Assembly (NCBI RefSeq): GCF_964213995.1
Contig: NW_027590479.1
Location: forward strand, 124,001 to 188,000
Direction of reading: 5' to 3'
DNA from: Mustelus asterias
Lineage: Eukaryota
DNA length: 64,000 nucleotides
The position numbers and the translations under genes are program-made. Under the pieces are notes generated by a model. The model saw only the letters and a list, made by a program, of their open reading frames with translations, was not told the DNA's origin and did not search any database. Positions 1-64,000 of this stretch are shown here, in pieces (within the stretch, counting starts at the first letter, position 1; each line of letters starts with the position of its first letter).

Positions 1-147
1 GGATCTTGATCAGTCAGGGAAGTGCGCCGAGGATTGGCAAATGGATTTCAATACAGATGAGCATAAGGTGTTGCATTTTGGAAAGGCAAAGCAGGGAAGG
101 ACTAATACATTGCAAGGTAGGGCTCTCGTGAGTGTTGAGGAGACATC
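1..147 (+). mobile_element. CR1-type LINE ORF2 fragment, continuing at about 2870
   Basis: Degenerate RT C-terminal coding sequence (WQMDFN..VLHFGKA), similar to other CR1 copies in the window. Confidence 0.7.
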
Positions 148-2025
148 CTAACTCACCGTCAGACTCCCTCACCCTCACTCTCACTCACCCTCACTCATGC
201 ACTCTCACTCACGCATGCTCACTCACTCACCTTCCCTTGAGCAACTCCACACACGCAACTCTCTCATCGTCATTCACCCAACCTAACGCACCCACACTCA
301 CACACCCTCATTAACTCAGCCTCACTCACCCATCCTCATTCACTCACCCTCACACTCACCCTCATTCAGCCACCACCACTCATCCACCCTCAATCACTCA
401 CCTTCACTTACTCACCCTCACCCACCGTCACTCAACATCATTCGTGCACTCTCACTCATGTATACTCACTCACATCCACTTACTCACCCTCACTCGCTCA
501 ACCTTACTCATATCACTCACTCACCTTCGCGTAACCACCCTCACTCACTCACTCATGCACCCTCACACACGGACCCTCACTCTCCCACTCTCGCTCACCC
601 ACCCTCACTCAGTCACTCAAACACCCTCATTCACTCACCCTCACACACTGTAACTGACCCACTCTCACTCGCACCGTAGCTCACCCACCCTCATCCACCC
701 TCACACATTCACCCTCATTTAATCCCTTCACTCAGCCACCATCACTCATCCATCCTCACTCATTCACATTCACTCACTAACCTTCACATGTTCAGCTTTA
801 CTCACACATGCTCACTTGCTCACACTCACTCGCCCACCCACACTCACACATTCGTTCACTCACCTGCCCTCGCTCACTCACCCATTCTCAGGTCACCGTC
901 AGACTCCCTCACCCTCACTCATGCACCCTCACTCACGCATGCTCATTCACTCACCTTCACTTGCTCAACTTCGTGCACTCAACTTTACTCTCTCATCTTC
1001 ATTCACCCAACCTAACGCTCCCACAATCACACACCCTCACACACTCAGCCTCACTCACCCATCCTCACTCACTCATAGAAATCATAGAAATTATAGAAAC
1101 CCTACAGTACAGAAAGAGCCCATTCGGTCCATCGAGTCTGCACCGACCACAATCCCACCCAGGCCCTACCCCCATATCCCAACATATTTACCCACTAATC
1201 CCTCTAACCTACACATCTCAGGACAGTAAGGGCAATTTTTAGCATGGCCAATCAATCTAACCCGCACATCTTTGGACTGTGGGAGGAAAACAGAGCACCC
1301 GGAGGAAACCCACGCAGACACGAGGAGAATGTACAAATTCCACACAGGCAGTGATCCAAGCCGGGAATCGAACCCAGGTCCCTGGAGCTGTGAAGCAGCG
1401 GCGCTAACCACCGTGCTACCGTGCCGCCCCTCCACGCTCATCCTCACTCATTCATCCTCACTCACTCACCGTCGCCCATCCTCTCTCATCCGCCCTCAAT
1501 CAATCATCCTCACTCACACCTTAACTCACCCCACCTCATTCACCCATCCTCACTGGCTCAAACTTTCACACATGCACCTTCACTCTCTCACCCTCTTGCG
1601 CCTCTTCACTAACTCACCCCTTTCAATTACTCACCCTCACTCACCCTTTCTCACTCTCTCACCCACTCTCACTTGCTTTCAATGAATCCATCCCCAACCG
1701 CACTCATACTTACTGACACAATATCATTCACTCACCCTCAGCCACTCACCCTCAGTCATCCACCATTATTCAATCCACATTAATCATACTCCCTAATTTA
1801 CACACAGTCCCTCAGTCATCACCAACACCCTCACACTCTCACCATTATTTCCCCGCCTTCAATCCCGCATCCTTGCTTGTTCAGCATCATCCTTCCACCC
1901 TCAGTGACTCACCATCACCCACCCACATTCACTCAGCTACAATCACTCACTCACCATCAGTCATTCACTCACTGATATTCACTCACTTACTCATTCACTC
2001 TGTCACACTCAGCGTGCACAATCAC
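148..2025. repeat. C/A-rich low-complexity tract (CACT/CTCAC/CACCCT units), interrupted by a SINE
   Basis: Dense ctcactcaccctcac-type repeats; the ORFs here are H/T/L/S-rich artefacts. Confidence 0.9.
1074..1430 (-). mobile_element. HE1-like V-SINE (tRNA-derived head, LINE-derived tail)
   Basis: Reverse of ggcggcacggtagcacggtggttagc...gggtttcctccgggtgctc core, with (tttctatga)n tail; many copies in window. Confidence 0.9.
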
Positions 2026-2029
2026 TCTC

Positions 2030-2290
2030 CCAGAGAGCCGGGGGAAAGTGCAGAGTGTCGTGGTAAGGGAAGAAAGCTGGAGAAGAATACCCAGAGCCCT
2101 GGTAGTGGACAGAGCGCCAGGGGCAGTTGCAGAAAGATGAGGGAGATCACATCGAGCCAAGGAAGAGGGCAGAGAGCACTGGGAAAGTGCAGAGAGCCGG
2201 GAGTAAGGAGAAAGTGCCAGGCAAAATGCAGAGAACCAGGAGAAAGGAAAATGTGCCGGGGGGAAGTGCTGACAACCGAGGGAATGTGCA
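2030..2290. repeat. Purine-rich degenerate tandem repeat
   Basis: Recurring agagagccggg..gaaagtgcaga units. Confidence 0.55.
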
Positions 2291-2869
2291 GACTGCTGGT
2301 TATCGGATTTGGGGATGGAATATGGAGCTAATAATCGGTTCATCCATGATCTTACTGAATGGTGAATGATGTTCAAGGGACTGAATGGCCTATTGTAGCT
2401 GTTAAAACATTATCCGAATATAAGAGAATGTTACAATTGATGAATTGCTACTTTATTGAGAGTTTTATGGGCATAATGGAAGAAATACTCCCGACGGTAT
2501 TATTGAAGAAAATTCACTATTCTATGTTTTGTGGAGTGCGGTGGACGGGTGGGCAGGGGATTAGTGAGCGAGTGAGAGGAGGGAGCATCAGTCAGTTTGA
2601 AAAAAAGGCAATTTCCAAACTGCAATGACAAAAATGAAGAGACAAATTCTTCACCACAACGTGCTGTTGATTGTGAACGAGTCTCTGAAATAATGCAAAG
2701 AATCTCTGCTGTTCTCTTTTAATCCAATGAATGTATGTCATTCAGATAACAGCAGAATGTATTCTTATTATGCCGGGATAGAAACGGAGAAAGAGATGTG
2801 AGTTTCTATAGGGGACAATCAGTGCAGAAACCTAAACGATAGAAGGGGAATACAGGGAATACAGGTACA

Positions 2870-3565
2870 GAATACAGGTACAGAATTCCCTAAAAGTGAC
2901 GTCACAGGTGGATAAGGTCGTAAAGAATGCCTTTGGTATATTGGCCTTTATCAATCGGAGTATCGAGTATATAAGTTGGAGTGTTATGGTAAGGTTATAT
3001 AAGGCATTAGTGAGGCCGAATTTGGAGTATTGTGTACAGTTTTGGTCACCTAGTTACAGGAAGGATGTAAATAAGGTTGAAAGAGTGCAGAGAAGGTTCA
3101 CAAGGATGTTGCCGGAACTTGAGAAGCTCAGTTACAGAGAGAGATTGAATAGATTGGGACTTTATTCCCTGGAGCGTAGAAGATTGAGAGGAGATTTGAT
3201 AGAGGTGTATAAGATTTTGATGGGTATAGATGGAGTGAATGCAAGCAGGCTTTTTCCGCTGAGGCTAGGGGAGAAAGAAACCAGAGGGCATGGGTTAAGG
3301 GTGAACGGAGAAAAGTTTAAAGGGAATATTAGGGGGGGCTTCTTCACGCAGAGAGTGGTGGGAGTGTGGAATGAGCTGCCGGATAAAGTGGTAAATGCCA
3401 CTTTTAACATTTAAGAAAAACTTGGACGGGTTCATGGATGAGAGGGGTGTGGAGGGACATGGTCCAAGAGCAGGTCAGTGGGACTAGGCAAAAAATGGTT
3501 CGGCACAGACAAGAAGGGCCAAAAGGCCTGTTTCAGAGCTGTAATTTACTATGGGTTCAATGGTT
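2870..3565 (+). mobile_element. CR1 LINE 3' portion
   Basis: ORF 2896-3414 with LYKALVRPNLEYCVQFWSP and RRRLRGDLIEVYKI; CR1-type 3' UTR. Confidence 0.9.
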
Positions 3566-3711
3566 CTAAGTAGTAGAATATCAAATGAGGCTGACGATTT
3601 GAAAACGAAGCTGTGAAGATCGGATCATAGTTGTAGTCGAATTATTAATTGCTTGATTGCTTATTAAAGAATAACAGAGTGTAATTTGTTTAATCGGTCA
3701 TTCTTTGCTAG

Positions 3712-4008
3712 CAGCGCCATCTCCGCCTACTCTCTACAGCCTGGTCTCCTGTCAGCAACGCAATTTCGATGGCTCCATCACCTATGGCTGTTTGGCGATG
3801 GGCTACTCTCCAGAAATCACCAGCCTGAACTGGAAGAAGGATGGGCAGCCGATCACCACTGGATTTAAGACTTACCCATCAGTAAGAAACATGATGGGAA
3901 CCTCCACCCCGAGTCGCAAGTTAACCATCACTGAGTCAGAGGGAGCATGCAGCAAAATCAACTGTGAGGTTCGACACAGCGGTTCAGACCATAGCATTGA
4001 AATGCAAT
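3712..4008 (+). CDS. IGHM: IgM heavy chain CH1 exon (of a probable pseudogene)
   Basis: [14 protein letters not shown]...YGCLAM...[16 protein letters not shown]...INCEVRH matches shark C-mu1; AG/GT phase-1 boundaries. Confidence 0.9.
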
Positions 4009-4209
4009 GTAAGTATTGAGGATCCTAGGAAGAACAGAAACACTGTTATTAAACTGTATCGAGCCTTGGTTATAACACATACATCGAAATCTCCATAGTC
4101 CTACTCCCTGAAATAAACGACTCTGGTGTCGCCTGATGGAAAATAAATTGTCAAAATATCAGGAATTTTATTTGTCATCAAAACATTCTACAAGAAATGT
4201 TTCTTGAAG

Positions 4210-4524
4210 GTCCGAAAGATGACATCCCTCCAACCGTTATGCTCACCGTGAGCTCCAGTGAAGAAATCACAAGCAGCAAAGTTGTAACCATCGACTGTTC
4301 AATCGTCGGTTTCTATCCAAAGTCAGTGGCGGTGAAATGGCTGAAGAATGGACAACCCATGGATTCAGGAATTGTCACCTCTCCAGCCTGCAAAGTGAAC
4401 GGGAACTCCTCGGCGAGCATGCGGCTGACAGTCTCCGCTCGGGAATGGTTCAGCAAAGCGGTTTACACCTGCCAGGTCACTCATCAAGAACTCACCCAAA
4501 TTCGGAACATCACCAGATCTTTGG
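4210..4524 (+). CDS. IGHM: IgM heavy chain CH2 exon
   Basis: [15 protein letters not shown]...CSI...WLKNG...YTCQVTHQ; flanked by ag and gtaag. Confidence 0.9.
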
Positions 4525-5133
4525 GTAAGAGGAACCGACCATCAACCAATAAATCATTGTGCAGTCCGATGTTAATGAACATCAGGAATTCATTGAAGTT
4601 AATCCAAAGCACAGGACAACTTCTAATTTACTGCCATGTATTTCATTCTGATTTAAGAACTGCATTCGGATTGTTCAACATTTAGGATTTTATCTGAACA
4701 GGAAATAATGTTTCACTCTACTTTGATATCATATAGTGTGTAAGGTGGACTTGACGTCAGCTTTGGCCTGAGGCATCTCAGAATATTTAGAGAGAAAGAG
4801 AGAGTGGGTGTCTGACATCATTTTTCAGGTAACAGATTCAGGATAAAGAGTTGAAAATTGTATCCCCTCTATTCAATGTGTTTTCCTGAGATCAGGAATG
4901 GTATATTTGTATTGGAAATGGTGCAATGTTTATTCATTAGAATGAAGGAGTTTAACGAAGAGAATAGTTTTCACAGGCCAAGCTGATTTTCCAGTGTGGA
5001 GAGAAGATAAAAGGCGACAATTAGAGTTTGATATCTGAAAGTTGATTTATTCCCATTTAGAGAATGAAGGCTGAATAATTCTGTTATGATTCTGAAGAGG
5101 GAACTAGGGTTGATTTTCAGTATCCATTCACAG

Positions 5134-5442
5134 ATCGTTCCCACTGTACTCAGTCCACAGTGACAATACTGCCACCGCGAATGGAACAGGTCTTACAGGA
5201 GGCGACCATAACATCAACCTGCGTCATTTCTGATGCTCCTTATGGAGTCAGCGTGTCCTGGATCCCAGAAAAGAAGACTTTGAAATCAGAGATTGCCGAA
5301 AAGCCTGGAGAGGATCCTGACAGCGTGGTCAGCAATTTAAACATCTCGACACAAGCCTGGCTGAGTGCGGCTGTGTTTGACTGCGTGGTGAGCCATCAGG
5401 ATCTGCCGACTCCTTTAAGAAATTCCACCCACAAGAAAGAAG
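5134..5442 (+). CDS. IGHM: IgM heavy chain CH3 exon
   Basis: [25 protein letters not shown]...NISTQAWLS...[13 protein letters not shown]; flanked by cag and gtgag. Confidence 0.9.
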
Positions 5443-5739
5443 GTGAGTGGAGAGTCATTGTGCCTACTTCCAGTGTAATTGTAAAGTGAATGTTTAATAT
5501 TCGTTGCATTTCTGGTCTACCAGAATTGGTAATTCCACTAACTAATCACTCTGGGACTATAGAATTTTTACTGGGGAAATTGAGAAGTAGATGAAAGAAA
5601 TTGAACTGAAGGGGTTTTTTTTTACATAAAAACTTCCTTGTAAAAAATGACTTTCAACATTTTTTCCCCAAACTTCCTGCAAGTTTACTCTCTCTGGAAG
5701 ATTTTTGTTCAATTTTGGGTTTAGGTGGAGTAAGACCAT

Positions 5740-6010
5740 GCACCAGACAACGTAAGAGCAGAAGTAAGTCACTTGGTCCTCGACATGCCCATTCTGGCTT
5801 GCAGGAAAATCCTGATTGATCTGACATTGTAATACTCCATTCTACTTTCCCGCCTTATCCCCATAACCCTTGATTCCCTGACTGATTACAAATCTGTCCA
5901 TATCAGCCTTGAACATACTTAACGACCCAGCCACTACAGCCCTCTGCGATAATTACTTCCTTAGATTCGTTACCATCTGAGAGAGGAAATTCCTCCTCAT
6001 CTCTCTCAAC
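5740..6010 (-). mobile_element. CR1 LINE 3' fragment
   Basis: Similar to CR1 3' ends at 12.65 kb and 26.7 kb. Confidence 0.6.
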
Positions 6011-6758
6011 AATGGGCGACCCTTTCTCTGAGATTATACACTCGGCTCCTGGACTCTGCCACAAGAGGCAAAAAAACAGTAAGAGGGTTGTTCCTCTGAT
6101 CGAAGGAAAGATATACTGGCATTGGAAACAGTCAAAAGAAAGTCCAGTAAGTTCATCACGGGTAAGGAAGGATTTTCTTATGTTGAGAGGATAGATAAGT
6201 TAGTCTTGTGCTTATTGGACCTTACTGAGACTTGTAGGACTCTCAGGATTCTTGACACGGTCGACGCTGATAGATTTCCATTTTCACCTTTTTGATCTGT
6301 CCAGTTTCCCAGCTCGGCGCGGAGATGGATACACTTTTCTCTGGGAAATTAACGGGTTGGATTAGGAAGTTTCAGTAATTTACAGCACAGAAACAGGTAA
6401 TTTGACCCTACTGCTCTATGTTTAACCTCCGTACCAGGCTCTTCTCATCTTCTTCCAGAGGTTCAAGGGAAACAAATAAATGTAATTTACTTGGATTTCT
6501 CAAAGCCTTCAATATGGAACCGCACTGAAGGCAATTTAAGAAGAAAAAAAAACCCTTCGTGCTGGTGGTAGTATATCAGCATGGATAGAGAATTGGCTTA
6601 CTAACAGAAGACAGAGAGTCTGGATCAGGGTAAAATTTCAGGCTGGTAAAGTTTAACCAGTGGAGTGCCACCGGTACTATTTCTCTAACATCTGGCTCGC
6701 CGTTTCATTGTGTCCGGAATTCTCCAGTTTATTGACATTTATTCTACATTTTCGGCAG

Positions 6759-7150
6759 ATCCACATCCGTGGGAACCGTCCGCCTCTGTCCTCCTGCCCT
6801 CTGCAGAAGAAGTCTCCGCTCAGAGATTCGTCTCCCTCAGCTACTCAGTGAGACGTTTCTCTCCCCGAGAGATCTTCGTCAAGTGGACCGTCAACGACAA
6901 GCCACTGAATCCTGGGAACTAGAGGAACACCGAGGTGATGGCGGAGATCGGCAATAGCTCCTTCTTCATTTACAGTCTGTTATCCATTGCAACGGAGGAG
7001 TGGGCTAGCGGCGCTTCTTACTCCTGTGTGGTGGGACATGAAGCCATCCCCTTGAAGATCATCAACAGAACGGTTGATAAATCCAGCGATATACCCAGTT
7101 TTGTGAACATTTTCCTTGCACTGATGGACACCGTCAACTCATGTCAATGA
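6759..7150 (+). pseudogene. IGHM: IgM CH4 plus secretory tail exon, disabled
   Basis: [19 protein letters not shown]...[36 protein letters not shown]; in-frame TAG at 6920-6922; first domain Cys replaced (LSYSV). Confidence 0.9.
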
Positions 7151-7177
7151 GAATCAAACAGTTGCATTCAAAACTTC

Positions 7178-7191
7178 AATAAAATAATAAA
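7178..7191 (+). terminator. Two polyadenylation signals for the secretory IgM transcript
   Basis: AATAAA at 7178 and 7186, about 30 nt after the tail stop codon. Confidence 0.75.
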
Positions 7192-7569
7192 TGACGAATG
7201 AAAATACCCAATCACTGACCTGATTGTTTTCCATTCTTACTTCCGTTTGATCTCTTTGACTTACATCTGATATTCAGAGAGTGTCGGATCCGTCTTGTGG
7301 AACCAAAGCTCCCACCTCAGATACATCCTGACTTACAGATAGACTGGAGATCATTCATCACAGGATACTGAGATATAACTTCACCAACCTTCCTCCCGCT
7401 GAGCAGAAATCTGACGATTTCCCATTTCCGATGAACAAACACAGCACATTTAGATCTCTGTGTTCCTGTTTCTTTCTTTGTCCATCTCTTTAACCTTGAC
7501 GTCAGCTTGAAGTTGTTGCACCACACCCACTGGGAACTGAAGCGAGGGTCACAAAGAAACATGGAAGAA

Positions 7570-7920
7570 CAAGCCCCCATCAGAGAGAATGGCAGGGAGT
7601 GAAATGGTTAACACACTGGACTCCTACTCACCCAACAAAGAGAGTGGAGGGGCATTAGTTTACTCACTGTACCCCCACTCTCCCAAAAAAGAGATGGGAG
7701 CGACAATAGTTAGCCCCATGTACCACCATAAAACAAATACAGAGAGGGCGTTGGGGCATTATTTATCCAATTATACTCCCACTTTCCCAATGAAAAGATG
7801 AGAACGTTATCATTCAGCCAACTGCACCTCAACAGATGGAGCCAAAAGTAAAAATTGCTCCATCACTGAGAACGGGAAGCGATGACTTCACTATCCTTCC
7901 TCTCCCCAAGCAGAGAGTTT
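7570..7920. repeat. Degenerate tandem repeat of roughly 60 bp
   Basis: Recurring ccccact.tcccaa..agaga.ggga motifs. Confidence 0.4.
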
Positions 7921-8319
7921 TAGAAAGGAAGAGCTGCCGAATGTAAGGATTCAGTTGCCAACTGAAGATATTGACTTCTGGTTTACTTGCCGCAGATTTT
8001 GAAATCTCATCATGCTAATCTTTTTACTGAATATGCATTTATGCAACATAATTTTAATGTGTTTTAACTCTCTTGTTCCTATTAATCATTTGCTGCCATT
8101 GATACATCATATTCCAAATTTAAACCAATGATTGAATCCTCCCTGGTTTTCACTGTTCTGTCCTGGAGTTTTCTGAGATGCAAAAATGAATTATTTCATT
8201 CGGTCAGCTGATGTCACCTTGTCACTCACATGCAAGAAAATTATACACCAAACATTGAAAATATGCTGCATAATTCGTATTGTCAGGTTAATGATTGCCG
8301 GTGAAACTTGGAATACCAG

Positions 8320-10110
8320 TTAAAAAATACACATAGTGACAATACTGCAGAAAACTGACACAATTACAAGTACACATATAGACATACACATCCACACCCA
8401 TCAACACAAATGCACAAATACAAACACAAATACACATACTCACATTTATGCTCACAAATGCACAGACACGCAAATGTGTACGCATAGACACACATGCATA
8501 CACCACACAATCACGTATATCCATATGCACATTTATGGATAACACATACAAATACAGACAAACAAATATAGACACAGAAGCACATGTTTGCACAACGCAC
8601 GCACACATACACAAAATCACAGGCACACATATGCATACATAAATATGCACAAACGCATTCGCCCACAAAAACACGCACAACACAGGCACCACTGAACACA
8701 CATACAGAGGAGCAATGGCAGTCACACCAACACACCCATACACGCAGATTTAAAAACACAGATTGACATACCCACAAATAAACACATACGAAATTATGCA
8801 GATGCACAAATGCACACATGGGCACACACAAATACACAATTGCTCAAACAGGCACAAAAACAAATACATACACACAAGCAATCAAATTAAATAATCACAC
8901 ACAAACCCGCACACACATACACATACAAACATGCAAGTGCACGCATACATGCACATACACGAATATTTACACAGACCCACACACATAAAACATACATACA
9001 TATACACAAATAAGGACAGACACATACACACATGCAGAGCCACATAAATCTGCGAACACACATACACTGAAACAAATACATATATATTAGCACACGTTAA
9101 TGCTGAGAGGAATATAGATATAAAGACAAACAATACCACACACATTAACACACATAGCACATTATAATCACATATAAGCACATTAGCAGATTATACACAG
9201 GCACATAGATGAACAGAGAGCAAAACATTCACACGAAAATATGCAGACGTAAGCATTAACATGCTCATACAGAGCAGAACACCACTACACGCATTAGTGC
9301 ACATGGAGACACAAACACATATCAACACATAGGGTCATCGAGTCATAGAGGATTACAGCACGGAAACAGGCCCTTCGGTCCAACTTATCCATGCCGCCCT
9401 TTTTTTTAAACCCCTAAGCTCATCCCAATTGCCCGCATTTGGCCCATATCCCTCTATACCCATCATACCCATGTAACTATCTAAATGCTTTTTAAAAGAC
9501 AAAATTGTACCCGCTTCTGTTACTTCTGGCAGCTTGTTCCAGACACTCACCACACTCTGTGTGAACAAATTTCTCGTCTGAACACTTTTGTATCTCTCCC
9601 CTCTCACCTTAAACCTATGCCTTCCAGTTTTAGACTCCCCTACCTTTGGGAAAATATATTGATTATCTAGCTGACCTATGTCCCTTATTATTTTATAGAC
9701 CTCTATGAGATCTAGAACATAGTTATAAAGAACTATCAAGATGTAAATACATACAGTAACGCATTAACAGACACGCGCACAGACTCAGAGAAATGGAAAT
9801 AAACATTAATAGTCTGATAGAAATGTGGAATACAAAAAGGGGGATCATTACCGAGCAACAGGCACGAACACATGCGCATGCATTACGGGTGGCATTAAGA
9901 AATAAGCATAGATTTCACACAATAATGCAGTCATACACACAGAATTGCAGAAGAATAAAATATACATACTGTTGAAGGCACACAAATACCCAAATGAACA
10001 TTCATAGGGAAGTGAACACGGACATTAACACTCATACATATTAACTCGGAATCAAAGATTAATGCAGAACACGAGATGCTCATACGCACAGCACAAATAT
10101 AAAATTTTAA
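8320..10110. repeat. CA-rich low-complexity tract with an embedded CR1 3' fragment (9330-9710, minus strand)
   Basis: acacacat-type repeats; ORF 9353-9739 has DLIEVYKII..FKKHLDSYM. Confidence 0.85.
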
Positions 10111-10679
10111 ATACAAACGGCAAGCAACTGATTGAAATAAAATTCAAACTTGACTATGTTAATTGGCACATCCTCTGAAAACTGTCCGTATTATACAATG
10201 AACGGACAAATACACACTGAGAAACTAGTTAATGATATATTAAACATTTCGAACATAACTAAACATAGAGGATGGGAACTCACATCTGAATTCCTAAACA
10301 ACAAAATTCATAGTTTGCAGATCAGTAGCAATCTGCTAAAATAATCATCATTGATCAGTGAACGTTCCTCGATATCAACTATAACATACTTCAATAAGGG
10401 ATAGTGCCAAACTGTTCGAAAATGGACTGATTCTGAAGAAAAATTCTTAAGGACTATCCGACAGATTCTGTCTAAGGAATGCAAATAATGAACAATTGTG
10501 AAGATAGTTACGGAGATCGGTTACTGAGTCTCCCGAACTTAACAGTAGATATAGTTTAAAAATTAATTTTGAGAATAAATTAATAGCGTAAGAAAGTGAA
10601 AATGTAATATAGAACTAACAATAAAATTTCCTGGATCAATTAAGTAAATTAATTATATTTCCTTGTCTACGTCCCCTAG

Positions 10680-10795
10680 ACTCCACAGACCGCATCTGGG
10701 TTGAAGACAATGAGGATCATAATGGCAACAGATGGACAACCGCTTCCGCGTTCATCGTCCTAATCTTCCTAAGCATTTTCTACAGCATCGCAATC
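10680..10795 (+). pseudogene. IGHM: IgM TM1 exon, 3'-truncated
   Basis: After cctag: DSTDRIWVEDNEDHNGNRWTTASAFIVLIFLSIFYSIA; the expected VTLVK end and GT donor are missing. Confidence 0.85.
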
Positions 10796-10881
10796 AGAAG
10801 GGATTTGAAAAACCCCTAAATGTTTCCTTGATTAAAAACTTTTTAAATCATCTGCTTCATTCTTTTATCTCTCTTTTCCAG

Positions 10882-10890
10882 CTCAAATGA
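10882..10890 (+). pseudogene. IGHM: IgM TM2 exon
   Basis: Polypyrimidine tract and ccag, then ctc aaa tga (LK*, normally VK*). Confidence 0.65.
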
Positions 10891-12624
10891 TGGGCTGAAT
10901 TTTGGATTCTGTAGTTTTCCCTCAGCTGATTATTAAGATGTCTATATGGCACAAATACAATACCTGGTCTTGGTGATTCGAGGAGTAACATTCCGTCAGT
11001 TTATGTTCCGCACTTGTAACTGAGACAAGTGTTGTCGGTATTTCTGTTTTTCAACTTAAAATTTACGGCATAATTATAGTTGTAAAATGATTGTATCTTG
11101 GAGTTTCACCTGAATTTAATGTATAAATAAGTACATTTTCATGAAACATATTCACAATTGTTCATTTTCCTGTATCTTGAAGTCCTGTGTTCTTTTTCTG
11201 GTTCTTGTTACAATTGTACATATATTGGACAGCTCAGAGCGCAAGTGTTCATTCTCAGTGCAAAGTTCAATCTTCATTTTCCCTTTTGTGAGCTTTAAAA
11301 TAGACTTTTCTGTAAAATGTTCTCTGAAATTTTTATTAAATCTTGAATGAAATATGAACAAAATAATCTTCGAGCGAGGATGTAAAATCTCGCCCTAATT
11401 CAATGAAAGAATTGCTGCGCCACGCAGCGACCTATGCTGTAAATATATCTTTACCTCTGCCTTTTTATGATAAAGTCCAATGATTGAACAGCGAGAACCT
11501 CGATGATTTCGCTTCTAACTGGTCTGTCACTGTCACATGCCAGGTAATTATGAACAGCACGAACTCTGCTTCATCATAGACCGATGCAGGACATTGTGGG
11601 AGAAATAGTTTCCTTTACAATGTCCCACCAAGCACGGCCGGTGTCGCTGCATCGTGGCTTGACTGAGTGAATCTCTATATTCCCCGATGAAATGCTCACA
11701 AGAAATGCGTACCGCAGACTAGAATATAACACAAACAGAACAGGGGTGCAAAACATAAAGTGGCCCAAGTGACTGAGGTGTATTTCACACTAACATATCA
11801 TCGAATGCAAACTTCCAAATAAAAGGGCTGATGAGATTTACCAGAGTAAAATATTGATGAAATTCTTGAAACCTGGGGTGTATCTGACACAGTTCAGTGC
11901 AAACCGTGGGAATTGTTCCCAGGCTGGGCCTTACTGATACAGAGATTTCAGCTTCGCATTTTGTTTAAAATATACAGGCAGATACATTGTTCTCCCACAG
12001 TTCAATTAGATAGTGAAAGGGTCCACTGTCAAGAAAGTACAATGGCTGTCTGCTTCCACCATTATGGTTGTAATCACTGCCTTCTGTATCCATGATGCAT
12101 TTCTCCCTCTTCAGCTCCACTTCCTTTGATGCTAACGCCCAGAACTCATGAGGATCACTCCAGGGATCCTCTCTCCCTGCTCCATTGTCTCTGATGCCAT
12201 CTCACTAAACTGACTGAGCAACACCTCAGAGTTGCAGAGCAGTTCCTTCAACAATTTTTCAGCGATTCCTTCGAAGACTTCCTGTTACAGGAATTTCAGC
12301 AAAAATAAAACTCTGTTGGGAATCCCAGTATCTTCCAATGTTTTCATTCTACTGTGAGGCAATTGATCCTCTGCAGACTTGAGGTGCAGGCATGTTGTTA
12401 TTTGACGTTTAATATCACAAATTACAAGGAGGAAAGAATTCAATGTGTTCCATTGTCTGTGGGTCTTCAGTCGATGGTAGCATTAATAGGAAGGCAGATT
12501 ATTAATTGAAATGACCTCAATTGAGAGAGACGGATAATCAGCGAGACCTTGGTTTCCTCGTGCATCAGTCGCTGAAAATAGGCATGCAGGTACAGCAAGC
12601 AGTGAGAAGACAGACTGCATGTCA

Positions 12625-15255
12625 GACCATCAGACCATTAGACCATTAGATTTAGGAGCAGAATTAGGCCATTCGGCCCAAGGAGACTGCTCCTGCATTC
12701 AATCGTGGCAACTATGATTCTCATCCACACTCTCCTGCCTTCTCCCCAGAACTCTTGATCCCCTTATCCATCAAGAACCTATCTATCTCTGTCTGAAAGA
12801 CGCTCAGTGACCTGACCGCCACAGCCCTCTATGACAATGAGTTCCACAGATTCACCACTCTCAAGCTGAGGAAATTCCTTCTTCTCTCAGTTTTAAAGGA
12901 GCGTCTCTTCACTCTGACTTTGTGCCCTCGAGTTCTCGTCGCTCTCACAACTGGAAACATTCCCTCCACGTTCACTCTAACCAGGCCCCTCAGTATTCTG
13001 TAAGTTTCAACGAGATCCCTCCAGATCCTTCTAAGCTCCATCGAGTATAGGCGCAGACTCCTCAACCACACCTCATATGAAAAACCCTTCATTCCTGGGA
13101 TCATTCTTGTGAACCTCCTCTGGTGCCCCTCCAAGGCCAGCGCATGCTTCCTAAGGTATAGGGCCCAAAACTGTTCACACGATTTCAAATAGTGTCTGAC
13201 CAGAGCCTTATATACCCTCAATAGTACATCCCTGCTCTTATATTCTAGCCCTGTAGAAATGAATGCAAATGTTGAATTTGCCTTCTCAACTGCCAACTGA
13301 ACCTGCATGTTAACAATCAGAGAGCCCTGAGCTAGGACTCCTAAGTCCACTTGTGCACAGATTTCGGAAGCCTTTCCCAATCGAGAAAATTTTCTATGCC
13401 TCTATTCTTCCTACTAAAGTGCATAATCTCACACTTGTATTCCATATTATACTTCCTTGCCCATTCTCCTATCCTATCCAAGTCATTCTGCAGCCTCCCC
13501 ATGTCCTGAACACTCCCTGTCTCTCTACATATCTTTGTGTGATCCACAAATTTAGCAACCATGCCCTCAGTTCCATCTTACAGATCATTAATGTATATCG
13601 TGAAAAGTTGGGGTCACAGCACTGACCTCTGTGGAACACCACGAGTCACCCTCGGACTCCATTACCCCCACTCTCTGCCTTATGACTGTCAGCCAATCTT
13701 CTATCTATGTCAGTACATTACCTCCAATAAAATTTGGCTTTTGCTCATTTAGCAGCCTCATGTAAGGTACCTTGTCAAAGGCTTTCTGGAACTCCAAATA
13801 AATCACGTCCACTGGCTCTCCTTTGTCTAATTTCTTCATTCCCGCCTCAAAAAACTCAAAAACATTTGTCAGACATGACCTCCACTTAACGAAGCCAAGC
13901 TGAAGCAGCCCTATTTTACCATGCATTTCCAGGTAGTCCGCAATTTCATCCTTAATAATGGACTCCAAGATCTTACCCACCACCGAGATTAGGCTAACTG
14001 GCCTATAATTTCCCATCTTCTGCCTCTCTTCCTTCTCAAAAAGGGCTGTTACATTAGCATTATCCCAGTCCTCTTGGACCTTCCCTGACTCCAGTTATCC
14101 CTGAAAGATCACCACCAATGCCTCCACAATCTCCTCAGCTATCCACTTCAGATCCTGGGGTGTAGTCAATTCAATCGTGGTGATTCATAAACCTTCAGAC
14201 CTTTCAGCTTCCCTTTAGTGATGGCCATTACATTTACTTCTGCCCCCTGACTTTCTTGAAGTTTCGGCATGTTACTGGTGTCTTCCAACGTGAAGACTGA
14301 AACACAGTACCCATTCTGTTCCTTTGTCATTTTTTTGTCCCCGATTACTACTTCTCCAGCTGTCCAATGTCCATCCCTGACTCTCTCTTACCTTTTATAT
14401 ATCTAAGAAAAAACTCATGCAATCTTCTTTGACATTACTAGCGAGCTTACCACCATATTTCATCTTTTCACCCTTTTTGTTTTTTTTTTCTAGTAGTCCT
14501 CTGCTTGCCTTTAAAGGATTCCCAATCCTTTAGCTTCCCACTATTTCTCGCCTCACGGTATTCTCTTTCCTTTGCTTTTATGCTATCGCCTTCTTCCCTT
14601 GTCAGCCATGGTGGCCTCGTCGTCCCCTCAACATGCTTCCTCTTTCTTGGAATACATTTATGATGTGCCTTCTGAATTGTCCCCCCAAACCCCTGCCACG
14701 GTTGTTCCACAGTCTTTCCTGCTAGGCATCCTGTCCAAACAAATCTGGCCAGTTCCTCCCTTACGGCCTTGTAGGTGCCTTTACTCAATTGTAGCACCGT
14801 TTTATCCGATTTCAAAGTTTCCCCCTTAAACTGCAAGGTGAATTCAATCATATTGCTATCAATACCCCTTAGGCGTTCCTTCAACTTAAGTTCCCTGATC
14901 AAGATTGCCTCATTACACATTACCAGACCCAGAAGTGCCTGTTCTGGCACAAGCTGCTCCAAAAACAAACACCGCATCGACATTCCACAATTTGTTTTAT
15001 CTTCGGATCCGCTACCAACTTCATTTTCCCAGTCTACCTGCACATTGAAATCCCCCATGCTCTCTGTAATATTGCCTTTCTTCCATGCCTTTTTTATCTC
15101 CTGACATATTTTCTGTCCGACTTACTGACGACGGCTGGGAGTCCTGTACATAACTCCCATCTGGATCATTTTCCCAATTGCAATTCCTCAACTCCACCAC
15201 ACAGATTCTATGCCGTCCGACCCTATATCCCTTCTTGCTAATGATTTAATTTCGT
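12625..15255 (-). mobile_element. Degenerate CR1 LINE (endonuclease end, RT, 3' UTR)
   Basis: Fragmented ORFs MGDFN, GNYRPVSLISVVGKILE, FQKAFDKVP, KFVDHTK; (agaccatt)n tail. Confidence 0.9.
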
Positions 15256-15257
15256 TT

Positions 15258-15580
15258 CATAGAATCATATAATCCTGCAGTGCAGAAGGAGCCCATTCGG
15301 CCCAACGAGTTTGTACGGACCACAATACCATCCAGGCCCTATCCCCGTAAAACCACGCATTTACCCTAGCTATTCCCCTTGACACTAAGGGGCAATGTAG
15401 CATGGCCAATCCACCTAACTTCACATCTTCGGACTGTGGGAGGAAACCAGAGAACCCAGAAGAAACCAACGCAGACACAGGGAGAATGTACAAAGTGCAC
15501 ACAGACAGTCACTCAAGCCGGGAATCGAACCCGGGTCCCTGGCACTGTCGGCCACAGTGCTAAACACTGTGCCACCGTGC
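15258..15580 (-). mobile_element. HE1-like V-SINE
   Basis: V-SINE core sequence, diverged. Confidence 0.85.
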
Positions 15581-15673
15581 TGTGTTTCTTACCAACATGG
15601 CATGTTGGCCTTGATAGCGAGAGGTAGTGTGCATGATTATCCGAATCTCGATGTTACAGCCATATTGTCACTG

Positions 15674-15990
15674 GGGCGGCATGGTAGCACAATGGTTAGC
15701 ACGGCTACCCCTAGGCGCCAGGGACCCGGGTTCGATTCCTGTCTTAGGTGACTATTTGTGCGGAGTTTGCACATTCTCCTCGTGTCTGCGTGGGTTTCCT
15801 CTGGGTGCTCCGGTTTCCTCCCACAGTCCGAAGATGCGCGACGTACGTTGATTGGCAATGATAAATTGCCCCTTAGTATCAGGGGACAAACTGGGATAAA
15901 TGCACAAGGTTATGGAGATCGGGCCTGGATTGGATTGTGATCAGAGGAAAAACGATGGGCCGAATGGCCTCGGTCTACAGTGGAGGATCA
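15674..15990 (+). mobile_element. HE1-like V-SINE, head-to-head with the previous copy
   Basis: ggcggcatggtagcacaatggttagc head and V-SINE core. Confidence 0.85.
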
Positions 15991-16372
15991 GATAATTCCA
16001 TTTGAGTATAGAAATAGGAATGCTGTGCTGCAGTTGTATGGGGCGTTGATGATGTCACACCTGGAGACAACAAACTGGCTCTGCAATAAAGTCAATTCAT
16101 CAAAGAGCGTGGACTTCCTGGTCAATAGAAACAGATAATTCTTCTTTCTCACCCCGCACTGTAATTCGTAATTATAATTCAAAGAGGGCAGAAGAAGCGA
16201 TGTTTCCATTTACGGATAACTAGCTCACCACCTTCTGGTTTTACAGCATCATTTGTAACAGACAGAATTGAGCTGAGAACATTCTGAGAGACATCAGCAG
16301 ATTATCAAGGGCAGAATTTCGAACGGGTGACTTAAAATGTTCGACTCTCCTTTTCGAGAGAGGACAGCGACA

Positions 16373-16418
16373 ATACGGCTACTTCGCGCGTGAGTCGTGT
16401 GGGGAGCATTTCTGACAG
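16373..16418 (+). pseudogene. Degenerate TCR V leader exon, probably belonging to the V at 21.7 kb
   Basis: gacagcgaca ATA cgg...gtg tgg gga gca ttt ctg aca g aligns with the leaders at 27205 and 62889; ATG, one codon (TGA) and the donor are mutated. Confidence 0.7.
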
Positions 16419-16892
16419 TTGATTGTGGTCCAGTGACATTGGTTCTTTCCTTAAATTATCGAATAATTTTCGCATACACTGGCCAGATTTCTTCATATTT
16501 TAAAGTAGAGGCGCAGAGTTATAGAGGTTTACAGGATGGAAACAGGCCCTTCGGCCCAACTTGTCCATGCCTCCCTTTTTTAAAACCCCTAAGCTAGTCG
16601 CAATTTCCCGCATTTGGCCCATATCCCTCTCTCCTCATGTAACTGCCAAAACGCTTTTTAAAAGACAAAATTCGACCCGCCCCTACTACTGCCTCTGGCA
16701 GCTTGTTCCAGACACTCACCACCCTCTGTGTGAAACAATTGCCCCTCTGGACCCCTTTGTATGTCTCCCCTTTCACCTTAAACCTATGCCCTCTAGTTTT
16801 AGACTTCCCCATATTTGGGAAAATGTATTGACTATCGAGCTGATCTATACCCCTCATTACTTTATAGACCTCCATAAGATCATCCCTCACCT

Positions 16893-17229
16893 CATAGAAA
16901 TCATAGAAACCCTACAGTGTAGAAAGAGGCCATTCGGCCCATCGAGTCTACACCGACCACAATCCCACCCAAGCCCTACCCCCATATCCACCCGCTAATC
17001 CCTCTAACCTACCCATCTCAAGACACTAAGGGGCAATTTTAGCACGGCCAATCAACCTAACCCGCACATCTTTGGACTGTGGGAGGAAACCGGAGCACCC
17101 GGAGGAAACCCACGCAGACACGAGGAGAATGTGCAAACTCCACACAGACAGTGACCCAAGCCGGGAATCGAACCCAGGTCCCTGGAGCTGTGAAGCAGCA
17201 GTGCTAACCACTGTGCTACCGTGCCGCCC
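16893..17229 (-). mobile_element. HE1-like V-SINE nested in the CR1
   Basis: Complete SINE splitting the CR1 C-terminal coding region. Confidence 0.9.
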
Positions 17230-20200
17230 TTTCTAAGCTCCAGAGAAAAAGGTCCCAGTCTATCCAGTCTCTCCTTATAACTCAAACTATCAAGTCCCGG
17301 TAGCATCCTAGATAACCTCTTTAGCACTCTTTCTATTTTAATAATATTCTTTATATAATAGGCTGACCAGAAATTTGCACAGTATTCCACGTGTGGCCTT
17401 CCCAATGTCTTGTACAACTTCAACAAGACGTCCCAACTCCTGTATTCAATGTTCTGACCAATGAAACCAAGCATGTGGAATGCCTTCTTCACCACTCTGT
17501 CCACCTGTGACTCCACTGTCAAGGAGCTATGAACCTGTACACCTCGTTCTCTTTGTTCTGTAACTCCCTCCAACGCCCTACGATTAACTGAGTAAGTCCT
17601 GCCCTTGTTCAATCTACAAAAATGCATCACCTGGCATTTATCCAAATTAAACTCCATCTGCCATTCGTCAGCCCACTGGCCCAATTGATCAGGATCCCGT
17701 TGCAATCCGAGATAACCTTCCCCACTTTCCAATATGCCAGCAATCTTGGTGTCATCTGGAAAGTTACTAACCTTGCCTCCTCCTATATTTTCATCCAAAT
17801 CATTAAGATAAATATCAGAGGACCCAACACCGATCCCTGAGCCACACCTCAGGTCACAGGCCTCCAGTTTGAAAAACAACCCTCTCCAACCACCGTATGG
17901 CTTCTGTCATCAAGCCAATTTTGTATCCATTCAGGTACCCCACCCTGGATCCCGTGAGATTTTAATCTTATGCAACAATCTACCATGCGGTACCTTGTCA
18001 AAGGCCTTGCTAAAGTCCATGTAGACAACACCAACTGCACGGCCCTCATCTACCTTCTTGGTTACCATTTCAAAAAACTCAATCAAATTTGTGAGACATG
18101 ACTTTCCACTCACAAAGCCATACTGACTGTCCCTAATCTGTTGTTGCGTCTCTAAATGCCTGTAGACTCTGTCTCTCAAAATAACTTGCAACAACTTATC
18201 CAGCACAGATGTGAGGCTCACCGGCCAGTAGTTCCCAGGCTGTTCCCTGCAGCCCATTTTGAACAAAGGGACAACATTTGCGACCCTCCAATCTTCAGGC
18301 ACCTCACCTGTGACTATCGACGATTCAAATATCTCTGTAGGGGACCTGCAATTTCCTCCCCTGCCTTCCACAATGTCCTGGGATACACTTCATTAGGTCC
18401 CGGGGATTTACCTACCTTGATGGACTTTATGACTTCCAGCACCTCCTTCTCTGTAATATGTGCGCGCCTCAAGACATCACCATTTATGTCCTCTAGTTCT
18501 CTAACATCCATGCTTTTCTCAACAGTAAATACTGATGAGAAATATTCATTTAGGATCTCAACCATCTCTTGTGAATCCGCACATAGATGACGTTGTTGAT
18601 CTTTAAGAGGCCATACTCTCTCGCTAGTTACTCTTTTGGCCTTTATGTATTTGCAGAAGCTCTTTGGATTCTTCTTTGCCTTATCTGCCAAATCAATCCC
18701 TTGTCCCCTTTTTGCCCTCCTGATTTCTCTCTTAACTCTACTCCTACATCCTCTAGACTATTCAAGGGATTCACTTGATCCCAGCTGCCTATGCATGTCA
18801 TGTGCCTCCTTCTTCTTTTTGACCAGGTCCTCAATATCCCGAGTCATCCAGGGTTCCCTACTTCTACTAGTCTTGCCCTTCACTCTTAAGAGGAATGTGC
18901 TTACTCTGAAAGCTGGTTAACACACTTTTGAAAGCCTCCCACTTACCAGATGTCCCTTTGCTTCCCCACATACTCCCCAATTAACGTTTGAATGTTGCTG
19001 CCTGTTATCATCAAAATTGGCCTTACCCCAATTTAGAATTATAACTTTTGGGCCAGACCTATCATTCTCCATAGCTATCTTAAAACTAATAAAATGATGG
19101 TCACTGGTCCCCAAATGATCCCTCACTAACACTTCTGTCACCTGCCCTTCTTTATTTTCCAAGAGGGCATCAAGTTTTGCCCCCTCTCTAGTCGGATCAT
19201 CCACATACTGAATGAAAAATTCCTCCTGACTACACTCAACAAATTTCTCTCCATTCAACCCACTAATACTAAGGCTGTCCCAGTCAATGTTGTGAAAGTT
19301 AAAATCCATTAATATTGCCGTCCTATTTTTCTTGGAGCTATCTGTAATCTCCTTACGTATATGCTCCTCAATTTCGCGCTGTCTATTTGGGGGCCTAAAG
19401 TACAACCCTATCACAGTGATTTTCCTCTTATTATTTATCAGTTCTACCCATATACACTCAGTGGCCGAACCCTCGGATATATCCCCTCTCAGTACTGCTG
19501 TGATGTTCTCCCTAATCAAAAGTGCCACCCCTCTCCTCTCTTACCTCCTGTTCTATCTTTCCTCTAGCATCTGTACCCTTGAACATTGAGCTGCCAGTCC
19601 TGTCCCTCCCTTAGCCATGTTTCAGCAATTGCTATAATATCCCAGTCCCAAGGACCCATCCGTGCCTTGAGTTCTTCTGTCTTGCCCGTCAGGACTCTTG
19701 CATTGAAATAAATGCAGTTTAATCTGGACTTCCCTCGCTCTCTGCTCTGCGTTTGCCTGATGTGTCTGGTACTAGGATGACTGACAATGCCTTTACTACT
19801 TAATGTGCTCTCTTTAACTTCTGTGCTGTCCTCAACGTTCTCTTCTGTCTCCCTACTGCTTTGGGTCCCACCCCCCTGGCACTAGTTTAAACCCTCCCGA
19901 GCGGCTCTTGCAAATCTCCCCCCACTAGGGTATTAGTCCCCCTCCAGTTCAGGTGTAACCCATCCCTCTTGAACAGGTCACCCTTTCCCCAGAAGAGATC
20001 CCTGCCCCTGCACCAGCTCTCAAGCCACGCATTCGGCTGCCTAATCTTCCTATTCCCACCGACACGTGGCACCGATAGTAGTCCAGAAATTACAAACTTC
20101 GAGGTCCTGCACTATAGCCTTCTGCCTAACTCTCTATATGCACACTTCAGGACCTCATCCCTTTTACTATCTATGTCGTGGATACCAATATGTACAACGA

Positions 20201-20699
20201 CGTTTGGCTGGTCACCCTCCTCCTTAAGAATGTCCTGCAACTGCTCAGAGACGTCCTTGACCCTGGCATCCTGGAGTCTCGATCGCAGCCACAGAAACGC
20301 CTGTCTGTGCCTCCACCTAGCAATTCCCCTATTACTGCAGCTCACTTGCTCTTTGCCCAACCCTGTGCGACAGCAGAACCAGGTTTGGTGCGTCAGGGCA
20401 GGCTGCTGCTGGGATCTTCCCCTTACAGGCTATCCCCTTCAAAACGATATACCTGCTTGAAAGGGGAATAGCCACTGGAGACTCCTGCACCTCCTGTCTG
20501 CCTCACCTGGCGGTCACCCATCTACCTGACTGAAGCTGTGATGTGACAACCTCCTTGTAACCTATGCCCACCACACTCTCTGCCTCCCGTATGCTTCGCA
20601 GTGCATCCACCTGCTGCTCCAACCGAACAATGTGGTCTGTGAGGATCTGCAACACTTCCTGCACACATAGTTATCAGGGAGACTAGATTGCTCCCTAAT

Positions 20700-21105
20700 T
20701 TTTGATTTGATTTGATTTATTATTGTCAGAAATATGAACATATAGTGAAAAGTATTGTTTCCTGCGCGCTATACAGACAAAACATACCATTCATAGAGAA
20801 GGAAACGAGAGAGTGCAGAATGTAGTGTTACAGTCATTGCTGGGGTGCAGAGAAAGATCAACTTGATGCAAGGAAAGTCCTTTCAAAAGTGTGTCAGCAG
20901 CAGGGAAGAAGCTGTTCTTGAGTCAGTTGGTACGTGACCTCAGACTTTTGTATCTTTTTCCCGAAGAAAGAAGGTGGAAGAGAGAATGTCCGGGGTGCAT
21001 GGGCTCCTTAATTATGCTGGCTGCGTTGCCGAGGCATCGGCAAATGTAAAGAAAGTCAATGAATGGGAGGCTGGTTGGCCTGATGTATTGGCCTACATTC
21101 ACCAC
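20700..21105 (-). mobile_element. 3' end of a different non-LTR element nested in CR1 ORF1
   Basis: (tttga)n tail; peptide AASIIKEPMHPGHSLFHLLSSGKRYKSLRSRTN resembles Rex1/Babar-type C-termini. Confidence 0.6.
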
Positions 21106-21321
21106 CTAATTTCCCACATCTGGCAGGAGGACCATACCACTGCCCCAACTGTCATACTGCCTTCAAACAGGTAAAAGGATAAAATAATCTCAGCCCACCT
21201 TTCCCTTGATTGTAGCCCTCCCAAAGTCTTTTTTTTTGGTTCGAGGAAAAGGTAGGCACGGAAACACTGAAGTAGCGTTTGGCGTTTAGCTGTCCCTTTA
21301 CAACAGCTCCTCCACAGACTA

Positions 21322-21660
21322 CCTTCTGGTCGCAGTGACTGCGACAATGCAAATCTTACCTGCAACAGACAATCAGCCCCGCCACTCTGCTGCCCTCACC
21401 TGGACACTTACCTTCACACGAATATGGAGCGTCCCTTCCGGACGTCCACCTTCTGGTCGCAGTGACTGCGTTGATGCAAATCTCACCTGCAACAGCCAAT
21501 CAGCTCCGCCGCTCTGCTGCCCTCACCTGGAAACTTGCTTCACACAAAGATGGAGGGTGCCTTCCGGACGTCCACCTTCTGGTCGCAATGACAGCGCTGA
21601 TGCAAATCTTACCTGCAACAACCAATCAGTTCCGTCGCTCTGCTGCCCTGACCTGGACGT
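21322..21660. repeat. Tandem repeat, about 126-bp unit, about 2.7 copies
   Basis: ccttctggtcgcagtgact...tgcaaatcttacctgcaac...ctctgctgccctcacctgga occurs three times. Confidence 0.9.
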
Positions 21661-21675
21661 GATGATCTTTTCATG

Positions 21676-21981
21676 TCCTTGTGAAGGAGATTCTGTCACC
21701 CAGCCGCCCTCATTAGATATAAAGAAAGAATGAGATGCAGTGATATTGACCAGTACGCATAATACTACAGTGAAGAACTATATATCATGCTGGTACCGAC
21801 AATACCCAGATACACAGCCCGAGTTTGTATTCTTGAAAAACTCCTGGGATTCTGCGGTCAAAGCATATTTTGCCAAAATCCCTTTCTCTGCTGAGCTCCA
21901 GATTGAGAATAAATTTACCAGATTAACAAGCTCTGGGCTGGAGGAGAATGACTCTGCCTTGCATTACTGTGCTATCAGTCT
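21676..21981 (+). pseudogene. TCR alpha/delta-type V pseudogene with 23-RSS (21982-22020)
   Basis: GDSVTQP..KKE*DAV...WYRQYPDTQPEF...DSALHYCA; in-frame stop, first Cys lost; cacagtt-23-acaagaact. Confidence 0.85.
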
Positions 21982-22559
21982 CACAGTTTTAGCATTCAAT
22001 CTGATCACCGTACAAGAACTGTCGGCGGGAGTTGCTATGTACTGCAGGTCATATAGAATCGGAGATGGCTGCAACTACAATGTTCAGCGGCGATTCCATG
22101 TACCAGAATACTCAACGAAATGAACCAAAATTAACCTGGGATCAAACTGTAATCTAACGGTAAGCAGCAGGGGCTAAGTAATCAAACTGCAGAACCCAAT
22201 AGAACAAAGACACAGCGCAGTGCCACAATGACACCCCTCACCCCTACCTTCAATAATTTCCTGTCTTGTCAGACTGATCGATCGTGAGCTGGATATCAGT
22301 GAATGGAAATAGGCTGTGTTAGAGGGCAATGTCCTGACCATGGAAATACACCCACTGTTGGAGAGCGGGAGTGGGAATGTAAGCATCCTCTTTTAAATTG
22401 GCACTGTCGCTAATAAAACAGATTTAAAACCAATCATCGCACTCAACCAAACATACTGAAGGCCATCTGTGTAGATGAGAATTTGTACTCAATTTCCCGG
22501 TGGCCCGCAGACTGTGGATTTCGTCAGTTGCAATAATAAAAATAACCAGAAAATGTAAG

Positions 22560-23030
22560 AACATTTCACCAGCATCCGTTAGCCTTTTGAGAATTCAGTG
22601 GATTCTCAGAGAGAAGACCATTTGCCATGCATCGCAAGCGAGGGAACAACTCACGCTTGGCATGTTTACTGTTGAATGGAGATCACTGGATCACATTGCA
22701 CTCGGGCAGGAGAACGGTAATTTTCCTCATCATAGTTCACCATTCCACAGTGAGAGAACCTGAACGGTTTCCCATCAGTGCACATATGTTGATGTGACAA
22801 CAGATTGCAGGAGCTTTGATCGCGTTTCCCGCAGTCTGGGCATTTAAATGGTCTGTCAGTTGTGTGAATTCGCTGGTGTCTCAGCAGGATGGGTGCTTGA
22901 CTCGATCCCTTCCACCTTTGGAGCAGATGTAAGGTCCCTTGTGAGTGTGAACTCGCTGGTGTCCCCGCAGACGAGAAGAGTGAGTGAATCATTTCCCACA
23001 CAGAGCAGCTGAATGGCATTAATGTCACAC
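22560..23030 (-). pseudogene. C2H2 zinc-finger gene remnant
   Basis: LLRHQRIHTTDRPFKCPDCGK...LLSHQHMCTDGKPF; frames disrupted. Confidence 0.75.
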
Positions 23031-23109
23031 CGCGTTAATGAAACACCTGTGAAATTCAGAGACAATGAATGGCCGGACGATTACTACTTGCTCTGAATTC
23101 TCCTGACTT

Positions 23110-24330
23110 GGTAGTGCAGTTGATGTTATCTACAGTGCAGTTGATGTTGTCTGCATGGACTTTAGCAAGGCCTTTGACAAGGTACCGGATGATAGGTTGT
23201 TGCATGAGGTTAAATCTCACGGGATCCAGGGTGAGGTATGTAAATGGATACAAAATTGACAGAAGTCAGAGGGTGGTTGTGGAGGGTCGTTTTTCAAACT
23301 GGAGGCCTGTGACCACCGGTGTGCCTCAGGGATCAGTGCTGGACCTACTGTTATTTGTCATTTATATTAAAGATTTGGATGAGAATATCGGAAACATGGT
23401 TTGTAAGTTTGCAGATGACACCATGATTGGTGGCATAGTGGACGGTGAAGAACGGTATCTCCAATTGCAACGGGATCTTGATCAATTGGGCCAGTCGGCC
23501 GACGAATGGCAGATGGAGTTTAATTTCGACAAATGCGAGGCGATGCATTTTGGTCGACTGAATCAGAGCAGGACTTACTAAGTTAATGGTAGGGCGTTGG
23601 GCAGAGTTACAGAACAAAAAGATCTAGGGGTACAGGTTCACAGCTCCTTGAAAGTGGAGTCACAGATGGACAGAGTGGTGAAGAAGGCATTCGTCATGCT
23701 TGGTTTCATCTGTCAGAACATTGAATACAGGAGTTGGAATGTCTTGTTGAAGTTGTACAAGACATTGGAACGGTCGCAATGGAATACTGTGTGCAGTTCT
23801 TTTCACCCTATTATAGAAAGGATATAATTAAACTTGAAAGAGTGCCGAAAACATTTACTAGGATGCTTCCGGGACTGACGGTTTGAGTTATAAGGAGAGG
23901 CTGGATAGACTGGGATTTTTTTTCCTGGAGCATAGAAGGCTGAGGGGTGATCTTACAGAGATCTACAAAATAATGAGAGGCACAGATTAGCTAGACAGTC
24001 AATATCTTTTCCCAAAGGTAGGGGAGCCTGAAACTAGTGGGCATAGTTTCAAAGTGAGAGGGGAGATATACAAACGTGTCCAGAGGGGCAATTTCTTAAC
24101 ATAGAAGGTGGTGAGTGTCTGGAACAAGCTGCCAGAGGTAGTAGTAGAGGCGGGTACAATTTTGTTTTTAAAAAAACATTTAGATAGTTACATGGGTAAA
24201 TTGGGTTCAGAGGGATATGGGCCAAAAGCGAGCATTGGGATGAGCGTAGGGGCTTAAAATAAATGAGCGGCATGGACAAGTCGGGCCGAAGGGCCTGTTT
24301 CCATGCTGTAATCTTCTATGACTATGGCTC
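23110..24330 (+). mobile_element. CR1 LINE RT and 3' end
   Basis: GVPQGSVL, KFADDT, WQMEFN motifs; CR1 3' UTR. Confidence 0.9.
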
Positions 24331-25369
24331 TATGCCTCTTTGTGGCTTGCCGGTCCTGTGTGAGCCATCCTTACCACCGAAATCTGATTCTAAGAGCTGC
24401 TGTATGGTGATGATTGAAGACAGAGTCCCTGAACTACTCCAAGGACGAACCCGCACTTGACTGCACATGGATTTTGTTCAGATTTCCGGTATTTTCAATA
24501 TTTTACATTTTTTTTAATAGAACAAATCCATTTATTTTTAACCATGGTCTGTTACCATTTGCTTTTAAGCTGCTGTTCCACTTGATTTTACCCAAATGAT
24601 TCATTTTGTTTGCTTCATCTCTCCCATTCAGTTCACACTTTGCAATTTAATTTGTGCCGCCCTACAATCTGATTTCTGTATCTGTGTCACACGCCTTCAG
24701 TCAATGTTTATCTCTCTTCTCACGTCCCCTGTGAAAATCCCGACATTGTTTAATCTCTGTTCAATCAACCTTCCCATTGTCCATGTGCCTCCACAGAACT
24801 GTCTCGATCCACCTATCAGACTGCACGGTACCGCATCGGTGGCAAAGCTAATTGGTGAATTATCAAACTTTTTGCTTTATGTCACATTATAATAAACACC
24901 TTTACTTGATTTTTTTTTACATCACAAACTCAGTTCGCCTTCATCTGTAACCATCTGTTGGAAATTAATTGTACCCTTTACTGCCGTAAATCTCACCTCA
25001 GACTGTACAGATATTGAAGCTTTCCAAGCTCAGTTAGAATTAGTCTTTGAAGACATTTAGGTTTGGGCAACGTTCGTGTACAAACGCCCCATTAAATGAC
25101 AATTTCCAACAAGAGCGAATATGACAATCTCCCATTGACAACGAGTCACCCGCCATAAAGCGTCTGGGTTAGCAATGAAGAGAAAGTACTGGACCTCACA
25201 ACGAAATAATTTGTTACAACAGCAAATAAAATACGAAGAATCTTGCGGTGGCTATCTCACCTTCTGACTCCCCAAAGTCTCCCACTATCTAAGAGTTACA
25301 AACCAGGTTGGCGATTTAATATTTTCAACTTGTCCGGTTCAGTGCAATTCCAACAACACTAAAGAGATT

Positions 25370-26010
25370 TAGAACATAGAACATAGAAAAGAGAACAGAG
25401 AACAGTACAGCACAGAACAGGCCCTTCGGCCCACGATGTTGTGCCAAACATGATACCAAATTAAACTAATCTTTTCTGCCTGCCCTTGACCCATATCCCT
25501 CTATTTCTTGCATATTCACGTGCTTATCTAAAAGAGCCTTAAACATCCCTATCGTATCTGCCTCCACCACCACCACGCTTGGCAGCGCGTTCCAGATTCC
25601 TACCAATCTATGTTTAAAAAAAATGCCCCTCACACCTGCTTTGAATTCTTCCCCTTTCACCTTATGAGTGGGACCCCGAGTGTTAAACATTTGAACATTC
25701 TGACGCTCAACCCTATCTATGCCTCCCATAATTATCGAGACTTATATCAGGTCTCCTCACAGCCTCCACCGCTCCAAAGAAACGAACCCCAGTCTGTCCA
25801 GCCTTTCCTGATAGCTATATGCTCTATTCCAGGCAGCACGCTCTCCAAAGCCTCGACATATTTTCTGTAATGTGGCGACCAGAATGGAATGGAATATTCT
25901 AAGTGTCGCCTAACAAAAATGTAATCAAGCTGCAACATTTCGTCCTGAGTCTTGTACACAATGTCCCGACCAATAAAGGCAAGCACGCCATAGACCTTAT
26001 CTACCAACCT
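25370..26010 (-). mobile_element. CR1 LINE 3' fragment
   Basis: HLEYSIPFWSPHY; (tagaaca)n tail. Confidence 0.8.
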
Positions 26011-26675
26011 CTCTATGTGTTTGGACCATCCAGGGCAAGCTGCCATTTCCATGAAAAAGAACCCACAACCTTAAACATTCATTCCCTCCACAACCGATAC
26101 AAAGTGGCAGCAGTGTGTGTTGGATACACACTTGATACACTATCTATTGGATATATTGCAACAAATCGCCATGGCTCCGTCGACAGCACCTTCCAAAGCC
26201 ACAAACTCCACTTCCGAAAAGGACAAGAGCAGCAGATTCATGAGAAAAGTATCAGCTGCAAGTTCCCCTGCAAGTCACACCGCATCCTGACTTGGAAATA
26301 TGTCGCCGACATATTTAGCGGAATTCCTGGATATTTTTCCCAAAAGATCTACAGCTGCAACTCACATGGAATGTGATAGTTCATGAAGGTGAACTGTCAC
26401 CATTTCAATTATAATTACGCCACCATTTCAATAATAGTTACGAATGGTCAACAATGTCCGACCTTTCCACCTGCTATGAAACAGCTTGCGTTAGTAAATA
26501 AAATTAATGCCCAGATAATAAACTAATTTATTTCTGGAGAAAAAAATGGAGGGCGGAAAAAATATTACATGTTTGCCCTTCCGAGTCCCAAACACCAAGG
26601 AAATGTTGAATCCACAGCACTAATTGATCAATCCGGTCCTATCTTTACTGTGAAAATAGTAACTGTGACAGAGCT

Positions 26676-27031
26676 CCATAAGACCATAAGACCATAAGAC
26701 ATAGGAGCGGAAGTAAGGCCATTCGGCCCATCGAGTCCACTCCACCATTCAATCATGGTTGATTTCAACTCCATTTACCCGCTCTCTCCCCATAGCCCTT
26801 AATTCCTCGAGAAATCAAGAATTTATCAATTTCTGTCTTGAAGACGCTCAACGTCTCGGCCTCCACAGCCCTCTGTGGCAATGAATTCCACAGACCCACC
26901 ACTCTCTGGCTGAAGAAATTTCTCCTCATCTCTGTTCTAAAGTGACTCCCTTTTATTCTAAGGCTGTGCCCCCGCGTCCTAGTCTCCCCTGTTAATGGAA
27001 ACAACTTCCCTACGTCCATCCTATCTAAGCC
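26676..27031 (-). mobile_element. Young CR1 3' fragment
   Basis: TRTRGHSLRI..RRNFFSQRVVGLWNSLP; (ccataaga)n tail. Confidence 0.85.
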
Positions 27032-27204
27032 GGTATGTTTCCATTCACTGAGAGAAATCTACCACATATCGGTCGCACTGCACCATGGAGATAGAGGAAG
27101 TGAGGTAAGAGCACCCTGAGACACGACAGTAGATTGTTGAGGGTGGGGTTTGGAACCGGAGTTTAAGCATACCCTACTCTCATTTTACAGAGCAGACAGC
27201 GACA

Positions 27205-27667
27205 ATGATCTGCATCTGGGTTTTGTGGGGTGCATTTCTCGCAGGTAATTTTGAATGTAATGCATTTCATATCTTTATCATTTCCCAAACATGGGTAAAT
27301 TAAATATCAAATAACCACAGTTCATATATTTTCCTGTTTGAATATGTTTTCTTTCCAGATCTATGTCATGCCAATTCTGTCAATCAGATATTCTCCTCGG
27401 TTACAAAGACAGAAGGAGAAGCGGTGTCATTACCCTGTAGCTATGAAACTACGAGGAACAGTTATAGATTATTCTGGTATAGGCAAAACTCAGATACACA
27501 GCTATCGTATACACTGAGGAAGGACAGCGATGGCGATGAATTTAAAGCTGATTTTGCAGAAAATCGTTTCTCTGCAGATCTCCAGACCTCGAAGAAATCC
27601 ATCAATTTAATCATCTCGGGTCTTCAGTTGACAGACGCTGCCGTGTATTATTGCGCTTTCTGGGACT
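27205..27667 (+). CDS. Intact TCR alpha/delta-type V gene (leader 27205-27244, V exon 27359-27667)
   Basis: MICIWVLWGAFLA / DLCHANSVNQ...LPCSY...WYRQ...DAAVYYCAFWD; canonical splice sites, open frame. Confidence 0.9.
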
Positions 27668-27706
27668 CACAGTGATAGAAAGCAGGCTCAACCCTGTACA
27701 AAAACT
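27668..27706 (+). other. 23-RSS
   Basis: cacagtg-23 bp-acaaaaact. Confidence 0.95.
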
Positions 27707-29237
27707 TCGACAACTGCTGCAGTTGGTAGCTCTGGTCCGCTGGAGGATGTGGGGAATCTCTGTTAGATTCAGTCACAATGTGCTTTGTGATGTCAGCCCC
27801 TCAAACAAACGACTACAGGAAACCAAATTAACCTCGGATCAAACTGCCAGTCAACAGTTTCCAGGGGTGAGAGAGAAAGCAAAACTATTGATTCCAATCA
27901 GGCCGAGACGCAACACAGTACCGTGTTTGAAGAGGGCCGCTCTCATCGCCAAACTCAATGATCTGCTGTTGTGTGAGAACTGTTGGTATCAGACGGATTT
28001 CATTGATTTAAACATTGCAAATTGAGTTACAATATAATTACAGGGGAGCGGCAGTGATGATGTTCGGCTAAAGTGTGGGAATGAAAGTCTGACCTCTTTA
28101 TTACCACGAATAAAACAAAACGATTGTAAATTTAAAATATTCCAGTATTTGGTAGACATCCTGAAAAACATTGGACTTTGAGGGTGGTCAATTCTTGAGT
28201 CCGTTTTGATGACCACAATCCCTAACTTGTGAGATATGTTGATTCTGTATGCACAGTGCCTGATACAAGAACAATCTCTGATCAAATATACACTGTCAAC
28301 TGTCCGCAGTGACAGACTAAACAAAACGGTGTGGGGAGATGAGATTACATTGCATTACATGGCAGGCATTCGAAGTAAGGACATCAAAGGACAAAGAGTC
28401 ATTTGCAATGTCACAAGTGTATTTATGAAGTTTCTGAATAGAGGTCAAAATCAAACAATCTAAATCCACAAGTGCTCGCCTCCTTTTTTGACTCATTGCT
28501 GTACTTTGCGCTCACTTCCTCTCACGATGGAAGCTGGATAGTTTTTTATATATTCATGCGTGAGATATGGGCGTCCCTGGCTGGCTAGCATTTATTACCC
28601 ATCCAGAGTTGACAGAGGGCAGTTGAGAGTCAGCCACATAATTGTGGCTCTGGAGTCACACGTAGGCCAGACCGGGTAAGGGCGGTAAATTTTCTTCCCT
28701 AAAAAAACATTAGTGAACCAAATGAGTCTTTCCGACAATTAACAATGGTTTCTTCAGTCGATTCTTAATTCCAGATTATTAAAATTGTACTCAGATTACA
28801 CCATCTGAGGTGGAGGAATTGGAACTCAGGTCCCCAAGACATGAGCTGAGTTTCTGGATTGATAGTCTCGCGATAATACCTCTAGGCCATTGCCTCCGCA
28901 GCAATATAAATGTTACTGAGCGGTGTGATATATCTGCGATATCTCTGCGATATGTCTGGTGGACACTCTCTGCAAATCCCATGATGAGTTTTATCCGGGT
29001 GCTCTTGTCACTACAGCAGGGTGGCGCTCATTCTGTATCATTACACATTGTCCAAATTGTCCCAAACCAACGCTTTGAAAATTTGCAATTCAAGGTAAGT
29101 TGAGAAATCACGTTGAAATAAACCATTTTCTTCTTGAAATAAGTGGCATGGGCTCTCAGTCGAACAAAAAGAACCTGCAGCAACACGGCGCAATTGAACA
29201 TTGCAGAGAGGCAAGTTAATGCAGAGCGCTGTTAACT

Positions 29238-29310
29238 GCTTCGAGAGTGTCGTGATTATCACGTTCACCTCACACGAGAAAAGTATCTGGTTCAAAACCG
29301 AGCAGAAACA
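29238..29310 (+). pseudogene. tRNA-Val(CAC) pseudogene
   Basis: 73-nt colinear match to vertebrate tRNA-Val (ttatcacgttc.cctcacacg...ggttc.aaaccg.gc.gaaaca) with broken stems. Confidence 0.8.
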
Positions 29311-30217
29311 CTGTTGAATCCTTCTCGTTAAGCGTGAGGAAAGTTTGCATGATTAAGTTCATTTCTCAACATTATCCGAATCTCGATGTTGCATTAACTC
29401 AAATGCTTTTATGATAATCAGAAATGCTTTATTTTAGGATGCAATGGCAGGAACTAAACGTTTGTATTGTTTGTTGATATATTCGCAACTCGTTCAGTCC
29501 ACAACAGAATTTAATGGGTTTATAGGTGCAGACTAATATATTTAATCATCATCTGAAACATGTCTAATAGTATTACGTGCTCATAAAGATAGACACAAGT
29601 GATACTGTAAATGAACGAGAGGAAATGGCGCACGTTTCCGAGAAGCATCTTTTTAAAATTGTACTTCATGATCAAGAACTTGGAAAAACGACTCAGACAG
29701 ATGAGGGAATCGAGAATCAGTGCAGACTTGCTCGACTTCCTATAGATGAACGAGATTTAGACGCCAGAATGTTTCACACACAGAATAAAGAGGGATCAAG
29801 TACAACTAACAAATCATCACTAAATCTCTTCCCTTGAAAGACACGTGATTTTGTTTAAAAGATGATTGTGGTCAATCTCAAATAAGCACCATGACATATG
29901 TATTACCCAGTGATGCGATTTCTTTTGTTGGACAGTCAAATTGGCAATTCAATGTTGTATATCTCAGAGATATTGAATAGAGAATGAGGACGCCTGTGTT
30001 AAATAAATGTATTGATATTAAATGTCGAATAACGACAACTGCTGGATATAACTTGTTGAAATTATTCAACGAAGATGAGAATTATGCATTAATGGTTGAT
30101 TAGAAATTATTGCTCCCATAGACATTTGCCGGACGAACGCTTTTTAGTTTTGAAGTACAAGATAATATGAGACTTAAAGTTGGAAGTAACGGATGTGTTC
30201 TTGCATTAAGTGACATA

Positions 30218-30548
30218 CATAGAAACTCTACAGTGCAGAAAGAGGCCGTTTGGCCCATCGAGTCTGCAGCGACCACAATCCCACCCAGGCCCTACCCCAT
30301 ATCCCACCCGCTAATCCCCCTAACCTACACATCTCAGGACACTAAGGGGCAACTTGTTTTTTAGCATGGCCAATCAACCTAACCCGCACATCTTTGGACT
30401 GTGGGAGGAAACCGGAGCACCCGGAGGAAACCCACGCAGGCACGAGGAGAATGTGCAAACTCCACACAGACAGTGACCCAAGCCGTGAATCGAACCCAGA
30501 TCGCTGGAGCTGTGAAGCAGCAGTGCTAACCATTGTGCTACCGTGCCG
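30218..30548 (-). mobile_element. HE1-like V-SINE
   Basis: Complete SINE sequence. Confidence 0.9.
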
Positions 30549-30640
30549 ACATGGCTCTCAATCTAATCATTGGAACCTGCAGCAACACAGTGGAGTTGAA
30601 CATTGTAGTCAGGCCAATTGGCGGCGCTATGCTGCTATTT

Positions 30641-30713
30641 CTTGATGTAGTGTCATGGTTACCACGTTCGCGGAACACGTGAAGGGTTCCTGGTTCGAAG
30701 TCGGGCAGGCACA
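30641..30713 (+). pseudogene. tRNA-Val(AAC) pseudogene
   Basis: 73-nt match (gtagtgt..tggtta.cacgttcgc..aacacg.gaa.gg...ggttcgaa..cgggc); shares downstream flank with the 29238 copy. Confidence 0.75.
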
Positions 30714-30989
30714 CTTCTCGATCTTTCTCATTAAGAGTGTGTGAAGTCTGCATGACCTAAGTCCATCGCTCAACATTATGGGAATCTCGATGTTCCATCA
30801 ACTCAAATGCGTTTCGGAAAATTAGATCCCAGATCAACTCAAATGCTTATAGGAAAATTAGAAATGTTGTATTTTAGGAGGCAATGGCAGGAAATAAATG
30901 GTTGTAGTGATTGTACACATATTCGCAACTCGTTCAGTCTACAACAGAAATTAATGGGTTTATAGATGTAGACTAACATGTTAATCGCG

Positions 30990-31315
30990 ATAGAATCACA
31001 GAGTCATAGAGAGTCATCGAGGTTCACAGCATGAAAACAGGCCCTTCGGCCCAACTTGTCCATGCCGCCCCTTTTTCTAACTCCTAAGCTAGTCCCAATT
31101 GCACGCGTTTAGCCTATATCCCTCTGTACCCATCTTACCTATGTAACTGTCCGAATGCGTTTTGAAAGACAAAATTGTTCCCTCCTCTTCTACTACCTCT
31201 GTCAGCTTGTTCCAGACACTCACCACTCTGTGCGAAAAAAATGTCCCTCTCGACCCTTTTGTATTTCTCCCCTCTCACTTTAAGACGATGCCCTCTAGTT
31301 TTAGACTGCCCTACC
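30990..31315 (-). mobile_element. CR1 3' fragment
   Basis: Same family as the fragments at 9330, 16510 and 49990. Confidence 0.8.
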
Positions 31316-32943
31316 ACACACAAATAAAGAGTGATCGAGTATAACAAACAGATCATTCTGAAATCTCTTCCCTTTTAAGATATTTGATTTCATTGAAAAA
31401 CTGACTGGTCAATATCAAATAAGCATCATGGTATTACTCAGTGACTCGAATTCATTTGTCGGTCAGTCATGTTTCCATTTCAATGTTGTATATTTCAGAG
31501 ATATTCAATTCAGAATGAGGACATCGTGTTAATTAAATGTATAGATATTAAATGTTGAATATAAAACAAATACTGGAAAGAGCTGGTTGAAATTATTCAA
31601 CGGAAGAGGAGAATGATGTATTAATGACTGAGCATATTCTATGATTCTATGATTTACAGGAGAAATCATTGCTCCCTTAGACATTTTCTGGATGAACGCC
31701 TTTAAATTTTGAAATCCTAGATAAGTTGAGGAATCACGTTGAAAATAACGGTTGTCTTCTTGTATTGCGGTACATGGACTCTGAAAGACACATGAATTGC
31801 AGAATCACAACCGCGGTAGGGAACAATATGGAGAAAATGTGGAGGGGGTGAGGGCGATGGAGGAGGAACATTTTTCCGGTTGGATGTTTCTTTTTATTCA
31901 ATAGCGAGATATGGGTGTAGCTGGTTGTGTCAGCAATATTACCCATCACTTATTGGTTCTTGAGAAGGTGGTGGTAATCTACCTTCTTGAACTGCTGCTG
32001 TCTATTGGTTTCCGCGCATCCATAGAGCTGTTGGGGGTGGAGGGTGGCGGGGGCGGGGGGAGGGAGGGGTTCGTTATTCCAGGACCATGTCCCAGTGACA
32101 GTGAAGGTTCAGCGATATATTTCCAAGTCAGTGTGTTGATTGGCTTGGAGGGGAACTTCCAGATGGTAGCGGTCTTGGGTTTGAAAGCTGCTCTCTAAGA
32201 TGCATTTGGTGAGTTCATGCATCATCCAGACAAGTGGAGAATATTTCATCACACTCTTGACCTGTGCCTTGTAAATGGTGGACAGGTTTTAGGGACTCAG
32301 GAGGTGACTTCCTCACCGCAGGATTCCTAGCCTCGGACCTGCTCGTGTAGCCACTGCACGAACTGATAAAATGTGTGCTGAGCGACAATATGAGCATTTC
32401 TTTTCGTGCTCAGTGTGGAGTGGATTTTCAGCACTTTTCTTTTTTTTTCTGAATGCATCTTGAGGCATATGTAACAGCTAATGCCATGCGCTTGTAAAAT
32501 ATTCTTTTCAAGTAATATTCATTAAGAAGTCCCACAACACGAGCTTAATGTCCAACAGATTTATTTGGAATCAGTACCTGATGAAGGTGGAGTGCTCCGA
32601 AAGCTCGAAATTCCAAATAAACGTGATGGACTTTAACCTGATGTGAGACTTCTTACTTTGCCCACCCCAGTCCAATGCCGGGCATCTCCACCTCAAATGA
32701 TATTCGACAATTGGTCCAGTGAGGGGATTGGTTAGTGGTTGGGCAGTGTTATTGTCTTTAATTGCAACACGGCAGATTAACTCAGCAACTCAATTCAAGG
32801 GCAATTAGGAATGACTGTAAATGAATAAAGAAAATCACAATGATGGAGCCTATCGTCAGAAGTAAACAAATAATTTTGACAAAGCTTCTGCCGTATTCTG
32901 AAGCGTCGACCCAATATGGAACAACTACTACAAGCTTGCACAC

Positions 32944-33016
32944 GGGCTAGTGGCGCATTGGCTAACGCGTTCGACTATGGAACAAATGGTTCCAGTTTCG
33001 ACTTCTGGCTTGCTCG
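32944..33016 (+). pseudogene. tRNA-Arg(ACG) pseudogene; anticodon now reads ATG
   Basis: gggctagtggcgcattggctaacgcg...ttcgacttctggcttgctcg is colinear over 73 nt with vertebrate tRNA-Arg-ACG. Confidence 0.8.
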
Positions 33017-33088
33017 GTGCAACTTTTAAAAAAGTTCACAAGTTCCATGTTACTTTTGATGACTGTCTTTAGTAACTTTAGATTGACG

Positions 33089-33431
33089 AGGCGGCACAGT
33101 AGCACAGTGGTTAGCACTGCTGCTTCACAGCTCACGGGTCCCGGGTTCGATTCCCGGCTCGGGTCACTGCCTGTGTGGAGTTTGCACATTTTCCTCGTGT
33201 CTGCGTAGGTTTCCTCCGGGTGCTCCGGTTTCCTCCCACAGTCCAAAGATGTGCGGGTTAGGTTGATTGGCCAGGTTAAAAACTTGCCCCTTAGAGTCCT
33301 GGGATGCACACGTTAGAGGGATTAGCGGGTAAAATATGTGGGGGTAGGGCCTGGGTGGGATTGTGGTCGGTGCAGACTCGATGGGCCGAATGGCCTCCTT
33401 CTGCACTGTAGGGTTTCTATGATTCTATGAC
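33089..33431 (+). mobile_element. HE1-like V-SINE
   Basis: Complete SINE sequence. Confidence 0.9.
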
Positions 33432-36400
33432 TCAGATAAATGCTGACGAACTTCAGTTTGCTTCTCTGGAGCGATTTATCTTAGGAAATTGTTTTTCAAC
33501 AGAAACCGACTATTTAAAGTTAAATTCTACTGAAAGATTAGCCTTATTCATATTTAAACGAGTTTTTTAACGAACTTTTGCTATATTGTCTGGAAAACAT
33601 TTTGATACGTTTAAACTATTTTTTAAAAGGTTGGAGCCGTCTAGAGATGGTATGGAGAAGTTATTTTGGAAAATGTTGAAACTAGTTTCCAAAAAGTTGA
33701 CAAACACTTGTCAAATTCTAGGGAAGAATTTATTTCAAGTCTGTTTAGTGCTAAGAAGTTCACAAGATATTTCAGTTCGATAGCAGTTTTTCAAAAGTTG
33801 ACCAATTCTAGTGAAACCCCATGGAGAAATATCTGTGAATAAGTTTCGTTTTGAAACGTTCACAAATTAGCCAGGAGGTCGAGGTGCTGTAATTGTTCTC
33901 CAATGAAGGGGAGGAGATTGAGGATTGAGGTAATCCAGGTGGATGAGATTAGGACAGGTTTTGCTCAGGTCGATAAAGAAAAGATGTTCCCATTAGCTGG
34001 TGGTGCTAAGAGAAGATAGGCTGGGGGTATGGAAGGGGGCATTTTTTTTCAGATTATGGGCAATGGAGGAGGTGAAGGCGATGGAGGAGGAACATTTTTC
34101 CACAGTGAGCACTAAGCATCCAGAACACTTTGCCTACGAGAGTGGTGGACGGGGCTCTTTTAGATAAATAGAAATTCTGAGGCCGGAAGGTTGACCTCTT
34201 GAGAAAGAAAATGCATCTCCAGGAACACTATGGGGCAGCTAAATGGAACTCCTCGATTCAATTTAACCTGTAAAGGCACCACTGCTGTGGTGTTTGTTAA
34301 GAACCTCGCTGATGTTAAATGTGAGGGTACCCCAAAGTAAAGAACGATTAATTGGAACACCAATTTTTAATTGTGGAAATTTTCAATTTGACATAATGTA
34401 TATCAAAAAGGAAATGAATGAGACATGGCCCAGCCTTGTTGCAAATAATTAATAATAGATAGTTATTAAATTTAAGGCAGGCACACAGCAAGAAAGACAC
34501 TTCAGCATGGCCCTTAACTTCAATAATGGCTGCAGACACAAAGTATCTCATGAGGTTGACCCCTTTTCCCAGCTGTCCAGGTTCCTGACCTCAGAGAACT
34601 GCCCCTCTCCCTAACATCATTCGAAATTAGATAATGCAGATTATAGTGACTACCCACGGGTTATTTTCCAATTTGAGAAAACCTTCTTCAGTCCAGCATA
34701 GCGGTTCCTCTCTGTTAATTATTTTTAAACGGCAGTACATTGCCTTTTTGCAGAGCCTGCTTTCTCCTGCTGGCTATGGCTTTTGTAGTCGCTATTCCTC
34801 TCCTCCTGTACTCAGCTCCCATGGCTATAGTTTCCATTCCTTTTGATGTCATGCTATCTTAATTACACCTCTTCATATCAATCCATGGTGAATCACGTAC
34901 ACATTTGTTTTCCTGCTGCTTTACTAATTCGCATATCAAAAACCCCTTCAGACAGATGCACTTTTTAAAATCCAATTCTTCAATTTGTTTTATCCAAAGT
35001 TGAATTTAAATATTTATATTTATAAATCTTGTAATGTTCTGGGTCGAAAGTTGGGGGTGGCCTCCATTCTGAACTGGAGAGGCAGGCCAAGGCCTTGTTC
35101 AGGGGAATCCTGACATCTGTACGCCACGTTCTTCGGGCCTGGGTGAAAGATTTTGGTCGGAATTCCGCTGCGAACGAGAGCGGAGAAATTGGTGCTCAGC
35201 CAAATCTACGTTTACTGCAGCGGGACCGGAGAAATCCAGCTGTGGTCGAGAAACTCGTGTCATAGCATTCTGCGTCCACCTGGTGGCAGTTCGATCACAG
35301 CTATGTTTTCAGACTGTAGACCTTTTCCATAGCAATGATTTTTAAAGGAGGTCCTCTCCCAGCTTTTGCTCCACTCGGCAATGTCTCTCGTCACTTTGCA
35401 CCAGATTGTATTTCTGTTCAAATTGCAGGAAGTCCTCTTTTATTTTGACATGTGAGTAGGCTTCTGATGATAACAACCAGATCCTGCCTCATATAACACT
35501 TCATTGGATCATACTTGTGCTTAACTGACAGTTTGTGTCTGTTGTAAACAATAAAATATATCTTTACATTTTATTATATGTCCTAGCTAATTAATATTAC
35601 GCTGGACGTTCTCCCTGCCCACGTGTCCTGAGGCCATTGCCTGATTTCATATTACACTCGACAACTTTCCGTTCATACTGTATGGTATCACTCCATGTCT
35701 CGATGTAAAGTCAGTTCATCCCTTTTTCATGCATTCCGCTCAACTGTGCCCCTGTTTGTATTAGAGAAGAATCGGCATCGATAGAACACATCTCTGTCAA
35801 TGTTACAGTTGGCTAGTTCTTTGATATAAATGCACTGAATTATGCAACGGATTTATTACACTTCGACTTGATTCATTGCTCTCCCTGTGTTACCCTTCGG
35901 CCTGCATTAAACTTCGTGGACTATAACAAATTATTGCTCATAATGCCTGAGGCCATTCCCAACTGCTCCTGCACAAGATTCTCTACCTGCTCAGATCGCA
36001 CCCTGTTTATATCACACTATATGGTGTTATATCTATTGATGTTATACCGTTCAAATGTTTGTATTACAATCATCCTACCTCAGTTATTAATGCACGCAAA
36101 TTACCTCAATTTATATAACACTAAGACCCTGCCTCAGCTATGAGTGCACCAGAACATATATCAGTTTTTAAAAGACTCGGCCCTGCCTCTATTTCTACGA
36201 CAGTACAGCTTGTCTACATTTCTATTGTATTGGAACTGCTTATGTCATTTGCCGACTTGTCTGTTAACTCTGCACCATGTCTTCCTATCTGTGACTTATA
36301 TCGTTACTGTGTTGTATTGCTGTGCTCTGTTTCTAGCGTGGCAGCTGCTAATATTGTGCTTGGACATGGCTCACTTATTACAGCACAAGACAATGCCACT

Positions 36401-36734
36401 ACTTACGTTAGAACAAGGTGTATCTTGTCAATATTAGTCCCGTCCCTGTCGCAGTTATTACTGGAGTATACATGTCCGCGCCCCGAGTACACTAGACTCT
36501 GTATCAGTCGTTACTGCAGTGCAGAAAATATGTTTTCATCAGTTAGTGCTTTACTCGAATATGTTCCTGCTAAAATGTATTAGATATTGATTCAGTTTAC
36601 AATACACAAGGTCTGCCTTCATTATTGAAGCAAGTTACCTTGCATTTATTTATAAAACACTGGATTATTTGTCTGTTTATACGACTCTGCTTTCTGTGTC
36701 AACTGATACTGCACTAGAACATGACTTCAGCACG

Positions 36735-37053
36735 CACGGACTGCTGCTTCACAGCTCCAGGGTCCCGGGTTCGATTCCCGGCTCGGGTCACTGTCTGTGT
36801 GGAGTTTGCACATTCTCCTCATGTCTGCGTGGGTTTCCTCCGGGTGCTCCGGTTTCCTCCCACAGTCCAAAGATGTGCGGGTTAGGTTGATTGGCCAGGT
36901 TAAAAATTGCCCCTTAGAGTCCTGAGATGCATAGGTTAGAGGGATTAGTAGGTAAATATGTGGGGGTAGGGCCTGGGTGGGATTGTGGTCGGTGCAGACT
37001 CGATGGGCCGAATGGCCTCCTTCTGCACTGTAGGGTTTCTATGATTTCTATGA
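36735..37053 (+). mobile_element. HE1-like V-SINE, 5'-truncated
   Basis: SINE core and tail. Confidence 0.9.
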
Positions 37054-37516
37054 TATGTGATCTTTGTGTTCTAAATTGACGAGCGCTCACTGTGTGTTGC
37101 TTGTTTCTATCTTTCATTGAGCCATTACTGCTGTTTGTTCTGAAAAGCGTTTCGGAGCATCAGTGGAGCGATCGTGTCTCAAAGAAACAAAACTCAGTGT
37201 GGGCATGTGTACAAAAAGACTTGCACGTTAGATTCTGGAATATATTGGCAGCACTTTAGAAATAACACCTGTTCAACTTTTCCTGATGTCCTTTCAAATG
37301 GGTATAATAGAATATGTGAAGTCTTTGTTGATGTGAATTGTCAGTCTGTCCCCTATACTATGTAAATATTGAGATGTACTCTTTTCTCTATTGTATATAA
37401 TCCAGATGCCTCCTGTAATAGTTAGATTGTGATTGACTTTACTCATTTCCGAAGAGGGAGAGATATGCTCGTAATCAATAAAGCGGTTACCTAATGTTTT
37501 ACATCTTATTTTACAG

Positions 37517-37844
37517 GTAAAATCCAAGGGAATTTGGTTTCACAGTGTCAATCTAAGTTAAAAGTATCTGAGGGAGCTAATGTGCAATTGAACTCCAGTT
37601 CTGTTGATCCGATCGCTGCTGGTACCGGTTGTACCCGAACCAGCCACTCCAGTTTATATTGTATCGGGATAACACCAGGCGCAAGAACGCCGATTTTCCC
37701 AAAGGTAAATTCGATGCTCAACATTTCAGTCAATAACAGGTTTTCTTTTTGTCAGTTTTTGCATGGAGACTAAAGACAGCGCCCTCTGTTTCTGTGGATT
37801 GAGTATCATGATGGTTCAAACCGGCTGCGACCCGTACAAAAACC
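37517..37844 (+). pseudogene. TCR V pseudogene with degenerate RSS
   Basis: VSQ..SKLKVSEGANVQLN / WYRLYPNQPLQFILYRD / DSALCFC spread over shifted frames; nonamer acaaaaacc at 37836, heptamer decayed. Confidence 0.75.
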
Positions 37845-38954
37845 TTGACAAAAACACAACGAAGACAGGGGGATCAGCAAAGGCATCTTCCAACCTTGAA
37901 AAATAAAATCCCTCGTTTATATAATGATTAAGAAAACTAACAGTTTTGTTCTGACAAATTGTTGTCAAGGATTATAAACACCAGTTACGCTTAGTGAATA
38001 GAGAAACTGAATTTGTTCCCTTGGAAACGAGAAGTTTCACGTGAATTTAAAATGAAGTGTCAAAATTAATGAAAGGATTTTAAATACTATATGACGAGGA
38101 ATTATTTACATGGGCAGCAGGGACGACAATGAGAAGATACTGATTAAAGATAACCGGTCAATAGAAATGCTGGAGAAATTTATGATTATGTTCAAAGAGC
38201 GCCGTTATGATCTGCAAAACACTGCCTGAAAGACTGGTGGAAGCATATGCAGTGATAAATAATTGGGCGCATGTTGGAAAAAGACCAAAGTAGAGGACAA
38301 AGGATATGTATCTGATCTGAAGGAATAGCTCTTGCAGACTAGAAGTACAAGCAACTTAGCCGAATGCCTTCCTTCTGTGTCGTTTTATCCAGTGATTCGA
38401 TAAATCATATCCAATCCTAACTCCGGCATAAACAACCGTTCCTGCTGCTGTCTCTCGTTCAAAATCCTAAAAGTGCCTCCAGAATCACAGTTGAAAGCAC
38501 CTTCAACATTCACACTGGCGTGGTACTCAGGATGAGACCACAACGTAATTATGTGAGGTTCGCGATGGACAATAAATTGTGGTCTTGCTATAATCGACGA
38601 CAACTCGAGAAGAGAAAGAACCAAACAAAAATATATAGCACCTTATGAGAATCAGCACATAATTTCTTCCTCGCTTTGCATAATTCATTCTTTCATTTTT
38701 ATTCGTGTCTTGTCTGCTCTATTTCAGGCCGGTTGCCTCTCTGCCAGTTTCTCTCATTTTCATTTCTTTGCATCTATAATGAAGTTCAATGACAGATTAC
38801 ATGGCCAAATGTTATATTTTCTGAAAAAGTAGCGTGAGGAGGGAAGGGGCGAGGCTGAATTCCAAACACAAGCCCTGCCCAGAGCAGTTAAGCAGTCAGA
38901 TGGTGTAACAGGAGCGAGAGAGAATATATCTGGCCAGTCAGCACTCTTGTTAAC

Positions 38955-39612
38955 ATGCTGCTACCCAGTTACCGCATTGCTAGTTTATATTGGTAAACGA
39001 TTTCCCGAGGCTCTTCCTCTCCTTCTGTTTTAGCTTTCTGTACAACAGTCGCTTAATTTAAAGGATTGCAATAGTAAATATATCCATATCTTCACACATG
39101 CGATTCAAGGAGATCACTGGCCAAGAAATAATGGTGTTCTTCTGTTTTTGTCATCTGGTTATATTGTGGCTGTTGTTCGGTATGTAACACCATCACTTCT
39201 TATCTGCTGGCAGTATTGTGATGTTAATGGACTCGCCGCTCAGTGTTACGTTAAAGCTTTCCTTATACTTTATACAGGGCTGGTTCAAGCAGATTCTCTG
39301 TCGCAACCTCAGACTGAACTGTATATTACTGAAGGAGATAGAATGAAAATGGCCTGCAGCTACACGACAAGTCACAGGTATCCCTTTCTTCATTGGTACA
39401 GACAGCAGAGTGACAAGGCTCCGCATTTTATTTTGTACCGAGATAGAAGCAACAGAAGAGACGCAGGTTTTGCCACGGGAAAATTCGAGGCCGACCAGAC
39501 GAATGCAGAAAATAATTTTCCTTTAACGATTACTCGAGCAGAAATCCAAGATATCGCTGTCTATTTCTGCGTGTAGAGAGACACAGAGGTCATTTATCGC
39601 TGTACAAAACCT
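38955..39612 (+). pseudogene. TCR V pseudogene (frameshifted leader 38955-38992, V exon 39278-39581, short-spacer RSS)
   Basis: ADSLSQPQ...MACSY...WYRQ...DIAVYFCV*; cacagag-15 bp-acaaaacct. Confidence 0.85.
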
Positions 39613-40606
39613 CATTAAACAGACCTGGCTCAGGTGGTGTCGCCAGTTCAGGTTCTATCTGCGGTTCCGTGTCAACTGTTACATTTCTTAGTTCAACCGC
39701 CTCTTATTCAGGAAGCTGTGGGCTCGGGGCTCCCTTCAGAGACCTGAGCGCACATTCCACTGCCACTTACACTGCCAGTACTAGTGGAGTCCAAGCGTCT
39801 CCGCAGTGGATTGCTCAGATAAACTACTATTTGAGGCTCCGCCTGCCCTTTCTGGAGGATCTTAAACATTTCAGCGCACCAGCCTCTAAAGCAAGGCAGT
39901 TGTCTACAACATTCAAACCTCAGTCGACAAGCTGCAACAGACAACCACGTGACGTGGGATCGTACTCTGTTCATAGCGACTCTTTCCTACATTACAATAG
40001 TCACTGCACTTCAGATTTATTTCATTTTTATTGTGCGCAGGTTGGATGTACTCGGCCGTCCTTCTCTGTCTGTCATTGTTGGCAGCAATAGTAAATAATG
40101 CAACTTGCGGGCCTGCACACATCCTTTTCAGTTTCCCACTCAACACTCGCCCAAACAATGCCAATTGCCTGACTGGGCCTCAGGCCGGCCCTGGGGCGCT
40201 GACTTTTCAAACAACCAAACTGAGATTTCTGTACCAATCCAAGGAGAAAACTTGAGTTCAGTCCTCTAAAATGTCCCTAATTCCTCGCGTGCAACATTTG
40301 ACTGGATTCCAAACAGCTTTCCTTCACTTTTAACGTCATTTGTGGCATGAACATGCACAAGCTCTCTCCTCCATCTTCTCCTCATCCACCTTTTACACAA
40401 GAGCGTTTTTAATGACCTCGTTGCTGTTCCTTGAGCGGACAGAGAAAGCCACAGGATGTCAATTATACCAATCAGGAAAAAAGCCTGATGAACTATATGA
40501 GTTCAACCGAATTTTATCTGGCTGTTTACAAACATGAGCATTTGTAAACATGACTGGAAGTTCACAGCTGCGTTCACCATTTAAATCCTTGAATTTAATT
40601 TGAAGG

Positions 40607-40720
40607 ATGGGCGTGGCCTAATTTACCAGTGTTCGGGTCTGAAGTATTTCAATTCAGCCCTGAGGTCCAGTCTCCCAGAGCAGTCCAGCTCTACAGTCTC
40701 AGTTCCCAGTCATATAAACC
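40607..40720 (+). promoter_or_regulatory. Putative promoter of NAR-TCR V (GC box and TATA), conserved in the inverted copy at about 49690-49800
   Basis: gggcgtggc and catataaacc upstream of both leader exons. Confidence 0.45.
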
Positions 40721-40741
40721 TCAGTTCCAGGCGGCAGAGCG

Positions 40742-41223
40742 TTGGGAATCCTTCTTGTTTTCACCGTGTGTGCCTATTTACCCCATGAGTACCGATCAAA
40801 CTAACCCACATTGTGTGGATTGAACATAAAGCTGCCCCAGTCCATCTCAATTACAAACACTGTCTGGGGTTTTAGCCCCGTTGTGCGGTTCGGCTCTGAT
40901 GGTCCATTAAACTCTCTGTGTTGAATTTCCAGGATGTTTCAGTCAGTCAGTGACTCAAAGCCCGGCAGCGGTGACCAGGAAGGAGTGTCAGTCTCTCACC
41001 ATCACCTGTGTTTTCAATGGTGTTTATGATTTAGAAAATGGCCATTTCTTCAGACAAACCGAGACTGGGACAGAGCGGGAGCGGATCTCCAGCGGAGGGA
41101 GGTTTGTTGTGTCGGTGAATGAAGCAGAAAAGACATTTTCGCTGGAAATTCGGGATATGAGAATTGAAGACACTGCCACCTATTATTGTAAAGCTCAGCA
41201 CTGGTACTACACACATGGGACAC
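40742..41223 (+). pseudogene. NAR-TCR V, copy 1 (leader 40742-40784 defective; V exon 40933-41223 open)
   Basis: QSVTQSPAAVTRKECQSLTITC...RISSGGRFVVSVN..KTFSLEIRDMRIEDTATYYCKA: IgNAR-like V lacking CDR2, with an extra FR1 Cys; start is TTG and donor is ATGAGT. Confidence 0.85.
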
Positions 41224-41251
41224 CACAGTGGAAAAGAGGAGAACAAATACT
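41224..41251 (+). other. 12-RSS of NAR-TCR V1
   Basis: cacagtg-12 bp-acaaatact. Confidence 0.85.
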
Positions 41252-41582
41252 TAAGTATTTCTGAACAAGCGAAGCAATAATTTCCAGGACACGGACCACA
41301 GCTTGTCGGGTTGTTGTTATTATCGTTGCAACATGGTTTAATTTCGTTGTAATTTCCTCCTTTCAGTTATCTTTCTTTAACTTTTTTATTCCATTTCTAC
41401 GAAGCGTCCATCTCCGCTCCGTTCCTGGGCCGTTTTGCCAAGAGTTCAGAGTGTCCCAAGGAACAGTTTGTTCCAATGGGAATTATAAAACTATCATACT
41501 TCATTATTGACCTATAACCCCTGAATAATTGATAAACGCTGACTATTCGGTAATTTTTTCCCCATCAGTTTGAGGTGTCTGT

Positions 41583-41674
41583 CATTCTTGTACTGGGCTG
41601 ACTGAGAGCGCTGACACCGTGGGGAGAATGGAGATTTACAGATGGGTCTGGGACGGTGGTGACTGTCTCAGCTG
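41583..41674 (+). CDS. NAR-TCR J segment, copy 1 (23-RSS 41583-41621, J 41622-41674)
   Basis: cattcttgt-23-caccgtg, then GEWRFTDGSGTVVTVSA and g|gtaag donor. Confidence 0.85.
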
Positions 41675-43710
41675 GTAAGCGACTCCAAATCCCCCGTATT
41701 GCAGAATGTCCTGGTTCGTTTTCGCCGTCAGTTCATTCTTGTAGTGTGTCTCACTTCAATCCTCTGTGACTACAATAGCAGCGTGGGGGAAGGGGGTTTC
41801 TGTGGAAGATTTTCAATTGCAGTTTTAGATTTGGGAGCAGAATAGGAAACTGGAGTCGGGTCCACATTTTGAAGCTATGACTTCTGTCCTAGTGTCAACT
41901 TTGCTTCTCTCTGTGGCTCTTACGAAGGGTCATCCAGACTGGAAAGGTTGACTCTATTCTGTCTCCACAGATGCTGTCAGACCTGTTGAGCTTTCCCAAC
42001 ATTTTTCAGGTTTTGGTGTTGATATAAATCTTTAGCATTAATTTATAGGTTCATTAATGTACGAGTGGAGAAAATGATTCAGATTAAAGAAACATTTAAT
42101 ATGATGCCAGTGAGATAAAAGAAAAGGAAATTAGGAGGAATGTGGAGCGCGCTGCCACATGGAGTGGTTGCAGTAAATGGCGTAAGGAATTTTTCTGACG
42201 GCGTGAAAAATCGAGGAGGGAGAAGGACACAGTGCTCAGTGTACAAAGGTTTCGTTAGGGATCGAGTATGAGAGGGGAGTAGGTACGTGTGCAGTGCAAG
42301 GACAAGCGTACTGTGAGCCGACTGGCCTACTTCTGTTCTGTGGAATCTATATCATATAAAATACAGAGAGGATTCTGCCCAGAAAGCATGGGGAACAATC
42401 AACCAATGGATGGAAGGAATTGAAAATCTCAGGCGCCTCGAAAAGGCAATTTTCACAGGAAGTAACAGTGAGCAAGTCGATCGGGGAAACTGAGCATGCT
42501 GATCTCAACTGACATTGGAGAGTGTCTGGGACAGGTTCTCATGGTGGCAAGAAATCGCAAGCAGTACAAAGAGAACAACTCAGATTTATAAATCCACTGG
42601 TATTAACTGTAAATCATTCTAATATATAATATAAATTGTAGAATTGATGGACGAAACTGTGCAAAGAGTTGGACTGGAGTCAAAGGTTGATCTTTGACAC
42701 AGATATGCAATATCAGTTTCGCTTAATCAGTTTCGCTGGGCGAGTATGACCGTCTTTGCCTGAATCTTGATGCGACCCAGCATATAAAAAGGCAGGGCTA
42801 TTCTCAGTCAATCAACTCTGGACAGCAATTGTTATAGTGAGAAGAGTGAACTTTCATATAATTTCCTCAGGTTTGTAAATCGCCAATATACACAGAAGCA
42901 GACACTAAATATAAAATATAAAATCAGAAACCAGAGAAGGACATCACTCTGACCAAGTGGTCATTCTTTGCAGGTGCTACTGAACTTTTCCTATTTTACC
43001 TTCCTGCTCTTCAAACCCCCGGAATTCTAATCTGATTCTGTATATTTCTTCCATTTACCGTTTGAAAATGAGTGTTGAATTTGTTTCCAACACACATCTC
43101 CAAATAATCCAGATGAGCAAAATTCGCTGTGTACAAAAAAAATCATCTAAGTATCTGCCCCTCGGCTCTTTTGCCATTTTTTTTCAATTCATCCTCTGGA
43201 TGTGGGTGTCCCTAATTGCCTTTGAACAGGATGGCTTGCGAAGCCCATTTTAGAGGGCATTTAAGAGTCAACCGCATTTTTGTGTATCAGGAGCCACATG
43301 TAGGCCAGACCAGATAAGGATGGCAGATTTTCTTCCCTCAAGAACATTAGTGAAACACATGTGGTTTTAACGGCAATCGACAATGTTTTCATAGTCATCT
43401 TTGAATTAACATGCTTGTTTGATTGAAATCAATTCAATATTGAATTGAAATTCAAATTTCACCATCTTCCGTGGCACAATTCGTACCCGTGTCTTCCCGT
43501 ATTACTTGGATACTAAATCTCTGGATTAAGCAATCCAGTCATAATACCACTTTGCCACCGTCTCCCTAATTAATTATAGTGAATAAATGTCGCACACCCT
43601 TCAATGAAACAATTACGGGAAAATGGCGAGCTATTGACGCGATTATATTTCCCTGGGCAAACTAACATGCAACGCAAGTAATGGAATCATAGAAATGCAT
43701 TATTTTATAG

Positions 43711-44025
43711 GTTCTGCAGAATCCAGTTTATCTGTGTCACAGAATCCGTCTCTCCAAACCTGTGCTGCCGACGACACCATTACTTTAAACTGTGAATATC
43801 CAGGATTTTGTCAACACACACTCTACTGGTACCGTCACTCTCCAGGACAGACCCCAAAATACCTGCTTAAGAGACACACATCAGGCGGGGCGAGCAAAGA
43901 AAACGCTGCCGGGCAGAGAATTTCTGCTTCTGTCGACCCTGTCGAAAAAATCAGCTGGTTAAAGATCTCCAAGGTGCAACTGAGCGACTCCGCTGTGTAT
44001 TACTGTGCACTGAGCGGGCGCACAG
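43711..44025 (+). CDS. Leaderless supporting TCR-delta V of NAR-TCR, copy 1 (intact)
   Basis: Phase-1 acceptor; SVSQNP...LNCEYPGFCQHTLYWYR...DSAVYYCALS; extra CDR1 Cys; no leader exon seen between J and V. Confidence 0.85.
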
Positions 44026-44320
44026 CACAGTGATGCAGAACAGGGAGAGAACCGTACAGAAACTTGAACATGGTGAGGATTCCAGACACAGTGATACAGA
44101 ACACGGAGAGAGCTGTACAAATACCTGGACCTGGTGAGGTTTTCAGACACAGTGATACAGAACACGGAGAGCGATGTGCAATAACTTGGACAAGGTGATG
44201 ATTACAGACACAGTGATACAGAACACGGAGAGGGCTGTACAGAAACCTGAACAAGGTGAGGATTACAGACACAGTGATACAGAAGACGGGGAGAGTTATA
44301 CAGAAGCCTGAACATGGTGA
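44026..44320 (+). repeat. Tandem array of five 23-RSS (61-bp unit)
   Basis: cacagtg at 44026, 44087, 44148, 44209 and 44270, each followed by a 23-bp spacer and a nonamer-like sequence. Confidence 0.95.
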
Positions 44321-44340
44321 GCTCACAAGAATCTGAAATG

Positions 44341-44631
44341 CATGTTCAGGTTTTTGTACAGCTGTCTCCTTGTTCTGTATCACTATGTCTGTAATCCTCA
44401 CCATGTCCAAGTTATTGCACAGCTCTCTCCGTGTTCTGTGTCACTGTGTCTGTAACGCTCATCATGTCCAGGTTTTTGTACAACTCTCTCCGTGTTCTGT
44501 ATCACTATGTCTGTAGTCCTCACCATGTCCAATTTATTTCACAGCTCTCTCCGTGTTCTGTATCACTGTGTCTGTAATCCTCACCACGTTCAGGTTTTTG
44601 TACAGCTCTCTCCGTGTTCTGTGTCACTATG
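44341..44631 (-). repeat. Inverted tandem array of five 23-RSS (61-bp unit)
   Basis: Heptamers (plus-strand cactatg or cactgtg) at 44381, 44442, 44503, 44564 and 44625, each 23 bp from a nonamer. Confidence 0.95.
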
Positions 44632-44936
44632 CTGTGCGCCAACTCAGTTCACAGTAATAAACAGCGGAGTCGCTCAGTTAAAGTTTGGAGATCTTTAACC
44701 GGCTGATTTTGACGGAAGAATCGATAGAAGCAGAAATCCTCCCCCCGACCCTGTTTGATTTATTCTCCTCTCCAGAAATGTGTGTCTGAAGCAGGTATTT
44801 CTGAGCCTGTCCTGGGGTCTGAGGGTACCAGTGTACTGTGTACTGACAGGGACCTGAATATTCGCAGCTTCAAATAACCGGTCACCGGCAGCAGAGGTTT
44901 GTCGAAGGGAACTTGGTGACACAGCTGAGCTGGAAT
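44632..44936 (-). pseudogene. Supporting TCR-delta V, copy 2 (pseudogene)
   Basis: CEYSGPCQYTVHWY...KISKL*LSDSAVYYCELS; FR1 frameshift and a TAA stop; CDR1 Cys retained. Confidence 0.85.
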
Positions 44937-45044
44937 CTGCAGTGTGGAAATAAAATGAATTGTTTGTTTATCCACTGTTTACCCGGGAAAACTTGTCAAT
45001 CGGATGAATAACTGTCTGTTGCGGCAATTTGTTTCATTTAATTT

Positions 45045-45372
45045 GGGGGCGGCACGGTGGCACAGTGGTTGCCAATGCTGCCTCACAGCGGCAGGGACCC
45101 AGGTTCAATTCCGGCCTCGGGTCATTGTCTGTGTGGAGTTTGCACATTCTCCCCGTGTCTGTTTGGGTTTCCTCCGGGTGCTCCGATTTCATCCCACAGT
45201 CCAAAGATGTGCAGATTACGTTGATTGGCCAAGGTAAATTGACCCTAGTGTCCGAGGGAGATTAGAAGGATAAATATGTGGGGTTATGGGAATATTGCCT
45301 GGGACTGGGTGGGATGTGGTCGGTACAGACTTGACGGGCCAAATGGCTTCCTTCTGTCCTGTCGGGATTCGA
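45045..45372 (+). mobile_element. HE1-like V-SINE
   Basis: SINE head and core; absent from the matching position of the left arm. Confidence 0.85.
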
Positions 45373-47939
45373 TGAATGTGTTTCAAAATGCATTGATTAT
45401 TGGAAATAAACAAGCGTGGCAGATCTTCAGATCTTTTTTTCACAGAGAATTGCAGTCACCTGAAGTGCACTGCGGAAGGGGTGGTTCTGGAAGCAGATTG
45501 AACATTAACTTGAGGGGCAATTGAGGGGCAAAGACTTCTGGGACAGGACAAGATTCCAGTGGGGACAAAAAGAAGAACGAATGGATATATTGGCAGCAAC
45601 TTCAAATTACTGTCATTATTGACAGAATTGTGTTTCTTTTGCAGAGTATGATTTTATTTTTATTAAATATCTGCTAATAAATATATTGGTGACATGCGAA
45701 CCAGAAAACTAAATCGTAAAGTTCACTCTTCCCTTCAATGAATCAATTGCTGTCTAGATTTGACTGCCCGAAGGAAAATCAGCAGTCTTATATTTCTATA
45801 CATACCAAGGTTCAGCACAGAACAGAGATTTTCGTCCACACCTATTAATCCGAAATGACAATGTAAATCTGTGGGTCAAAGATCGACTTTTGGCCGCAGT
45901 TCAACATTACAAGGTAAATCCAGTCTGCCGTTGGGCTATTTGTCTCTTTCCGTCCATCAATTCTACCGTTTTACTTCCATTAGAAATATTTGCAAGTTGA
46001 TTTCATTTTATTTCTACATCTGAGTTGTTTTCTGTCTGTTCATGGCGGTTTCTAACCGTCATGAAAATTTGCCCTAATTTCTCTCAGTTGTCGGTTGGTT
46101 CAGTCTGTTCAGTTTCCGCAGTGGTTTTACTGTTACTCACTGGGAACTGCCTTTAGGGGATGTGATAATTTCAATCCCTTTAGTCCATTGGCTGATTGTT
46201 CCCTGTCCTTTCCGAACAGAATTGTCTCTGAGTTTTATATTCTACACTTTCCACTTAACACGAATAGGCCACTTGGTCCAGATGATCGAAGCTTGTTCTA
46301 TTACGCCCCTTCTCCTCTCATCCTGAGCTGTGTGTCTATTTATTCCTCTCTCCCGCCCATATTTTTCAAGCTGTGTCATAAATTCATCACGCCGTTTCTC
46401 CAAAGAGCGAGCTTCACATGTTGATGTGTTTCCGTGTAAATATACCCGAATGTATCTATCTCTTCTGATTGTCATTTCATATTTCATATATAAATATCTA
46501 CTTCTTCTGGGGACCCTGGTTCGAATCCTGCCTCGGCAGTTGGTGGAATTTGACTTCAATTTTAAAAAATCTGAAGTTAAGTATCTGCTGCTGACCGTGA
46601 AACCATGTCCGATGTTTAGAAAAAGCCACAGCAATGTGATTGACTCTCAACTGCCCTTAAAAATGGCCTTGCCAGCCATTGATTTGAAGGGCGACCAGGA
46701 ATGCACAATAAATGCTGGCCAACCAGCGATGACATGTCCCACGAATGAATTAAAGAAGAAAAAAGAACAACTCTCCCACCGAAGGAACAGTTTCTGCACA
46801 TGGAGCTCCTTGAAACTACAATATAATGTTCAGTGTTTCTGTGCTGCTTTTTCATGTCTTACCGGACTTCGAAAGACAAAAGGCAAAGCTTTTCCAAACT
46901 TTCGATATCCATATACATTATTGATTATTTATTTTCTCAGAAGTGTAAGAAATTCATGCGGATAATAACTAATCCACCTTGGGGACCCGCTGTACAATTC
47001 AGAAATGTTCAGATCTGACCATCCATGGAACGGTTCAGCTCCCTCAGCCTCGACACAACCCAATCCTTGAGGGATTCATTATGCTTCAATGAGCGCAATC
47101 CCATGTTTTTGAAATCGACAAAAAACATAAAGCAAACGGATTTGTCCACCATTAGCGGTCAATATGTGGAGGAGAATGCAATTCAAAGTTTTCGGAGTTC
47201 TGCCAAAATGATTGTTTATAGGAAGGAAATAAAAATCAGTTCGGATATAATTATTGTTAGTCACTGATTGCACATGAAATGTCACCTACACCTATAAAAT
47301 AAGCTCTCGAAGCTATTTGTGTCATGTTCCCGTTTTCCTGCCGCTGCAGGTATTGGACCTGCCGCTTCAATTTTGGGTTACCTCTCCCGGTACCTCGTTG
47401 ACATTTCCTGGCCTCTGTTAGACCATTTCCTGGAGCAGAGAGAAATCCTGTGCTCGTTGGCTCCGCTCTCTCCCAGCGGAGAGCAGGGAGCAGGGTTCGG
47501 AGCGTCCATAATGTATTTTTATTCACTGATGTGACATGGGCGTCGTCGCTGGCTTGCTGCCCATCCCCAGGTACCCTGAGGCAGTTGTGAGTCAACCACA
47601 TTGCTGTGGCTCTGCTGTCACATGTAGGCCAGACCAGGCAAGGACAGCAGGTTCCCTTCCCTGAAGGGCATTAGTGAATCAGATGGGTTTTTCTGACAAT
47701 CGACAATGGCTTCATGGTCATCAGTAGATTCTTAATTCCAGATATGATTATTGAATTGAAATTCCACCATCTGCGCTGGCGAGACTCCCAGAACTTTAGT
47801 TGTGTTTTTGAATTAATAGCCCAGCGATAATTCCACTTGGCCATCACCTCCCCGAATGTACACTCACTGAAACCAGTTAGGAGAGTGAGAGTGCGGGATG
47901 TTGTGAGGATTACCCGATGCCTTTCTTAAACCATGATTG

Positions 47940-48465
47940 GAGACGCCGGCGTTGGAATGCGGTGGGAACGGTAAGAAGTCTCACAACACCAGGTTAAAGT
48001 CCAACCGCTTTATTTGGAATCACGAGCTTTCGGAGCACTGCTACTTCCTCAGGTGAATGGTGAGTTGGGTTCGCAAACATGGCATATGTAGACAGAGACG
48101 CAATTCCAAGATAATGGTCGGAATGCGCGTCTTTGAGGACCGGGATCTTGGGTTCATGTCACACTACATGTAACCTCTACCATTTTCCCTGGCTTGCAAA
48201 GTCCTACCATCTGTCCTGGTTTGAGACAATTCACACCTCTTTAACCTGTGATTATCCCTCTCTTCACTCGCATTGTCTGCACCTGTAAAGATTTGATTAC
48301 CTGTAATGACTTGCATTCCAACCATTTTCTTGCAATTGCGTCTCTATCTATAGCTGCCATATTTGTGAACCCAACTCTCCACTCACCTGAGAAAGGAGCA
48401 GCGGTCTGAAAGCTCGTCATTCGAAATAAACCTGTCGGCCTTTAATCTAGTGTTGTGAGACTTTT
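47940..48465. mobile_element. Element with about 150-bp inverted repeats (Penelope-like end structure); shorter relative at about 32525-32695
   Basis: aagtctcacaacacc..ttaaag...gagctttc mirrored by gaaagctc...ctttaa...tgttgtgagactt. Confidence 0.6.
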
Positions 48466-48750
48466 TGCTGTTCCTTAAACCAATAATAGCCCAGATAGGA
48501 TCAGCTGAAACTCCTTCCCCGGAGGAAACCTGTCCTTTGGGGTCTCACACTGCTTCAATCTGGTCTCACAGCCGGACTCGACTTCGGTTTCTTACTCTGC
48601 TCCTAAGTCTAAATCTGCAATTCAAAATCTTCCTCAGGAAACCACCCTGCTTTAGAAGCAGACAATTGAACATAACTGATAATGAATTTAAACTGACGGT
48701 GAACACTAACCTAAACAGGCTGCAACATAATGGGATTAGGAGTCACTTAC

Positions 48751-48841
48751 CGGCTGTGACAGTCACCACCGTCCCAGACCCATCTGCAATCTCCATTCTC
48801 CCCACAGTGTCAGCGCTCTCAGTCAGCCCAGCACAAGAATG
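48751..48841 (-). CDS. NAR-TCR J segment, copy 2 (J 48751-48802, 23-RSS 48803-48841)
   Basis: GRMEIADGSGTVVTVTA and g|gtaag donor; consensus heptamer with 23-bp spacer. Confidence 0.85.
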
Positions 48842-49176
48842 ACTGACACCTCAAACTGCCGAGCAGCCATTACCGAACAATCAGTGTTTCTCGATTATTC
48901 AGGGGATTTGAATCAATAATGAACATTGGTTGTTTAAAAACGAAACATCATTGGACAAAATTTTTCCTTCTGACTCTCTGAGCTCCTGGTAAAATTTCCC
49001 AGGAACAGGAGCAGAGATGCAAGATTCTTATTAACAGCGAAAAGCCTTGAAGAATTATAGCTGATGGTGGAAATTACAATGAAATTAAACTAGATTGAAC
49101 TGGGAATAACATCAACCCGACAAGTCAAGTTACCGAACATGGGAATTGCTGGGAATTACAGTTTTGATTGTCCTGA

Positions 49177-49672
49177 GGTTTTTGTCGAACTCTCTCCCAA
49201 TGCGGTGTCCTGTGTGAGTAGTACCAGTGCTGAACTTTACAGTAATAACTGGCACTGTCTTCAACTCTCACGTCAGGAATTTCCAGTGAAAATGTCTTTT
49301 CTGCTTTATTCACCAGTACAATAAATCTCCCTCCGCTGGAGATCCGCTCCTGCTCCGTCCCGGTCTGGATTTGTCTGAAAAAAATGACCATTTTCTAAAT
49401 CATAAACTCCATAGAAAACACAGGTGATGGTAAGAGACTGACACTCCTTCCTGGTCAACGCTGCCAGGCTCTGTGTCACTGACTGATTGAAAGATCCTGG
49501 AAATTAAACACAGAGTTTAATGGACCAAACAAAGGGGCTAAAATCCTAGACAGTGTCTGTAATTGAGATGGACTGGGGCAGCTTTATATTCAATCCACGC
49601 AATGTGGGTGAGTTTGATCGGTACTCATCAGGGTAAACAGGCACACAGGGTGAAAACAAGAAGGATTCCCAT
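49177..49672 (-). pseudogene. NAR-TCR V, copy 2 (12-RSS 49177-49204, V 49205-49496, leader about 49630-49672)
   Basis: MGILLVFTLCACLP leader with damaged donor; +1 frameshift in a T run; YYCKVQHWYYSHRT; cgcattg-12-acaaaaacc. Confidence 0.85.
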
Positions 49673-49989
49673 CGTTCTGCTAACGGTTTATATGCCAGGG
49701 AGCTGAGACTACAGAGTTGGACTGCTCTGGGAGACTGGATATCAGAGCTGCACTGAAGTACTTCAGACTCGAACATTGGTAAATTAGGCCACGCCCACAG
49801 TTTAAAATGAAACTCAAGTATTTAAATGGGGAACTGAGCTGTGAATTTTCAGTCGAAACTCCCGGCAGCGAGAATCCAGAATTTCAGCAGGTGTTCGACA
49901 GTTGTGGGTGGCATGCTCTACTTGGTCTCGAGTACATTATTTATTGTTATTGATTCAGGGGATGTGGGCTTCGCTGGCGATGCCAGGTG

Positions 49990-51085
49990 AGTCATAGAGT
50001 CATGGAGGTTTACAGCATGGAAACAGGCCCTTCGGCCCAACTTGTCCATGCCGCCCTTTTTTTTAAACCCCTAAGCTAATCCCAATTGCCCGCATTTGGC
50101 CCATATCCCTCCATAGCCTTCGCATCCATGTAGCTATCTAAAAGCTTCTTAAAAGACAAAATTATACCCGCCTCTACTACTACCTCTGGCAGCTTGTTCG
50201 AGACGCTCACCGCCCTCTGTGTGAAAAAAATGCCCCTCTGGACAGTTTTGTATCTCTCCCCTCTCACCTTCAACCTATGCTCTCTCGTTTTAGACTCTGC
50301 AACTCTGGGAATGGATATTGACTATCTAGCTGATCGATGCGCCTCATCATTTTAAAGACCTCCATAAGATCACCCCTCAGCCTCCTAAGCTCCAGAGAAA
50401 AAAATACTAGTCTATCCAGCCTCTCCTTATAACTCAATCCATCAAGTCACGGTAGCATCCTAGTAAATCTTTTCTGCACTCTTTCTAGTTTAATAATATC
50501 CTTTCTATAATAGGGTGACCAGAATTGCACACAGTATTCCAAGTGTGGACTTCCCAATGTCCTGTACAACTTCAACAAGACGTCCCAACTCCTGTATTCA
50601 ATGTTCTGACCGATGAAACCAAGCATGCCGAATGCTTTTTTCACCATTCTGCCCACCCGAGACTCCACTTTCAAGGAGCTATGAACATGTACCCTTAGAT
50701 CTCTTTGTTCCGTAACGCTTCCCAACGCCCTACCATTAACTGAGTAAGTCCTGCCCTGGTTCAATCTAACACAACGCATCACTTCGCATTTGTCTAAGTT
50801 AGACTCCATCTGCCATTCGTCAGCCCACTAGCCCAATCAAGATCCCGTTGCAATTGAAGATAACTTTCTTCACTCTCCCCTATGCCACCAATCTTAGTGT
50901 CATCTGCAAACTTACTAACCATGCCTCCTCTATCCTCATCCAAATCATTAATATAAATGACAAATAACAGTGGACCCAGCACTGATCCCCGAGGCACACT
51001 GCTGGTCACAGGCGTCCAGTTTGAAAAAACAACCCTCTACAACCATCCTCTGGCTTGCGTCAAGAAGCCAATTTTGTATCCATTG
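49990..51085 (-). mobile_element. CR1 LINE RT and 3' end
   Basis: [30 protein letters not shown]. Confidence 0.9.
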
Positions 51086-51597
51086 GAGGAGGAGACAATC
51101 TCGATCTTGTTTATCCCTGCATCCTAATCAAACAGGATGAAGCAATATTATAGAGAGCCGAGTGAATTCATGAATGACACAACGACTACTAAATAAATAA
51201 CCAGAGCTTTAAAACCACCAAAAAACAAGGAGAATCTAGCTAGCACAATAGAAATGGGGTCCAGAGAAAAATAAACATGGAAAGAAACGACTGGAATAGT
51301 CAAGACGGCTGGGATTGTTATCAACATATCTATTAATTTCCACATGTTCTTCTGTCGGATTTGTTGACAGCTCCCACGTGGTGCGCATTGGGCAGTTTCA
51401 TGATGTTTCTGGTGCTGTGTGAATGTGTTTGTGAGAATGCATACTATTGTGACGTTATGTACGGTGGAGTCTGTCGGCCTCATTTGTACTGTCTGGGAAT
51501 GACTTACATTTTATGAGGAACTTATATGTTGCATGGGACTCCTACTTCTGTTATATGAGGCCATTCGATAGCATGTGACTGTCACTGTCATTTCGAT

Positions 51598-51756
51598 ACA
51601 AAAACAGAAAATGCTGGAAAATCTCAGCAGGTCTGACAGCATCTGCAGAGAGAGAATAGAGCCAACGTTTCGAGTCTGAATGACCCTTTGTCAGACCGCT
51701 TCGCTCCACAGATGCTGTCAGACCTGCTGGGATTTTCCAGCATTTTCTGTTTTTGT
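51598..51756. repeat. Palindromic repeat (hairpin); partial relative at about 41.93-42.01 kb
   Basis: aaaacagaaaatgctggaaaatc.cagcaggtctgacagcatctg and its near-perfect reverse complement. Confidence 0.8.
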
Positions 51757-52181
51757 TCCAGATTCCAGGATCAGTACTTTTTTAAATCTTACTATCATTC
51801 CGATTTTCATCAGTTCTAATGTCACTGAGCTATGCTGCCTGCTGCCTCGTGGCTATAATATTTATTAGCTGTATCATTACAATGAACATTTCACATGATA
51901 AGCATCCGTTACTTTTGCCCAAGTATTAAGTAATTCAACTCAAAATTACCCAGGCTGCAGGAGACATAAAGACTAGATCGTCCCCTCCCTGGAATATCGC
52001 AATATGCTAACCCTCCCAGAATGAACATGGAAAATGAATGCTGAATCTGTTTGTTCAAGTCAGTGTAAATAATTGTGAAAATTAATTGCGTCCCTGTAGA
52101 TTTCCAACAGTATTAATGTGGGTTCCTTTGACCTTGTCACAAAGAATCTTTGTGTTCAACCGTCATCGTTTCTGATACAGA

Positions 52182-54300
52182 ATGCACGGGCGAATATCTG
52201 GTGTAGTTTATGCCATTTACTATCCAAATCTTGCTGCCATTGGAGTTCCGGGTAAGTTGTGATACTAAATCATGAACTTGACGCATCATTGAGTTATTAA
52301 GTTAGCGCTGATTATGGTAATAAAGAACATGACATTATTGTTTCCAGGTATCTTCTAAAACCTTATTTGCACAGTGATAGTTTGTCTTTCCATCACTTAA
52401 ATATGTATTTTATTTAAACTTAAGCCTTACTCATTAAGTCTTTGATACATTCAATACTCTGTGGCTGTTCTTGCCAGCATATGTATACCGAGGCGAGGTT
52501 TTTCATATCTTTGTAACCTATAGTTCCTGGGCATTCAGCTACAGGGGGTAACGTGAGAAAACATTTCCAGCAATACAAACTTTGGGCATGATTCCAAAAT
52601 CAGCGGGCACAACCTCCCAGTATTTACTCTGTCAAGCCTCATGGGAATTTCATTTGTTTCAACAGGATCGCCTTCACTCTTCGAAACTCCAGACAATGTA
52701 TATCCTTTTCTTTCACTTCTCATTATGGAACAATTAGTGTCATTGCTCAACAGAACGGGAATGTATTTTCCCAGCAAGCGGGATTTCTGATGAAAACACA
52801 TCTGATGCTCCTTAAATTGCGTTAACTTGACACATCATACTTACTGAAAATATTCCCGTGGAATTCTACAAGCCAAACCGAATCCTTATCACATTATACA
52901 TTTTAACAACACGGGTGTAACTAATATGACAACCGTATTTACAGGCTATTCTGCTTATCTATTACATGGTTCAAAGCTTGAATGCTGAATTTTACATGCA
53001 ACCCGGAGATCTTCAGCCTTTCGGTCCTAAAATTTGCAATTCCCGCCTTGTGCCACATTGCCTTTCTTGCTCATTCTGCTCATTGCATAGTTTCCTTAAG
53101 TGTATCTCATTGTCAAGTTATTCAGCATTTAACTTAATATCGCCTCATATTATTCGGTGTCAAATTTTGCTGCATTGCTTTCCTGTGAAGCGACTTGAGA
53201 CACCCTTTCCGTTAAATTTGCGACATATTTGGAGTCTGCCCTTGTAGCTCTTTTTGAAACATAATTGACCTTGAAAAGCCAGGAATAGCTGTCTTCCATA
53301 ACGAAGATAAACCAGCAAAAATGCCACACAAAACCCGCCACATCCATGTGTGTGCTTGGAAGTTGTTGAATTAATTTTGCTTTTGCTCTCAATTAACTTG
53401 ATGGCTACTGTGATCCTCTCCTGAGCAAGGTGTGGTCTCTCCAAGTGCATCACTCGATATCTGGTTTCCATGGCAGTGATAGATCTCTTTGTGGTTGTCA
53501 CCGCTGTGATATTCAACCGGATTATTGGCATTTAGTTTCCATTAAGTTTATGCCGTTGTCTCCAGCTCGTACTCTGAGTACTGTGATAATCTATGCAGTC
53601 ACGGAGAGTTCTGCCTGGTTAACCGTCGTTTTCACCTTTGATCGTTATGTAGCCATTTGCTGCCAGAAACTGCAAGCAAACTATTGCACCGTGAAAACTG
53701 CAGCTGTGGTGATTGGAATGGTCTGTTTGTTGAGTTGTTTAAAAAGCATTCCCTGGTATTTTATGTATGAACCGCTCTATATAATGAACAATGTGCCATG
53801 GTTTTGTAATTATAAAGTCAACTTTCTACACTTCCTTCTCATGGACAGCCTATGACTGGTTTGCACGTATATTAAATCCCATTCTGCCATTCCTTCTGAT
53901 TTTGTTGTTTAATGTACTGACCGTCAGACACATCCTGGCGGCCAGTAGATCCCGCCGTCGACTCCGGGCTCACAGCAGTGCAGATAATCATAGTGATCCA
54001 GAAATGAAGAACAGGAAGAAATCTGTTGTTTTACTCTTCGCCATCTCGGGAAGTTTCATTCTGTTGTGGATGACATACGTTGTGGATTTCCTCTATGTGA
54101 AAATTACAAATGAAGCATATTTCAGAGGATCCAATTTCAATGACCCATAATTCATTCGCCAATGAAGTGGAAACATGCTACTGCTGCTGAGCTGCTGCAC
54201 TAACACGTGTATTTATGCAGTGACGCAGAGGAAATTCAGAGAAGAGTTTAAACATGCAGCAAAATGCATTGGCAGTCTCATTGTAAGCATAGTAAAGTAG
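52182..54300 (+). pseudogene. GPR139-like class A GPCR pseudogene (exon 1 52182-52251, exon 2 about 53393-54300)
   Basis: AIYYPNLAAIGVP / VNLMATVILS*..CGLSKCITRYL...VFTFDRYVAICC...SCCTNTCIY; stops, frameshifts, acceptor AG changed to AA. Confidence 0.8.
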
Positions 54301-57300
54301 AAAATCCAAAAGTTTTGGTTTACATTACAAATCGAAATGTATATTTTTATCTCAGAATTTTTCGCCTTGACTTGTGAGGTGAAACTGGTCTTCGGCAGCT
54401 CCGTAAGAAAACTATCACGAGTTTCCCTTTTATTCCACTGAGGTGTCAATTGAAGAAAGTTGTATCACCTGTAAAGAAGGCAGCTGCTTTCTGGTCACCA
54501 GGCTAATGTAACCTTTCTCTTCCATTCTGTCTCCATCCTTCCTTCGAGATTTCCTCTTAAGAAAATAAGAATCGGGAGAAGAGAGGCCACTCGGCTCCTC
54601 CAAACAGTGCTGTTATTTAACATGTTTGGGACCAATCTTCTTCATGAAACAATAAATCTGCTCTGTCCCTTCATCCCTTAAACCACTTAGTGCCCCAAAA
54701 TCCATCAACATCAATCCTGAACATGTTGAACAATTGAATAACCACAGCGATCACATAGTGAAATCCAAAATTATCAACAATTGGAGCGCAGCTATTTCTC
54801 ATCATTCCAGTCCTTCTTCATTAATCTGAAACTCTCATCCTTCACACTATCTGGATGGAGAAATAGCTTCTGAGTATTCACGCTGTTAACTTCAAACAGG
54901 AGTTGAAACATGTCACAGAGATCTTCACATGATTTGAATCCAGCCACTATATACCCATACTATTCAATTTTCACCCGGTCTCTCTCGCAGTTCCTGCCTC
55001 CGGATACAAAAAGGATAGTATCAAGTATCAAGTGAAGGTCTTCAGAGGTCAGAAGTGAAATGCTAAAATAGATCAGTGAGGAACATTATTTGATGATTTG
55101 TCCTTGCATGAATCATTGAACTAGTTTAAATGCAGGTACTCTTTCTTTGAGAAAACATTCCACACATTAAGGCCATCAGGAAGAAAATCAGCCGGTCACA
55201 GCCCTCAGGATCGTCAAGGTTTCAACCAAGTGGCTTCTTAATCTTCGCAATTGTCACACATTGTCTGCCTCTAATACACATCTGTTATGTACCCTACTAA
55301 TGTTAAATACGAGGGTATCCCAGAACCAGGAGGTGTAACTTGGAACACTGGTGCTTAATGGTTTATATTTCAATTTGGTGTCCATTAAGTACGATATGCA
55401 AACCCGGGAGGAACAGTCAAGTCTTGTTGCGATCATTTAATAAAGAACATTTATTAACATAAAAAGAAAAGCGCATGACAAGCATGATGATAAAACACCA
55501 ATACAGTGCACGTAACTACACTAATGGCTATAAATACGCACGTTAACATGAAGTAACCCCTTCTTTTCCCCAACAACCAACTTTTCCTGAAATCTGACAT
55601 GCCCCTTATTGCCAAACAGCAACCAATATTATACAACTGTATGAGCATCTAGAGCATATAAGTTCCAATTCCCTGAACGATCACATTGAAGTTACCTCTT
55701 CCACACCTGATTGTATTCCCCCAATCATATATGTAGACCCTTGCTTTTCTGACTGGCATGTTAATTCACTTATCAGTACCCCCTTCTTCCAGCTGTCCTC
55801 ATAAATTTCCTTTTAAAAATTTTATTACCCAATTTTCTTTTGTTTTAATAAGTTTATTCCTAATCTAAATTTTTCCCAGAATCGTAGGTGCGATCTGGTT
55901 TGTTTCCTGGCTCCTCGTGTTGAAAACCCTTGTGCCAATCTGAAGGATTTATCCTTTAGGGAATGGAACAAAGGCATATAAGTAAAACAAAATGAGTGTG
56001 CAGAGGGAGTTGCGCTCCTGGATAGTGGACAAAGCAGAAAACGAATTCACACAGTCAACTGAGGACGACATTTGGAATAACAAAGATGGAACGTGGCATG
56101 ATCTAGGGCAAAGCAACCTCCTTCATTGGAACCCCTTCCATGCATTGACATATATCAGCCCTCGTTAACGCCTTTTGTCAAGATGCATCACCTTAAATTC
56201 CAGCTTTCACTCATTTACCAATTCTGCTAGCCTGCACCGGTCCGTTTGCAGCTGAAAGGTACAATTCTCAATCTGTGACACATTTCGAAATATTTAGAAA
56301 TTTCAATCAATATAACAAGAACACGGAACATATATAGTGCAGAACAGTGATGCGAGCACTGAACTTTGGGGGATCAACCATTGTTTATCACCAAAAACTA
56401 GGTTACATTGACATTTGTCCCTGAGGCAAAAGGGGCAAAAATGAAATTGTCCAGATTACTGGATTGAATAGAAAATAAGACTATTTTGGGATGGACTACA
56501 GACTGCACGCTCCCGAAGTACATATGTACATAAATCGCAACATGTTAGCATTGCAGATACGGTACATATTTAGGAAGGCAAACAAAATGTTCTGAATATA
56601 CAGAGTGTTGGTGAAATCATCGCTCAACACAATTTTCTTGTCCTGAATTAAGAAGGGTTATACGTGCATGGAAGCTGTTCGGGGAAGATTCACCACGTTA
56701 TTTCCAGAGAACATTTGCTTGAATTATGGCAATATGTTTAGTTAGAAGTGCCAACATACACTGGAATATCGATGAATGAGAGACGATCATTTGGAAACAT
56801 AACCTTTTCTCAGCGTGTTTCACAACATAGATGTGGAGATTGGAGAAAGGAGAACTCGTGGCACAATTTCAAAATAAGAGACCTCCAACTTAGCAGAGAT
56901 TAGGAGGAATTTCTTCTCTCAGATGTTTTTTTGTGGCCTTCCAAAGATCGAATGCTGAATTGGACATGTTTCTGATCTACAACGGAGTCAAAGGATACAG
57001 GGCGCAGGCAGGAAAGTAGATTTAAGTCTACAGTTAAATTAATTAGTGGCAAAGACCGATGAGCACATGGTTTTCAAAGAGCAATAGCATTAACAGCTGA
57101 ATGAAATGAAATTCCACAGTTATTAGGAACTGTAGGCTAGTGAATATAGGTAAATTGTTATTGCAAGGAGCGAGCCTGGAATGGAAGGGCCGAAAGCTTG
57201 CATGTGCTGTAATGATTCTGTGATTTTATTCCATGTGGAAGGAGGTGGATGAAGTAGAAAATCTCAGCAATAGTGATCATAGTATCAGAAATTGATGTTA

Positions 57301-57569
57301 CCAATAGAACGGCTGTGGGACAATATAAAATAAAAACTGGTTGAGAAACCGTGTCACCGAATTGAGCAGAAATATTGATCCAGTAAACTGCAATCTAATA
57401 CCGTTAGGCACTAATGTATTGGATCAGTGGGTGTGGTTAAGAGAAAATTAATTTTGTTACAGTTGCAAACCGTTGAGCACGACATAAGTCCAGCTGAGAG
57501 AACAACAGTGAAAATGGAGAGGCAGAACGATAGAAAACGATAGACAGAAAGAATAGAAAGAGAAATAGG

Positions 57570-57650
57570 GACACACACACGCACAAAACACAGACAGACA
57601 GACACACACACACACACACGTACGCCCACGCGCACGCACACAAACACACA
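57570..57650. repeat. (CA)n-type microsatellite
   Basis: Direct observation. Confidence 0.85.
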
Positions 57651-58047
57651 ATAATCTAGCTCAGTTTCTGTTCAATGCCAACCCAGAGGATGATAATACT
57701 CGGAGATAATTAATACCATTGCATATCAACGGGAGATGAGACCGAGTGCAATGCGTCTGATGGAGGTGATATAAACGGGAATGTGAGAAAAGAAAACTGA
57801 GAATGTGGGAGCGAGCGAGAGAGAGAGAATGACAAACCTCACAGTCAGGCATGCGGGAACCACATAAAGAGATTTGCGAAAAGAGTCTGAGCAGGTGGAG
57901 AAAGCCCAACCGACGAGATAGTGAACCAGATACAGACAAATTTAACTGTCGAATGTAGTTAATAGAATGTACATCACATTGCTGCGGCAGTTGCAAAATA
58001 TCCACAACCTTGTGTGGAGTCAAAACGTCATATTAGAAAGAAGGAAC

Positions 58048-58391
58048 ATTTTTTGTACGGGTCTCTACTGACCTGGTAACGCTGTGTGTCCCAGTACACG
58101 GTAACACACCGCACTGTCAGAGAACTGCGCATAGTGAATGCTTAAAGGAACAGTTCTTGCTGTGTTATCTAAAGAAGCATAAAGCAGCCGCTTCCCAAAG
58201 GCAGTCACATTTTTTCCAGTACTCCTTTTTTCCAATAGATATTGAGGGTGTTTCTCTGGGTGCTGAATATACCAGAAGAAAGCAGTAGAAGTATGTGATG
58301 TCGAATAATTGCAGTTTAGCTTCACACTGTCTCCGTAACTCACTCTGATACTCGGTGGATCCTGAAACACTGCCTCCATTTCCTCACTGGC
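58048..58391 (-). pseudogene. TCR V pseudogene with 23-RSS (58048-58086)
   Basis: VFQDPP...LNCNYS...FFWYIQ...DSAVCYR (second Cys lost); cacagcg-23-acaaaaaat. Confidence 0.85.
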
Positions 58392-59589
58392 CTGACTGAG
58401 AAGAATGAATATCGATGTCAAAAAGAGAAAATGATGCATAATATCAGAATACAGAACACAGCAGCAACACAGCTTCGGACCCTTAGTAATAGGTTTATAA
58501 AGCCTGCATCACCCACCCTCCACCTCAACAGTGGAACTAAATGAGCCAAAACCTGAAATGAGAACTTGAATGTACATCTGTGCGACCGATGAGCGGAAAT
58601 GGCAACTTAGATGACAGAATGACAGGTTTTCTGACAGATGTCACTTTCCATCAGCCCTCCAATCTATATCACTAAAATCGATGACCTGATTATCACTTTG
58701 TTCTTTGTGGAGTTTGAAGCGCGCCTATTAACTGCCACGTCTCCTATATTAAGGCAGTGATGAAAATTCGAAGACTTCTTTGGGTGTAAAGCTCTTTGTG
58801 AAGTCCTGATGTCATGAACGGCGGTATATAAATGGAAGTCTTTCTTTATTGCCTTTGAGAGATAGCGTGCGAATCAGAATCAGAAGATGCGATGGAAACG
58901 TTTACACTGAGTGCATTTTAACCGTTACATCAAACTCAATATCAGGAGTTTCTTTCTCAGTATCTTTCGGAATCTGTACATGTTCGTGTCACTCTATAGC
59001 TCTTCACCTCGACAACCCTATCTCTGAACTTATTGTGTCCCTCATCATGTCTCTGCACCGGGAAGGAAGATAGTGGAAGAAATATGCAGACAAGTTATGC
59101 AATAATAGTAATGGAGATTTATATTGTCTCGTATTAATTCCATGCAAGAAGTCGGTAAAGGAGGTAAACGAATAGCTTCCTACGATTGGTTTCAGATGCT
59201 TATATAATCCGAAATGCTGGACAAAGCACCAACGAGGGAAGATTTACTATTGTATCCTGTAGTCGGGAAGAAAGCAGATCAGATCCGAGAAATAACTGGA
59301 GGGGAACGTTCAGCAATACAGATCATACTTCCTCATTAAGAGGTCCGAGATGACTAAGTGTTTGACGGAAAACAACTAACCACTTGATTCAGTGACAGGT
59401 ATCCTGAACGGTACACAGTGAACCAGAATGTTTGAGTGATTCAGGTAGATGACTGAAAATTCAATAAAGAAACTCTCATGTCTGTTTGAGCTACATTGCT
59501 GGAAGTAAGCTTACCAGCGCTGCTCCAATTACGTTTGCATAAGGAATATGGAGGTCAGGGAATGCAGTTGATGAAGAGATCAACAATTG

Positions 59590-59910
59590 TCTTAGAATCC
59601 ATACATTGCAAAAGGAGGCCATCAGAACCTTCGAGTCTGCAGTGACTCTCCGACAGAATATATTTTCCCGGTCCTCTCCCCTGCTCCATCACCGTAACCC
59701 CACAGATTTATCGTGGCTATTAATTCCAACCCACAAATTTTTGACAAGTTGACATGCTAAATGCATCTAACCTGCACATCATTGAACTGTCGGAGGAAAA
59801 GGGGCACCCCACACAGACACTGGGAGCATCTGCAAACTCCACGCAGCCTGGAACTGAACCCGGATTCCTGGAATTATGAGGCAGCAGTGCTAACCACTGT
59901 GACACCACTG
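59590..59910 (-). mobile_element. Old diverged V-SINE
   Basis: gcagcagtgctaaccactg head; decayed core. Confidence 0.65.
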
Positions 59911-60771
59911 TACCACTTAATGACAGCCAAGCACACACGATGGGGTGAATGGCCCATCGCACGATCTGCAAATATTATGGAGTTGCAGGATTCCCTTGGT
60001 GGTTTACACACTTCGCTGTGCGGATGTGAGCAGTGAGGATAAGGTGGTGCTGCTCCATTGGATGACTGTCGATAAAACGCGAAATGAAGCCAAGGTCTGG
60101 TCCACTACTTTTGCTTTCACCGTCTTTGCCCGGGTGCAGACAGCAACGGAATGAATCGCCTCAGCAATTGCTGATGGCGAGTTGTGGGGCTGATCAACAA
60201 GGAAGGATCACTGCTTAAATCTGGTGAACATTATCCATTTCCAAACAATCCAAGAGCAGAGAACACACGTGACCTTAAATGTATGTCGCCAACTTTAGCT
60301 TTCTACTTCTTCTTTACACCGCCAATCTCATGGTCTCTACTAATGACGGATTCATTAAATGAGACAAATAGAAAGGGCACATTGATTTTCAGGTAGCAAT
60401 GTGAAAACTCCGCAACGACGGTAAGTCACGTTTCGGGTAGCTTTGTTTGTCGAGTTTGTCAAACTCTGTTGTCACCGCTTGAATTATTTGAATTAATTTC
60501 CAGTCATTTGATAGCGATAAGGAGGTTTACAAAAAACGGAAGCAATGAGACAGAGTTATGAGGAAAGTCGCATAAGACACAGAAGGAACCAGAAAATGCG
60601 ATTCTTTACAGCTCTCATTTATTGGCGGGGAATATCCATCAGTTCCGGCAGCGTAGCCAATCCTGTCTCTGGGAAATGCCCCTCAGTTCCTCAAAAAATA
60701 AACCTAGGTTGGAATCATCAGCAGAATTAGAGCATTTTGTTACTTTGCATCGAGATGTATACAGGGAAACC

Positions 60772-61240
60772 ATGTGTTCTCCATGTTCCTTACTGATTAT
60801 AATGATCTTGCTGCCCGGCGGGTCCATTATTAAATGGTAACCATGTCATCCAGTGGTTATTTTTAAACCCTGACTTTTGAGCCAATCTGTATTTGTGTGA
60901 CAGGAATGAGTGGCAAAACTTCAGTGTTCCAGGCTCATTTCGAATTAACAATTCGGGAAGGACAGTGTGGACTGGACTGCCGTTACTTGATAACTTACAC
61001 TACCCCAACTCTACCCTGGTACATGTAGTATTCCGGGGAAGCTCCGAGACATTTGCTGAAGAAATATAGCTTAGGGGGTTACGAAAGGTCCCCAAACGGA
61101 GGTTTTCTGCAGATTTGCAGAAGGGAAATGAAACAGTTCCTTTATATCTCGCGGGGGCTCTTCTGTCGGATACTGCCGTGTATTTCCGTGCGATGGAGCA
61201 CACACTGATACAGAGATAGAGCGGATCCAGTCCGAAACCC
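60772..61240 (+). pseudogene. TCR V pseudogene (leader 60772-60817, V 60904-61200)
   Basis: MCSPCSLLIIMILLP; SVFQ...LDC.Y...WYM*...RFSADLQK...DTAVYFRA; stop, frameshift and decayed RSS. Confidence 0.8.
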
Positions 61241-62391
61241 CCCAGAATGGGAGTTCCAGTTGGTGGCCAGAAGATGGCGCTGTCACACCGATCAATAGGG
61301 ACAAGAATTAAACCCAGTGAGAGTCACAGAAAAGAACAAAATATAACCCCACATAAGAAGTGAGGAACACTTGCGAAATTGTATTCGTTGATTTTAAGGC
61401 GCGTTCATAATAAAACTCGCCTTCGGAAATCTATTTGATCTATTTCGTTCAATTAGTGTTTTGAAGCTGTTTCCACGCCTGTCTGTAACACTAAACAACT
61501 CTTGTTCATCTCCCCTTTTAGATTTCTGGAGCCTTTGGCCCGAGACCAGTTCTCTGGTTTTATTTGATCAGAGTGTGTTGTTGGGTCAGAAACAGTTTAT
61601 GAAAAATGAACAGATTTCAGAACTCATTGACTTTGATCATTCAATTGAATTTCACAATCTTTCCCGAACAGTATTCGAATACTCATCTGATTTACAGAAA
61701 CGAGGAGCAGCGAGAAACAGATGAACAATGCGGATATGGTAAGAAGTTTAATGCTACCCTGGTATTAGGTGGAGACAGTCAGGGAGATGTGGAAACTGGC
61801 TGCTCTGAACTTCGGATTTATTTGAGAAATCAAAGTCGCAACTTTATGAAATGTGTTCAGGGTGTGGAAGCTGTCTGGAATGTAGCAATAGTGATCAAAT
61901 AAACGCTATGAACAGCTCACCCTCAAAGGCCCCCAGTAACTGAAAAGGGAGATGGAGCGACGGGTGTTCAATATGGTAAGCAGGCATGGAATAAGAAGGA
62001 AAGGACAAATAGGGACTTCGGGATCAGAGGACGTCACACAGACATGGAGAACTGTCCGTCTGCTGTGTGTGTGGCGCTTCACGGCCAGGTTTGACGGATG
62101 TTTGGGATTTTATCACCCAGGTCTGATTTTAGAGGAATACAGAGTTGATTAGCAGCAGAAGGGACGATTTAATTGACACATTCATTATGTGATGGACTTG
62201 TCGGCCTAAAACGGTTCTGCAGTTTGTTTTCTCGGCCTCTCCTGGAAACAGCTGGGTGACAGTTGATCCGAGGTGAATATGGTTTCCTGTCGGTTTGTGT
62301 TTGAGCGGCTGACAGCGCCGCTGCTCATTGTGGCTGCATCTGCCAGAGGTTCTATACAGCAGCGAGGAGCTCTGACTTATCTTGCTGAGAC

Positions 62392-62430
62392 AGTTTTTGT
62401 ACAGGAGTCAAACTGCTTTCCATCACTGTG
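62392..62430 (-). other. 23-RSS
   Basis: cacagtg-23-acaaaaact on the minus strand. Confidence 0.95.
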
Positions 62431-62889
62431 AGGCTGAAAGCGCAGTAATACACGGCCGCGTCAGACAACTGCAGATCCGAGATAGTCAAACTGATGGATT
62501 TCTTCGAGGTTTGGAGGTTAGCCGAGAAACGGATTTTAGCAAAATCTGCTTTATATTCATTACCCCCCGAGTACTTCCACAGTATGCACTCGGGCTGGGA
62601 GTCTGGATGCTGTCGGTACCAGTATAAATAATAGTAGGTTTCTGCAGTATCATAGTTGCAGTTTAATGTCACCGCGTCTCCTTCTGTCTTAACATCTGAG
62701 GACAGCGGCTGAGTGACAGAATCTCCATGGGTCAGACCTGGAAAATATGTTCAGATAGATAAAGAATAGAGTGACGTGTACTCAACAGTAAGATTCAACC
62801 CAAGTTTTGGAAATGAGAAAACAAACGTGATGTCCAGATATACCTGTTACAAATGCCCCCCACACAATCCAGATGCCGAGTACCCGCAT
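62431..62889 (-). CDS. Intact TCR alpha/delta-type V gene (leader 62844-62889, V exon 62431-62737)
   Basis: MRVLGIWIVWGAFVT / GLTHGDSVTQP...LNCNY...WYRQ...DAAVYYCAFS; canonical splice sites. Confidence 0.92.
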
Positions 62890-64000
62890 TGTCTCTGTCC
62901 GCTCTGTAAAGGAGGAATCGGATATTTGAAGACACCCATTCTAATCCCCACCCTTAATAATCTGATGACGAGTCTCAGAATGCTCACGCGTCAGTTCCGT
63001 GTCTCGCCAGTGGCTCCGTGAGATTGATAATTGCTCAGATGACTGTTAGTGAATGGAAGCTCTCCAACTTGTCCTCCATTCGATGTCCCTGTTGGGCGAA
63101 TTGTTCCGCTTTGGAAACGGGATGTCAAGAAAAAAAAACTTCATTTTGTTATTGGAACGGAGGAGCAAGGAGTGTTGATTGATTTGGTGGATTTCCAATC
63201 AATGTTCTGTGCACTTTCTCTTAGCTTTCGCATCCGAGCATTAGTGCCTGAGACTCCAGTGAGAGTCCAGAGAACGGTGGAGGCTGAGGGCCACAGAATA
63301 ATTTTAAAGCTGAGTGAAACCAATATTTTAACTAAAATTTATGCCATGGTTCAAGAAGATCAAGGCAGCAAAGTGGATTTAAACGGAAGATCAGATGAAC
63401 TGTAATCTGACTGAATGGTAGAGCAGATTTGCAGGCAGCCGAATTTTTATGTTCGAATGTTCAGATATCAGTGGATGGGCTGTGAGATACTTTGCAATCT
63501 TCGTTGTTTTACTAAAGGAACAGGGAAGTCGATCAGTGAGCTCCAGTTGCCTGTTTATTGTTCCTGAGATAATGTAAAAAGTGTACTGTGGATGTTGTAC
63601 TGAAACTTGACCATGCCTGAAATCAGCAGGGTTAGGATATCAAATTGTTATAGTGCAGCTAATTATGACATTGCCTTTTCTTCAAAGGTCCACTCAGGGA
63701 CAACAAGATGCACTTGGTAGTTGTGGCCCCATCTCATATAATATACTGGGAAGTGTCAACTTCAAGAACTTCCGTTTTTTCTTCTTAATCATTGTCAACA
63801 TGGGGTCACTGGGAAAGTAATTCACGAACCCAGAATGATGCTTTGGGAAAAGTAGTTCAATCCCATCATATCAACTGGTTACATTTAAATTCGATTGACG
63901 AGAAAAGTAGTCAAAATTCTACCCCAGCAGCTGGTTAAATTTAAATGTGATTAATTGATATTGAAAGCTACTCGCAATGATCGTTCCGAACGCGATCACT

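Follow-up and report, generated by a model that had tools for sequence, protein, structure and literature searches.

A likely germline V-D fusion in a family of shark NAR-TCR cassettes

Known joined receptor genes and the NAR-TCR

The NAR-TCR of cartilaginous fish, which Criscitiello reportedly described in 2006, is said to be a doubly rearranging TCR-delta. Published accounts describe it as two independent V-D-J rearrangements (PMC1845163, PMC12227049, PMC5931798). The listed features are a Cys in the a-b loop, the lack of the WYR Trp, and a downstream V-delta with a Cys in CDR1 (PMC1845163).

VD-J genes of shark IgH have been attributed to RAG activity in germ cells (PMC5192425, PMC4279169, PMC2193156), and germline joining has been called peculiar to cartilaginous-fish Ig genes (PMC5192425). 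The VD-J clusters of sharks and skates share with the joined cassettes described below a fused VD, a D 3′ recombination signal sequence (RSS) facing J, split clusters alongside, and a mixture of intact and broken copies; they differ in that the joined cassette here sits in a TCR locus. Within the literature examined, the only pre-joined TCR genes so far are those of marsupial TCR-mu and one newt TRD gene. In the marsupial V-mu-j it is the supporting domain that is completely joined, and retrotransposition is the most likely cause (PMC7615758); the shark cassette retains its introns and signals, and only half of the joining has taken place, in the distal, presumed antigen-binding domain. The TRD V-J gene of the newt Pleurodeles is likewise a pre-joined TCR-delta and is reported to be expressed, but it is a single complete V-J gene, leaderless, in a D-less locus, and not of NAR type (PMC12698447). 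No joined NAR-TCR was reported in the literature searched; the primary NAR-TCR papers lie outside it, so novelty is provisional. The text of one supplementary file of PMC3964593 mentions neither NAR-TCR nor RSS; its figures may bear on the RSS layout.

The cassette analyzed here lies in a stretch of 64,000 nt (hereafter the window, meaning the whole stretch). Like the NAR-TCR, it has an IgNAR-like V that carries the a-b loop Cys, lacks the WYR Trp, and is preceded by a leader exon (disabled in this copy), as well as a J and a supporting V-delta with a CDR1 Cys; unlike the NAR-TCR, its first-domain V-D step appears to be germline-fixed in one large subfamily. It is a variant rather than a standard NAR-TCR, because no free RSS-flanked D lies between V and J. 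Very probably, the cassette belongs to the NAR-TCR (double-V TCR-delta) type, and its V and D are fused in the inherited DNA; the fusion was likely made by RAG, once, in a germ cell, and was followed by duplication. Intact members would need one 12/23 join to J, and the copy in the window is likely unexpressed.

Layout of the cassette in the window

All features are on the forward strand unless stated. The best PDB matches of the V were VNAR domains (E = 1e-18), and its closest named protein, from Mustelus asterias, was 97% identical. KECQ (the a-b loop Cys) and HFFRQ (no Trp of WYRK) were both found in protein P0001. An IgNAR cluster was ruled out: there is one D remnant rather than three Ds, and the next Ig exon past J is a TCR-type V. 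Three RSS-flanked D-like pieces were observed behind a distant NAR-like V at L059:1400-2580 and L060:1350-2530, on one large contig; these are possibly IgNAR clusters.

The leader exon (40742–40784) is disabled. Its start codon is TTG at 40742 and the following intron opens with AT at 40785, not GT, a defect absent from the original prediction; paralogues L003–L010 and L012 have ATG and GT. The leader splice from 40784 to 40933 is used in RNA-type contigs of another organism. The NAR-TCR V exon (40933–41211) has an open frame and carries the a-b loop Cys in KECQ, lacks the WYR Trp, and extends as germline V through HWYY (junction boundary ± 2 nt). Its Cys codon is at 41187–41189 and is followed by 34 nt that encode KAQHWYYTHGT plus 1 nt, as originally read. 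The last 12 nt before the signal (41212–41223) would be the fixed V-D junction, 2–4 nt of uncertain source, followed by 8 nt that are D-like and putatively the retained 3′ part of D.

The 12-RSS, the putative former 3′ signal of D (41224–41251), consists of the heptamer CACAGTG (41224–41230), a 12-bp spacer, and the nonamer ACAAATACT (41243–41251), again as predicted. It was the sole 12-RSS in the window with an exact heptamer and no more than two nonamer mismatches (mean of 30 shuffles, 0.0). The other window Vs with a detected RSS, conventional and supporting, have 23-bp spacers and end 14–22 nt from the start of the Cys codon, which agrees with the short ends described for them. Upstream, at 39280–39610, there is a conventional TCR V-like exon with a stop after the Cys and a degenerate signal; it is likely a pseudogene.

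The segment at 41252–41582 would be the former D-J interval; in three split cassettes, the corresponding D-J interval is 63–67% identical to it. A relaxed scan of both strands (at most two heptamer, four nonamer, and five total mismatches; spacers of 11–13 and 22–24) found no RSS in it. A D hidden between V and J was thus rejected, and the absence of an RSS-flanked D, claimed by the original prediction, was borne out. The J was found where it had been placed, downstream and with a 23-RSS (41583–41621, reverse strand), whose heptamer CACGGTG has one mismatch; most paralogues have CACAGTG. The NAR-type J segment itself (41622–41674) reads GEWRFTDGSGTVVTVSA and includes the motif DGSGTVVTV and a phase-1 GT donor.

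The supporting TCR-delta V exon (43720–44025) starts approximately 2 kb past J. It is open, in phase with the J donor, has a Cys in CDR1 (FCQH) and a 23-RSS, and is followed by five tandem 61-bp units, each with one 23-RSS (44026–44330). In gene model P0010, J is spliced to a supporting V of this type. A second array of 61-bp units, also with a 23-RSS per unit, lies on the reverse strand at 44341–44645, the two supporting Vs being head-to-head. Arrays of the 61-bp type were also observed behind the supporting Vs of split cassettes L033 and L052.

An inverted paralogue of the joined cassette (48751–49672, reverse strand) had been described as having the same layout. The 12-bp spacing is indeed kept; the heptamer is dead (CGCATTG), the V is frameshifted, and the leader donor is AT, so that this copy is a pseudogene.

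Split relatives and the copies of the junction

Relatives were collected by a DNA search (at least 41 matches; best 40 of 73 candidates scored) and a protein search (at least 78 matches; best 150 of 740 scored), and 40 stretches around the protein-search matches were examined. The genome contains split cassettes with the order V, RSS with a 22-bp spacer, approximately 400 bp, 12-RSS, D of 13–19 nt, 12-RSS, approximately 380 bp, 23-RSS (22 in some), and J. The V signal had a spacer of 22 bp, not 23, wherever it was detected in split NAR cassettes (L031–L056, L065).

The segment 41224–41621 aligned end to end with split D-J intervals (scores, 150 to 186; best of 20 shuffles, −43 to −70). Against split V-D intervals it scored −56 to −113, and the D-J interval was preferred in 10 of 10 cassettes tested. 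The alignment is with D-J and not with V-D; therefore, the 12-RSS corresponds to the 3′ signal of D, and the V-D interval was removed. The original prediction had left a choice between a germline-joined V-D and a D-less NAR-TCR family. The interval homology, in all 10 tested, together with the presence of split cassettes in the genome and the copy number and divergence given below, favors the former; the latter is not supported.

Split Vs end with the same aromatic motif (CKADYWYY in L036–L038, CKAQHWYG in L033, CKAQYWYW in L031 and L039; also bamboo-shark P0008). Because split Vs already end in WYY, WYW, or HWYG, HWYY is V-encoded, and the aromatic stretch was not made by the join. A D origin of HWYY, proposed from the D-like look of ggtactac, was thus rejected. 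The V end had also been called unusually long. The 34 nt stand, but split NAR Vs already extend 25–27 nt from the start of the Cys codon at all 22 of the 22 loci listed. What remains for junction and D is at most 12 nt, and the longest word shared with the Ds of seven split cassettes was 3–7 nt (best, 7 nt with L047). Hence the split V-22RSS / 12-D-12 / 23-J version that was to be looked for exists, but its D matches the extension over no more than 7 nt. No exact donor D was found among the sampled cassettes, and 2–4 nt are unexplained.

Some relatives departed from the split layout. L034, L040, and L041 have an open NAR V with a 22-RSS and KEYQ (no a-b loop Cys), and no J within approximately 8.7 kb (L034 and L040 scanned whole). 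Broken NAR-like cassettes at L061:1730-2170 and L062:1220-1660 have a 22/23-RSS as the D 3′ signal, and the J of L061 has a 12-RSS, the reverse of the usual layout here.

Exact matches to the junction pattern were found at 35 places, spread over 21 contigs (control, 0). Some of these places are probably redundant haplotypes, so the figure does not give the haploid copy number. Subfamily A, to which the window belongs, and subfamily B have the junction in common at 70–72% interval identity. Among the 204 proteins compared, the joined end was carried only by P0001, P0010, and P0002. The V of P0002 is 77–80% identical to the best Vs scored here, and its sequence YWYYTHGTPQW runs across this same junction and into the RSS, which suggests that the join predates a species split. 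Contigs of run X9, perhaps not independent of the assembly source, span the junction region and the interval. A search of the representative library returned no further joined relative. Gene models of other sharks splice cryptically around D and J and are uninformative on germline joins.

The join appears to be old and inherited, because one junction is found at 35 places, the non-coding DNA of the subfamilies is approximately 30% diverged, and P0002 is only 77–80% like any V. In an unrooted V-exon tree, support for one origin was weak (76/80; 26 vs. 23 rows).

Use, origin, and meaning of the joined family

Fifteen of the 39 joined places were intact (nine in subfamily A and six in subfamily B), with ATG, GT, AG, an open V, and a CAC heptamer; the other 24, including the copy in the window, were broken. 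Intactness was judged on the leader, the splice sites, the V frame, and the V-side heptamer, with J signals outside the test. Within subfamily A, the leader was intact in 9 of 12 places, and L004–L006 had a weaker J nonamer. The supporting Vs that follow the A and B copies were open, one of them without its first Cys. The window copy is likely not expressible, because its leader is broken, and is likely a pseudogene. No RNA record carrying its sequence was listed. RNA-type contigs X1–X6, from other organisms, stop at or before 41207 and are uninformative on joined genes.

The V dN/dS between subfamilies A and B was 0.26–0.43 (four non-independent pairs). Comparisons with the pseudogene subfamily C were mixed (B-C, 1.07–1.42; A-C, 0.40–0.53). 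A pattern search of the assembly for the product of joined VD with J (gap of 14–44 nt) gave no match. RAG products were seen in 0 of 15 intact joined cassettes and in 6 of 21 split cassettes (one-sided P = 0.03); for the comparable D-J step the counts were 0 of 15 and 3 of 21 (P = 0.19). Complete VDJ joins were absent from the assembly in both the joined and the split set.

It is possible, if somewhat doubtful, that the family arose by a germline join but is a passive relic of segmental duplication, unused by T cells; this concerns function only, and its origin overlaps with that in the reading preferred here. In subfamilies A and B, whose non-coding DNA is approximately 30% diverged, the leader, the splice sites, the reading frame, and both RSSs have nevertheless been kept, the supporting Vs are open, and dN/dS is below 0.45. 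Under the preferred reading of a germline V-D join, the 12-RSS of joined cassettes would still be used somatically, and their J would splice to the supporting V-delta. A semi-invariant CDR3 made in one joining step, as originally suggested, can fairly be predicted for those paralogues that are intact and likely fails for the window copy with its broken leader. The untrimmed distance from Cys to the J motif is 56 nt, and it is 57 nt in a V-J contig of another organism. We infer that the CDR3 of an intact member would be of ordinary length and would vary at one junction, where the usual scheme has two; this junction would lie between the aromatic start from V and a Trp/Phe-bearing J.

In RNA-type contigs of other organisms (X2 and X4, with loose ends at window positions 40930–40932, and X3 record 1), the end of a NAR-type J abuts the beginning of a NAR V exon with nothing between. 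Gene models P0009 and P0011 give the chain NARV-J-NARV-J-supporting V. These J-to-NAR-V contigs and models may stem from double-NAR chains arranged in tandem or from circular RNA produced by back-splicing.

As to how V and D came together, RAG would have joined V to D once, long ago, in a germ cell. Such a join would keep the V end and trim the 5′ side of D, leaving the 12-RSS of D facing J. Duplication would then have spread the fused cassette into a family, often with an inverted pseudogene copy. Intact members would make a single 12/23 join to J before splicing to the supporting V-delta.

Fusion by an ordinary deletion from the V heptamer to D, without RAG and with CA or CACA of the heptamer left behind, is improbable. 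With a V end at 25 nt the junction does open with CACA, and with one at 27 nt it opens with CA, both of which match the start of a heptamer. However, 27-nt V ends in ACA occur (L034, L040, L041, and P0008), so that only 2 nt would be unexplained, and both ends fall within a few nucleotides of coding ends in an interval of approximately 430 bp. In addition, an independent V-D join, L049, which was found at one place only, consists of an intact V, 1 nt, and a D that is trimmed on its 5′ side and stops at the same RSS. Over 8.4 kb, L049 and split L047 diverge by approximately 0.3%. The position of both break points at coding ends, and the same form in L049, point to RAG as the probable agent.

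The reverse order of events, in which a primordial D-less cassette (V-12RSS/23RSS-J) later received an RSS-flanked insertion, by which the end of V was severed and became a D, is highly improbable. It would be consistent with the unrooted tree of D-J intervals, in which a branch with 100/100 support separates the 22 distinct joined rows from the 15 split rows plus L049; the joined group is sister to all sampled split cassettes, at 63–68% identity compared with 80–89% among split ones. This tree has no outgroup and comprises rows with a matched J motif, thus omitting, e.g., L003–L006, L030, and L042–L044. On the other side, V ends that read straight into the heptamer (T-HSD) occur in gene models of bamboo, epaulette, and basking sharks; joined and split Vs are 82–91% identical in DNA, the same as between subfamilies; the joined end is confined, among the 204 proteins compared, to the three named above; and V-23RSS is treated as ancestral (PMC12227049, legend of Figure 2).

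Because the assembly contains singleton RAG products (L049; L033, L052, and L056; L037 and L051), the possibility that the assembly had picked up a somatic V-D intermediate from a T cell had to be excluded, and it is effectively refuted by a single junction at 35 places in diverged subfamilies with flanks approximately 30% apart, in run X9, and in the distant protein P0002, which indicate that the junction is inherited and not somatic.

The singleton products comprise D-J joins (L033, L052, and L056), the V-D join of L049, and inversions with signal joints (L037 and L051); most of those in NAR-TCR cassettes look somatic. In L032 and L055, a supporting V is joined to a D-like piece. For L056, no twin above 82% turned up among the candidates scored (the best 40 of 58), and its D-J join may have arisen separately in the germline.

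A broader proposal can be put forward only tentatively, and we would not yet back it over its negation. The ancient germ-cell RAG join may have founded a selected and amplified NAR-TCR lineage with a half-built antigen-binding domain, serving shark gamma-delta T cells as a semi-invariant, early or innate-like receptor completed in one step, and further germline joins (such as L056) would mark NAR-TCR cassettes as a recurring target of RAG in germ cells. Split and joined cassettes occur in one genome; therefore, an early-life advantage and NAR-TCR binding are directly testable by repertoire sequencing. The fused V-D, present in dozens of copies, would spare a T cell one of the two joins. A half-joined NAR-TCR domain would mean that germ-cell recombination reached a TCR locus and that its product was kept and multiplied.
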